From NCBI GenBank assembly GCA_022450705.1, contig JAKUPP010000004.1:1-49135 (forward strand): 49,135 nucleotides of DNA, written 5' to 3'. This stretch comes from Alphaproteobacteria bacterium. Lineage in GTDB: Bacteria; Pseudomonadota; Alphaproteobacteria; GCA-002720895. The notes beneath the pieces were generated by a model. That model saw only the letters and a program-made list of their open reading frames with translations, was not told the DNA's origin and did not search any database. Positions 1-49,135 of this stretch are shown one piece after another (within the stretch, counting starts at the first letter, position 1; each line of letters starts with the position of its first letter). The position numbers were made by a program, and so were the translations under genes.

Positions 1-52
1 AATCCTTCTTTTTTTCCAATCTTTCTTTTATTATGTCTTCATCATCTTCCAT
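1..52 (-). CDS. 5' end of a small acidic protein running off the window edge (MEDDEDIIKERLEKKKD...)
   Basis: Hand translation: ATG at 52-50, open to position 1, divergent from ppd. Too short to identify. Confidence 0.4.
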   Translation of the reverse strand, partial: MEDDEDIIKERLEKKKD

Positions 53-105
53 AAACAATTATTATATTCTTTATAAAATCAAAATTAAATTAATAATAGA
101 GATTT

Positions 106-1245
106 ATGATATCTGCAAATTTTTTAATAAATCAATTATCTAAATATAAGTTTAATTTCTTTACAGGTGTCCCTTGCTCTCATTTAACTTCAGTAATTAA
201 TGGAGTTATAAACTCAAGAAAAATAAAATACATTGGTGCAACTAGTGAAGGAGAAGCAGTTGGAATTGCGTCGGGTGCTTGGTTAGCTGGAAAAAAAAGC
301 GTTGTTATGATACAAAACTCAGGTTTAGGTAATACAATTAACCCTTTAACATCTCTAAATCATACTTTTAAGATTCCAATTCTATTAATTACAACATGGA
401 GAGGTGAACCTAAAATAAATGATGAACCGCAACATGAATTAATGGGTAAAATTACAAGAAATATTCTTAGATTAATAAAAATTAAAAATGAAATATTCCC
501 AATAAAGGAAAATAATCTTAAAAAAGTGCTTCTTAAAATTAATAATTCAATAAATAAAACATCGCTACCTTATGCTTTGGTAATGAGAAAAGAAACTATT
601 AAAAAAGAAAAGTTAAAACAAAAAAAAATTCTTATTAAAAAAAAAAATAAAGCATTAATTTTTTATAAAAAAAATAAAATACCTTCTAGGTTTAAGGTTT
701 TAGAGAATTTAAATAAAAATATTGATAATAAAGTAGGAGTTATTGCAACAACAGGAAAGACTGGAAGAGAATTATTTAGTTTAAATGATTGTGAGAATTT
801 TTTTTATCAGGTTGGTTCTATGGGTTGTGCAAGTGCTATTTCTTTAGGTGTTGCACTAAATACAAAAAAAAAAATTATAGTATTAGATGGTGATGGTTCA
901 CTACTGATGAAAATGGGAAATATGTCAACAATTGGAGCTAATCAACCAAAGAACTTAATTCACATATTACTTGATAACAATGTTCATGATTCAACTGGTC
1001 AACAATTAACAAATGCTTCAAATGTAAATTTTGCTAATATTGCAATAAATTGTGGTTACAAAGAATCTTATTCTACAGATAACACAAATGATTTTTCAAA
1101 AATTATAAAAAATAAATTAAAAAATACAAATGGCCCAATTTTTATTCATATCAAAATTCAAAAAGGATCTGTTCAAAACTTAGGCAGACCTACAATACAT
1201 CCTAAAGATGTGGCTATAAGGTTTAAAAATTTTTTAAAAAATTAA
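106..1245 (+). CDS. aepY: Phosphonopyruvate decarboxylase (Ppd/AepY), TPP-dependent
   Basis: GVPCS, QNSGLGN, WRGEP..DEPQH, VGSMGCAS and TPP motif DGDGSLLM...NN; clustered with pepM. Confidence 0.93.
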   Translation: MISANFLINQLSKYKFNFFTGVPCSHLTSVINGVINSRKIKYIGATSEGEAVGIASGAWLAGKKSVVMIQNSGLGNTINPLTSLNHTFKIPILLITTWRGEPKINDEPQHELMGKITRNILRLIKIKNEIFPIKENNLKKVLLKINNSINKTSLPYALVMRKETIKKEKLKQKKILIKKKNKALIFYKKNKIPSRFKVLENLNKNIDNKVGVIATTGKTGRELFSLNDCENFFYQVGSMGCASAISLGVALNTKKKIIVLDGDGSLLMKMGNMSTIGANQPKNLIHILLDNNVHDSTGQQLTNASNVNFANIAINCGYKESYSTDNTNDFSKIIKNKLKNTNGPIFIHIKIQKGSVQNLGRPTIHPKDVAIRFKNFLKN

Positions 1246-1994
1246 ACTTTAAATTTATAATCTTTATTTGGATCTCTATCTATATCAGGTGGGTAGTTCT
1301 TATACTTATCATTATAATACTTTTCTCTAAAATTACCGTCAGCTAATTTGTTATATGTTAAATATAAAATTCTTCTTGATTTACTTGTTAGATTTGGTTC
1401 AGATCTATGTGGAGCATAACAATCAAAAAAGACAGCGTCTCCTGGTTTGGTTTCAATTGGAATAAATTTCATATTTTTCATATCTTCGTCTGATAACGGT
1501 TTCCATAGTTTTCCAATAAGACCAGATTTGTTATGACCTGGAGCAAATTCTAGGCATCCATTTTGTACCGTTGATTCATCAACGCTAACCATAGCAGTTA
1601 AATAAAATTTTGCATAATCATCCCAACCTGCTTGGGAGTCTTGATGCGGAGAAAAACCTGATCCTCCAGGCATTTTAAAATTAATTTTATCCTTAAATAA
1701 AACTCCCTCTTCTCCTAAACAATCATTTACACATTCCATAATTCTGCTTTTAGTACATAGCTCATGAAAACCTTTGTGAGATTTACAAAAATTTTCTATT
1801 CTTGCTAAAACTTTTTTATTTTCTTCAATCTCACTTTTTTCAAAATATTTCCATTCTTTTCCTGAAATTTCCGGAGAATTCTGTAGTTCTTCGGTATATT
1901 CTAAAATTTCTTTTATTTCAGAATTATTAAATAATCCTGGTACTAAAACAAAACCATCTGTTTTAAATTTTTTGATTTGATCATCATTTAACAT
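1242..1994 (-). CDS. PhyH-family Fe(II)/2-oxoglutarate dioxygenase, PhnY*-like phosphonate 1-hydroxylase
   Basis: FKDKINFKMPGGSGFSPHQD (HxD), distal His in APHRS and SRR 2OG-binding Arg; lies inside the phosphonate cluster. Substrate is inferred. Confidence 0.8.
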   Translation of the reverse strand: MLNDDQIKKFKTDGFVLVPGLFNNSEIKEILEYTEELQNSPEISGKEWKYFEKSEIEENKKVLARIENFCKSHKGFHELCTKSRIMECVNDCLGEEGVLFKDKINFKMPGGSGFSPHQDSQAGWDDYAKFYLTAMVSVDESTVQNGCLEFAPGHNKSGLIGKLWKPLSDEDMKNMKFIPIETKPGDAVFFDCYAPHRSEPNLTSKSRRILYLTYNKLADGNFREKYYNDKYKNYPPDIDRDPNKDYKFKV

Positions 1995-2015
1995 AAATTT
2001 ATTTTAATAAAAAAT

Positions 2016-3131
2016 TTAATTTGATAAATATTTAATACGTTTTTTTAAAATAATCTTTTTTATTGCTGATAAAAGCATTTTTATATGCTTACTATGAATA
2101 TTACCAATACATCCAATTCTAAACGTTTTTTGAGAAGTTATACTTCCAGGATAAATCACAAACCCTCGTTTGCTTAAATTAGTATATAAAAAATTAAAAT
2201 CTAAGTTTTTAGGAATATTAAAACTTACTATGATTGGTGAATGTAGATTTTCATTAAGATAACAATTAAAACCCATTTTTTTCATACCAGATAAAAGAGC
2301 AAAATAATTTTTTTTATATCTTTTATTTCTATTAATTATTCCACCTTCATTCTTTAGTTGGTTTAAAGAAGATGATAGAGCAACTATTGCTTGAATTGGT
2401 GGCGTAAAGCGCCATTGGTTATTTTTTTGAAATCCCTTCCACTGTTCATATAAATCTAAAGATAATGTATTAGCATTATTTTTTGATTTTGATAAAGAAT
2501 TTTTCTTTATTATAGAAAAAGAGAATCCTGGTATTCCTTCTAAACATTTATTTGCAGAACTTACTAACGTATCAATGTTATTTTTTTTTATATTTATACT
2601 TATTCCGCCAAATGAGCTCATAGCATCAACAATTAATTTTTTTTTGAATTTTTTACATAATAGAGATATTTCATTTAATGGATTTAAAATTCCACTACTT
2701 GTCTCACAATGTACTAAGGCTACGTGTGAAATAGATTTGTTCTTATATAAAATTTTTTTAATTTTATCGATAGGCATTGATGAATTTTCATTAAATTTTA
2801 AAGGTATAAATTTTTTTCCAATTTTTTTACAAATATTAATAATTCTATTTCCATAAACGCCATTACTAAGAATTAAAATTTTAGATTTATAATTAAGAAG
2901 TGTGCTAAAAGTAGCCTCTAGACCAAAAGTTCCACTTCCTTGAATCGGTAAACATACATATCCTTTACTTGCATTTCCTAACTTTAATAGCTGTGACATC
3001 AGTCTTTTATTGATTCTAATAAAATCATCATCTCTTGATCCTAAATCTATAAGTGTGTTTTTTTTTGTTATATCCGAAGTATTAAGCGGACCAGGCGTAA
3101 AAAGTAATTTTTTTTTAATTTTTTTTGACAT
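2016..3131 (-). CDS. aepZ: 2-aminoethylphosphonate aminotransferase (AepZ/PhnW family, class V PLP)
   Basis: LLFTPGPL, GSGT, HCETSSG, DAMSSFG, PLP lysine SSANKCLEGIPG, QWRFTPP, IYPG. Confidence 0.9.
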   Translation of the reverse strand: MSKKIKKKLLFTPGPLNTSDITKKNTLIDLGSRDDDFIRINKRLMSQLLKLGNASKGYVCLPIQGSGTFGLEATFSTLLNYKSKILILSNGVYGNRIINICKKIGKKFIPLKFNENSSMPIDKIKKILYKNKSISHVALVHCETSSGILNPLNEISLLCKKFKKKLIVDAMSSFGGISINIKKNNIDTLVSSANKCLEGIPGFSFSIIKKNSLSKSKNNANTLSLDLYEQWKGFQKNNQWRFTPPIQAIVALSSSLNQLKNEGGIINRNKRYKKNYFALLSGMKKMGFNCYLNENLHSPIIVSFNIPKNLDFNFLYTNLSKRGFVIYPGSITSQKTFRIGCIGNIHSKHIKMLLSAIKKIILKKRIKYLSN

Positions 3132-3204
3132 TTTTCTTTTATATAGAAGATATAAGCTCTATAGAGTATTTTATTATAGATAATAAAAAAAAGGATATCT
3201 ATAA

Positions 3205-4188
3205 TTGTCTAAATTTAAGTTTCTTTATCTAATCTTTGGTATAGCACTCCTTGTTTTTATATTTAATAAAGTTGATTTTAATTCTTTTTTAAATGAATTA
3301 AACAAACTAAGATTTAGTTTCTTTGCTATCCTCATTATTTATTTTGTTGGATTTATTTTAGATAGTTACTCATGGCAATTATGTATAGAAAATTTAGTTA
3401 AAACAAAACTAAAACTCCATCAAATATTTAAAATTAGAATTATAGGAGAAGCATTTAATTATATATTTTTTCAAGTAGGAGGAGAACCTGTAAAAGCATT
3501 TTTATTAAAAAATAATTATGGAATTAAATATAAATCTTCGATTGGTTCATTAATACTAGCAAAAACAATTATTCTTTTCGCTCTTATAATTTTTTGTTTT
3601 GTAGGTCTAGTTAGCATCTTTTACACAAATAAATTTGGAGATAACTTTGAAAAAGCTTCTTTAATAGGTTTTGTTTTATTTACAACGTTAATATCTTTAT
3701 TTTTTATAGTTCAAAGATATAAATTAACATCAAAATTCCATAATATTTTTAAAAATAAATTATCAAAAAAATTTAATAACTTTTTTAAACATTTACAAGA
3801 AACAGAGCATAAAATTGCTGATTTTTATAAAAAAACAAAAAAAGATTTTTTTAAAATTTTATTTTTAAATTTAAGTAATTGGTTTTTTGGTGCTCTTGAA
3901 TTATATGCAATTTTTTATCTTTTAAATGAAAAAATTACTTTCTTAGAGGCAGTAGCAATTGAAACTCTTGTTCAATTAGTAAGAGCAATGCTTTTCTTTA
4001 TACCTTCAAATTTAGGAACTCAAGAGGGTGTTTTTGTTTTAGCTGTAAATGTATTAAAAGATTCAACGCCTTTAGGATTGGCTGTTGCTATAATTAGAAG
4101 GCTAAGAGAGGTTATATGGATAAGTATAGGTTTAATTTTAGGATTTAATCAAAAAATAGATTTTAAGGAAATTAAAAAAAGATTATAG
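3205..4188 (+). CDS. Lysylphosphatidylglycerol-synthase TM / UPF0104 flippase-like membrane protein
   Basis: Multiple hydrophobic segments; GEAFN..VGGEPVK and FFIPSNLGTQEG motifs; TTG start. Confidence 0.8.
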   Translation: MSKFKFLYLIFGIALLVFIFNKVDFNSFLNELNKLRFSFFAILIIYFVGFILDSYSWQLCIENLVKTKLKLHQIFKIRIIGEAFNYIFFQVGGEPVKAFLLKNNYGIKYKSSIGSLILAKTIILFALIIFCFVGLVSIFYTNKFGDNFEKASLIGFVLFTTLISLFFIVQRYKLTSKFHNIFKNKLSKKFNNFFKHLQETEHKIADFYKKTKKDFFKILFLNLSNWFFGALELYAIFYLLNEKITFLEAVAIETLVQLVRAMLFFIPSNLGTQEGVFVLAVNVLKDSTPLGLAVAIIRRLREVIWISIGLILGFNQKIDFKEIKKRL

Positions 4189-4800
4189 CTTTTTAGTTTT
4201 ATATAAAAATATAAAAATTGTTATAAATAAAAAGATTGGTGTGCCAATAAAAGAGTAAAATAAAAAAACATCAATCTTATTTAAAAAAGTCACTGGTATT
4301 ACAATATATATTATATCTTCATGCTCAAAACCTAATATATTACTTTGCTCAATCGCTTTCCCTCCTTTTATTCTTTCTAAATAAAATCTAATAGACATTA
4401 TTAAAAAAACACATGTAGCAGAAACGCAACCGTAACTCAGTCCAATATTAAAATTTTTATCTGAATAAATTCCAAGTCCAATAAATAAAAAAATGTATGA
4501 TAAACAAACTCCTACATGATCTAAGTAATGACCAAATGTGGATGTTTTATTAAGTTTTCTAGCAACTTGGCCGTCAACATGGTCAAAACATGCAGCAACG
4601 AAAAAAAATAATGAGGCTATTTTCGCGTAAAACAAATTTCCGAGTGTGTAAAAAAAGAATGCAAATATTCCAAATAAAATTCCGATAAGTGTAACTATAT
4701 TTGGATGAACATTAAAAAAAATAAAAGGTTTAGAAATGATTACAGCTATTCTTTGATCCCATGGAGAAGAAAAAGACAATTTTTTTAAGAAATTATTCAT
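4183..4800 (-). CDS. CDP-alcohol phosphotransferase family protein (last motif Asp replaced by Val)
   Basis: HPNIVT and DHVDGQVAR-x8-G-x3-D-x3-V; hydrophobic. Confidence 0.85.
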   Translation of the reverse strand: MNNFLKKLSFSSPWDQRIAVIISKPFIFFNVHPNIVTLIGILFGIFAFFFYTLGNLFYAKIASLFFFVAACFDHVDGQVARKLNKTSTFGHYLDHVGVCLSYIFLFIGLGIYSDKNFNIGLSYGCVSATCVFLIMSIRFYLERIKGGKAIEQSNILGFEHEDIIYIVIPVTFLNKIDVFLFYSFIGTPIFLFITIFIFLYKTKKL

Positions 4801-5518
4801 CTATTTTTTTTAAAATATTTTTTTTAGCTAAGTCTAAATCTTTTTTAAAATCAATTTCGATCCAAGGAAGATTATTTATATGTTCATACTCCATTAAAAA
4901 TTTTTTTTCTTTAATTAATTTTTGAATTGCATCTTCATACATTGCTTTTTTATTCTTTGCCTTTATTTTTTTAGATTCATTTAATAATTTAATTGATGTT
5001 TTTTTTGAAAATTTAAAAAAACCAACAGACTCTCCTTGGAAATCAAAATTATTATCAACGTTTTTTCCAAAATCATAAATTTTATTATTTTTAATACAAA
5101 CTTTTACAGGCTCTTCTCCAGATTCAAAATGCTTATCAATTAAAAGTGTATCTTTTTTTTTTGTATCAATTAATTTTTTTAAAATTTTTTTATCATATAA
5201 AACATCTCCATCCATTAAAATTAACTCTCCTCTTTCATAAAAGAAACTGCTAGCACATACTAAAGAAACTATACTTCCTAATTTATATTTTGGATTTTTA
5301 ATGATCTTTATTTTTTTTTTCTTATCTATTTCTTTGATACATTTAATTAAGTACTGTGATTTATAACCTACAACAATTCCTATTTTTTTTACTCCCAAAC
5401 TTAAAAGATTGTCATAGTGTCTTTCGAGTAAACTTCTATTTCCAATTCTTAATAAGATTTTTGGAAGACTTACTTTTAATCTTTTACCAATTCCTGCTGC
5501 GAGTATTAATGCTTTCAT
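4793..5518 (-). CDS. Phosphocholine/phosphonate cytidylyltransferase-like NTP transferase (LicC/PntC-like)
   Basis: ILAAGIGKRL, MDGDVLY, EEPVK, GESVGF, WIEIDF..DL. Confidence 0.85.
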   Translation of the reverse strand: MKALILAAGIGKRLKVSLPKILLRIGNRSLLERHYDNLLSLGVKKIGIVVGYKSQYLIKCIKEIDKKKKIKIIKNPKYKLGSIVSLVCASSFFYERGELILMDGDVLYDKKILKKLIDTKKKDTLLIDKHFESGEEPVKVCIKNNKIYDFGKNVDNNFDFQGESVGFFKFSKKTSIKLLNESKKIKAKNKKAMYEDAIQKLIKEKKFLMEYEHINNLPWIEIDFKKDLDLAKKNILKKIDE

Positions 5519-5546
5519 TTATATTTAAAAATTATAAACAATAATT

Positions 5547-5564
5547 ATGTCATATATTTGTAAT
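5547..5564 (+). promoter_or_regulatory. Putative Pho box (PhoB site) upstream of pepM
   Basis: ATGTCAT-ATAT-TTGTAAT matches CTGTCAT-A(A/T)A(T/A)-CTGT(C/A)A(C/T) at 16/18 positions with 11-bp repeat spacing. Confidence 0.55.
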
Positions 5565-5586
5565 ATTTTTATATTTGTAATACAAT
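5558..5586 (+). promoter_or_regulatory. Putative sigma70 promoter of pepM
   Basis: TTGTAA(5558-63)-17 nt-TACAAT(5581-86); predicted start a few nt before ATG 5595, no Shine-Dalgarno. Confidence 0.5.
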
Positions 5587-5594
5587 TCTAAGTA

Positions 5595-7268
5595 ATGGCA
5601 ATAATACATGCAAAAGACATTGGTATTAGAAAAATATCTAAATCACAACTTTTAAAAAAAGAACTTAATAGTAAAGAACTATCATTTTTAATGGAAGCCC
5701 ATAATGGTTTGACTGCAAAAATAGTCGAGACAAGTGGTTTCAAAGGAATATGGGCGTCTGGATTATCTATATCAACTGCCCTTGGTGTAAGAGATAGTAA
5801 CGAAGCTTCATGGACACAAATATTGGATGTTTTAGAATTTATGTCTGATGCAACAACAATACCAATACTAGTTGATGGAGATACTGGTTATGGGAATTTT
5901 AACAATTTTAGAAGACTTGTTTCAAAACTATGTCAAAGAAAAATTGCTGGTGTCTGTATTGAAGATAAACAATATCCTAAATCAAATTCTTTTGTTAAAA
6001 AATATCAAAAATTAGCTGATATAGATGAATTTTGTGGAAAAATACAAGCGGGTAAAGACATGCAAGATGATGATAATTTCTCTATTGTTGCAAGAGTAGA
6101 GGCTTTAATAGCTGGTTGGGGAATTGGAGAAGCTATCAAAAGAGCAGAGGCATATTGTAAAGCTGGCGCTGATGCGATACTTATACATTCAAGCAAAGAT
6201 AATGCGAATGAAATATTAAAATTTAAAAAAGAATGGGGGAATAAATCTCCTGTAATTATTATTCCAACTACTTATCATAAAACTCCGACAAATATTTTTA
6301 AAAAAGCTGGTTTTTCTACTGTTATTTGGGCCAACCATTCTTTAAGAGCTTCAATTAAAGCAATTCAAGATGTAACAAATCATTTAATCAAAAAAGAAAG
6401 TATTAAAGGTTTGGAAAATAAAATATCAAGTTTAAATGAGGTTTTTGAATTAGCAGGAAATGATGAATTATATGAAGCTGAAAAAAAATACTTATTAGAA
6501 AAAAAGAATTATAATGCAATTGTTTTAGCTGCATCTAGAGGTCATCAACTTAAACATTTAACTAAAAACAAACCTAAATGTATGCTTGATATTCAAGGAA
6601 AACCTCTTTTAGAAAGACTAACTTCAACATTGAAAAAAGATAATATTGGGAAAATCTCAATAGTTTCTGGATACAAAAATAATGTAATTGAAAATAATAA
6701 TAATCTATCAAATCTAAATATTATTCAAAATAAAGATCATGCTAAAACTGGTGAGCTTTTCTCACTTAATAAATCTGCAGATGAAATAAAAGATGATTGT
6801 ATTGTAACCTATGGTGATATAGTTTTTAGAAAATATATTTTAGATGCATTATTATCTACTAAAGGAGAAATTGTAATAGTAGTTGATGCTCTTCTTAAAA
6901 ATAAAGGAAAAAAGTCCCAAAAAGATCTTGTGATTTGTGATAGAGAATTTACTGGAAACTATCTACTTGAATCTAAACCAGCAATTTTAAAATCGGTGCA
7001 TAATGAATTAAAGAAAAAAATTACTGGTCAATGGATTGGTTTATTAAAAACAAACTCAAAAGGATCAAAAATATTAAGAAATCAAATTCATGCTTTAAGT
7101 AAAAACAAAAACTTTAAAAATTTAGCAATGCCAGATTTATTTAATAATTTAATAAAAAATAAAATTAAAATTAATGTTCTTTATATAGCTGGGCAATGGT
7201 TGGATGTAAATGATGCTTTTGATTTAGCTGAAGCTAGAAAAGTATCTTGGGCAAAAAGCTTTAATTAG
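5595..7268 (+). CDS. pepM: Phosphoenolpyruvate mutase fused to a C-terminal nucleotidyltransferase domain
   Basis: Diagnostic EDK-x5-NS ([10 protein letters not shown]), MEAHNG, DGDTGYG, IWANH; C-terminal LAASRG..KPKCML, YGDI, WLDVN. Confidence 0.95.
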
Positions 7269-7887
7269 TTGACTTTACAAATCTTTTCAAATTATAAATA
7301 ACAAAAACAACTGAACCAATTGAAGCTATCAGAAAAAAGAAATTAATAAATCCAATCCAAGTAATTGGTCCAATTAAATATACGCCATCTTCTAATGCTA
7401 CTTTGTCTGTTTCTGGAAAACCATAAAAATCCTTACTAGTTCTAAATTTATGAATAATTCCTAAAAAAGTATTAAAAATAGATGCAATAATAGCTGAAAA
7501 TAATAAATAGTTCTGTAAATCGAAATCTACAATACTAAAAAACTTAATTTCAAAAGTTCCGGGCGGTATACCAGCTGAAATGCCGACAAACATCAATATA
7601 TATGTTGCGGTATCAACAAAACTATCATAATACCATCCAAATTTACTTTCTTTTTTTAACTCTCTTGCTAACTGCCCATCTACATGATCTAAAAATTTAG
7701 AAAAAATAAATAAAATAGACCCAATAACAGAAAAGACATATATACCAAAACTAAAAAATACAGCAGCTAATGCTGCTAACAAAAGACTAAATGTGGATAC
7801 TTGATTGGGAGTTATAGAAGTTTGTGCTATATATTTAACAACTTTTTCTGCAATCTTTTCATCTATCTTTTTTCTATATTTAAACAT
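7261..7887 (-). CDS. CDP-alcohol phosphotransferase family protein (complete motif)
   Basis: TPNQVS and DHVDGQLAR-x8-G-x3-D-x3-D. Confidence 0.88.
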
Positions 7888-7986
7888 ATAAGAACTTCAA
7901 AAAAAAATTTTCATTTCTTGCAAATTGATTATAATCATTTATATATTTTTTATATATTTTTTTATAAACATTATATTTAATTTAAT

Positions 7987-8139
7987 ATGACTGATAAATT
8001 CACATCAAGAAAAGCTAAAGATATTGCAACAGCAAGTTCTTATGCATTTTCAAAAAAAAAAATAGCTGGTAACTCAGCTACATCAAATATCTATACTTCG
8101 GGAAGATCAGCAAAAACTACTGCTACTAAAAATTCATAA
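7987..8139 (+). CDS. Small 50-aa Ser/Thr/Ala/Lys-rich hypothetical peptide (below ORF-track cutoff)
   Basis: Hand translation MTDKFTSRKAKDIATASSYAFSKKKIAGNSATSNIYTSGRSAKTTATKNS*; fills the gap, ends 12 nt before the hydrolase ATG, coding-like composition. Confidence 0.55.
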   Translation: MTDKFTSRKAKDIATASSYAFSKKKIAGNSATSNIYTSGRSAKTTATKNS

Positions 8140-8151
8140 GAATTATTTAGT

Positions 8152-9021
8152 ATGAAATCTTTCCCGGAAAAGAAATCCTTAATTAAATTAAGGAATGGGA
8201 ATAATATTGGTCACTCTTTCTTCGGTAATAAAAGAAATTTTCCTATTTTTTATTTTCATGGATGGCCAGGCTCTAGATTTGAACTAAGAAATATACCATT
8301 AAAAAAAAAGAAATGCTTTATAATTGCGTTAGAAAGACCTGGTTATGGAATATCGGACCCAATTTCAAATTTTAAAATAACTGATTGGCCTAAAATTGTT
8401 TTAGAATCTGCAAATAAACTTAAAATTAAGAAATTTTCTATAATTGGTGTTTCTGGAGGCGCTCCTTTTGCTCTTGCTTGTGCAAATAAAATTAAAAGTA
8501 AAATACTTAAATCGGTTGCTATAGTTTGTCCATTAGCACCCCATAATGCTAAAGGTATGAGGAATGGTAGAGTTGGAATGTTATTAAACTATGGAAAAAA
8601 ACCTATTACATCATGGTTGTTAATTAATTTCTTAAGAATAAGATTGCTAAACAGTGATACTGAAAAAAGTTTTGCTAGATGGAAAAATAAAATACCTCTA
8701 CCTAAATCGGATTCAAAATTATTCACAATAGATAGAGGAATAAAGCTAATGGAAAATTTTAAAGAAGCTATTAAACATGGAACTACAGGTGTTCATAGAG
8801 ATGCAAACTTATATTCAAAAGATTGGGGTTTTAAATTAAAAAACATAGAAAGAAAAATTTTTGTTTGGCATGGAGAAAAAGATTTAACTGTGCCAATTAT
8901 TACAAATAAATATTACAAAAAAAAATTAAAAAATAAGGAAATATTTATAAAGCCAAATGAAGGTCATTTCTCTATTTGTTATAATTTTATGAATGATATT
9001 ATTCAACAAGTAAGTGAATAA
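8152..9021 (+). CDS. Alpha/beta-fold hydrolase
   Basis: FHGWPGSR, ERPGYG.S, nucleophile GVSGG, WHGEKD and GHFS catalytic triad elements. Confidence 0.9.
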   Translation: MKSFPEKKSLIKLRNGNNIGHSFFGNKRNFPIFYFHGWPGSRFELRNIPLKKKKCFIIALERPGYGISDPISNFKITDWPKIVLESANKLKIKKFSIIGVSGGAPFALACANKIKSKILKSVAIVCPLAPHNAKGMRNGRVGMLLNYGKKPITSWLLINFLRIRLLNSDTEKSFARWKNKIPLPKSDSKLFTIDRGIKLMENFKEAIKHGTTGVHRDANLYSKDWGFKLKNIERKIFVWHGEKDLTVPIITNKYYKKKLKNKEIFIKPNEGHFSICYNFMNDIIQQVSE

Positions 9022-10342
9022 GTATTTAGATACTCCGTTAAAAACAAAAAAAATACCTAAAGGTATACCTTATATTATTGCAAACGAAGCTGCTGAGCGT
9101 TTTAGTTTTTATGGAATGAAAGGAATATTGGTAATCTACATGACCCAATATCTTTTTCTGACAACCGGAGAGTCAAATATTTCTGAGCAAAGTGCTAAAG
9201 CATATTTTCATTTATTTACATCAGCAGTTTACTTTTTTCCAATATTTGGTGCTTTAATCTCAGATATTTTTTTTGGAAAATACAAAACAATAATTGCTTT
9301 ATCGTTAATTTATTGTTTAGGTCATTTAGTTCTCTCCATCGATCCTTCTATATTAGGCTTATCTCTTGGTTTAATATTTATTTCAATGGGATCCGGAGGA
9401 ATTAAGCCATGCGTATCTGCACATTTAGGTGATCAATTTAGTAAAACTAATAGTAATTTAATTGGTAAAGCTTATAGCTGGTTTTATATCGCAATTAATT
9501 TAGGAGCATTTACATCAACATTAATAACTCCTTATTTGTTAAAATATTATTCTCCAAGCATCGCTTTTGGGGTTCCAGGAATCTTTATGGTTTTAGCTAC
9601 ATTATTTTTCTGGGCAGGAAGATATAGATTTATACATATTAAACCTCAAGGAAAAGGGACTTTTTTAGAACTAAAGAAGAGTAAAAACATAAAAATTATA
9701 TTAAAACTTTTTTCTATCTTTATATTTGTATCTTTTTTTTGGTGTTTATTTGATCAAACTGGCTCTTCTTGGATACTTCAAGCAGAGAAGATGGACCGTG
9801 AAATTTTTGGATTTGAAATTCTTAGTGGTCAAATTTTATCAGCTAATCCAATAATGATATTAATTTTTACACCTTTATTCTTTAAGTATTTATATCCTAA
9901 ATTAAACAGTTATATAAATCTTAATTCCGTCAACAAAATTATAATAGGTTTTTTTTTAACATTTCTATCCTTTGCTTTAATCACAATTATTCAATATTGG
10001 ATTGATTTAGGGAAAGAAGTAAATGTTAGTTGGCAATTATTAGCTTATGCAATATTAACAAGTGGTGAAATTTTTGTATCTATAACATGTTTAGAAATAT
10101 CTTATACTCAAGCACCTAAAAAATTAAAATCCATTACAGTTTCAATTTTTCTACTAAGTATTGCTATTGGCAATATTTATACCAGTTTAATAAATTTTTA
10201 TAATGAAAGAGAAGATGGGAGTGTTATTTTAACTGGGTACAATTATTTCTTACTTTTTACCCTAATGATGCTCGTTGTTACATTTTTATTTATTCCATTT
10301 GCTAAAAAATTTGCAAATGAAAAAGTTTTATTACAAGGATAA
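9014..10342 (+). CDS. POT/PTR family proton-dependent oligopeptide transporter (MFS)
   Basis: EAAERFSFYG (ExxERFxxY), GSGGIKPCVS..GDQF, FY..INLG, YTQAP; GTG start overlapping the hydrolase stop. Confidence 0.92.
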   Translation: MNKYLDTPLKTKKIPKGIPYIIANEAAERFSFYGMKGILVIYMTQYLFLTTGESNISEQSAKAYFHLFTSAVYFFPIFGALISDIFFGKYKTIIALSLIYCLGHLVLSIDPSILGLSLGLIFISMGSGGIKPCVSAHLGDQFSKTNSNLIGKAYSWFYIAINLGAFTSTLITPYLLKYYSPSIAFGVPGIFMVLATLFFWAGRYRFIHIKPQGKGTFLELKKSKNIKIILKLFSIFIFVSFFWCLFDQTGSSWILQAEKMDREIFGFEILSGQILSANPIMILIFTPLFFKYLYPKLNSYINLNSVNKIIIGFFLTFLSFALITIIQYWIDLGKEVNVSWQLLAYAILTSGEIFVSITCLEISYTQAPKKLKSITVSIFLLSIAIGNIYTSLINFYNEREDGSVILTGYNYFLLFTLMMLVVTFLFIPFAKKFANEKVLLQG

Positions 10343-10354
10343 AAAGTAGAAGTG

Positions 10355-10771
10355 TTATTTAAACAATCTAAGGCTTGAGCTTTTTAATTTTTTTTTAAGA
10401 TCTTTTTCTAAGGCTTTGTTAAATTCGTATATTTCAGAAGGAAATTTCATTTCAATAACATTATTTTTGCTTACTACCTTACCTTTTTTAAAAATGCTAT
10501 ATTTTTGAGATCTTGGATCAATTTGTATACATATAGGTTTCTTTGTTATAACTCTTCCTATTTTACAATCTTTTCCTATTGCAGCAGATAAAAGATGGTC
10601 GTTAATTGTTTTTCCTGTTGTTTGATATGTTGCTACATCTGCAACTCCTTTAGTTATACCTAAATATTTTAATGCTGTTTCAGTTCCTGATGGAGCTAAA
10701 GAACTACAACCAGACAAAGCAACAAACGAAGCAATAATAGTTATTTTATTTTTAAAATTAATTTTTTTCAT
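10355..10771 (-). CDS. Hypothetical lipoprotein
   Basis: Basic N-terminus, hydrophobic stretch and lipobox LSGC; ATG at 10771 preferred over the track start at 10783. Confidence 0.65.
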   Translation of the reverse strand: MKKINFKNKITIIASFVALSGCSSLAPSGTETALKYLGITKGVADVATYQTTGKTINDHLLSAAIGKDCKIGRVITKKPICIQIDPRSQKYSIFKKGKVVSKNNVIEMKFPSEIYEFNKALEKDLKKKLKSSSLRLFK

Positions 10772-10772
10772 A

Positions 10773-10794
10773 CTTATCAACATCTTATCAACAA
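10773..10794 (+). repeat. Tandem 11-bp repeat containing TTATCAACA twice (DnaA-box-like)
   Basis: CTTATCAACAT CTTATCAACAA; each copy is one mismatch from TTATCCACA. Confidence 0.4.
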
Positions 10795-10844
10795 TTTTTT
10801 AACTTGACAAATTAATTACTTGCATTGTATACATTATTTCATAT

Positions 10845-10860
10845 ATACTATATATTGTAC
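10845..10860. promoter_or_regulatory. Putative NrdR box upstream of nrdR
   Basis: ATACTATATATTGTAC fits acaCwAtATaTwGtgt and overlaps a TATACT -10-like hexamer (10844-49). Confidence 0.55.
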
Positions 10861-10885
10861 TGTTAGATAGGATTGCAAGAAAAAA

Positions 10886-11389
10886 ATGTTAAAAAAAAAT
10901 AAGGAATTATGCCCAATTTGTAACGAATCAATTCAAAAAAAAGGGATTAAAAATTTTAACCTTAATGAGACCACTGTAACAGATTCGCGTGTTACAAAAA
11001 ATGGTTCAATGATACGTAGACGTAGAGTTTGTGTATGTGGAAGTGGTTATAGATTTACAACTTATGAGAGAATTTATAGACCTGAATTAACAGTTATTAA
11101 AAGAAATGGCCAGATTATCCCTTTCAATAAAGAAAGAATTTTTCAATCAGTAAGAATTGCCTTAAATGGTTGTGTAGATCAAGAAAAGAAAACTGAGCAA
11201 ATATCTAATGAAGTAAATGAAAAAATTCAAGATTTCGGTAAAGATAGCGTGCCAACCAAAACCATAGGAGAATACATACTAAAAGCACTTAAAGAAAAAG
11301 ATAAAATGGGATATGTAAGATTTTATGGTGTTTTCAAAAAAGTAACTGATCCTAAAGAATATAAAAGAATTGTCGATACGCTTCACTAA
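10886..11389 (+). CDS. nrdR: Transcriptional repressor NrdR (Zn ribbon + ATP cone)
   Basis: CPIC...V.DSR...IRRRR.C.C...RFTTYER, VIKRNG ATP cone, YVRF. Confidence 0.9.
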   Translation: MLKKNKELCPICNESIQKKGIKNFNLNETTVTDSRVTKNGSMIRRRRVCVCGSGYRFTTYERIYRPELTVIKRNGQIIPFNKERIFQSVRIALNGCVDQEKKTEQISNEVNEKIQDFGKDSVPTKTIGEYILKALKEKDKMGYVRFYGVFKKVTDPKEYKRIVDTLH

Positions 11390-11391
11390 AA

Positions 11392-12291
11392 TTAAATATT
11401 TTTTTTTAAGAATTCAGCAAATTTAAGAAAATCTTTTGATCTTGGAGTGGAAATTCTCCAACATACAGCGATCTCTCTGTAGTTTTGATTATTTTCATAA
11501 TTTAAAATTTTAATTTTATTAGTTTTAAGTAATTCAGAGTTTATTACTAAGTCTGGTAATAAGGTTATTCCACTATTATTTGCAACCATTTGAACCAAAG
11601 TTAGTAAGCTTGTTGCTTTAAAAGCATCTATTTTTTGTTTTGCTTCCTTACTGCATGCTTGGAGCGCATGGTCTCTTAAACAATGTCCTTCATCTAACAA
11701 AAGCATATTACTATTACTGATATCTTTATTATTCAATGATTTCTTTTTGGTTTCTGCTAAAGGACTATCAGTAGGAAGTGCTACATGAAAAAAATCTTTT
11801 TTTATCAACTCAATATGTAAGTTCTCTACTTTATAAGGCCTTGCAATTAATGCTAAATCTAAACTTCCAGAATAAAGCATGTTTAAAATATTTGCGGTTT
11901 GATCTTCAACAAGTTTAAGAGATATTGATGTATATTCTTTTCGGATTTTTGGCATTAATCTTGGCAATATATATGGGGCAATAGTTGGTATAACCCCTAA
12001 TCTTGTTTCCCCAAACATATGTTCTTGGGCTGATTTAGCTAAGTCCAAAACATCATTCATCTCAATATTTATATATTTAGCCTTGTCTGCAATTTTTTCT
12101 CCTAAAGGAGTTAAAAAAACTTTTCTTTTTGTTCTTTCAACTAATTTAACATTTAATAATTTTTCTAATTCTTGTATACCGGAACTAAGAGTGGATTGGC
12201 TTACAAAGCATTCTTTAGCTGCTTTACCAAAATGTAAACATTTTGAAACTGATACTAAATATTTTAATTGCCTAAAAGTTGGATGAAACAT
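11392..12291 (-). CDS. oxyR: Hydrogen peroxide sensor OxyR (LysR family)
   Basis: LysR HTH (HFGKAAKECFVSQSTLS), GVIPTIAPY, redox motif GHCLRDHALQAC (C-x8-C), ATSLLTLVQMV. Confidence 0.92.
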   Translation of the reverse strand: MFHPTFRQLKYLVSVSKCLHFGKAAKECFVSQSTLSSGIQELEKLLNVKLVERTKRKVFLTPLGEKIADKAKYINIEMNDVLDLAKSAQEHMFGETRLGVIPTIAPYILPRLMPKIRKEYTSISLKLVEDQTANILNMLYSGSLDLALIARPYKVENLHIELIKKDFFHVALPTDSPLAETKKKSLNNKDISNSNMLLLDEGHCLRDHALQACSKEAKQKIDAFKATSLLTLVQMVANNSGITLLPDLVINSELLKTNKIKILNYENNQNYREIAVCWRISTPRSKDFLKFAEFLKKNI

Positions 12292-12312
12292 AAAATTTAA
12301 CTATTTTTACTA

Positions 12313-12349
12313 ATCGATATAGTCGATTATTTTATACAAAAAAAATTAT
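12313..12349. promoter_or_regulatory. Putative OxyR/LysR operator between oxyR and pqqA
   Basis: ATCG-N7-CGAT (12313-27) inside inverted repeat TAATCGA-N5-TCGATTA, plus an 11-bp-phased TTAT at 12346-49 abutting the -35; resembles ATAG-N7-CTAT. Confidence 0.6.
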
Positions 12350-12378
12350 TTGATCAATCAAAAAAAAGAGGCTAAATT
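12350..12378 (+). promoter_or_regulatory. Putative sigma70 promoter of pqqA
   Basis: TTGATC(12350-55)-17 nt-TAAATT(12373-78). Confidence 0.55.
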
Positions 12379-12405
12379 AGTATCAACCTTTAAGGGAGGT
12401 CAATC

Positions 12406-12483
12406 ATGACTTGGTATACACCTAAAGTTGCAGAAATAGCTGTTGGCCTTGAAATTAATAGCTATGCATGCGCTGAAGTTTAA
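12406..12483 (+). CDS. pqqA: PQQ precursor peptide PqqA (25 aa, missing from ORF track)
   Basis: Hand translation MTWYTPKVAEIAVGLEINSYACAEV*: W-x-x-P and E-x3-Y (EINSY) core typical of alphaproteobacterial PqqA; strong SD GGGAGGT at 12394-400. Confidence 0.92.
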   Translation: MTWYTPKVAEIAVGLEINSYACAEV

Positions 12484-12500
12484 TTATTAAACTTCTTTAT

Positions 12501-12540
12501 AAAAACGGCTCTTAGTATTATTATTAAGAGCCGTTTTTTT
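12501..12540 (+). terminator. Intrinsic terminator after pqqA
   Basis: AAAAACGGCTCTTA...TAAGAGCCGTTTTTTT perfect stem followed by a T run. Confidence 0.85.
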
Positions 12541-12559
12541 ATTTATAATCAAAAAAAAA

Positions 12560-13246
12560 TTGTCATTAAATAACTGGAAAAATCTTAATCAAGAAATAAT
12601 AGGCTGCCGAAAATGTAAAAGACTTGTGAATTTTAGAGAAAAAATAGCTCGTAATAAAACAAAAAGATTTAAAAAATGGAATTATTGGGGCAAGCCTGTT
12701 ATTGGATATGGCAATAAAAACGGAAAATTAATAATTTTAGGTTTAGCTCCTGCTGCTCATGGTGGGAATAGAACTGGAAGAGTTTTTACTGGTGATAAAT
12801 CTGCTGATTTTTTAGTTAGTTGTTTACATAAAGTCAAATTTGTAAATCAAACTACTTCAGAAAGAAAAAATGATGGTTTAAAAATGTATAATTCGTATAT
12901 GACTCCGGTTTTAAAATGTGTTCCTCCTGAAGATAAACCAACAACAAAAGAGCTGACTAATTGTTTTCATTTTTTTAAAGAAGAAACAAAATTATTAAAA
13001 AAAAGTAAAATCTTTTTAGCCTTAGGAAAAATAGCTTTTGATGCATGTGTAAAATTTTTCAAAGATAGTAATTATATTGATTATAATTATAAATTTAAAT
13101 TTTCTCACGGAGTTACCTATAAAATTAATAATAAATTTACACTTGTAGGTTCGTATCATCCAAGTCCTAGAAATGTAAATACGGGAAGGTTAAATTCAAA
13201 AAAAATGATATATTTATTAAACAAAATAAAAAAAAAAATCAAATGA
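12560..13246 (+). CDS. Uracil-DNA glycosylase, family 5 (UdgB-like, 4Fe-4S)
   Basis: CRKC, GLAPAAHGGNRTGRVFTGD, KCVPP.DKP, YHPSPRN; TTG start. Confidence 0.88.
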   Translation: MSLNNWKNLNQEIIGCRKCKRLVNFREKIARNKTKRFKKWNYWGKPVIGYGNKNGKLIILGLAPAAHGGNRTGRVFTGDKSADFLVSCLHKVKFVNQTTSERKNDGLKMYNSYMTPVLKCVPPEDKPTTKELTNCFHFFKEETKLLKKSKIFLALGKIAFDACVKFFKDSNYIDYNYKFKFSHGVTYKINNKFTLVGSYHPSPRNVNTGRLNSKKMIYLLNKIKKKIK

Positions 13247-13701
13247 AATTAGAAAAAGCAATTTTAGGGGCAGGTTGTTTTTGGCATGTAGAAGAATTTT
13301 TCTCAAATATTAAAGGTGTTCATGCAACTAGGGTTGGGTATGCATGTGGTATTACTAAAGATCCTACATACAAGTTAGTTTGTACAGGTGATACTGGTCA
13401 TGTTGAAGTTGTAGAAATTACCTTTAATCCGGAAATCGTAAAATACGATCAATTACTTAAACAGTTCTGGCAAATACATGATCCTACGTCAGTTGATAAA
13501 CAAGGGCCAGATGTTGGTTCGCAATATAAGTCTGCTTTATGTGTTTTAAATGATATTCAAAATGAAGTTGCAAAAAAGAGTAAAAAAGAAATTCAAAATA
13601 AGTTTGATAATAAAGTAGTTACACTAATTTGTAGATGTAAAATATTTTATCCAGCAGAAGAATATCATCAAAAATACTTAAAAAAAAATCCTGGTTACTG
13701 A
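13243..13701 (+). CDS. msrA: Peptide methionine-S-sulfoxide reductase MsrA
   Basis: GCFW, GHVEVV, HDPT..DKQGPDVGSQY, AEEYHQKY; ends in TGA right after NPGY. Confidence 0.93.
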   Translation: MKLEKAILGAGCFWHVEEFFSNIKGVHATRVGYACGITKDPTYKLVCTGDTGHVEVVEITFNPEIVKYDQLLKQFWQIHDPTSVDKQGPDVGSQYKSALCVLNDIQNEVAKKSKKEIQNKFDNKVVTLICRCKIFYPAEEYHQKYLKKNPGY

Positions 13702-13766
13702 AAAACTTGCATTATTCCTCAACCTATAGATTAAAAAAAAATCGAATTTTTCTTAAATTATCCAAT

Positions 13767-14167
<401 letters not shown>

Positions 14168-14233
14168 AATATTATTTTTTAATTTCTTTTTAATGTTAAG
14201 AATTCGCGATACTTTTTTTTGGAGGTTTATATC

Positions 14234-15664
14234 ATGGATTTAAAATGTAATACACCAGCTGATGTGTTAAAAGCAGCAAAAGATAATAAAGTTAAAATGG
14301 TCGATGTAAAGTTTGTTGATATGCCAGGCATGTGGCAACACTTTAGCGTTCCTCTTCACGAACTTGAAACAAGTTCCTTTACGGATGGTTATGGATTTGA
14401 TGGTTCCTCTATTAGAGGTTATCAAGATATTAATGAAAGTGATATGTTGGTAGTTCCGGATCCAACTACTGCTATTCTTGATCCTTTCACTTCTGTACCT
14501 ACTCTATCTCTAATTTGTAATATTGTTGATCCAATAACAAAACAGCGATATGGAAAAGATCCTAGATATATAATTCATAAAGCTGAAGAATATGTTAAAA
14601 AAGGTGGATTTGGAGATACATGTTACGTTGGGCCTGAAGCCGAGTTCTTTGTTTTTGACAATATACGTTATGACTCTGGTGTAAATTTTGGTTTTTATGA
14701 AATAGATTCTGTAGAAGGAAATTGGAATACAGGTACTGAAGAAGAGCCTGGTAATTTAGGTCATAAACCAAGACCAAAGGAAGGATATTTTCCTACTCCA
14801 CCAGTCGATACTATGCAGGACATTAGAACTGAAATGGTTAATGTAATGGAAGATTGTGGCTTAGATATTGAATGCCATCATCATGAAGTTGCAACTGCTG
14901 GTCAAGCTGAAATTGATATGCGATTTCAAACAATGGCTAAAATGGCAGATCAACAAATGCTTTACAAATATATTGTAAAAAATGTTGCAAAAAATTATGG
15001 GATGACTGCAACTTTTATGCCTAAACCACTTTGGAATGATAATGGTACTGGTATGCATGTGCATTCAAGTATTTGGAGAGATGGAAAACCTTTATTTGCA
15101 GGGAATAAAGCTCTTGGTTTAAGTGATATGGCACTTCATTATATTGGTGGTATCCTTAAACATGGACCTGCAATTTTAGCTTTTACAAATCCTACTACTA
15201 ATTCTTACAAAAGATTAGTGCCTGGTTTTGAAGCGCCGGTTAACCTGGTTTACTCAGCTAGAAATAGATCTGCAGCATGTAGAATACCTATGTATTCACA
15301 AAATCCAAAAGCTAAAAGGGTTGAGTTTAGATGTCCAGATCCTTCTGGTAATCCATACTTAGCTTTTGCAGCAATCGTAATGGCTGGGTTGGATGGGATT
15401 AAGAATAAAATTGATCCAGGTAAACCAACTGAAGGTGATTTGTTTAGTATGACTGAAAGACAGCTATCAAGAATTAAAACTGTTCCGGGTTCTTTGGAAG
15501 GAGTTTTAGATGCGCTTGAGAAAGATCATAAATTCTTATTAGAAGGAGAAGTTTTTTCTAAAGAATTAATTGATACTTGGCTATCATATAAAAGAGAAAC
15601 TGAGGTAGATGAATTAAGACAAAGACCTCATCCTCATGAGTTCTTTTTATATTACGATATTTAA
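14234..15664 (+). CDS. glnA: Glutamine synthetase type I
   Basis: [40 protein letters not shown]; SD GGAGGT at 14221-26 supports ATG 14234. Confidence 0.96.
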
Positions 15665-15665
15665 A

Positions 15666-16196
15666 TTATTTTATAAGTTGTGAGATGGCTTTAAATTCAT
15701 TGGTCCCAGATTTTCTTAACCACTCGAATAAAACCATTTCACAACTTACTATTTGAATATTAGGATATTTATCTAATCTGCTAAGTGCTGTTAAATAATC
15801 TTTTTGATATCTAGAAGAAACAGCATCATGAACAATATAGACTCTGTTTTTATTAGCAGTTTCCGCTATATCAATTGCAGTTTGCAAAACACAGATATGA
15901 GACTCGATACCAGAAATAATAAAATGAGTTGCTGATAATTCTTTTATTGGAACTGAAAAAGCAGTTTTTTCTATTAATGTATCATTAGTAGTTAGATTTT
16001 CTTTTATTTTTTTAATAGTATTGCCCAAACCTTTTGGATATTGTTCTGAACATATAACAGGAATTTCTAGAATTTTACTAGCCTTTTGAAGCTTTATTAT
16101 ATTATCAATAAATGTGTGAGGTTTATGCATCGCAGAAACCAACTTTTCTTGGACATCAATAATATATAATATAGATTTCTCTTTTTCTATTAGCAT
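15666..16196 (-). CDS. Isochorismatase-family cysteine hydrolase
   Basis: IIDVQEKL, EQYPKGLG.T, KTAFS, GIESHICV.QT, DAVSSR. Confidence 0.88.
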   Translation of the reverse strand: MLIEKEKSILYIIDVQEKLVSAMHKPHTFIDNIIKLQKASKILEIPVICSEQYPKGLGNTIKKIKENLTTNDTLIEKTAFSVPIKELSATHFIISGIESHICVLQTAIDIAETANKNRVYIVHDAVSSRYQKDYLTALSRLDKYPNIQIVSCEMVLFEWLRKSGTNEFKAISQLIK

Positions 16197-16227
16197 TTAA
16201 ATATTCTACTAAAAGAAAATAAAAAAA

Positions 16228-16551
16228 TTAACTTGCTTGTTTTTGTTTTTTTTGTTCTTCGATAATAAGTCTACAATGAAAAGCGCAATATTCTCGTCCT
16301 GGTTGAGCGGTCATGGTACAAGTTGAGTGGGAACATATTTTAGGCTGGTATAATTCTTCAACATTATTATTTTCTTCATAAATTATTTCTTCATTATCTT
16401 CTAATCTACTTGGATGTTTTGGCAAACCTAATCTGTTTGCTTTGCCAATAACTGCATTTCTTGTAGTTCTTAATTGCAAAGCTATTATTCGCGCAGGTTC
16501 TCCCCTATTCCAAAGTCTCCTTAAAACATCTATTTGTTCTTTAGACCACAT
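16228..16551 (-). CDS. gcrA: GcrA-family cell-cycle regulator (short, 107 aa)
   Basis: MWSKEQIDVLRRLW..G..A..IA..L.TTRNAVIGKANRLGL; C-terminal YC..H; ATG at 16551. Confidence 0.85.
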   Translation of the reverse strand: MWSKEQIDVLRRLWNRGEPARIIALQLRTTRNAVIGKANRLGLPKHPSRLEDNEEIIYEENNNVEELYQPKICSHSTCTMTAQPGREYCAFHCRLIIEEQKKQKQAS

Positions 16552-16555
16552 AATT

Positions 16556-16633
16556 ATACAACATGTTGAATATAGGTAATAATAACATACCATATGATTT
16601 AATCAAGTATTTATTGTATACTATATATAGTAG
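16556..16633. promoter_or_regulatory. Three 31-bp-phased NrdR-box-like sites upstream of gcrA
   Basis: ATACAACATGTTGAAT (16556), ATACCATATGATTTAA (16587, degenerate), ATACTATATATAGTAG (16618). Confidence 0.6.
16579..16606 (-). promoter_or_regulatory. Putative sigma70 promoter of gcrA
   Basis: Minus strand TTGATT-16 nt-TATTAT with a TGn extended -10. Confidence 0.5.
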
Positions 16634-16639
16634 ATATAT

Positions 16640-18916
16640 TTATCGTAAAGATTTAGCAACTAAAGTCATAGATTTGAGAGCTTTTTTTACTTCTGGCCAA
16701 CCTCTTGTTTTTAAGCCGCAATCAGGATTTACCCAAATTTTTTCTTTATTTAAATATTTTTGAGCTTTTTTTAATAAAATCTTTATTTCAGAAAAAGTTG
16801 GTACCCTTGGTGAGTGAATATCGTAAACTCCAGGTCCAATGGAATTAGGATATTTATAATTCTTGAAAGAATCTAAAAGTTCCATATTAGATCTTGAAGT
16901 TTCTATTGATATAACGTCAGCATCTAATTTTTCAATTGAGTCTAAAATATCATCAAACTCGCAGTAACACATGTGAGTATGTATTTGTGTTTCATCTTTT
17001 ACAGATGATGAAGCAATTTTAAATGAATCTATTGCCCACTTCAAATAAGAATTCCATTCATTCTTTCTTAAAGGTAAACCTTCTCTTAAAGCAGGCTCAT
17101 CTATTTGTATAATTTTTAATCCATTTTTTTCCAAATCTAAAACTTCATCTAAAAGAGCTAATGCTATTTGTTTACATGTATATTCTCTTGGCTGATCATC
17201 TCTTACAAAAGACCATTGAAGAATGGTAACGGGGCCTGTTAACATCCCTTTGACAATTTTCTTTGTTAATGACTGTGCATATTTAGACCAAAAAATAGTC
17301 ATTGGTTTTGTTCTACTTATATCACCAAAAATAATTGGTGGTTTTACACATCTAGATCCGTAACTTTGAACCCAACCAAACTTTGTAAAAATAAAACCTT
17401 TAAGTTGTTCGCCAAAATATTCGACCATGTCATTTCTTTCAAACTCGCCATGAACAACAACATCTATTCCAATGCTTTCTTGAAACTTAATTGTTTTTTT
17501 TGTCTCTTTTTTTAAAAAATTTTCATATTTTTTTAAGTTTATTTCTTTTCTTTTAAACTTTAGTCTATATTTTCTTACTTCCGAAGTTTGTGGGAACGAA
17601 CCTATTGTTGTTGTAGGAAATAAAGGTAAATTAAGTTCGCTTTGTAACATTTTTCTCAAAAAATAGTTATTTTTTCTTCGTAACATTTTTGAAGAAATGG
17701 ATTTTATTCTTTTTTTTACGAAATTGTCATGTATAAGCTTTGAAGTTTTTCTTTTTTTTACCGAAATATTATTATTCATTAGAAATTTGCTATTTTGTAA
17801 TAAATTAGAATTAAAATATCTTTGTAAAAAAACTATCTCAGTTAACTTTTGATCAGCAAAAGAAAGCCAATCTTTTATATTATTATTTAAACTTTCTTCT
17901 TTATTTAAATCTACAGGGCTATGTAAAAGTGAACAAGATGAAGAGACGATTAACTTATCACTACTTATTTTTCTCTTTATTTTTTTTAATATATCGATGG
18001 ATTTTGATAAGTTATTTTTCCAAATATTTCTTCCATTAATTAAACCAGCTGAAAAAAATTTGTTTTTAGGAAAATTCTGAATAATTTTATTTAAATCCTT
18101 ACTTTCCGTATTTACTAAATCAATATGAATTCCATCTACATTAATTTTCTTTAAAAGACTGTAATTCGGATAAGTAGATGAAAAATATGAAGTTAATAAA
18201 ATTTTTGGTGAATCTTTACTTAAATTTTTATATGTTGAAATAAATTTCTTTTTTATATTATTTTCTATATCTAGCGCTAGTATTGGCTCATCAACTTGAA
18301 TCCATTCAGCTCCAAATTTTTTTAGTAATTTAAAAATTTCTCTATATACAGGAATTAATTTAGTTAATAAATTAAATCTATTAAATTTGTTAGAAGTAGA
18401 TTTTCCTAAAAATAAGAAAGATAGCGGGCCTAATATCACAGGTCTTGTTTTAATGCCAAAATTTTTTGCTTCTAAGAACTCATCTATAATTTTAGAAAAA
18501 GCTAATTTGAATTTTTGATTTGGTTTAAATTCAGGAACTATGTAATGATAATTTGTATCAAACCATTTAGTCATTTCCATAGCTTTAATATCTATTCGTC
18601 CTTTTTGATAACCTCTTGCCATTGCAAAATAGAGTTCTAATATGTTTTTTTTATTCTTTAACTTTTTAAATCTATCAGGGACAGCATCAACCGTTAAACA
18701 CATGTCTAAGACATGGTCGTATAATGAGAAATCATTTGAAGGTATAAAATTTATACCTGCTTTTCTTTGCTTTATCCAATTATTCTTTTTTATATTTGAT
18801 ATATTTTCAAACAAACTTGTTTGATTTATTTTTTTTTTCCAGAAAGATTCTAGAAGCCATTTTAATTCTCTATTTGGTCCAATACGTGGATATCCTAAAT
18901 TTGAGCTTAGTAACAT
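16640..18916 (-). CDS. metE: Cobalamin-independent methionine synthase
   Basis: LGYPRIG, KWFDTNYHY, PTTTIGSFPQT, HGEFERNDMV, Zn ligands THMCY and NPDCGLKTR. Confidence 0.97.
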   Translation of the reverse strand: MLLSSNLGYPRIGPNRELKWLLESFWKKKINQTSLFENISNIKKNNWIKQRKAGINFIPSNDFSLYDHVLDMCLTVDAVPDRFKKLKNKKNILELYFAMARGYQKGRIDIKAMEMTKWFDTNYHYIVPEFKPNQKFKLAFSKIIDEFLEAKNFGIKTRPVILGPLSFLFLGKSTSNKFNRFNLLTKLIPVYREIFKLLKKFGAEWIQVDEPILALDIENNIKKKFISTYKNLSKDSPKILLTSYFSSTYPNYSLLKKINVDGIHIDLVNTESKDLNKIIQNFPKNKFFSAGLINGRNIWKNNLSKSIDILKKIKRKISSDKLIVSSSCSLLHSPVDLNKEESLNNNIKDWLSFADQKLTEIVFLQRYFNSNLLQNSKFLMNNNISVKKRKTSKLIHDNFVKKRIKSISSKMLRRKNNYFLRKMLQSELNLPLFPTTTIGSFPQTSEVRKYRLKFKRKEINLKKYENFLKKETKKTIKFQESIGIDVVVHGEFERNDMVEYFGEQLKGFIFTKFGWVQSYGSRCVKPPIIFGDISRTKPMTIFWSKYAQSLTKKIVKGMLTGPVTILQWSFVRDDQPREYTCKQIALALLDEVLDLEKNGLKIIQIDEPALREGLPLRKNEWNSYLKWAIDSFKIASSSVKDETQIHTHMCYCEFDDILDSIEKLDADVISIETSRSNMELLDSFKNYKYPNSIGPGVYDIHSPRVPTFSEIKILLKKAQKYLNKEKIWVNPDCGLKTRGWPEVKKALKSMTLVAKSLR

Positions 18917-18925
18917 AAAAATATT

Positions 18926-20335
18926 CTATAACAAATAAATAGAGCCTAGTCCTAAAAATGTAAAAAAACCAAATATATCAGTTATTGTTGTTAATACTAC
19001 GGTAGATGCTATTGCAGGGTCAATACCTGTTTTATCTAAAATTAAAGGAATTAAGATACCTGATAAACATGCAATAATTAAATTAAGTATCATTGCTGCA
19101 GCTATAACAAAACCTAATAAAGGCATCTGAAACCAATAAGATGCAATTGTTCCAATTATTACGGCAAATATTAATCCGTTAATTGCTCCTACAGCAAATT
19201 CTTTACCTATAACACGTAAAGCATTTGCTCGTGTTATTTCTCTTAAAGCTAAAGCTCTAACCGCTACTGTTAATGTTTGAGTTCCAGCATTTCCACCCAT
19301 CGATGCAACTATAGGCATTAGTATAGCAAGAGCTACAACTTGTTTTAAAGATGTTTCAAAAATACCAATTACAAATGATGCGGCTATTGCTGTAAACAAG
19401 TTTATTAGTAACCAGCCAAATCTAGATTTTATTGTTTGAAGAACTGCGCTATAAGTATCTCCTGATTGAACTCCGCTTAACCTTAACAAATCTTCCTCTG
19501 CCTCTTCTTCAATAATATCAATAATATCATCATGATTAATTTGTCCGACAATTTTACCTGACTTATCTGTAACTGGGGCAGATATCAAATTATTTTGTTT
19601 AAATCCAAGTGCAATTTCTTCTTGGTCAGTGTCTATAGGAATAGTTTTAAATTGTGTATTCATAATATCTTTTACAATAGTGTTGCTGCTAGATCTTACT
19701 ATTGTATTTAAATTTAATGTTCCTATTGGTTTTCTTTTACTATCTAAAATATAAACCTCATATATATCATCGGGCAATAATTCCTTTTTTTGACGCAAAA
19801 ATTTTAATGTTTTTCCTATTGTCCATGAAGCAGAAACAGAGACTACGTTAGTAGACATGATACGACCAGCTGTATCTTCTGGAAACTTTAATCCTTTTTT
19901 TACTAGTTCTCTTTGACTTTTTTTTGGAAGTAATTTTAAATACTGTCCTCTTTTATCTTGATCTAACTCTTCTAAAACAACAATTAAATCATCTGTATCT
20001 AATTTTGAAACAACATCTAAAAATGTATGTTCTCCAACAACAGAAATTATTTCATTTCTTATTTCCTTATCTAATTCTAAAATTATCTCAGGTTCAATAG
20101 AAGAACCTAGAAAAAATATTAATTTCTTTCTATCACCTGCATCTAGTTGTTCAATTATATTTGCAATTTCACCAGAGCTTAAATCAGATAAAAAACTTTG
20201 TGTTTTATCAATTAACCCTAAGTTTATTGAATCCATTAAAGCATTAATGAATTTTGGAGGAACTGGAGCAATCTCTTTTTTTAATTTCTCGTAATCAGTC
20301 CTCTTGTTAAATATTTTTGTTAAAGATTTTAGCAT
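18926..20335 (-). CDS. mgtE: Magnesium transporter MgtE
   Basis: Tandem CBS domains (TAGRIM), PIVASMGGNAGTQ, DPAIAS..LTTITD. Confidence 0.95.
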   Translation of the reverse strand: MLKSLTKIFNKRTDYEKLKKEIAPVPPKFINALMDSINLGLIDKTQSFLSDLSSGEIANIIEQLDAGDRKKLIFFLGSSIEPEIILELDKEIRNEIISVVGEHTFLDVVSKLDTDDLIVVLEELDQDKRGQYLKLLPKKSQRELVKKGLKFPEDTAGRIMSTNVVSVSASWTIGKTLKFLRQKKELLPDDIYEVYILDSKRKPIGTLNLNTIVRSSSNTIVKDIMNTQFKTIPIDTDQEEIALGFKQNNLISAPVTDKSGKIVGQINHDDIIDIIEEEAEEDLLRLSGVQSGDTYSAVLQTIKSRFGWLLINLFTAIAASFVIGIFETSLKQVVALAILMPIVASMGGNAGTQTLTVAVRALALREITRANALRVIGKEFAVGAINGLIFAVIIGTIASYWFQMPLLGFVIAAAMILNLIIACLSGILIPLILDKTGIDPAIASTVVLTTITDIFGFFTFLGLGSIYLL

Positions 20336-20401
20336 TTTTAAATATTTAGAAAATTATTCATAGATATTGCTGTTAAATTGTTGTTTTTCAATGAAAAACT
20401 T

Positions 20402-20488
20402 TGGTGCGGCCGAGAAGACTTGAACTTCCACAGGATTACTCCCACAGCGCCCTCAACGCTGCGCGTCTACCAATTCCGCCACGGCCGC
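20402..20488 (-). tRNA. tRNA-Leu (anticodon GAG)
   Basis: GCGGCCGTGGCGGAATTGGTAGACGCG-CAGCG TTGAGGG CGCTG-long variable arm-GAAGTTCAAGTCTTC-TCGGCCGCACCA; CCA encoded. Confidence 0.96.
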
Positions 20489-20547
20489 ATTTTTTATTAA
20501 AAAAAAATAACGTAATTTTTAAGATTGTTTAGAAGATAAAGATAAAT

Positions 20548-20853
20548 TTATATGGTTTCAAGAATTTTTATTCCTTTTATATTATTTTTCATTTCAGTAA
20601 AATCATCTATATAATCCACTGTTATATCGTCAACTTCCGCTAACGGAGGCCCTTTTTTACATTTTTTTATCATTTCATTTAGATTTTTTTCTAGACCCGA
20701 AATTTCAGCCTCAACTTTATTGCTATTTCTATTTCTGACCCATCCTTTTAATTTTTTCTTTTCACCTTCACTTTGAAACCACCAGCGATATGAGACACCT
20801 TGAACTCTTCCCGAAATATAAATATGTACAATTTTTATAGGATTATTATTCAT
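20548..20853 (-). CDS. acyP: Acylphosphatase
   Basis: GRVQGVSYR, GWVRN, GPPLA; ATG at 20853. Confidence 0.93.
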   Translation of the reverse strand: MNNNPIKIVHIYISGRVQGVSYRWWFQSEGEKKKLKGWVRNRNSNKVEAEISGLEKNLNEMIKKCKKGPPLAEVDDITVDYIDDFTEMKNNIKGIKILETI

Positions 20854-22822
20854 CAAATTCTATGAGCACTTGGTCAACTTCAACAGCGTCATTAGGTTTT
20901 ACGTTTATTTTTTTTATTTTTGTATCTTTATCAGCTGTTATTAAATTTTCCATCTTCATTGCTTCAAGTATTAATAAATTTTCTCCAGACTTTATTTTTT
21001 GTCCATCTTTAACATTTATAGAAACAATTTTTCCAGGCATAGGTGCTAATAAAAACTTTGATAAATCTACAACATCTTCTTCAATCATATATTTCTCAAA
21101 TTTTGCAGTATTTTTATCATAAAAAACAAAATCAAATGAATAATCTAAATATGTAATAGAAGAGTAACTTTTAAATTTATCAAATTGTAATAGATATTTT
21201 TTTTTATTTATTTGAATATCAATTAAACTGTCATTTATTTTCCATGAACTTTTCACTTTAAATGAAGAATTTTTATAAATAATCTTAACTAAACCTTTTT
21301 TTCCTTCCTTAATTTCAACGGGGTACTTTTTTTTATCTAAAATTAAAACATAAGAACTCATTTTTTTATCAAAAAAATTATGACTTTCATTTTTTAAATA
21401 CTTGTATCCAATATATGAAGCAACAGAGATAAATATTTTTTTAAAGAGCTTATTTGGTGGTTGTGGATAGTTATAACCATCTTTGTATTCTTGATCTAAA
21501 AGTCCTGTGTGTATATCTCCTTTGGAAAAATTCTCAGATTTAAAAATAGAAATTAAAAACTTAATATTATTATTAAATCCTCTTAAATAATAAGAATTTA
21601 AAGCTTTTATCATTGTGCCAATGCACTGACTTCTATTCTTTCCTTTAACAACTAATTTAGCAAGCATAGGATCATAATTAATACTTACATCTGAGCCGTT
21701 AATAATACCTGAATCTAAACGTACATTTTTTAAATCTATTGGCTCAATATACTTTTTTACCCTTCCAACAGATGGTAAAAAATTTCTAATTGGATCTTCT
21801 GAATAAATTCTTGCCTCCATTGCCCAACCATTAATTTTTACATCATTTTGTTTAATTTTTAATTTTTTTTCATCTGCAATCCTTATCATTTGCTCGACTA
21901 AATCAATATTGGTAATTTCTTCAGTTACAGGGTGCTCTACCTGTAATCTTGTATTCATTTCTAAGAAATAAAAATTATTTTTTTGGTCTACTATAAATTC
22001 AACTGTTCCTGCTGATTGGTATCCTACTGCTTTGGCTAATGCTACTGCTTGTTCTCCCATTTCCCTTCTTAGTTTTTTAGATACAACGGAACTTGGCGCT
22101 TCTTCAATAATTTTTTGATGTCTTCTTTGTATTGAACACTCTCTTTCACCTAAATGAATTACATTTCCAAACTGATCAGCTAAAATTTGTATTTCAATAT
22201 GTCTAGGTTTTTCAATATATTTTTCTATAAATACTCTAGAATCTCCAAAACTTGATTTGGCTTCACTTGAGGCTAGTTGGAATGCATCTTTTACTTCTTT
22301 TGAGTTTCTTACAATTCTCATACCTTTTCCACCGCCCCCAGCAGAAGCTTTTATCATTAATGGAAAACCAATATCTTTAGAAATATTTGACGCATGCGAG
22401 TGATCCTTAATCACATCATTAAAACCAGGTATTGTATTTACTTTTGCCTTAATTGCTAAATTTTTAGATTGAATTTTGTCGCCCATAATTTTAATAGCTT
22501 CAATATTGGGACCAATAAATTTTATTTTTTCCTTTGATAGCTTTTGAACAAATTTAGAATTTTCAGATAAAAAACCGTATCCAGGATGTATAGCATCAGA
22601 ATTTGTTTCTTTAATTGCATTAATTATTTTTTCTATTGAAAGATAGCTTTCAGATGCAGGGGCCGGACCAATTAGAATAGATTCATCTGCTTCTAAAACA
22701 TGTTTAGAATATTCATCAGCTTCAGAATATACTGCGACTGTTCTTATTCCCATTTTTTTTGCAGTTTTGATTACTCTACATGCAATCTCTCCCCTGTTTG
22801 CAATGAGTATTTTTTTAATCAT
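20846..22822 (-). CDS. pccA: Propionyl-CoA carboxylase alpha chain (biotin carboxylase + BCCP)
   Basis: ILIANRGEIA, GGGGKGMR, ECSIQRRHQK, EMNTRLQVEH, biotin site EAMKM. Confidence 0.9.
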   Translation of the reverse strand: MIKKILIANRGEIACRVIKTAKKMGIRTVAVYSEADEYSKHVLEADESILIGPAPASESYLSIEKIINAIKETNSDAIHPGYGFLSENSKFVQKLSKEKIKFIGPNIEAIKIMGDKIQSKNLAIKAKVNTIPGFNDVIKDHSHASNISKDIGFPLMIKASAGGGGKGMRIVRNSKEVKDAFQLASSEAKSSFGDSRVFIEKYIEKPRHIEIQILADQFGNVIHLGERECSIQRRHQKIIEEAPSSVVSKKLRREMGEQAVALAKAVGYQSAGTVEFIVDQKNNFYFLEMNTRLQVEHPVTEEITNIDLVEQMIRIADEKKLKIKQNDVKINGWAMEARIYSEDPIRNFLPSVGRVKKYIEPIDLKNVRLDSGIINGSDVSINYDPMLAKLVVKGKNRSQCIGTMIKALNSYYLRGFNNNIKFLISIFKSENFSKGDIHTGLLDQEYKDGYNYPQPPNKLFKKIFISVASYIGYKYLKNESHNFFDKKMSSYVLILDKKKYPVEIKEGKKGLVKIIYKNSSFKVKSSWKINDSLIDIQINKKKYLLQFDKFKSYSSITYLDYSFDFVFYDKNTAKFEKYMIEEDVVDLSKFLLAPMPGKIVSINVKDGQKIKSGENLLILEAMKMENLITADKDTKIKKINVKPNDAVEVDQVLIEFDE

Positions 22823-22827
22823 TATAA

Positions 22828-24360
22828 TTAAAGAGGAATATTGTTATGTTTTTTTGGAGGATTTTTTAAAAATTTATTTTTTAACATTTTTAATGCTTTA
22901 CAAATTCTAGCTCTTGTTCCTGCGGGACGAATAATGTCATCTATAAAACCTCTAGAGCCAGCAATAAATGGGTTTGCAAATTTTTCTCTATATTCTTCTG
23001 TTCTTTCAGCAATTTTTTTTTTATCTTTTAAATCGCCACGAAAAATTATTTCAACTGCTCCTTTAGGACCCATAACTGCTATTTCGGCAGTAGGCCAGGC
23101 GTAATTTACATCTCCTCTTAAATGTTTAGAACTCATAACATCGTAAGCGCCTCCATATGCTTTTCTTGTAATAATAGTTATTTTGGGAACTGTTGCTTCT
23201 GTAAAAGCAAACAATAGTTTAGAGCCATGTTTTATTATTCCACCATACTCCTGTTTTGTTCCTGGTAAAAAACCAGGCACATCAACAAAAGTAATTAATG
23301 GAATATTAAAACAGTCGCAAAATCTTACAAACCTTGCTCCTTTTCTAGAAGAGTCAATATCTAAACAACCAGCTAATACTAAAGGTTGATTGGCAATAAC
23401 ACCTACAGGTTGTCCATCGATACGAGCAAAACCTGTAATAATATTTTTTGCATAGTTTTCTTGAATTTCAAAAAAATCTTCATTATCAATGATTTTATTA
23501 ATCACTTCTTTCATGTCATAGGGTTTGTTAGGATTTTTTGGTACTATTGTATTTAAAGATTCTTCATTTCGATTATCTTTATCAGTTTTTTTCATTAAAG
23601 GAGGCTTTTCTCTAAAAGATAAAGGAAAAAAATCAAACAATCTTCTAACCTCTTTTAATGCAACAATGTCATTCTTAAAAGAACCATCAGCAACACTTGA
23701 TTTTGTAGTGTGAGTTGAAGCACCTCCAAGTTCTTCATGGGTAACGCTTTCATGTGTAACAGTTTTAACTACATCAGGCCCAGTTACAAACATGTAAGAG
23801 GTTTTGTTTACCATAAAAATAAAATCTGTCATGGCTGGTGAGTAAACTGCTCCTCCTGCGCAGGGGCCCATAATAAGAGATATTTGTGGAATTACTCCAG
23901 AAGCTAAAACATTTTGTTCAAAAACTTTTGCATATGCAGCGAGTGAATCGACACCTTCTTGTATTCTTGCTCCTCCAGAATCATTTATTCCTATTACAGG
24001 TGCACCAACCTGCATTGCTTTTTTCATAATCTTTACAATTTTATTTGCATGAGCTTCTGATAAAGAGCCTCCAAAAACTGTAAAGTCTTGACTAAAAACA
24101 AAAACTTGTCTTCCGTTTATTGTTCCATGACCAGTAACCACTCCATCTCCTGGTACTTTATTTTTTGCCATACCAAAATCTGTAGACCTGTGTTCTACAA
24201 ACATATCCCACTCTTCAAATGAGTCTTTATCTAATAATATTTCAATTCTTTCCCTTGCAGTTAATTTTCCTTTTTCATGTTGGGCATCTATACGTTTTTT
24301 TCCACCACCCTTTTGAGCCTTTTTTCTTTTTTCTTCTAATAACTTGATTATGTCTTTCAT
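22828..24360 (-). CDS. pccB: Propionyl-CoA carboxylase beta chain (carboxyltransferase)
   Basis: [42 protein letters not shown]. Confidence 0.92.
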
Positions 24361-24489
24361 AAGATAATAAAATAAAGAGTTTACTTAAGTATGTTTACAA
24401 ACAATTCTACTAATTTTTTATTTTTTTTCACCTTTTAATCCACGTGCGTATTAATACAAGTGAAATATATAAATTAAAATAAAATTAAT

Positions 24490-24672
24490 TTATTGTTTTT
24501 TTGGATTTGGAAGCTTGGCTTCTTTGAACAAAACATGTTTTTTAGCTATTGGGTCAAATTTTTTAACTTCTAATTTAGATTTTTTTTCTCCTTTTGTACC
24601 TCTTTTAACAATATATGAGTAACCAGTCCCTGCTGTACTTAATAATCTTTTAACTTCAAATGTTCTTGCCAT
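24490..24672 (-). CDS. rpmG: 50S ribosomal protein L33 (Cys-free type)
   Basis: LLSTAGTGY.Y...K, KL...KFDP..KKHVLFKE. Confidence 0.88.
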   Translation of the reverse strand: MARTFEVKRLLSTAGTGYSYIVKRGTKGEKKSKLEVKKFDPIAKKHVLFKEAKLPNPKKQ

Positions 24673-25221
24673 TTATTTATCCTTTTTTTCTTCTAACTTT
24701 TTTGCAATTTCTTGATTTTCTTTCAATTCTTTTTCCGGTACATTTTCTTTAGCTGTTTGCTCGGTAGTTTCTTTAGGTGTATCAGCAATTTTTTCATCAG
24801 GTTTATTTTCATCAACTTCTTTCTTTTTTTGTACTGGACCTGAATCTAATCCTTTTGCTTTTTCATCTCTATCAACCAATTCTATCACTGCTAATGGTGC
24901 CATATCTCCATATCTAAAGCCGTTCTTAAGTATACGAATATAACCGCCTTTTCTAGTCTCATATCTTTTAGCTATGTTTGAAAAAAGTTTATCAGTAATT
25001 TTTTTATTTTTTAATATTGAATAAGCTTTTTTTTTGGATGCTAAGCTACCATTCTTTGCAAGAGTAATTATTTTTTCTACAAAAGGTCTCAAATTTTTTG
25101 CTTTGGGTAAAGTTGTGTTTATTTGTTCATGTTTAATCAAAGCCACTGCCATATTATTAAGCAAAGCTTTTCTGTGAGATGTGGTTCTATTAAGTTTATA
25201 TTTTAAAACTCTATGTCTCAT
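24673..25221 (-). CDS. rplQ: 50S ribosomal protein L17 (charged C-terminal tail)
   Basis: HRKALL.NM, TTLPKAK, GGYIRI.K.G.R.GD.A. Confidence 0.96.
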
Positions 25222-25225
25222 TACT

Positions 25226-26290
25226 TTACAAATTATCGTCTAGATTTTTAGATAACTCCTCAATATTTTCTGGTGGCCAATCGCTGATATCCATTCCAAG
25301 ATTTAAACCCATTTGCATTAAAACTTCTCTTATTTCATTTAGTGATTTTCTACCAAAATTCGGCGTTCTTAGCATATCGTTCTCAGATTTTTGAACTAGA
25401 TCACCAATATAAACAATATTATCATTTCTTAAACAGTTTGCAGATCTGACTGATAGTTCAAGTTCGTCGACTTTACGTAGAAGATTTCTATTAAATTTAA
25501 TTTCAGACTCTTCTTCTTTAGATTTGTCATCGATTTCTGGCTCTTCAAAATTAATAAAATACTGCAATTGTTCTTGTAAGATTCTAGCAGACATTGCTAT
25601 TGCATCATCTGGTTCCATGGAGCCATTGGTCTCTACATTTAAAGTGAGTTTGTCGTAATCGGTTACTTGCCCAACTCTAGAATTCTCAATATTATATGAG
25701 ACTTTCTTTACAGGAGAAAAAATAGAGTCAACAAGTATAAGTCCTATTTGTTTATCTTCTTTTTTTTGTAGTTCAGCTGCGACATATCCTTTACCATTTT
25801 GTACAGTTAATTCTAGATTTATTTTTGCGGACTTATCAAGATGACACAAAATCAAATCTGGATTTATAATTTCAATATCACTTCCTGCTTCAATGTCTGA
25901 TGCTTTAACCTCTCCTGGACCAGAAGCTTTTAATGACATTTTTTTTGGCTGATCGCTATTTAATTTTAAGGCTAATGACTTAATATTTAAAATAAATTCA
26001 GTAACATCTTCGATCATTCCTGGAATAGAAGAAAATTCATGCAAAACTCCATCTATTTGTATAGATGTAACTGCGGCTCCTTGAAGAGAAGATAATAAAA
26101 TTCTTCTTAAAGCATTTCCAATTGTTAACCCAAAACCTCTTTCCAAAGGTTCTATAGAAACTGATCCATAAGTTTTTTTATCTTTTTTATCTACATCTAT
26201 TTTTGTAGGCTTTATTAATTCTGTCCAATTTTTATATGCAAATGGCTCTGGTTTTTTTAAATTTTCATTATTTTCTTCTTTTTTATTCAT
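25226..26290 (-). CDS. rpoA: RNA polymerase alpha subunit
   Basis: [44 protein letters not shown]. Confidence 0.97.
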
Positions 26291-26324
26291 ATTTATCCTT
26301 TTTTACCTTTCATTATTTATAAAA

Positions 26325-26792
26325 TTAAACTCTTCTTCTTTTTGGAGGTCTACAACCATTATGCGGCAATGGTGTAACGTCCTTTATAGAGGTTATTGTA
26401 AATCCAACAGCTTGCAACGCTCTTAACGCAGATTCTCTTCCAGCTCCAGGACCTTTAATATATATATCTAAAGTTTTAACACCGTGAAACTTAGCTTTTT
26501 CACCAGCATCTGATGCTGCAATTTGTGCAGCATATGGAGTTGATTTTCTAGAACCTTTAAAACCTTTTACGCCAGATGAAGACCATGATAGCGTATTACC
26601 TTTAACATCAGTTATGTTAATAACTGTATTATTAAAAGTAGCGTTAACATGGGCTATGGCATTAGGAATACTTTTTCTTACTTTCTTTTTAAGAAATCTT
26701 TTTTTTGGCTTTGCTTTTTCCTTATCTTCTTGCTTTTCTTCTACTTTTTCGTTTTCTTTTGTTTTTAATTTTTCTTTTTTTTCATCAATCAT
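26325..26792 (-). CDS. rpsK: 30S ribosomal protein S11 (N-terminal extension)
   Basis: [30 protein letters not shown]. Confidence 0.97.
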
Positions 26793-26798
26793 ATAAAA

Positions 26799-27176
26799 TT
26801 AAGCAACTGCTTTCTTTTTATTAGCAATCGCTACTCCTTTTCCTTTACGGGTTCTGGCATTAGTATGAGTTCTTTGGCCTCTAACTGGAAGTTTCTTTCT
26901 ATGTCTGAGTCCTCTGTAAGTTCCTAAATCAGTTAGTCTTTTGATATTTAATGAGACTTCGCTTCTAAGATCACCTTCTACCTTAAATTTACCTTCTATA
27001 TATTCTCTAATTTTTAAAACTTCTTCATCTGTTAATTTGTTTACTCTTTTATCATCAGAAATACCAATATCTTTACATATTTTGTTAGCTATTGTTGGTC
27101 CTATTCCAAATATATATGTTAAAGCAACTTTAACACGTTTGTTAGTAGGTAAATTTACACCAGAAATTCTCGCCAA
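26799..27176 (-). CDS. rpsM: 30S ribosomal protein S13
   Basis: [28 protein letters not shown]; TTG start. Confidence 0.97.
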
Positions 27177-27201
27177 TTGAATACCTTAAAAAATAAAACG
27201 A

Positions 27202-27229
27202 ATTATACTAATTAATGATTTTAAGTCAA
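27202..27229 (-). promoter_or_regulatory. Putative sigma70 promoter of the alpha operon
   Basis: Minus strand TTGACT-16 nt-TATAAT between adk and rpsM. Confidence 0.65.
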
Positions 27230-27254
27230 TAAAAACTAACATTATATAAATTTA

Positions 27255-27824
27255 CTAAATTTCATCTATAGATTTAGACATGTCATTACTTACACTTTCA
27301 ATAGCTTGCATGCCATCTAATGTTTTTAAAATATTGTTTTTTTTATATAAATCTATTAAAGGAGTAGTTTCTTTTAAATATACGTCTAATCTTGATTTTA
27401 GAACATCAACGTTATCATCGTCTCTATTTTCTTCTGATTGTCTTTTTTGAATTCTTTTTATTATTTCTTCTTCATCTATTAAAATATGAATAACACAATC
27501 AATTTTTTGTTTCTTTTTTTTTAATAATTCTTCAAATCCGCGTGCTTGATCTACATTTCTAGGAAAACCATCAAATAATATTCCTTTATTTCTTGATAAT
27601 TCTTCTGAAAGAATTTTTTCAACAATTTTAATTATTATTTCATCTCCAACTAACTTTCCCGCATTAATAATACTTTCAATTTTTTGACCTATTTCTGATT
27701 TCTTTTTTATTTCATCTCTTAAAATATCACCGGTTGAAAAATGAAAGAGTTCTTTTGATTTGCAAAGTATATTTGCCTGTGTGCCTTTGCCTGCTCCTGG
27801 CGGTCCTAGGAGAACAACGATCAT
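27255..27824 (-). CDS. adk: Adenylate kinase (short-LID type)
   Basis: GPPGAGKGTQ, STGDILR, DGFPR, RDDD. Confidence 0.96.
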   Translation of the reverse strand: MIVVLLGPPGAGKGTQANILCKSKELFHFSTGDILRDEIKKKSEIGQKIESIINAGKLVGDEIIIKIVEKILSEELSRNKGILFDGFPRNVDQARGFEELLKKKKQKIDCVIHILIDEEEIIKRIQKRQSEENRDDDNVDVLKSRLDVYLKETTPLIDLYKKNNILKTLDGMQAIESVSNDMSKSIDEI

Positions 27825-29164
27825 TATAATCCGCCTTTAAAATCGGTTTTTTTTAATAAATCTTGATACTGATGAGCAAATAAATGTGATTGAATTTGGC
27901 CTATTGTATCCATCATTACTACAACCACAATTAGTAAACTTGTTCCTCCAAAATAAAAAGGTACAGAGAATTTAGATATTAATATTTCAGGAATTATACA
28001 AACAGTACCCAAATATAATGCTCCTACAAGAGTCAATCTTGTTAAAACATAATCAAAATATTGTGCTGTATTTTCTCCTGGTCTTATTCCAGGAACAAAA
28101 CCTCCGTTCTTTTTTAAATTATCCGCTGTTTCTTGAGGATTAAAAACAATAGATGTATAAAAAAAACAAAAGAAAACTATTAATGAAAAATATAAGATTA
28201 AATATATTGGTTTTCCATGACCAAGATAGGTGCTCAAAAAATTAATAAATCCTGGACCTTTACCTCCTGATAATCCACTTAAAGTTAATGGTAAAAGTAA
28301 AACCGAAGAAGCAAAAATTGCAGGAATTACTCCGGACATATTTAACTTAAGTGGCATATGGCTACCTTCACCACCATACATTTTATTTCCTATCTGCCTT
28401 TTTGGATACTGAACAAATATTCTTCTTTGAGCCCTTTCCATAAAAACTATAAATATAAATATTAGTACTATAAAAAAAATTAATGCTATTACAAAAAATG
28501 GAGATAGTGCTCCAGTTCTAACTAATTCAGCTGTTCCAGCAATAGCAGACGGTAGATTTGCCACTATTCCAGCAAATATTATTAAAGATATACCATTACC
28601 AATTCCGCGTTGAGTTATTTGTTCACCTAACCACAATAAAAAAATTGTGCCTCCAATAATAGTAATTACTGTGCTAAGTCTAAAAAAAAGTCCAGGGTCG
28701 ATAACAGCTGATCCAGATCCTCCTCCCATACTCTCAAGTCCTATTGATAAACCATATCCTTGAAAAGTTGCTAATAATACTGTTCCATATCTAGTATATT
28801 GATTTATTTTTTGTCTTCCTAATTCCCCACCTTCTTTTTTTAACTGAGAAAGTGTAGGATTTAAATGAGTTAATAACGACATTATAATTGACGCTGAAAT
28901 ATATGGCATAACACCAAGTGCAAATATACTCATCCTTTGAACTGCACCACCCACAAACATATCAAACATACCTAGTAAGCCACTGGAGTTTTGGGCAAAA
29001 ATTTCTTGAAATATATCAGAATTAATACCTGGAATTGGTATAAAAGTACCTAATCTATAAACTACTAAAGCAAATAAAACAAATACAATTTTTTTTTGAA
29101 GATCTTTTGCCTTGCTAAAAGCACCCATATTGGCTTGAGCGTTTGTATGGTCAGTAGAAGACAT
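27824..29164 (-). CDS. secY: Preprotein translocase SecY
   Basis: SIFALGVMPYISASII, GIGNGISLII, PGIRPG, FGGTSLLIVV. Confidence 0.97.
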   Translation of the reverse strand: MSSTDHTNAQANMGAFSKAKDLQKKIVFVLFALVVYRLGTFIPIPGINSDIFQEIFAQNSSGLLGMFDMFVGGAVQRMSIFALGVMPYISASIIMSLLTHLNPTLSQLKKEGGELGRQKINQYTRYGTVLLATFQGYGLSIGLESMGGGSGSAVIDPGLFFRLSTVITIIGGTIFLLWLGEQITQRGIGNGISLIIFAGIVANLPSAIAGTAELVRTGALSPFFVIALIFFIVLIFIFIVFMERAQRRIFVQYPKRQIGNKMYGGEGSHMPLKLNMSGVIPAIFASSVLLLPLTLSGLSGGKGPGFINFLSTYLGHGKPIYLILYFSLIVFFCFFYTSIVFNPQETADNLKKNGGFVPGIRPGENTAQYFDYVLTRLTLVGALYLGTVCIIPEILISKFSVPFYFGGTSLLIVVVVMMDTIGQIQSHLFAHQYQDLLKKTDFKGGL

Positions 29165-29167
29165 TTT

Positions 29168-29707
29168 TTATTTTTCTATATTATCTTTATTTAGTTCTTT
29201 TTTAATAGGATCTTTTTTTAAATTCTTATCTTTTTTTAAGATATTAGTAGAGACCTTAATGATATTAATTTTTCCACCAATTTTTTCTATTTTTATAATT
29301 GCATTTTTACTTGCTTTATTTGCTTGAATATTAACCTTAGATTTAATATCACCTTTTCCTAAAATCTTTATACCGCTTAACTTTTTTTTTATTATTTTCT
29401 TTTTTAATAACAATTCTTCTGTAATTTCATCTTTAATATCCAATTTCTTTTTATCTATTAAGCTTTGTATTTCTAATAAATTAAAAGAATTAAATTCTTT
29501 TTTAAAATAATTTTTAAATCCTCTTTTTGGTAATCGTCTATACAAAGGCATTTGTCCGCCTTCAAAACCTTGGAGGGACACGCCTGATCTTGATTTCTGA
29601 CCTTTATGACCTCTTCCTGAAGTTTTTCCAGTTCCAGAACCAATACCTCTACCTAATCTTTTTCTGGATATTTTTTTTTTTCTCAAATTAATTAAAGTAT
29701 TAAGCAT
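29168..29707 (-). CDS. rplO: 50S ribosomal protein L15
   Basis: GRGIGSGTGKTSGRGHKGQKSR, FEGGQMPLYRRLPKRGF. Confidence 0.97.
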   Translation of the reverse strand: MLNTLINLRKKKISRKRLGRGIGSGTGKTSGRGHKGQKSRSGVSLQGFEGGQMPLYRRLPKRGFKNYFKKEFNSFNLLEIQSLIDKKKLDIKDEITEELLLKKKIIKKKLSGIKILGKGDIKSKVNIQANKASKNAIIKIEKIGGKINIIKVSTNILKKDKNLKKDPIKKELNKDNIEK

Positions 29708-29712
29708 TGTTC

Positions 29713-29913
29713 TTAACTATTCTCAATTTTTACTAAATGATTTACTTTTTTAAGTAAGCCTTTAGTAGATTTATTTATAACAATTGTTCTAGATGCTCCA
29801 ATTTTTTTTAAACCTAATGAAATTAAATGTTTTTCTTGGATTTTATCTCTTCCAATAGTACTTTTAATTTTTGTAACCTTAAAGGTTTTATTTGTTATCG
29901 TTTCTTTTTTCAT
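29713..29913 (-). CDS. rpmD: 50S ribosomal protein L30
   Basis: KSTIGR...[12 protein letters not shown]; position between rpsE and rplO. Confidence 0.88.
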
Positions 29914-30445
29914 TTGATTTCTTTTTAAAATATAAATCGGTTACTTGCTTACCACGTCTCTCAGCAATTTTTTTTATGTCGTCTAATCTGCCTAATGCAT
30001 CAAAAGTTGCTCGAACCATATTATGTGGATTAGTTGTTCCAATTGACTTGGCGACAACATCATGTACTCCTAATGCTTCAAAAACTGACCTTATAGGTCC
30101 GCCGGCTATAATACCTGTTCCTGGAGGGGCTGATCTAAGTAAAACTTTTCCAGATCCATGCCTCCCTAGTACATCATAAAAGAAAGTTCTGTTCTTTTTT
30201 AAAGGAAAATATTTCATGTTTCTTTTTGCTTTATCAGTTGCCTTTTTTATTGACTCGGGGAACTCTTTTGCCTTACCATTTCCAAAACCTGCTTTCCCTT
30301 TTCCATTTCCTACAACAACCAAAGCAGCTGTTCCAAATCTTCTACCGCCTTTAACAACTTTAGAAACTCTATTTACATAAACAACTTTTTCTATTAAATT
30401 CTCATCGTTATTATTTCTTTGGTTTTTTCTTACATCAACTTCCAT
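29888..30445 (-). CDS. rpsE: 30S ribosomal protein S5
   Basis: [24 protein letters not shown]. Confidence 0.97.
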
Positions 30446-30447
30446 AA

Positions 30448-30807
30448 TTAAAAATCCAATCCTGCTTTTCTTGCACTATCTGCTAACGCTTTAATTCTTC
30501 CATGGTAAAGATATTTACCTCTATCAAAAATTACTTTTTTAATTCCTTTTTCCATTGCTTTTTCTGCTAAAATTTTTCCAATTTCAGTTGCAGCTTCTTT
30601 ATTTCCTGTATTTTTAAACTTTGATTTAATCTTTTTATCTAATGTTGATGATGAAAGCAATGTTTTTCCTTTATTATCATCTATTATTTGAGCATAAATG
30701 TTTTTTGAAGATCTAAATACTGATAATCTATAACGACCATTAGCGCTTTTTTTTATTTTTTCTCTCGTACGTGTTTGTCTCAAAATATTTTTATCCATAA
30801 TATTCAT
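30448..30807 (-). CDS. rplR: 50S ribosomal protein L18
   Basis: [33 protein letters not shown]. Confidence 0.96.
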
Positions 30808-30810
30808 TTA

Positions 30811-31344
30811 TTATTTTTTCTTCCCTTCTTTTCTAAAGATATATTCATTCTCGTATTTTATTCCTTTTCCTTTATATGGCTCAGGTTTTCTAAATGATCT
30901 TATATCAGCAGCAACTTGTCCTACCTGTGTTTTGTTAGAACCTGAAATTTCAATAGTATTTGCATCTGCGCACTTAACATTTATACCTTCTGGAATTTCG
31001 TAATCTATATCATGGCTGTAACCAGCGCTAATTTTTAAAATTTTTCCCTGTAATTGTGCTTTGTAACCAGTTCCTACAAGTTTTAGGACTTTTTTAAATT
31101 CGTTTATACATCCTAAAATAATATTATTTAATAAACTTCTAGTCGTTCCCCAAATCATTTTAGTTTTCTTATTTATTTCTTTTGGTTTTATTAATATTTG
31201 TTTATTTTCAATTGAAACAATAAGATCTTTAGAAAATTCAAATTGTTTTTCTCCAGATTTATCTTTTACAATTATATTTGTTTCTTTTAATGTAACTTCA
31301 ATACCCTCTGGTATTTCTATCGGTGTATTTCCTGTTCTAGACAT
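30811..31344 (-). CDS. rplF: 50S ribosomal protein L6
   Basis: MSR.G, RKPEPYKGKGIKY. Confidence 0.97.
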   Translation of the reverse strand: MSRTGNTPIEIPEGIEVTLKETNIIVKDKSGEKQFEFSKDLIVSIENKQILIKPKEINKKTKMIWGTTRSLLNNIILGCINEFKKVLKLVGTGYKAQLQGKILKISAGYSHDIDYEIPEGINVKCADANTIEISGSNKTQVGQVAADIRSFRKPEPYKGKGIKYENEYIFRKEGKKK

Positions 31345-31353
31345 ATAAAAAAA

Positions 31354-31752
31354 TTAAAAAACTTGGCACAAAATTTCACCGCTTAAATTTGAAATTCTTG
31401 CCTTTTTATCAGTCATTACTCCTTTTGAGGTTGAAACAATAGTTATACCATATCCTTTAAAATAAGATGGTAGACTTTTAAGTTTAGAATAAACTCTTCG
31501 ACCAGGTTTAGAAATTCTAGAAATTATTTTTATTGAAGATTCTCCATTTACATATGACAAAATAATATTTATTTCTTTTATACCTTTTTTAATCTCATTT
31601 TCCTTAAATGATTTTATGTAACCTTCTTCTTGTAAAATTTTTAATATATTTATTTTTAATTTAGATGATGGGGTTTTAACAGACTCTTTTGACAATAATA
31701 ATCCGTTTCTAATTGTTGTTATCATATCTGATATTGTATCTGTAACTACCAT
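31354..31752 (-). CDS. rpsH: 30S ribosomal protein S8
   Basis: D.ISDMIT.IRN, SKPGRRVY, STSKGVMT. Confidence 0.96.
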   Translation of the reverse strand: MVVTDTISDMITTIRNGLLLSKESVKTPSSKLKINILKILQEEGYIKSFKENEIKKGIKEINIILSYVNGESSIKIISRISKPGRRVYSKLKSLPSYFKGYGITIVSTSKGVMTDKKARISNLSGEILCQVF

Positions 31753-31759
31753 ATTTTTT

Positions 31760-32065
31760 TTACCAACTTGATTTTATTATTCCAGGTAATTTGCCGTCAC
31801 TAGCTAATTCTCTGAAAGCAATTCTTGATAATCTAAATTTTCTATAATTTCCTCTTGGTCGCCCAGTAACAATACATCTGTTTCTTAAACGACAAGGTAG
31901 GCTATTTCTTGGCAATTTTGATAATTTATTAATAGCATCAATCCTTGCTTCGGGACTTGTTTTTTTATTTTTAATTATTTTTTTTAAAGCAATTCTTTTT
32001 TTGCTATATTTTTTTACTAATCTTTCTCTTTTTAAATTACGTTGTATTAAACTTAATCTTGTCAT
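31760..32065 (-). CDS. rpsN: 30S ribosomal protein S14 (long, Zn-independent type)
   Basis: RNRC.VTGRPRG, LSRIAFRELA..GKLPG.IKSSW; 101 aa. Confidence 0.96.
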   Translation of the reverse strand: MTRLSLIQRNLKRERLVKKYSKKRIALKKIIKNKKTSPEARIDAINKLSKLPRNSLPCRLRNRCIVTGRPRGNYRKFRLSRIAFRELASDGKLPGIIKSSW

Positions 32066-32069
32066 GTTG

Positions 32070-32609
32070 TTATTTGCTTAAAGGAAAATTAAATGCTTTT
32101 AATAAAGATTCTGCTTCATTATTCTTTTTTGTTGAAGTTACAATTGTTACATCCATCCCTTTTACTTTATCTATTTTATCATAGTCAATTTCAGGAAATA
32201 TAATGTGCTCCTTAATACCAAAAGTATAGTTTCCAAAACCATCAAAATTTTTTGATGACAAACCAGAAAAATCTTTAGTTCTAGGTAAAGCAATATTAAT
32301 TAATCTATCAATAAATTCATACATTCTTTTTTTTCTTAAAGTAACTTTACAACCAATAGGCATATTTTCTTTTGTTTTAAAGTTTGCTATAGCTTTTTTT
32401 GTTTTAGTAACAATTGGCATTTGACCAGAAATTTTTTTTAAATCTTCAACAGCAGCTTCCAATTTCTTTTTGTCATTTGCATCTATTCCTAACCCCATAT
32501 TTATAACAATTTTTTTTAATTCTGGTACAGAATAAATATTTTTTAAACCTAGTTCTTTCATTAAATTAGGCTTAATACTTTTTAAATATTCTTCATGTAA
32601 TCTAGACAT
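32070..32609 (-). CDS. rplE: 50S ribosomal protein L5
   Basis: KIVINMG, GCKVTLR, FDGFGNY, IFPEI. Confidence 0.97.
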   Translation of the reverse strand: MSRLHEEYLKSIKPNLMKELGLKNIYSVPELKKIVINMGLGIDANDKKKLEAAVEDLKKISGQMPIVTKTKKAIANFKTKENMPIGCKVTLRKKRMYEFIDRLINIALPRTKDFSGLSSKNFDGFGNYTFGIKEHIIFPEIDYDKIDKVKGMDVTIVTSTKKNNEAESLLKAFNFPLSK

Positions 32610-32928
32610 TTTTTATTATTTCTCCTGTTTTTTTTTCAAATCTAATTTTCTTATTATTTTCGATCTTATAACCGATTTTTGTTTTTTTTCCATCTTTTAT
32701 AGAAATAAATGATAGGTTCGAAATATGTACTGGTAACTCCTTCTCAATTATTCCTCCGCCACTTTTTTTATCTGGTTTTTGATGTTTTTTTACAATATTT
32801 ATTCCTTTAACAATTGCTTTATTTTTTGTTGGAAAAATCGACAATATAGAGCCTGATTTACCTTTATCCTTACCAGATACTACTATTACATTATCTCCTT
32901 TTTTTAATTTTGTTTTTATTTTATCCAT
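32602..32928 (-). CDS. rplX: 50S ribosomal protein L24
   Basis: KKGD.V.V.SGKDKGK, VHISN. Confidence 0.96.
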   Translation of the reverse strand: MDKIKTKLKKGDNVIVVSGKDKGKSGSILSIFPTKNKAIVKGINIVKKHQKPDKKSGGGIIEKELPVHISNLSFISIKDGKKTKIGYKIENNKKIRFEKKTGEIIKNV

Positions 32929-33297
32929 TTATAAAACCTCAGGTGCTAATGAAATAATTTTGGTAAATCTTTTTGATCTCAGCTCTCTAGTAACTGGTCC
33001 AAAAATTCTTGTACCTATTGGTTCGCCTTCTTTTGTTAATAATACTGCTGAATTTTTATCAAACCTTATTGTAGAGCCATCTTCTCTTGAAACGCCTTTT
33101 TTAGTTCTTACAACAACAGCCCTTGTCACTTCACCTGTTTTTACTTTTCCATTTGGAATAGCTTCTTTTACTGAAACAACTATTACATCTCCTATGCTTG
33201 CGCTTCTTCTATGTGAACCTCCTAATACTTTTATACATTGAACTAATTTAGCACCAGAATTATCCGCAACGTTTAATTTTGTTTCTGTTATAATCAT
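32929..33297 (-). CDS. rplN: 50S ribosomal protein L14
   Basis: [27 protein letters not shown]. Confidence 0.97.
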
Positions 33298-33548
33298 TTA
33301 TCTGCTTTTTCCATTTTTTTCTCATTAAACAAAACAAATTTTTTTGTTTTTGAAATAGGTCTAGATTCAATAATTTGAACAACATCCCCTATTTTACTTA
33401 CGTTTTCTTCATCATGAACTGCAAACTTTTTATTTTTTCTTAAAATTTTTTTATATTTTTTATGCATGTATGTTGATTCAACATCAACAATTATAGTTTT
33501 TTCACTTTTATTTCTTATGACTTTACCTTTAAGTATTCTTTTTGGCAT
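33294..33548 (-). CDS. rpsQ: 30S ribosomal protein S17
   Basis: [20 protein letters not shown]. Confidence 0.96.
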
Positions 33549-33744
33549 TCTTTTCCCCTAAAAAATCTTCATTTAATTTTGTTTTTATTTTAGCAATATC
33601 TTTTTTAACTTGATCAATTCTTCCAGTTTTTTCTAATTGACCATTTTTTTTTTGAAATCTAAGATTATAATTCTCTTTCTTTAAATCAATTAACAAATCA
33701 TTTAATTCATCTTTAGTTTTTTTTTTTATTTCAGTATATTTCAT
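33529..33744 (-). CDS. rpmC: 50S ribosomal protein L29
   Basis: LKKE.YNLRFQ..GQLE, KKDIAKIKT. Confidence 0.93.
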   Translation of the reverse strand: MKYTEIKKKTKDELNDLLIDLKKENYNLRFQKKNGQLEKTGRIDQVKKDIAKIKTKLNEDFLGEKNAKKNT

Positions 33745-34158
33745 TTAAGCATCCATTCTTTTAATAAAAAACGATTTTATTGGAAGCTTAGCTGCTCCCA
33801 ATAACAAAGCATTTTTTGCAATATCTTCACTGACACCGTCTACTTCAAAAAGAATTCTTCCTGGATGTATTCTACTAACCCAAAATTCAACACTTCCTTT
33901 ACCTTTACCCATTCTGACTTCAGCTGGTTTCTTACTAACTGGAACATCAGGAAATATTCTAATCCACACCCTTCCTTCTCTTTGCATTTCTCTTGTAATT
34001 GCTCTTCTTGCTGCTTCAATTTGTCTAGCATTAATTCTACCTGGATTACGTGCTTTTAAACCATAACTTCCAAAATTTAATTTGGAACCCGATTGCGCTT
34101 TACCATGGATTCTACCTTTATGTTGTTTTCTAAATTTTGGTTTTGATGGTTGTAACAT
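33745..34158 (-). CDS. rplP: 50S ribosomal protein L16
   Basis: [23 protein letters not shown]. Confidence 0.97.
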
Positions 34159-34170
34159 TTTTTTTTTTTA

Positions 34171-34833
34171 TTAATTATTTTTTTTATTATTATTAATATT
34201 TTCTTCTTTTGATAATTTTTCTCCTTTATATAACCAAACTTTTACTCCGCAAGTACCATATGTTGTTTTAGCAGTAGAGGTTGCATAATCAATATTTGCA
34301 CGCAATGTGTGTAATGGGACCCTACCTTCTTTAAACCATTCAACTCTAGCAATCTCTGCGCCGCCGATCCTTCCTCCAACACATACTCTTATGCCTTGAG
34401 CGCCTAACTTTAATGCTGATTGCACAGCTCTTTTCATAACTCTTTTTGTTGCTGCACGATTTTCTAATTGCATTGCTATGTTATCAGCAACAACCTTTGC
34501 ATCTAATTCTGGTTTTTTTGTTTCGACAATATTTAAATTTATTTCTGAACCAGTTAATTTTGATAATTCTTTTCTTAATTTTTCTATATCTGAGCCTTTT
34601 TTACCAATAATAATTCCGGGCCTTGATGCATGTATAGCGATAATGATTTTTTTTGAAGATCTTTCAATAACAACTCTTGATAATCCTGCTTTTTTTAGTT
34701 CTGATTCTATATATTTTCTAATTTTTAAATCAATTTCTAAAAAAGCACCATATTTATCTTCAGAGTACCAATTTGAATCCCAAGTTCTATTAATTCCTAA
34801 TCTTAATCCGGATGGATTTACTTTTTGTCCCAT
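34171..34833 (-). CDS. rpsC: 30S ribosomal protein S3
   Basis: [22 protein letters not shown]. Confidence 0.97.
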
Positions 34834-35330
34834 TATTTATTTACCTCCTTGTTACTACTTTTTTTACCTTCTTTTTTAATTTTTTCTTTTTTATTTATTT
34901 CTTTTACATCACTTTTTTCTTTTAATTTAATAGTTAAATTACTAAAAGGTTTTAAGATTCTAACACCTCTTCCTTTTGCTCTTGGTTTAAATCTTTTCAT
35001 TACTAAACCTTTACCAACTGAAGCTTCATGTACATATAATTTATCTACATCTAATTGATGATTGTTTTCTGCATTTGCAATAGCAGACTGAAGAGCTTTT
35101 TTTATTTGGTAAGAAATACGTTTCTGAGAAAATGATAAATAATTTAGAGCTTTCTCTACATTTAAACCTCTTATTGGTGAAATAATTAAATTTAATTTTT
35201 TTGGACTTACTCTAATAGATTTTAAATATACTTTAGCAAAATCATTCTCGTTTTTTATGTTTTCTGCTACAACGTTTTTTTTTTTATCTTTTTTATTTAT
35301 ATCTTCATTTATTTTATTTTCCTCAGCCAT
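34833..35330 (-). CDS. rplV: 50S ribosomal protein L22 (N- and C-terminal extensions)
   Basis: [23 protein letters not shown]. Confidence 0.95.
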
Positions 35331-35750
35331 TTATTTCTTTTCCCCCTTACTTTCTTCTTTTGGTTTATTATCGGTTGGTTTTTCTTGCGCTGGTTTTTCT
35401 GGAGACGTTGCAGTTGATGGTGGAGATGATGCTCCAGGTGCGGTTGTTGTTCCAGGCGCAGTTGTTGTCGGTTTTGTTTCTACTTTACTTACAGCAGAAT
35501 GGGATTGAAAATTTCTAGTTGGTGAAAATTCTCCAAATTTATGTCCAACCATATTTTCATTTACGCTAACAGGTATAAATTTATTTCCATTATAAACACC
35601 AAAAGTTAAACCTACAAATTCAGGTAAAATTGTTGACCTTCTGGTCCAAATCTTTATTACTTGGTTTGTTTTACCAGATTTTCGAACATCATCGGCTTTT
35701 TTTAAAAGGTACTCTTCATAAAATGGTCCTTTCCATGTTGATCTAGTCAT
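35331..35750 (-). CDS. rpsS: 30S ribosomal protein S19 with long Thr/Pro/Ser-rich tail
   Basis: [20 protein letters not shown]; 139 aa. Confidence 0.96.
35433..35468 (-). repeat. 18-bp tandem repeat x2 encoding [12 protein letters not shown] in the S19 tail
   Basis: Plus strand TCCAGGTGCGGTTGTTGT / TCCAGGCGCAGTTGTTGT, 16/18 identical, both differences synonymous. Confidence 0.85.
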
Positions 35751-36572
35751 TTATTTAACTCTCCTTGATCTTACAATCGATCTATCTGTTTTTTTATTTT
35801 TTCTAGTTTTATAGCCTTTTGTTGGTTTTCCCCAAGGAGTAGACGGGTGTCTTCCTCCTGATGTTCTTCCTTCGCCGCCCCCGTGTGGGTGGTCAATTGG
35901 ATTCATTGCTACTCCTCTTACTTTAGGTCTAAAACCAAGCCATCTTTTTCTACCAGCGCTTCCTATTTTAATGTTTTTATTATCTAGATTTGATACTGTT
36001 CCAACTGTCGCGAAACAATTCTCATTTACATTCTTTATTTCACCTGAATTTAATTTTATTATTGCATTACCTCCATCTATTGCTAATAAACTAACTGACG
36101 ATCCTGCTGATCTTGCAATTTGTGCTCCTTTACCAGGTTTTAATTCTACATTATGTAAAACTGTACCAACTGGAATGTTTTTTAATGGCATTGAATTTCC
36201 AATTCTTATATCAACTTTATCTCCAGATTGAACTTTATCGCCAATTTTTAATTTATCTGGAGCAATAATGTATGATTTAGTTTTGTCTTCATATTCTATT
36301 AATGCAATGCGTGCTGTTCTTATTGGGTCATATTCAATGCGAATTACTGAAGCTGGAATATCAAATTTTGTTCTTTTAAAATCAATAACTCTAAATTTCT
36401 TTTTATGTCCTCCTCCTCGGTGGCGTGAAGTAATTCTACCTGAATTGTTTCTACCAGCTTTTGAGGTATATTTCTTAGTTAAAGATTTCTCAGATGACCC
36501 TTTCCATAAATGAGCTCTTTCAGACAAAACTGCGTGTCTTCTAGTCGATGTATATGGTTTAAAATTCTTCAT
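35751..36572 (-). CDS. rplB: 50S ribosomal protein L2
   Basis: [31 protein letters not shown]. Confidence 0.97.
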
Positions 36573-36576
36573 TTTT

Positions 36577-36909
36577 TTAAATTCCAGTTGTTATATCAAT
36601 TTTTTGTCCTTTTTCTAGTGAAATAATTGCCTTTTTTTCATTTTTCCTTCTTCCTACTTTACCTTTAAATCTTTTAGTTTTTCCCTTTGATACAATTATA
36701 TTTATTTTTTTTACATTAACTCTAAATAGCTTTTCAACTGCTTCTTTTACATTCTTTTTAGTAACATCCATAGGTATAGAAAAAATTACCTGTGAATTAT
36801 TTGATAATAAAGTAGCTTTTTCTGTAATGATTGGCTTTTGTATTGAGTCGTACAATTTTGTAGAAACTTTATTTTCTTTTTTTATTTTTTCTTTTTTTTT
36901 GAAAATCAT
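36577..36909 (-). CDS. rplW: 50S ribosomal protein L23
   Basis: PIITEK, AVEKLF.V.V, KKAI. Confidence 0.94.
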
Positions 36910-37532
36910 ATTAATTTTTTTTCAACCTCTACAAGTGCGTCTTTAGAAATTATTAAATTATTAAATTTTAAAATATCATAAACATTCATGCCTACTACAG
37001 GTAAAAGATTTATATTGTTAATATTTAAAATTGATTGTTTAAAACTTTTATCATTTTTATTAGAACTACTATCGATTATTAAAGCTGATTTAATTTTCAA
37101 TTTTTCTAATTTTTTCACAATTTCCTTAGTTGAAGTTTTGGTTATAGATATTTTGTCAATAATAATAATCTTTTTTTCTTTTTCTTTTACAGATAATGCT
37201 GTCTTTAAACCAAGTTTTCTTATTTTTTTTGGAAGTTTCTTTTTATGATCTCTTAAAACAGGGCCATGAGTCACTCCTCCTCCTCTTAAAATATTTGTTT
37301 TTAGATTTCCTCTACGAGCGCGTCCTGTTCCTTTTTGCTTAAAAGCTTTAGCTGTTGTTCCTACAATTTCAGAACGTTGTTTTGCCTTATGTGAACCTTG
37401 TCTTCTATTTGCTAACTGCCAATTTACAACTTCTTTTAAAATATCTCTTCTTATAGGTAGGGAAAATATACTTTTTTTTAATTCCACTGAGCCTACTTTT
37501 TTTGAATCTAAATTTATTATATCATGCTTCAT
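36906..37532 (-). CDS. rplD: 50S ribosomal protein L4
   Basis: RRQG, KQKGTGRAR, GGGVTHGP. Confidence 0.96.
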   Translation of the reverse strand: MKHDIINLDSKKVGSVELKKSIFSLPIRRDILKEVVNWQLANRRQGSHKAKQRSEIVGTTAKAFKQKGTGRARRGNLKTNILRGGGVTHGPVLRDHKKKLPKKIRKLGLKTALSVKEKEKKIIIIDKISITKTSTKEIVKKLEKLKIKSALIIDSSSNKNDKSFKQSILNINNINLLPVVGMNVYDILKFNNLIISKDALVEVEKKLI

Positions 37533-37534
37533 AA

Positions 37535-38296
37535 TTATTTTTTATCCTCTTTCGGTTTTTGATCATTTGATTTTTCATTAGAAGGTTCTTTTGCTTCAGC
37601 TTTTTTTTCTTTTTTAGACGAGTCCTCTGTTATTTCTTCTTTTTTAATTTTTACTAACAATGATTTTGGTTTAATAGCATCCCTAATAACCAATAAAGTT
37701 CCTTTTGAACCAGGAACCGATCCTTTAATCAAAATTAAACCGTCTTCATTATTTATTTCTACAACTTCTAAATTATGCATGGTTACTTTATTATGCCCCA
37801 TATGACCTGCCATTTTTTTCCCTTTAAAAGTTCTTCCTGGATCTTGACACTGTCCAGTAGAACCGTGACTTCTATGTGAAACTGAAACACCATGAGTTGC
37901 TCTTAAACCTCCAAAATTATGTCTTTTCATAGAACCAGCAAACCCTTTACCGTTTGATTTCCCAATTACATCAACATATTGTCCTACTTTGAAAAAATTT
38001 ACATCTAACGTATCACCTAAATTTATATTTTGGTCATTAGCTACTTTAAATTCTAAAATCTTTTTTTTTGGCTCAATTTTTAATTTGGAGAAATAATTTC
38101 TTATAGGTTTTGTTATTTTTTTTACTTTAATATTGCCCGAGGCAATCTGAACTTGTTTTAAGTTTTTTTGAGATACTTCTCTTACTCTGGTTACATAATT
38201 TTTTTCGACTCCTATTAAAGTAACAGGTACATTTGAACCATCTTCCCTAAAAAATCTTGTCATACCTAATTTCTTTGCAATTATTCCTGCTCTCAT
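37535..38296 (-). CDS. rplC: 50S ribosomal protein L3 (charged C-terminal tail)
   Basis: KLGMT, GKGFAG.MKRH, GSTGQCQDPGR.FKGKKMAG. Confidence 0.97.
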   Translation of the reverse strand: MRAGIIAKKLGMTRFFREDGSNVPVTLIGVEKNYVTRVREVSQKNLKQVQIASGNIKVKKITKPIRNYFSKLKIEPKKKILEFKVANDQNINLGDTLDVNFFKVGQYVDVIGKSNGKGFAGSMKRHNFGGLRATHGVSVSHRSHGSTGQCQDPGRTFKGKKMAGHMGHNKVTMHNLEVVEINNEDGLILIKGSVPGSKGTLLVIRDAIKPKSLLVKIKKEEITEDSSKKEKKAEAKEPSNEKSNDQKPKEDKK

Positions 38297-38310
38297 AATT
38301 TATCTCAATT

Positions 38311-38619
38311 TTAAGTTTTTATTTCTACATCAACGCCTGATGCTATATCTAAATTCATTAATGCATCGACCGTCTGAGGTGTAGGGTTAACAATATCGAT
38401 TAATCTTTTATGTGTTCTCATTTCAAATTGTTCTCTTGATTTTTTATCTACGTGTGGAGATCTTAAAACAGTAAATTTATTCTTTTTTGTTGGCAATGGT
38501 ATTGGGCCAAGAATTTTTGCTCCTGTTTTTTGTGCTGTATTCACAATCTCAACTGTCGATTGATCTAACAATTTATGATCATATGCTTTTAATCTTATGC
38601 GGATATTTTGTTTAGGCAT
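38311..38619 (-). CDS. rpsJ: 30S ribosomal protein S10
   Basis: [31 protein letters not shown]; ATG at 38619 with SD AAGGAG inside the fusA 3' end. Confidence 0.97.
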
Positions 38620-40717
38620 TTTTATCTCCTTCACTTCCACTTGTTTTACCGGATTTAATTTCTTCTGCTACATTCTGAGGAACTTGTGCGTAATGGTCAA
38701 ACTGCATAGTAAATTGCGCTCTTCCTTGACTCATAGAACGTAAATTATTTACATATCCAAACATATTTGCTAATGGGACCTTTGCTTTAAAAACTCTAGC
38801 GTTACCCCTATTTTCCATTGCTCCCACTTGTCCTCTTCTCGAATTTAAATCACCAATTATATCTCCCATATATTCTTCTGGTGTAACAACTTCTACATCC
38901 ATTACTGGCTCTAGCAAAACTGGGCTTGATTTTGCCATTCCTTCTCGAAATGCGCCTTTAGCTGCTAATTCAAATGTCATTACATTTGAATCAACATCGT
39001 GAAAGTCTCCATCTATAAGAGTAGCTTTGTAATCAATGACTGGATAACCTGCAAGGATTCCAGTTTCATTTGCTAATGTTAAACCTTTTTCAACACCTGG
39101 TATATATTCTTTTGGAATAGCGCCACCTTTAATAGTATCTTCAAAAACAAAACCGCTACCTGATTCACCTTTTTCAAAAACAATTTTTACTCTGGCGTAT
39201 TGACCTGCACCGCCAGATTGTTTTTTTAATGTATGGTCTACTTCTCCCGTTTGATTTATAGTTTCTCTATAAGCTACTTGTGGTGCTCCTACATTTGCTT
39301 CAACCTTAAATTCTCTTTTCATTCTATCAACAATAATATCTAAATGTAGTTCTCCCATTCCTTTAATAATAGTTTGTCCGCTTTCTTCATCCTGAGAGAC
39401 TCTAAAAGAAGGATCTTCTGCTGCCAACTTTACTAATGCTTCTCCCATTTTATCTTGATCTCCTTTTGTTTTTGGTTCAACTGCAACTTCAATAACAGGA
39501 TCTGGAAAATCCATTTTTTCTAAAACAATTGGATTATTTGGATCACAAATAGTTTCTCCGGTTGTTGCGCCTTTTAAACCTGTTATAGCAACTATATCGC
39601 CAGCATAAGCTTCACTTATATCCTCTCTATTGTTACTATGCATTAATAACATTCTTCCTAATCTTTGTGTCTTTCCTTTAACTGATAATAAAATATTATC
39701 TCCTTGATTAACTTTTCCTGAATATATACGACAAAATGTCAATGTTCCTACAAATTCATCGGTAGCAATTTTAAATGCAATAGCAGAAAATGGTTCTTCG
39801 TCGTTAGATTGTCTGGAAATTTCTTCTTCTTCATCTTTTGGATTAACACCCTTAGCTGGCAATACCTCGTTAGGTGCTGGCAAATAATCTACAACTGCGT
39901 CAAGCAAAGGTTGGACGCCTTTGTTTTTAAAAGCACTGCCGCACAATACTGGAACGAAACTAAAAGCAACAGTTCCTTTTCTTATACACTTTTTTATTTC
40001 GTCTTCTGTAGGAATTTCTCCATTAAGATATTTTTCCATAATTTCATTATCTTGCTCGACAACTAATTCTATTAATTCATTGCGTGCTTTTTCAGATTTT
40101 TCTTTAAATTCTTCAGGTATGTCTACTATTTCAAACTCTGCTCCAAGTTTTTCTTCTTTCCAGGTAATAGCTTTATTTTTAACTAAATCTATAACTCCTT
40201 TGAAATTTTCTTCTGACCCTATTGGTAATTGTGTTACTGCTGGTTTTACATTTAGTCTATCTTTAAACATTTCAACACACTTATCAAAATCCGCGCCCAT
40301 ACGGTCCATTTTGTTTATAAAACAAATTCTAGGCACTTTATATCTATCAGCTTGGCGCCAGACTGTTTCGGATTGTGGTTCTACTCCTGCAACGCCATCG
40401 AAACAACAAACTGCTCCATCTAAAACTTTCAACGATCTTTCAACTTCAATAGTAAAATCTACATGTCCAGGTGTATCGATGATGTTAATTCTATAATCGT
40501 TCCAATAACATGTTGTTGCTGCTGAAGTAATAGTTATGCCTCTTTCTTGTTCTTGTTCCATCCAGTCCATAGTTGCATTTCCGTCATGAACTTCTCCAAT
40601 TTTATGCGACTTTCCTGTGTAATATAAAATTCTTTCTGTAGTTGTTGTTTTTCCTGCATCAATATGAGCACATATTCCAATATTTCTGTATTTATTTATT
40701 TCTGTTGTTCTAGCCAT
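38612..40717 (-). CDS. fusA: Elongation factor G
   Basis: [34 protein letters not shown]; ATG at 40717. Confidence 0.98.
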
Positions 40718-40730
40718 ATAAATTAAATTT

Positions 40731-41201
40731 TTACCATCTAAAATGAGCAAAAGCTTTATTAGCATCTGCCATTTTATGGGTGTCCTCTCTTTTTTTTACA
40801 GCTCCCCCTTTGTTTTGATGAGCATCTAAAAATTCTTGATATAATTTCATTTCCATATTCTTTCCACCTCTTCTTCTAGCAGCGTCTATAATCCATCTAA
40901 TTGCTAAAGCTTGCGATCTATCAACCTTAACTTCCATTGGAACTTGGTAAGTTGCTCCTCCAACTCTTCTAGATCTAACCTCGACTCTTGGTTTTACATT
41001 GTTTAAAACATCATGAAAAAACTTAATCGCATCGATTTTTTTTTCTTTTGAAATTTTGTCTAAAATAGTATAAATAATTTTTTCTGCTCTAGTTTTTTTT
41101 CCATCAAGCATTATAACATTTACAAATTTAGAAATAATTCTGTCTTTATATCGGGCGTCAAGTTCAATATCTCTTTTATTTATTTTCTTTCTTCTTGACA
41201 T
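40731..41201 (-). CDS. rpsG: 30S ribosomal protein S7
   Basis: [26 protein letters not shown]. Confidence 0.97.
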
Positions 41202-41219
41202 AATATTGTTTTGATTAAA

Positions 41220-41591
41220 TTATTTAGGTTTCTTAGTGCCGTAAAGCGATCTTCTTTGTTTTCTATCACCAACTCCTTCTGTATCTGCATTTCCTCTTAA
41301 AATATGATATCTAACACCTGGTAAGTCCTTAACTCTACCACCTCTTATCATTACAACTGAATGTTCCTGTAAATTATGACCCTCGCCTGGGATATAACTA
41401 GTAACCTCAAAACCGTTAGTTAACTTTACTCTTGCTACTTTCCTTAATGCCGAATTAGGTTTTTTTGGCGTTGTTGTGTATACCCTTGTACACACGCCTT
41501 TTTTTTGAGGAGAACTCTTTAAAGCAGGCACTTTATTCCTAGAAATTACCTTTTTTCTCCCTTTTCTAACTAATTGGCTTATAGTTGGCAT
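41220..41591 (-). CDS. rpsL: 30S ribosomal protein S12
   Basis: [23 protein letters not shown]. Confidence 0.98.
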
Positions 41592-41631
41592 TTAATATAA
41601 ATTCCATAAATAATTAATAAATACTGTGGAG

Positions 41632-41659
41632 ATAATATGTATTTAACATATGTAATCAA
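41632..41659 (-). promoter_or_regulatory. Putative sigma70 promoter of the str/S10 operon
   Basis: Minus strand TTGATT-16 nt-TATTAT between rpoC and rpsL. Confidence 0.5.
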
Positions 41660-41687
41660 CTAAAAAAGACAAGAAAATTAATTAATT

Positions 41688-44600
41688 TTATCTTGTGCTT
41701 TTTTGCGTAGTTTTTGGTTTTTTTGCAGCTTTTTTCTCGATTAGAGCTAGAATTTCTTTATCTTTTTCTATTGCACTTTTTTTGTATCGCCTTACTTTGC
41801 TACCAGTACCAGCCGGTATCAATCTTCCAACAATTACATTTTCTTTTAAGCCCCTTAATCTATCAGTTTTATTATTAACAGCAGCATCTGTTAAAACCCT
41901 AGTAGTTTCTTGGAAAGAAGCAGCGGAAATAAAGGATTTTGTTTGCAATGCAGCTTTAGTAATACCTTGTAATAAAACTTTTCCTGTCGCTTGTTTTTTT
42001 TTATCTTTTTCTAATTTTTTGTTAGTTTCATTAAATACATCCTTAAAAACTGTTTCTCCAGGAATAAAAGTTGAATCACCGCTTTCTAAAATAGTTACTT
42101 TTTTTAACATTTGCCTTAAAATTACCTCAATATGTTTGTCATTTAATTGGACACCTTGCAATCTATAAACATCTTGTATTTCATTTATCATAAAATTTGC
42201 AAATTCAACATTTCCTAAAACTTCTAAAATATCATGAGGTGTTGGTTGGCCATCTACAATTAGATCGCCCTTATTTATTAAATCTCCTTCATTTACATTT
42301 ACGTGTTTACCCTTTGGAACAAAATATATTTTTTCTGGTTCTTTTTTATCAGTTGGTTCAACAATAATTGCTCTTTTTGCTTTATAATCCTTACCCCATT
42401 TTACAACACCGTCAGTAGCGCATAAAATACCATGATCTTTTGGTTTACGTGCCTCAAATAAATCAGCAACTCTTGGCAAGCCACCTGTGATATCTTTTGA
42501 TTTAGATGTTTCTCTAGGAATCCTAGCTATAACGGTTCCTGCTGTTATTTTTGTTCCTTTAGCTACGCTTAAAACTGCTTCTATAGGAAGAAAATATTTA
42601 GCTTCTTTATTTTTTGCAGTTTTAATTATTTTTCCTTTTTCATCTACTAATTTAATTTGAGGTTTTAAATCTTTACTTTTTGGATTTAATTTCCAATCAA
42701 TAATTGCTCTATGCGAAATACCAGTTGATGCATCAACAGTTTCTCTTGATGTAAATCCATCAAGAACATCCTCGTATTCCACTATCCCATTTTTTTCTGA
42801 AATAATTGGTATAGTATATGGATCCCATGAAGCTATTACATCTTCTGGTTTAACTTTTTTTCCATCATCTACAAATAATTTTGCTCCATATGGAATATGG
42901 TTATATGATTTTTCTTTATTTGTACTAGAATCTAAAAAAAGCACCTTACAATTTCTGCTCATTACTATTAATTGGCCTTCACTATTTTTAACAGTAGAAT
43001 TATTTTGTATTTTAATCTTTGCATTATGGTTTGAAACTATACTTGATTGAACAGTAGCTTGTGTTGCTGCCCCACCTATGTGAAAAGTTCTCATTGTTAA
43101 TTGTGTCCCAGGCTCGCCTATTGATTGGGCAGCTTGTATGCCTACGGCTTCGCCCATATTAACTATAATACCTCTAGCTAAATCTCTTCCATAACATTTT
43201 TGACATACTCCATCTATTGTTTCGCAAAATAAAGGTGATCTTACTTTCACAGTTTCAATATTAGCATCATAAATTTGTTTAATAGATTTCTCATCAAGAA
43301 CATCCCCTTTAGATAAAATCTTTTTCTTACTAGTTTTTTCAACAGAATATAAATCTTCTGCTATAGTTCTTCCAAGTATTCGTTCTCCAAGCGATGCAAT
43401 TACAGCGCCGTTTCTAATTACAGCTGAAACTTCGATGTGGAGTTTAGTATTACAATCTTCTTCTACTATCACAACGTCTTGTGAAGAATCAACAAGACGT
43501 CTCGTTAAATAACCTGAGTTTGCAGTTTTTAATGCTGTATCTGCAAGACCTTTTCTTGCGCCATGTGTTGAATTAAAATATTCAAGAACTGTAAGACCTT
43601 CTTTAAAATTTGAAGTTATTGGAGTTTCAATAATTTCGCCTGTAGGTTTGGCCATTAAACCTCTCATTCCTGCTAATTGTTTTAACTGGGCGGCAGAACC
43701 TCTTGCTCCTGAGTCAGACATCATAAATACAGAATTGATTTTATTTGTGTTTCTTGTTTTCTCGATTTCATCAGTCATTGCTGAGGCAACGGAATCTGTG
43801 CATTGAGACCAAGTATCAATTGTTTTATTGTATTTCTCTTTTTTGGTAATAATTCCATTTAAATATTGTTGATCATAGTTTTTGATATCTTTTTTAGCTT
43901 CATTTACTAACTGATCTTTTTCCTTTGGAATTATAAGATCATCTTTACCAAAAGAAATGCCAGCTCTACACGCATGTTCAAAACCTAAAACCATTATTTT
44001 ATCACAAAATTTAACGGTTTCTGTTTGTCCACAATGTCTATAAATTGCATCTATGACATTACTTACTTCTTTTTTTGTTAAAATCTTATTTATCAAACTT
44101 AATTCTATTTTTGGATGCTTAGGTAAAATTTCATAAATCATCATCCTTCCAGCAGTAGTTTCAATTATGGCACTTTCTTCTTTATTGTCTTCATTCATGA
44201 AATTGCATCTACATTTAATTTTAGAATGTAATGTTATTTTTTTTGCTAATAAAGCATGTTCTATTTCTGCAATATCAATAAATGCCATTCCAGCGCCTTT
44301 ATCTTCTTCAAACATTAAACTTAAATAATAAATTCCTAAAACCATATCCTGGGTAGGAACAATTATTGGTTTTCCACTAGATGGACTTAAAATATTGTTA
44401 GTAGACATAATTAAAACTCTTGCTTCTAGTTGCGCTTCTAATGATAGCGGAACATGGACTGCCATTTGATCGCCATCAAAATCTGCATTAAATGCTGTGC
44501 AAACTAATGGGTGCAACTGAATTGCTTTGCCTTCAATTAGCATAGGTTCAAAAGCTTGGACTCCTAATCTATGTAAAGTTGGAGCGCGATTTAATAATAC

Positions 44601-45875
44601 CGGATGTTCTTTTATAACTTCTTCCAAAATATCCCAAACTTCTGGTTTTTCTTTTTCTACTAATTTCTTAGCAGTTTTAATAGTATTAGATAATCCGTAC
44701 TGCTCTAATTTTGAATATATAAATGGTTTAAAAAGTTCTAAAGCCATTTTTTTTGGAATTCCACATTGATGTAATAATAAATGAGGGCCTGGAACAATTA
44801 CAGATCTTCCAGAATAATCAACTCTTTTACCTAATAAATTTTGTCTAAACCTTCCTTGCTTACCTTTTAACATTTCAGACAAAGATTTAAGTGGTCTTTT
44901 ATTTGATCCAAGAATTGCCCTTCCTCTTCTTCCATTATCAAAAAGCGCATCGACTGCTTCTTGAAGCATTCTTTTTTCATTTTTTATAATTATGTCTGGT
45001 GCATTTAACTCTATTAATCTTCTTAATCTGTTATTTCTATTAAGAACTCTTCTATATAAATCATTGAGGTCGGACGTAGCAAATCTACCACCATCTAATG
45101 GTACAAGAGGTCTTAAGTCAGGAGGAATAACAGGTAAAACTTCCAATATCATCCAATCGGGTTTTACTTTAGATTTAGAAAAAGCATTTAATAATTGTAG
45201 TCTTTTTAAAAGTTTTAATTTTGTAATATCTGATTTTGTTGTTTCAATATTAACTTGTACTGCCTTAATTTCTTTTTCAATTTTTAGCTCACTAAGTAAT
45301 CTTTTAATTATTTCAGCGCCTATTCCTACTTCAAACTTTCCTTCTCCATACTTTTCAATCAGTTCTTGATATTTTTCTTCAGTTATAGTTTCTCGTTGTT
45401 TAAGATCAGTTAAGCCTGGCTCTATCACTATGTATTCTTCAAAATACAAAACCTTTTCTAATGATTTTAAAGTAATATCAAGTAACGTGCCTATTCTGCT
45501 TGGAAGCGATTTAAAAAACCAAATATGTGCAACTGGTGCTGCTAGTTCTATATGGGCCATTCTTTCTCTTCTAACTTTTGAAAGTGTAACCTCTGTACCG
45601 CATTTTTCACATATGATACCTTTATATTTCATTCCTTTATATTTTCCACATATACATTCGTAATCTTTTGTTGGGCCAAAAACCTTACCACAGAACAAAC
45701 CATCTTTTTCAGGTTTAAAAGTTCGATAATTAATAGTTTCAGGTTTTCTAATTTCTCCAAAAGACCAAGAACGGATTTTGTCAGGACTTGAAATAGATAT
45801 ATTTATAGTATCAAAATCTTCTACTTCAGCCGAAGATCTTTTAGTTGTTTCAAAAATTTTTTTAGTTAATGACAT
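41688..45875 (-). CDS. rpoC: RNA polymerase beta' subunit
   Basis: NADFDGD catalytic motif, N-terminal Zn finger, [13 protein letters not shown]. Confidence 0.98.
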
Positions 45876-45881
45876 ATATTT

Positions 45882-48800
45882 TTAAACCTCTGCACTTTTT
45901 AATTGTACATCTAGAGCCAAAGATCTTAATTCTTTTACTAGAACATTAAAAGATTCTGGTATACCTGAATGAAAATCGTGTTGTCCCCTTACAATTGCTT
46001 CATATACTTTTGTCCTTCCAGCTACATCGTCAGATTTTACTGTCAACATTTCTTGCAAAGTATATGATGCTCCGTATGCTTCTAAGGCCCAAACTTCCAT
46101 TTCTCCAACCCTTTGCCCTCCAAATTGTGCTTTACCACCTAAAGGTTGTTGTGTAACAAGACTATAAGGTCCAATTGATCTTGCATGTAGCTTCTCATCT
46201 GCCAAGTGGTGTAATTTTAACATATAAATATAGCCGACAGTTATTTGTCTATCAAAATACTCTCCTCTTCTTCCATCTATAAGCTTAACTTGGCCAGAAT
46301 TATCTAAATTTGATCTTTCAAAAAAATAATTAATATCATTTTCTTTTGCTCCATCAAAAACTGGAGTTGAAATAGAAACGCCCTTTTTTATTTCAGATTT
46401 ATAATCTAGCAACTCTTTTTTATTACTAAATATTTGATCCACAATATTTTTGTCATATAAAAGTTTTAAATTTTCCTCAAGCTCTTTCTTTTGATTGTTT
46501 TTTAAATACTCATCAATTAGTTTGCAAATTTGTTTTCCTAAACCAGCGCAAGCCCAACCTAAATGAGTCTCAAGAATTTGTCCAACATTCATACGTGATG
46601 GAACGCCAAGAGGGTTTAATAAAATATCAACTGGTGTGCCATCTTCTAAATGAGGCATGTCCTCCACCGGGACAATCTTTGAAATACAACCTTTATTACC
46701 GTGGCGACCTGCCATTTTATCACCAGCTTGTAATTTTCTTTTCGTTGCTACAAAAACTTTTACCATTTTCATAACTCCAGGTGGTAATTCATCTCCTAAT
46801 TGTAGCTTCTCAACTTTTATTTGAAATCTATTCTCTAAATTTTTTAGTTCATCATCAAAACTTTTAATTAATTGCTGAATTTTCTCCTGTTTTTTTGAGT
46901 TTTTTATAGAAATTTTTCTAAGATCTTTTATTCCAATATCTTCAATATCATTCATTTCTATGTTTTGATTTTTTTTTAAATTTTTTGGTCCTTTTGATAC
47001 TTGGTTATCAATAAGATTTTTTCTCAAAATTTGTGAAAATGATTCTTCTAATATTGCTCTTTCATCATCTCTATCTTTAGCTAAACTTTCAATTTCAGAT
47101 CTCTCAATAGCTAAAGATCTTTCATCTTTTTCTATACCTCTTCTATTAAAAACTCTTACTTCAACAACAGTTCCTGCGTCCCCTGGCGGAACTCTTAAAG
47201 AAGTATCACTTACATCAGTTGATTTCTCACCAAAAATTGATCTTAACAACTTTTCTTCAGGAGAAATTGTTGTGTGTGCTTTTGGAGTAATTTTACCTAC
47301 TAAAATATCTCCTGCTTTTACTTCAGCACCTATATAAATAATCCCTGCTTCATCAAGATTTTTTAATGCTTCATCTCCTACGTTTGGAATATCTCTGGTA
47401 ATTTCTTCTTGCCCTAGCTTAGTGTCCCTAGACATAACATCATATTCTTCGATATGAACAGAGGTAAAGGTGTCATTTTTTACAACTTTTTCAGACATAA
47501 TTATTGCATCTTCGAAGTTGTAACCTTGCCATGGCATAAATGCTACTAAAATATTTTTACCTAAAGCTAGCTCACCTTTAGATGTAGCTGGCCCGTCTGC
47601 AATAATCTCGCCTGCTTTTATATAATCTCCTTTTTTTAACAATGGCACTTGGTTAATACATGTACTTTGATTGGATCTTTGAAATTTCTTCAAATTATAT
47701 ATATCTACTCCGGATTGATTTTGAGATGGGTTAGTTGCACTAACAACTATTCTTCCTGAATCGACACTATCTACTTTTCCATCTCTTTTTGCAACAATTG
47801 TAACGCCTGAATCTTTTCCTACTGACTCCTCCATTCCAGTTCCAACAAATGGTGCGTCTGGTCTTAATAGAGGAACAGCTTGTCTCATCATATTGGATCC
47901 CATTAATGCTCTATTTGCATCATCATTCTCTAAAAATGGAATTAATGCACTTGCTACAGAAACTAATTGTTTTGGAGAAACATCCATAAAATCTACAGTG
48001 GATGGATTAGCGATTAGAAATTCTCCTCCTTGTCTAGCACTTATTAATTGATCGATTATCTTTCCATTTGGATCAATTTTAGTATTGGCCTGAGCTATTG
48101 TATATTTTTGTTCCTGGTCAGCTGCTAAAAAAACAATTTCTTCAGTAACTTTTTCATTAACAACTTTTCTATAAGGACTTTCTATTAGTCCATATTTATT
48201 TACTCTAGAGTATGTTGCTAATGAATTTATTAAACCGATATTAGGTCCTTCAGGAGTTTCAACCGGACATATTCTACCATAATGAGTTGGGTGTACATCT
48301 CTTACTTCAAAACCTGCTCTTTCTCTAGTTAAACCACCTGGACCTAATGATGAAACTCTTCTTTTATGAGTAATTTCTGAGAGCGGATTTGTTTGATCCA
48401 TAAATTGTGATAATTGAGATGTTCCAAAAAATTCTCTGAGAATTGAAACTGCCGGTTTTGAATTAATTAAATCTTGAGCTGTTGCTGTAAAAATATCAAT
48501 TGATGACATTCTTTCTTTAATTGCTCTTTCCATTCTAACGAGGCCAATTCTGTATTGATTTTCTATTAATTCGCCAACAGATCTAACTCTTCTATTACCT
48601 AGATGATCAATATCATCTTTATTTCCTTTTTTATCATTTAAAAGCAAAAGATGTCTTGCAATTTGTAAAATATCATTTGAAGTAAGAACGTTTACTGTTT
48701 CTTTAATTTTTAATTCGCTTCTAATATTTAATTTATATCTTCCTACCTTCGATAAATCATATCTTTCAGGATTAAAAAAAAGATTATTAAAAAGATTCTC

Positions 48801-49133
48801 AGCTGCTTCTAAAGTAGGAGGTTCTCCTGGTCTAAGATTCTTATAAATATCTATTAACGATTCCTCTCTGTTTAAATTTAAATCAGAATGGACTGTATTT
48901 CGTAAAGCTGCTCCAACATTAACGTGATCAACATTTAAAATTTTAATATTCTTAATTTTATTCTTTTTAAAATTTTCTAAATCTTTATCGGTTATTTCAT
49001 CTCCTGCTTCAAAAAGAATTTCTCCTGTGCTTTCATTAATAATATCTTCTGCTAAATACCTTCCTATAATCGCTTGATCGTTTAAGAAAAATTCTTTTAA
49101 TCCTTCTTTTTTAAGTTTTTTTGCTTCATCAAA
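45882..49133 (-). CDS. rpoB: RNA polymerase beta subunit (5' end beyond the window)
   Basis: [30 protein letters not shown]. The frame continues upstream of the track start at 48647 ([15 protein letters not shown]), so the gene appears truncated by the window edge. Confidence 0.97.
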
Positions 49134-49135
49134 TA

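What the first reader, a model, noticed from the sequence alone, without database searches (positions are those of the whole stretch)
11392..12540. oxyR-pqqA divergon: an orphan PQQ precursor gene wired as the apparent direct OxyR target
Seen: OxyR with both redox cysteines is divergent from a 25-aa PqqA missed by the ORF track. pqqA has its own TTGATC-17-TAAATT promoter, a strong SD and a strong terminator, so it looks monocistronic; no pqqB-E lies in the window. The gap holds ATCG-N7-CGAT centred about 65 bp before the predicted start, plus a phased element abutting the -35, which is classic LysR/OxyR activation geometry. Established: oxyR is typically divergent from peroxide-defence genes (katG, ahpC, dps); PqqA is consumed stoichiometrically to make PQQ; and PQQ is redox-active. 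Inference: peroxide stress induces PQQ precursor supply, making PQQ (or the peptide) an antioxidant output in place of the usual catalase/peroxiredoxin neighbour. I know of no description of this arrangement.
Basis: partly seen in the sequence, partly recalled or inferred. Interest (0 to 1): 0.85.

Follow-up and report, generated by a model that had tools for sequence, protein, structure and literature searches.

The report
Peroxide sensor gene facing PQQ-precursor gene
In an uncultured, catalase-free marine bacterium, the hydrogen-peroxide sensor gene oxyR sits back to back with an extra copy of the tiny gene for the PQQ cofactor precursor, where relatives keep catalase or peroxiredoxin genes, so peroxide may control PQQ supply, though this is untested.

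Summary
Window 12406-12483(+) encodes a 25-aa PqqA that scores above the Pfam and NCBIfam cut-offs. It is divergent from a 299-aa OxyR-type LysR regulator that has both redox cysteines.

The 114-bp gap holds a perfect dyad, AATCGA-N5-TCGATT, which occurs once in the 989-kb assembly. It is centred 65 bp before the predicted pqqA start and lies on the predicted oxyR start.

1. The gene is not an orphan. It is one of three dispersed pqqA paralogues in this order. Relatives carry pqqABCDE next to a PQQ dehydrogenase, and here that island falls in an assembly gap between contigs C2 and C66.
2. The "phased element" at the -35 is a palindromic TTGATCAA shared with oxyR's own promoter.
3. The dyad and the oxyR promoter survive in lineages where this pqqA is deleted or a pseudogene, so autoregulation alone could explain their conservation.

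The arrangement is kept in 8 of 11 genomes of the order and in 23 of 26 informative metagenome loci. It was absent from 88 other pqqA-plus-OxyR genomes. Distant OxyR homologues hold peroxidase, peroxiredoxin or Dps genes in the same slot.

OxyR control of pqqA is plausible (about 0.55) but inferred only. This is a new variant of a known kind, of moderate interest.

The parts
10886..11389 (+). nrdR (ATP-cone plus NrdR zinc ribbon); a conserved neighbour, convergent with oxyR
   Evidence: Pfam and NCBIfam matches. Synteny in the orthologous loci.
11392..12291 (-). oxyR: 299-aa LysR-type regulator with both redox cysteines (C204 and C213 in its own numbering)
   Evidence: The cysteine pair is kept in all 13 orthologous sequences checked. 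Nine orthologues align at 64-86% identity to it.
12312..12328 (.). Perfect dyad AATCGA-N5-TCGATT. It is the predicted OxyR recognition site, lying over the predicted oxyR start and centred about 65 bp before the predicted pqqA start.
   Evidence: Occurs once in the assembly. The half-sites are kept while the 5-nt spacer varies in the orthologues.
12329..12357 (-). Predicted oxyR promoter: TTGATC, 17 nt, TAAAAT
   Evidence: Listed by the scan. The same hexamers and 17-nt spacing are seen in the orthologues read by eye.
12350..12378 (+). Predicted pqqA promoter: TTGATC, 17 nt, TAAATT. Its -35 overlaps the oxyR -35 inside the palindrome TTGATCAA.
   Evidence: Sequence. A TAnnnT hexamer lies 16-17 nt after the -35-like hexamer in 8 of 8 orthologues, although its letters differ. 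It is below the scan threshold.
12393..12399 (+). Shine-Dalgarno AGGGAGG of pqqA
   Evidence: GGGAGGTCA is the same in the seven orthologues with intact pqqA.
12406..12483 (+). pqqA paralogue, 25 aa including the E16-x3-Y20 pair
   Evidence: Among 17 copies, 15 of 18 variable columns are third codon positions and none are second positions.
12501..12545 (+). Intrinsic terminator after pqqA
   Evidence: 15 conserved pairs, 2 of them with compensatory changes, in 6 orthologues.
12560..13246 (+). Family-4-like uracil-DNA glycosylase. It has a TTG start about 15 nt after the terminator T-run, with little room for a promoter of its own.
   Evidence: Synteny.
13243..13701 (+). msrA (peptide methionine sulfoxide reductase), overlapping the udg stop
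   Evidence: Pfam PMSR, 194.7 bits. Synteny.

Best explanation
This is a lineage-specific OxyR divergon in which the neighbouring target gene is an extra copy of pqqA.

Shown:
- A real OxyR-type peroxide sensor and a real, translated PqqA peptide gene are transcribed divergently across 114 bp.
- The two predicted promoters are back to back and share a palindromic -35 (TTGATCAA).
- One perfect dyad, unique in the assembly, lies on the predicted oxyR start and about 65 bp before the predicted pqqA start.

Inferred:
- OxyR bound at the dyad represses its own gene. When oxidised by H2O2, it activates the weak-(-35) pqqA promoter. This is the way LysR regulators work at divergent promoters, oxyR-oxyS in E. 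coli being the recalled textbook case.
- The short, strongly translated and strongly terminated pqqA message then adds precursor peptide to a PQQ pathway that the organism very probably has. Relatives carry pqqABCDE next to a PQQ-dependent dehydrogenase, and here that island lies in an assembly gap.
- The result would be a rise in PQQ supply under peroxide stress. Whether that replaces damaged cofactor for the periplasmic dehydrogenase or acts as a scavenger cannot be told.
- Some read-through into udg-msrA is possible.
For: Identity of both genes. The cysteine pair is kept in all 13 orthologous sequences checked.

Translation of pqqA: 15 of 18 variable columns are in third codon positions and 0 in second positions, among 17 copies.

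Geometry:
- The dyad centre is at 12320, against a predicted pqqA start near 12385.
- The oxyR promoter lies on the minus strand at 12357-12329.
- The spacing from dyad to -35 is 22 nt in 8 of 8 orthologues.
- A -10-like hexamer stays 16-17 nt after the -35 in 8 of 8, while its sequence changes.

Conservation:
- The divergon is in 8 of 11 genomes of the order, spanning 3 genera, with OxyR down to 64% identical.
- pqqA is intact in 23 of 26 metagenome loci that have OxyR at 65% identity or more and at least 200 nt of upstream sequence.

Slot: 7 of 8 distant OxyR homologues (34-41% identity) have a peroxidase, peroxiredoxin or Dps/ferritin gene in the divergent position.

Pathway present in kin: pqqC and pqqE are in 5 of 11 genomes, next to a 622-aa PQQ dehydrogenase. 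The island's flanks lie at the ends of G000 contigs C2 and C66.

No catalase or KatG was found in any of the 11 genomes.

Literature, passages only:
- Orphan pqqA copies are differentially regulated, and PqqA supply can be rate-limiting (PMC11317620).
- PQQ scavenges ROS in vitro (PMC6300522).
Against: - No expression or binding data exist. The pqqA start and both promoters are predictions, and the pqqA promoter matches only 8 of 12 consensus positions.
- Every conserved element of the gap (the dyad, TTGATCAA, TAAAAT and their fixed spacing) is also what oxyR's own autoregulated promoter needs.
- These elements survive where this pqqA was lost. G007 keeps only about 31 nt of the 3' end of pqqA. 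L088, L094 and L107 carry pseudogenes with E16K, frameshifts or stops.
- No second, activation-type site could be told apart from the shared -35.
- pqqBCDE is not shown to be in this genome itself.
Confidence: 0.55

Rival explanations
1. Autoregulation only. The dyad is merely oxyR's own operator, and pqqA is expressed constitutively from its own promoter. On this reading a pqqA copy landed between oxyR and udg-msrA in the ancestor of the order, and the adjacency has no regulatory meaning.
For: - The dyad overlaps the predicted oxyR start, and the oxyR promoter TTGATC-17-TAAAAT is the best-conserved promoter in the gap.
- The dyad and the oxyR promoter are retained in G007, where pqqA is deleted.
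- They are also retained in L088, L094 and L107, where pqqA is a pseudogene.
- pqqA has a strong Shine-Dalgarno and terminator, like the other two copies, which lack the full dyad.
Against: - The dyad sits about 65 bp before the predicted pqqA start, the usual place for a LysR activator (recalled).
- The pqqA -35 is weak in several orthologues (TAGATC, TGGATC, TGGTTC), which suits dependence on an activator.
- The slot is filled by genuine peroxide-defence genes in 7 of 8 distant homologues.
- The arrangement is kept with intact pqqA in 23 of 26 metagenome loci.
Confidence: 0.28
2. The physiologically relevant OxyR output is the repair pair udg-msrA, reached by read-through of the pqqA terminator. 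On this reading pqqA is a passenger at the head of the unit.
For: - udg starts about 15 nt after the terminator T-run, with a TTG or GTG start and no obvious promoter of its own.
- msrA repairs oxidised methionine (Pfam PMSR).
- pqqA-udg-msrA synteny is conserved.
- In G007, most of pqqA and its terminator are gone. There udg, with an ATG start, lies 113 nt from oxyR behind the retained promoter region.
Against: - The terminator is strong (17 pairs, T7-T11) and is conserved with compensatory changes, which argues that most transcripts stop there.
- A TATAAT lies just after it in genus g1 and could serve udg.
- This reading is not exclusive of the best explanation.
Confidence: 0.12
3. The short pqqA message (about 160 nt) also acts as a regulatory RNA, in the manner of oxyS, whose place next to oxyR it occupies.
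For: Only the analogy of position and size with E. coli oxyR-oxyS (recalled) and the strong terminator.
Against: The substitution pattern is that of a translated peptide: 15 of 18 variable columns are third codon positions. Nucleotide sequence outside the coding need is not specially conserved. No Rfam search or target search was made.
Confidence: 0.03

Closest known systems
E. coli oxyR-oxyS divergon, and LysR-type divergent promoters in general (recalled textbook knowledge, not from a call)
   Same: - The regulator gene and a short, strongly terminated target transcript are divergent.
- One regulator site overlaps the regulator's own promoter or start and lies upstream of the target's -35.
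- The dyad has the form T-N11-A.
   Different: - The target encodes a cofactor-precursor peptide, not a small RNA.
- The half-sites are ATCGA/TCGAT rather than the ATAG/CTAT type.
- Binding and induction are not shown here.
oxyR divergent from katG, ahpC or dps (the classical neighbours)
   Same: The same regulator family and the same slot. Distant homologues of this OxyR found in metagenomes have peroxidase (L096, L099/L100, L101), peroxiredoxin (L095, L102) or Dps/ferritin (L097) genes there. L097 carries a similar AATCGATTATATCGCAT next to oxyR.
   Different: Here the slot holds pqqA. No catalase or KatG was found in any of the 11 genomes of the order. Peroxiredoxin-family genes exist elsewhere in the genome (7 matches) without the dyad.
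Multiple or orphan pqqA copies in methylotrophs: M. extorquens AM1 pqqA2 and pqqA3, and the five copies of Methylovorus sp. MP688
   Same: - Dispersed extra pqqA genes lie apart from pqqBCDE and are regulated differently from the operon.
- PqqA supply is reported as rate-limiting (PMC11317620, passages read; it cites Ge 2015 and Toyama and Lidstrom 1998, which I did not read).
- Multi-copy pqqA is common in the class sample.
   Different: None of those copies is described as paired with OxyR. In 88 sampled pqqA-bearing genomes with an OxyR-like gene outside this order, none had the two genes adjacent.

Membership tests
PqqA (PF08042 / TIGR02107) | Profile score above the curated cut-off | tested here: met
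   28.1 bits against a cut-off of 21.1, and 35.3 against 20.
PqqA (PF08042 / TIGR02107) | Glu-x3-Tyr pair that is cross-linked to make PQQ (motif recalled) | tested here: met
   E16-I-N-S-Y20 is in the ORF and is invariant in 17 copies. It is changed to K16 in the pseudogene L088.
PqqA (PF08042 / TIGR02107) | The small ORF is translated (purifying selection on the peptide) | tested here: met
   Of 18 variable columns, 15 are third codon positions, 3 are first and 0 are second. The only residue changes among the 17 copies are A/S at position 9 and I/V at position 11.
PqqA (PF08042 / TIGR02107) | pqqB/C/D/E present in the same genome | tested here: inconclusive
   None were found in the 79%-complete assembly. 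Five of 11 kin have pqqC and pqqE. The island's flanks lie at the ends of G000 contigs C2 and C66.
OxyR (LysR-type peroxide sensor) | LysR HTH plus substrate-binding domains | tested here: met
   PF00126 at 67.1 bits and PF03466 at 131.7 bits.
OxyR (LysR-type peroxide sensor) | Score above the cut-off of the NCBIfam OxyR equivalog models | tested here: not met
   NF008361 scores 220.4 bits against a cut-off of 329, and NF050018 scores 205.9 against 500. The model is tuned to E. coli: in the tool's controls it matched 5 genomes but passed the cut-off only in one. OxyR is still the best family by more than 80 bits.
OxyR (LysR-type peroxide sensor) | Redox cysteine pair nine residues apart (E. 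coli C199/C208; numbering recalled) | tested here: met
   GHCLRDHALQAC aligns with GHCLHDQIVDLC of a solved OxyR. The pair is present in all 13 orthologous sequences checked.
OxyR (LysR-type peroxide sensor) | Closest solved relatives are OxyR | tested here: met
   All 16 sequences at E<=1e-20 are OxyR, 'hydrogen peroxide-inducible genes activator', or entries titled only 'LysR family transcriptional regulator' (which I take from recall to be OxyR2). The best is 7l4s at 9e-53.
OxyR (LysR-type peroxide sensor) | Responds to H2O2 and binds the dyad | not testable with these tools
   No cultured strain exists. The RNA runs held nothing over the gap.
LysR-type divergent activation site | Dyad of T-N11-A form about 65 bp before the target start, overlapping the regulator's own promoter (recalled rule) | tested here: met
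   The dyad at 12312-12328 is centred 65 bp before the predicted start, near 12385. It lies directly after the oxyR -10. The starts are predicted, not measured.
LysR-type divergent activation site | A second, weaker activation site next to the target's -35 | tested here: inconclusive
   The only conserved element there is TTGATCAA(T), which is also the oxyR -35.

The most novel reading that the evidence does not exclude
In a catalase-free, genome-streamlined marine alphaproteobacterial order, the one perfect OxyR operator found at oxyR drives a dedicated pqqA paralogue. Hydrogen peroxide would then directly raise the supply of PQQ precursor. This would make PQQ, or keeping a PQQ/lanthanide-type alcohol dehydrogenase supplied with cofactor, an inducible part of the peroxide response. 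The other two pqqA copies would answer to a different regulator.
Probability: 0.4. Interest if true: 0.65.

Novelty: new variant of a known kind. Interest (0 to 1): 0.5.

Why it matters
It would tie the peroxide regulon to cofactor biosynthesis. An OxyR-driven paralogue would therefore be a simple switch for PQQ output.

In surface-ocean bacteria that lack catalase, this would be a new element of peroxide physiology. It would also show how paralogues of a 25-aa precursor gene divide up regulatory inputs.

The natural losses (one deletion and three pseudogenes with the operator kept) give ready-made comparisons. The limits are real: the organisms are uncultured, nothing is measured, and the most economical alternative, plain autoregulation, is not excluded.

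Tried and rejected
- RNA evidence. One search for runs gave only small shares, 0.05-0.09 of the sampled words. Laying 4 runs showed contigs over nrdR, parts of oxyR and the udg/msrA junction. Nothing lay over the gap or pqqA. These are contigs, so no conclusion about expression, starts or ends can be drawn.
- A wider OxyR regulon. AATCGA-N5-TCGATT with up to 1 mismatch gives 0-4 sites per genome in the 11 genomes, fewer than the backwards-read control pattern (5-16). There is therefore no enrichment and no site at peroxiredoxin genes. Three sites were noted but not pursued: G000:C2:2883, G006:C5 and G009:C51.
- 'True orphan'. I rejected this because the pqq island and the third pqqA locus both fall between G000 contig ends. 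The second gap also lacks rho and cysS, which the organism must have.
- A sigma-54 or other special promoter for the TGCC repeats of copies 1 and 3. I considered this by eye and did not test it.
- The alignment of the G007 remnant by MAFFT was poor. A local alignment with shuffles was used instead.
- Literature. One search (pqqA + OxyR) found 14 papers, none with both terms in the title or abstract. I read passages of two of them and found only co-clustering of catA and pqqACD in Rhodobacter sphaeroides (PMC10064930). One search (PQQ, peroxide, pqq genes) returned mostly animal studies. Supplementary files were not opened.
Full report
**What is there**

The window is very A+T-rich; the whole assembly has 27% G+C. 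At 12406-12483(+) lies a 25-codon ORF. It scores above the curated cut-offs of both PqqA models: Pfam 28.1 bits against 21.1, and TIGR02107 35.3 against 20.

At 11392-12291(-), divergent from it, lies a 299-aa LysR-type regulator. Its best family is OxyR (NF008361, 220 bits). That is below the E. coli-tuned cut-off of 329. In the tool's own controls, the same model matched five known genomes and passed the cut-off in only one.

All 16 solved-structure matches at E<=1e-20 are OxyR proteins. The motif GHCLRDHALQAC aligns with the redox cysteine pair of a solved OxyR. The pair is present in all 13 orthologous sequences I checked.

The neighbours are nrdR (convergent with oxyR), then after pqqA a family-4-like uracil-DNA glycosylase and msrA.

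**The gap (12292-12405)**

The perfect dyad AATCGA-N5-TCGATT lies at 12312-12328. ATCGA-N5-TCGAT occurs once in 989,081 bases.

The promoter scan lists TTGATC-17-TAAAAT on the minus strand (12357 to 12329). This puts the predicted oxyR start inside the dyad.

It matches only 8 of 12 consensus positions, so the scan did not list it.

The two -35 hexamers overlap inside the palindrome TTGATCAA. With a start near 12385, the dyad centre (12320) lies 65 bp upstream of pqqA.

AGGGAGG precedes the ATG by 6 nt. A 17-pair terminator with a T-run follows the stop (-22.7 kcal/mol; 0 of 200 shuffles fold as well).

**Is pqqA translated?**

I collected 17 copies from the order. They show 18 variable columns: 15 at third codon positions, 3 at first and none at second. 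The only residue changes are A/S at position 9 and I/V at position 11. This is a peptide under strong purifying selection.

**Not an orphan**

The genome's order, which is a single family of 11 species genomes, has pqqA in 10 of 11 genomes, usually in 2-3 copies. There are three kinds of locus.

1. *An operon copy.* In G003 and G006 the order of genes is: TonB-dependent receptor, pqqA, pqqB, pqqC, pqqD, pqqE, then on the other strand a solute-binding protein, a 144-aa protein and a 622-aa PQQ-dependent dehydrogenase. pqqC and pqqE are found in 5 of 11 genomes.
2. *The oxyR-linked copy.*
3. *A third copy.* It is divergent from a DAO-family oxidoreductase and is followed by a Lon-N-domain gene, near rho, hisI and cysS.

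In G000 the genes flanking the operon island map to the very ends of contigs C2 and C66. The receptor gene is cut at C2 position 3. The other flank begins around C66 position 80-160. The third locus likewise falls between the ends of contigs C57 and C73, together with rho and cysS. The absence of pqqBCDE from this 79%-complete assembly is therefore best read as an assembly gap.

The only PF01011 match in G000 is weak: 18.9 bits alone, or 40.1 bits when the tool adds neighbouring matches in the same frame.

**Conservation of the divergon**

nrdR, oxyR, pqqA and udg (with msrA where the flank reaches) are syntenic in G000, G001, G002, G003, G005, G008 and G010. In G009 the locus is split over two contig ends. 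That makes 8 of 11 genomes, covering all three genera, with OxyR down to 64% identical.

G004 and G006 gave no OxyR with this query. They are 59% and 71% complete.

In the orthologues:
- The half-sites of the dyad are kept while the 5-nt spacer varies.
- The distance from the dyad to the -35 is 22 nt in 8 of 8.
- The minus-strand TTGATC-17-TAAAAT is kept.
- A TAnnnT hexamer stays 16-17 nt after the plus-strand -35, although its letters change. The forms seen are TAAATT, TAATTT, TACTAT, TATTTT, TATAAT and TAAATA.
- The terminator keeps 15 pairs, 2 of them with compensatory changes.

The metagenome scan returned 48 loci. I examined 35 of them and dropped 13 that had 45% identity or less or only short matches.
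- Of the 27 with OxyR at 65% identity or more, one had too little upstream sequence to judge.
- Of the other 26, 23 have an intact pqqA.
- The remaining 3 (L088, L094, L107) carry pseudogenes, with E16K, frameshifts or stops.
- The dyad is present, with at most 2 mismatches, in all 27.

**A natural deletion**

G007 has oxyR at 68% identity, with both cysteines. Between oxyR and udg there are only 113 nt. They hold a one-mismatch dyad, the oxyR promoter, sequence alignable up to about the pqqA -10, and then about 31 nt of the 3' end of pqqA. That remnant has 27 identical positions, and 0 of 1000 shuffles reach its score. The terminator is gone, and udg there starts with ATG.

So this pqqA copy has been lost or has decayed at least three times while the operator stayed.

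**Elsewhere**

- In an even sample of 401 genomes of the class, 74 carry pqqA. Of the 71 outside the order, 31 have an OxyR-like gene at E<=1e-45, and none has it near pqqA. The nearest pair on one contig is about 55 kb apart.
- A phylum sample added 59 new pqqA genomes. Of these, 57 have an OxyR-like gene and none has it adjacent.
- Together that is 0 of 88. I compared the coordinate tables by eye.
- The 8 distant OxyR homologues (34-41% identity) from the metagenome scan lack pqqA. Seven have a peroxidase (L096, L099/L100, L101), a peroxiredoxin (L095, L102) or a Dps/ferritin gene (L097) in the divergent slot. L100 was not scanned separately; it mirrors L099.
- L097 has AATCGATTATATCGCAT beside oxyR, which suggests that this dyad type is a general OxyR operator form.
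- No catalase or KatG was found in any of the 11 genomes of the order. G000 has 7 AhpC/TSA-family matches.

**Reading**

The anatomy is that of a LysR-type divergent control region. I recall that rule and the oxyR-oxyS example from E. coli; neither comes from a call.

I think it most likely (about 0.55) that oxidised OxyR activates this pqqA copy and so raises precursor supply to an existing PQQ pathway. This fits two reports, both read as passages only. Extra pqqA copies are differentially regulated and PqqA can be rate-limiting (PMC11317620). PQQ scavenges ROS in vitro (PMC6300522).

The main rival (about 0.28) is that the dyad only autoregulates oxyR. Every conserved element of the gap is needed for that, and all of them persist without pqqA.

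A third reading (about 0.12, and not exclusive of the first) is that read-through reaches udg-msrA. udg has almost no room for a promoter of its own.

Nothing here measures transcription or binding. The RNA runs were uninformative.

**Novelty**

Orphan and multi-copy pqqA genes, and OxyR divergons, are both known. Their pairing was not found in 88 sampled genomes outside this order. It was also not found in the literature search (14 papers, none with both terms in the title or abstract). This is a new variant of a known kind, confined to one uncultured marine alphaproteobacterial order. The record titles name 'MarineAlpha6' and 'Pelagibacteraceae bacterium'.

Noticed in passing
L035 (G003:C20) 4934-13940; G000 contigs C2 (start) and C66 (start): Relatives carry a compact island. 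It runs TonB-dependent receptor, pqqABCDE, then on the other strand a family-3 solute-binding protein, a 144-aa protein and a 622-aa PQQ-dependent dehydrogenase. This looks like a xoxF-type methanol/ethanol dehydrogenase cluster in a genome of about 1 Mb. In G000 it falls in an assembly gap.
   Followed up: partly
L019, L008, L020, L021 (third pqqA locus); L012, L013, L016, L011 (operon copy): Copies 1 and 3 share an upstream direct repeat, TTGCC(A)...TGCCA, about one helical turn apart, which copy 2 lacks. Copy 3 also keeps a TAATCGA half-site about 83 nt before its ATG. The three paralogues therefore seem to have different regulatory inputs, and copy 3 may retain a weak OxyR half-site.
   Followed up: no
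L070 (G007:C52) 1388-1500; L088, L094, L107: The oxyR-linked pqqA has decayed independently several times. One case is a deletion that leaves about 31 nt of the 3' end. Three metagenome loci carry pseudogenes (E16K, frameshifts, stops). The dyad is kept in all of them.
   Followed up: yes
G000:C2:2883-2899 (L119): AATCAATAAAATCGATT has one mismatch to the dyad and is identical to the operator form of genus g2. It lies about 70-80 nt upstream of a 588-aa B12-binding radical-SAM gene (C2:1048-2814, minus strand). That gene sits in a 2.5-kb stretch that G003 lacks, between the 204-aa gene and the TonB receptor. It may be a second OxyR site.
   Followed up: partly
L067 (G006:C5) 3528-3544; L068 (G009:C51) 397-413: A second perfect dyad (AATCGATTTAATCGATT / AATCGACTTAATCGATT) lies in an orthologous gap, about 100 nt upstream of a 94-aa secreted protein with no Pfam family. 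A 246-aa outer-membrane-like ORF is divergent from it.
   Followed up: partly
L048 / L029 (G001:C87, 4435 bases): This contig of G001 carries an oxyR 99% identical to the window's, while G001's own locus (C54) is only 67% identical. It is probably a contig of a G000-like strain binned into G001, which is listed at 7% contamination.
   Followed up: no
L012, L013, L016, L005: just after the operon pqqA stop: A conserved 20-bp perfect palindrome, ACGTTTAATCGATTAAACGT, lies between pqqA and pqqB. It contains two abutting TAATCGA-like halves. It could be an RNA hairpin or attenuator, or a protein site.
   Followed up: no
window 10886-11389: The NrdR ORF is 167 aa, and the profile matches start only at about residue 26. 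It has an extended or unusual N-terminal zinc-ribbon region (TIGR00244 at 93 bits, below its cut-off of 124.65).
   Followed up: no
whole order (11 genomes): No catalase (PF00199) or catalase-peroxidase (TIGR00198) was found in any of the 11 genomes, which are 54-89% complete. Peroxiredoxin-family genes are present.
   Followed up: partly
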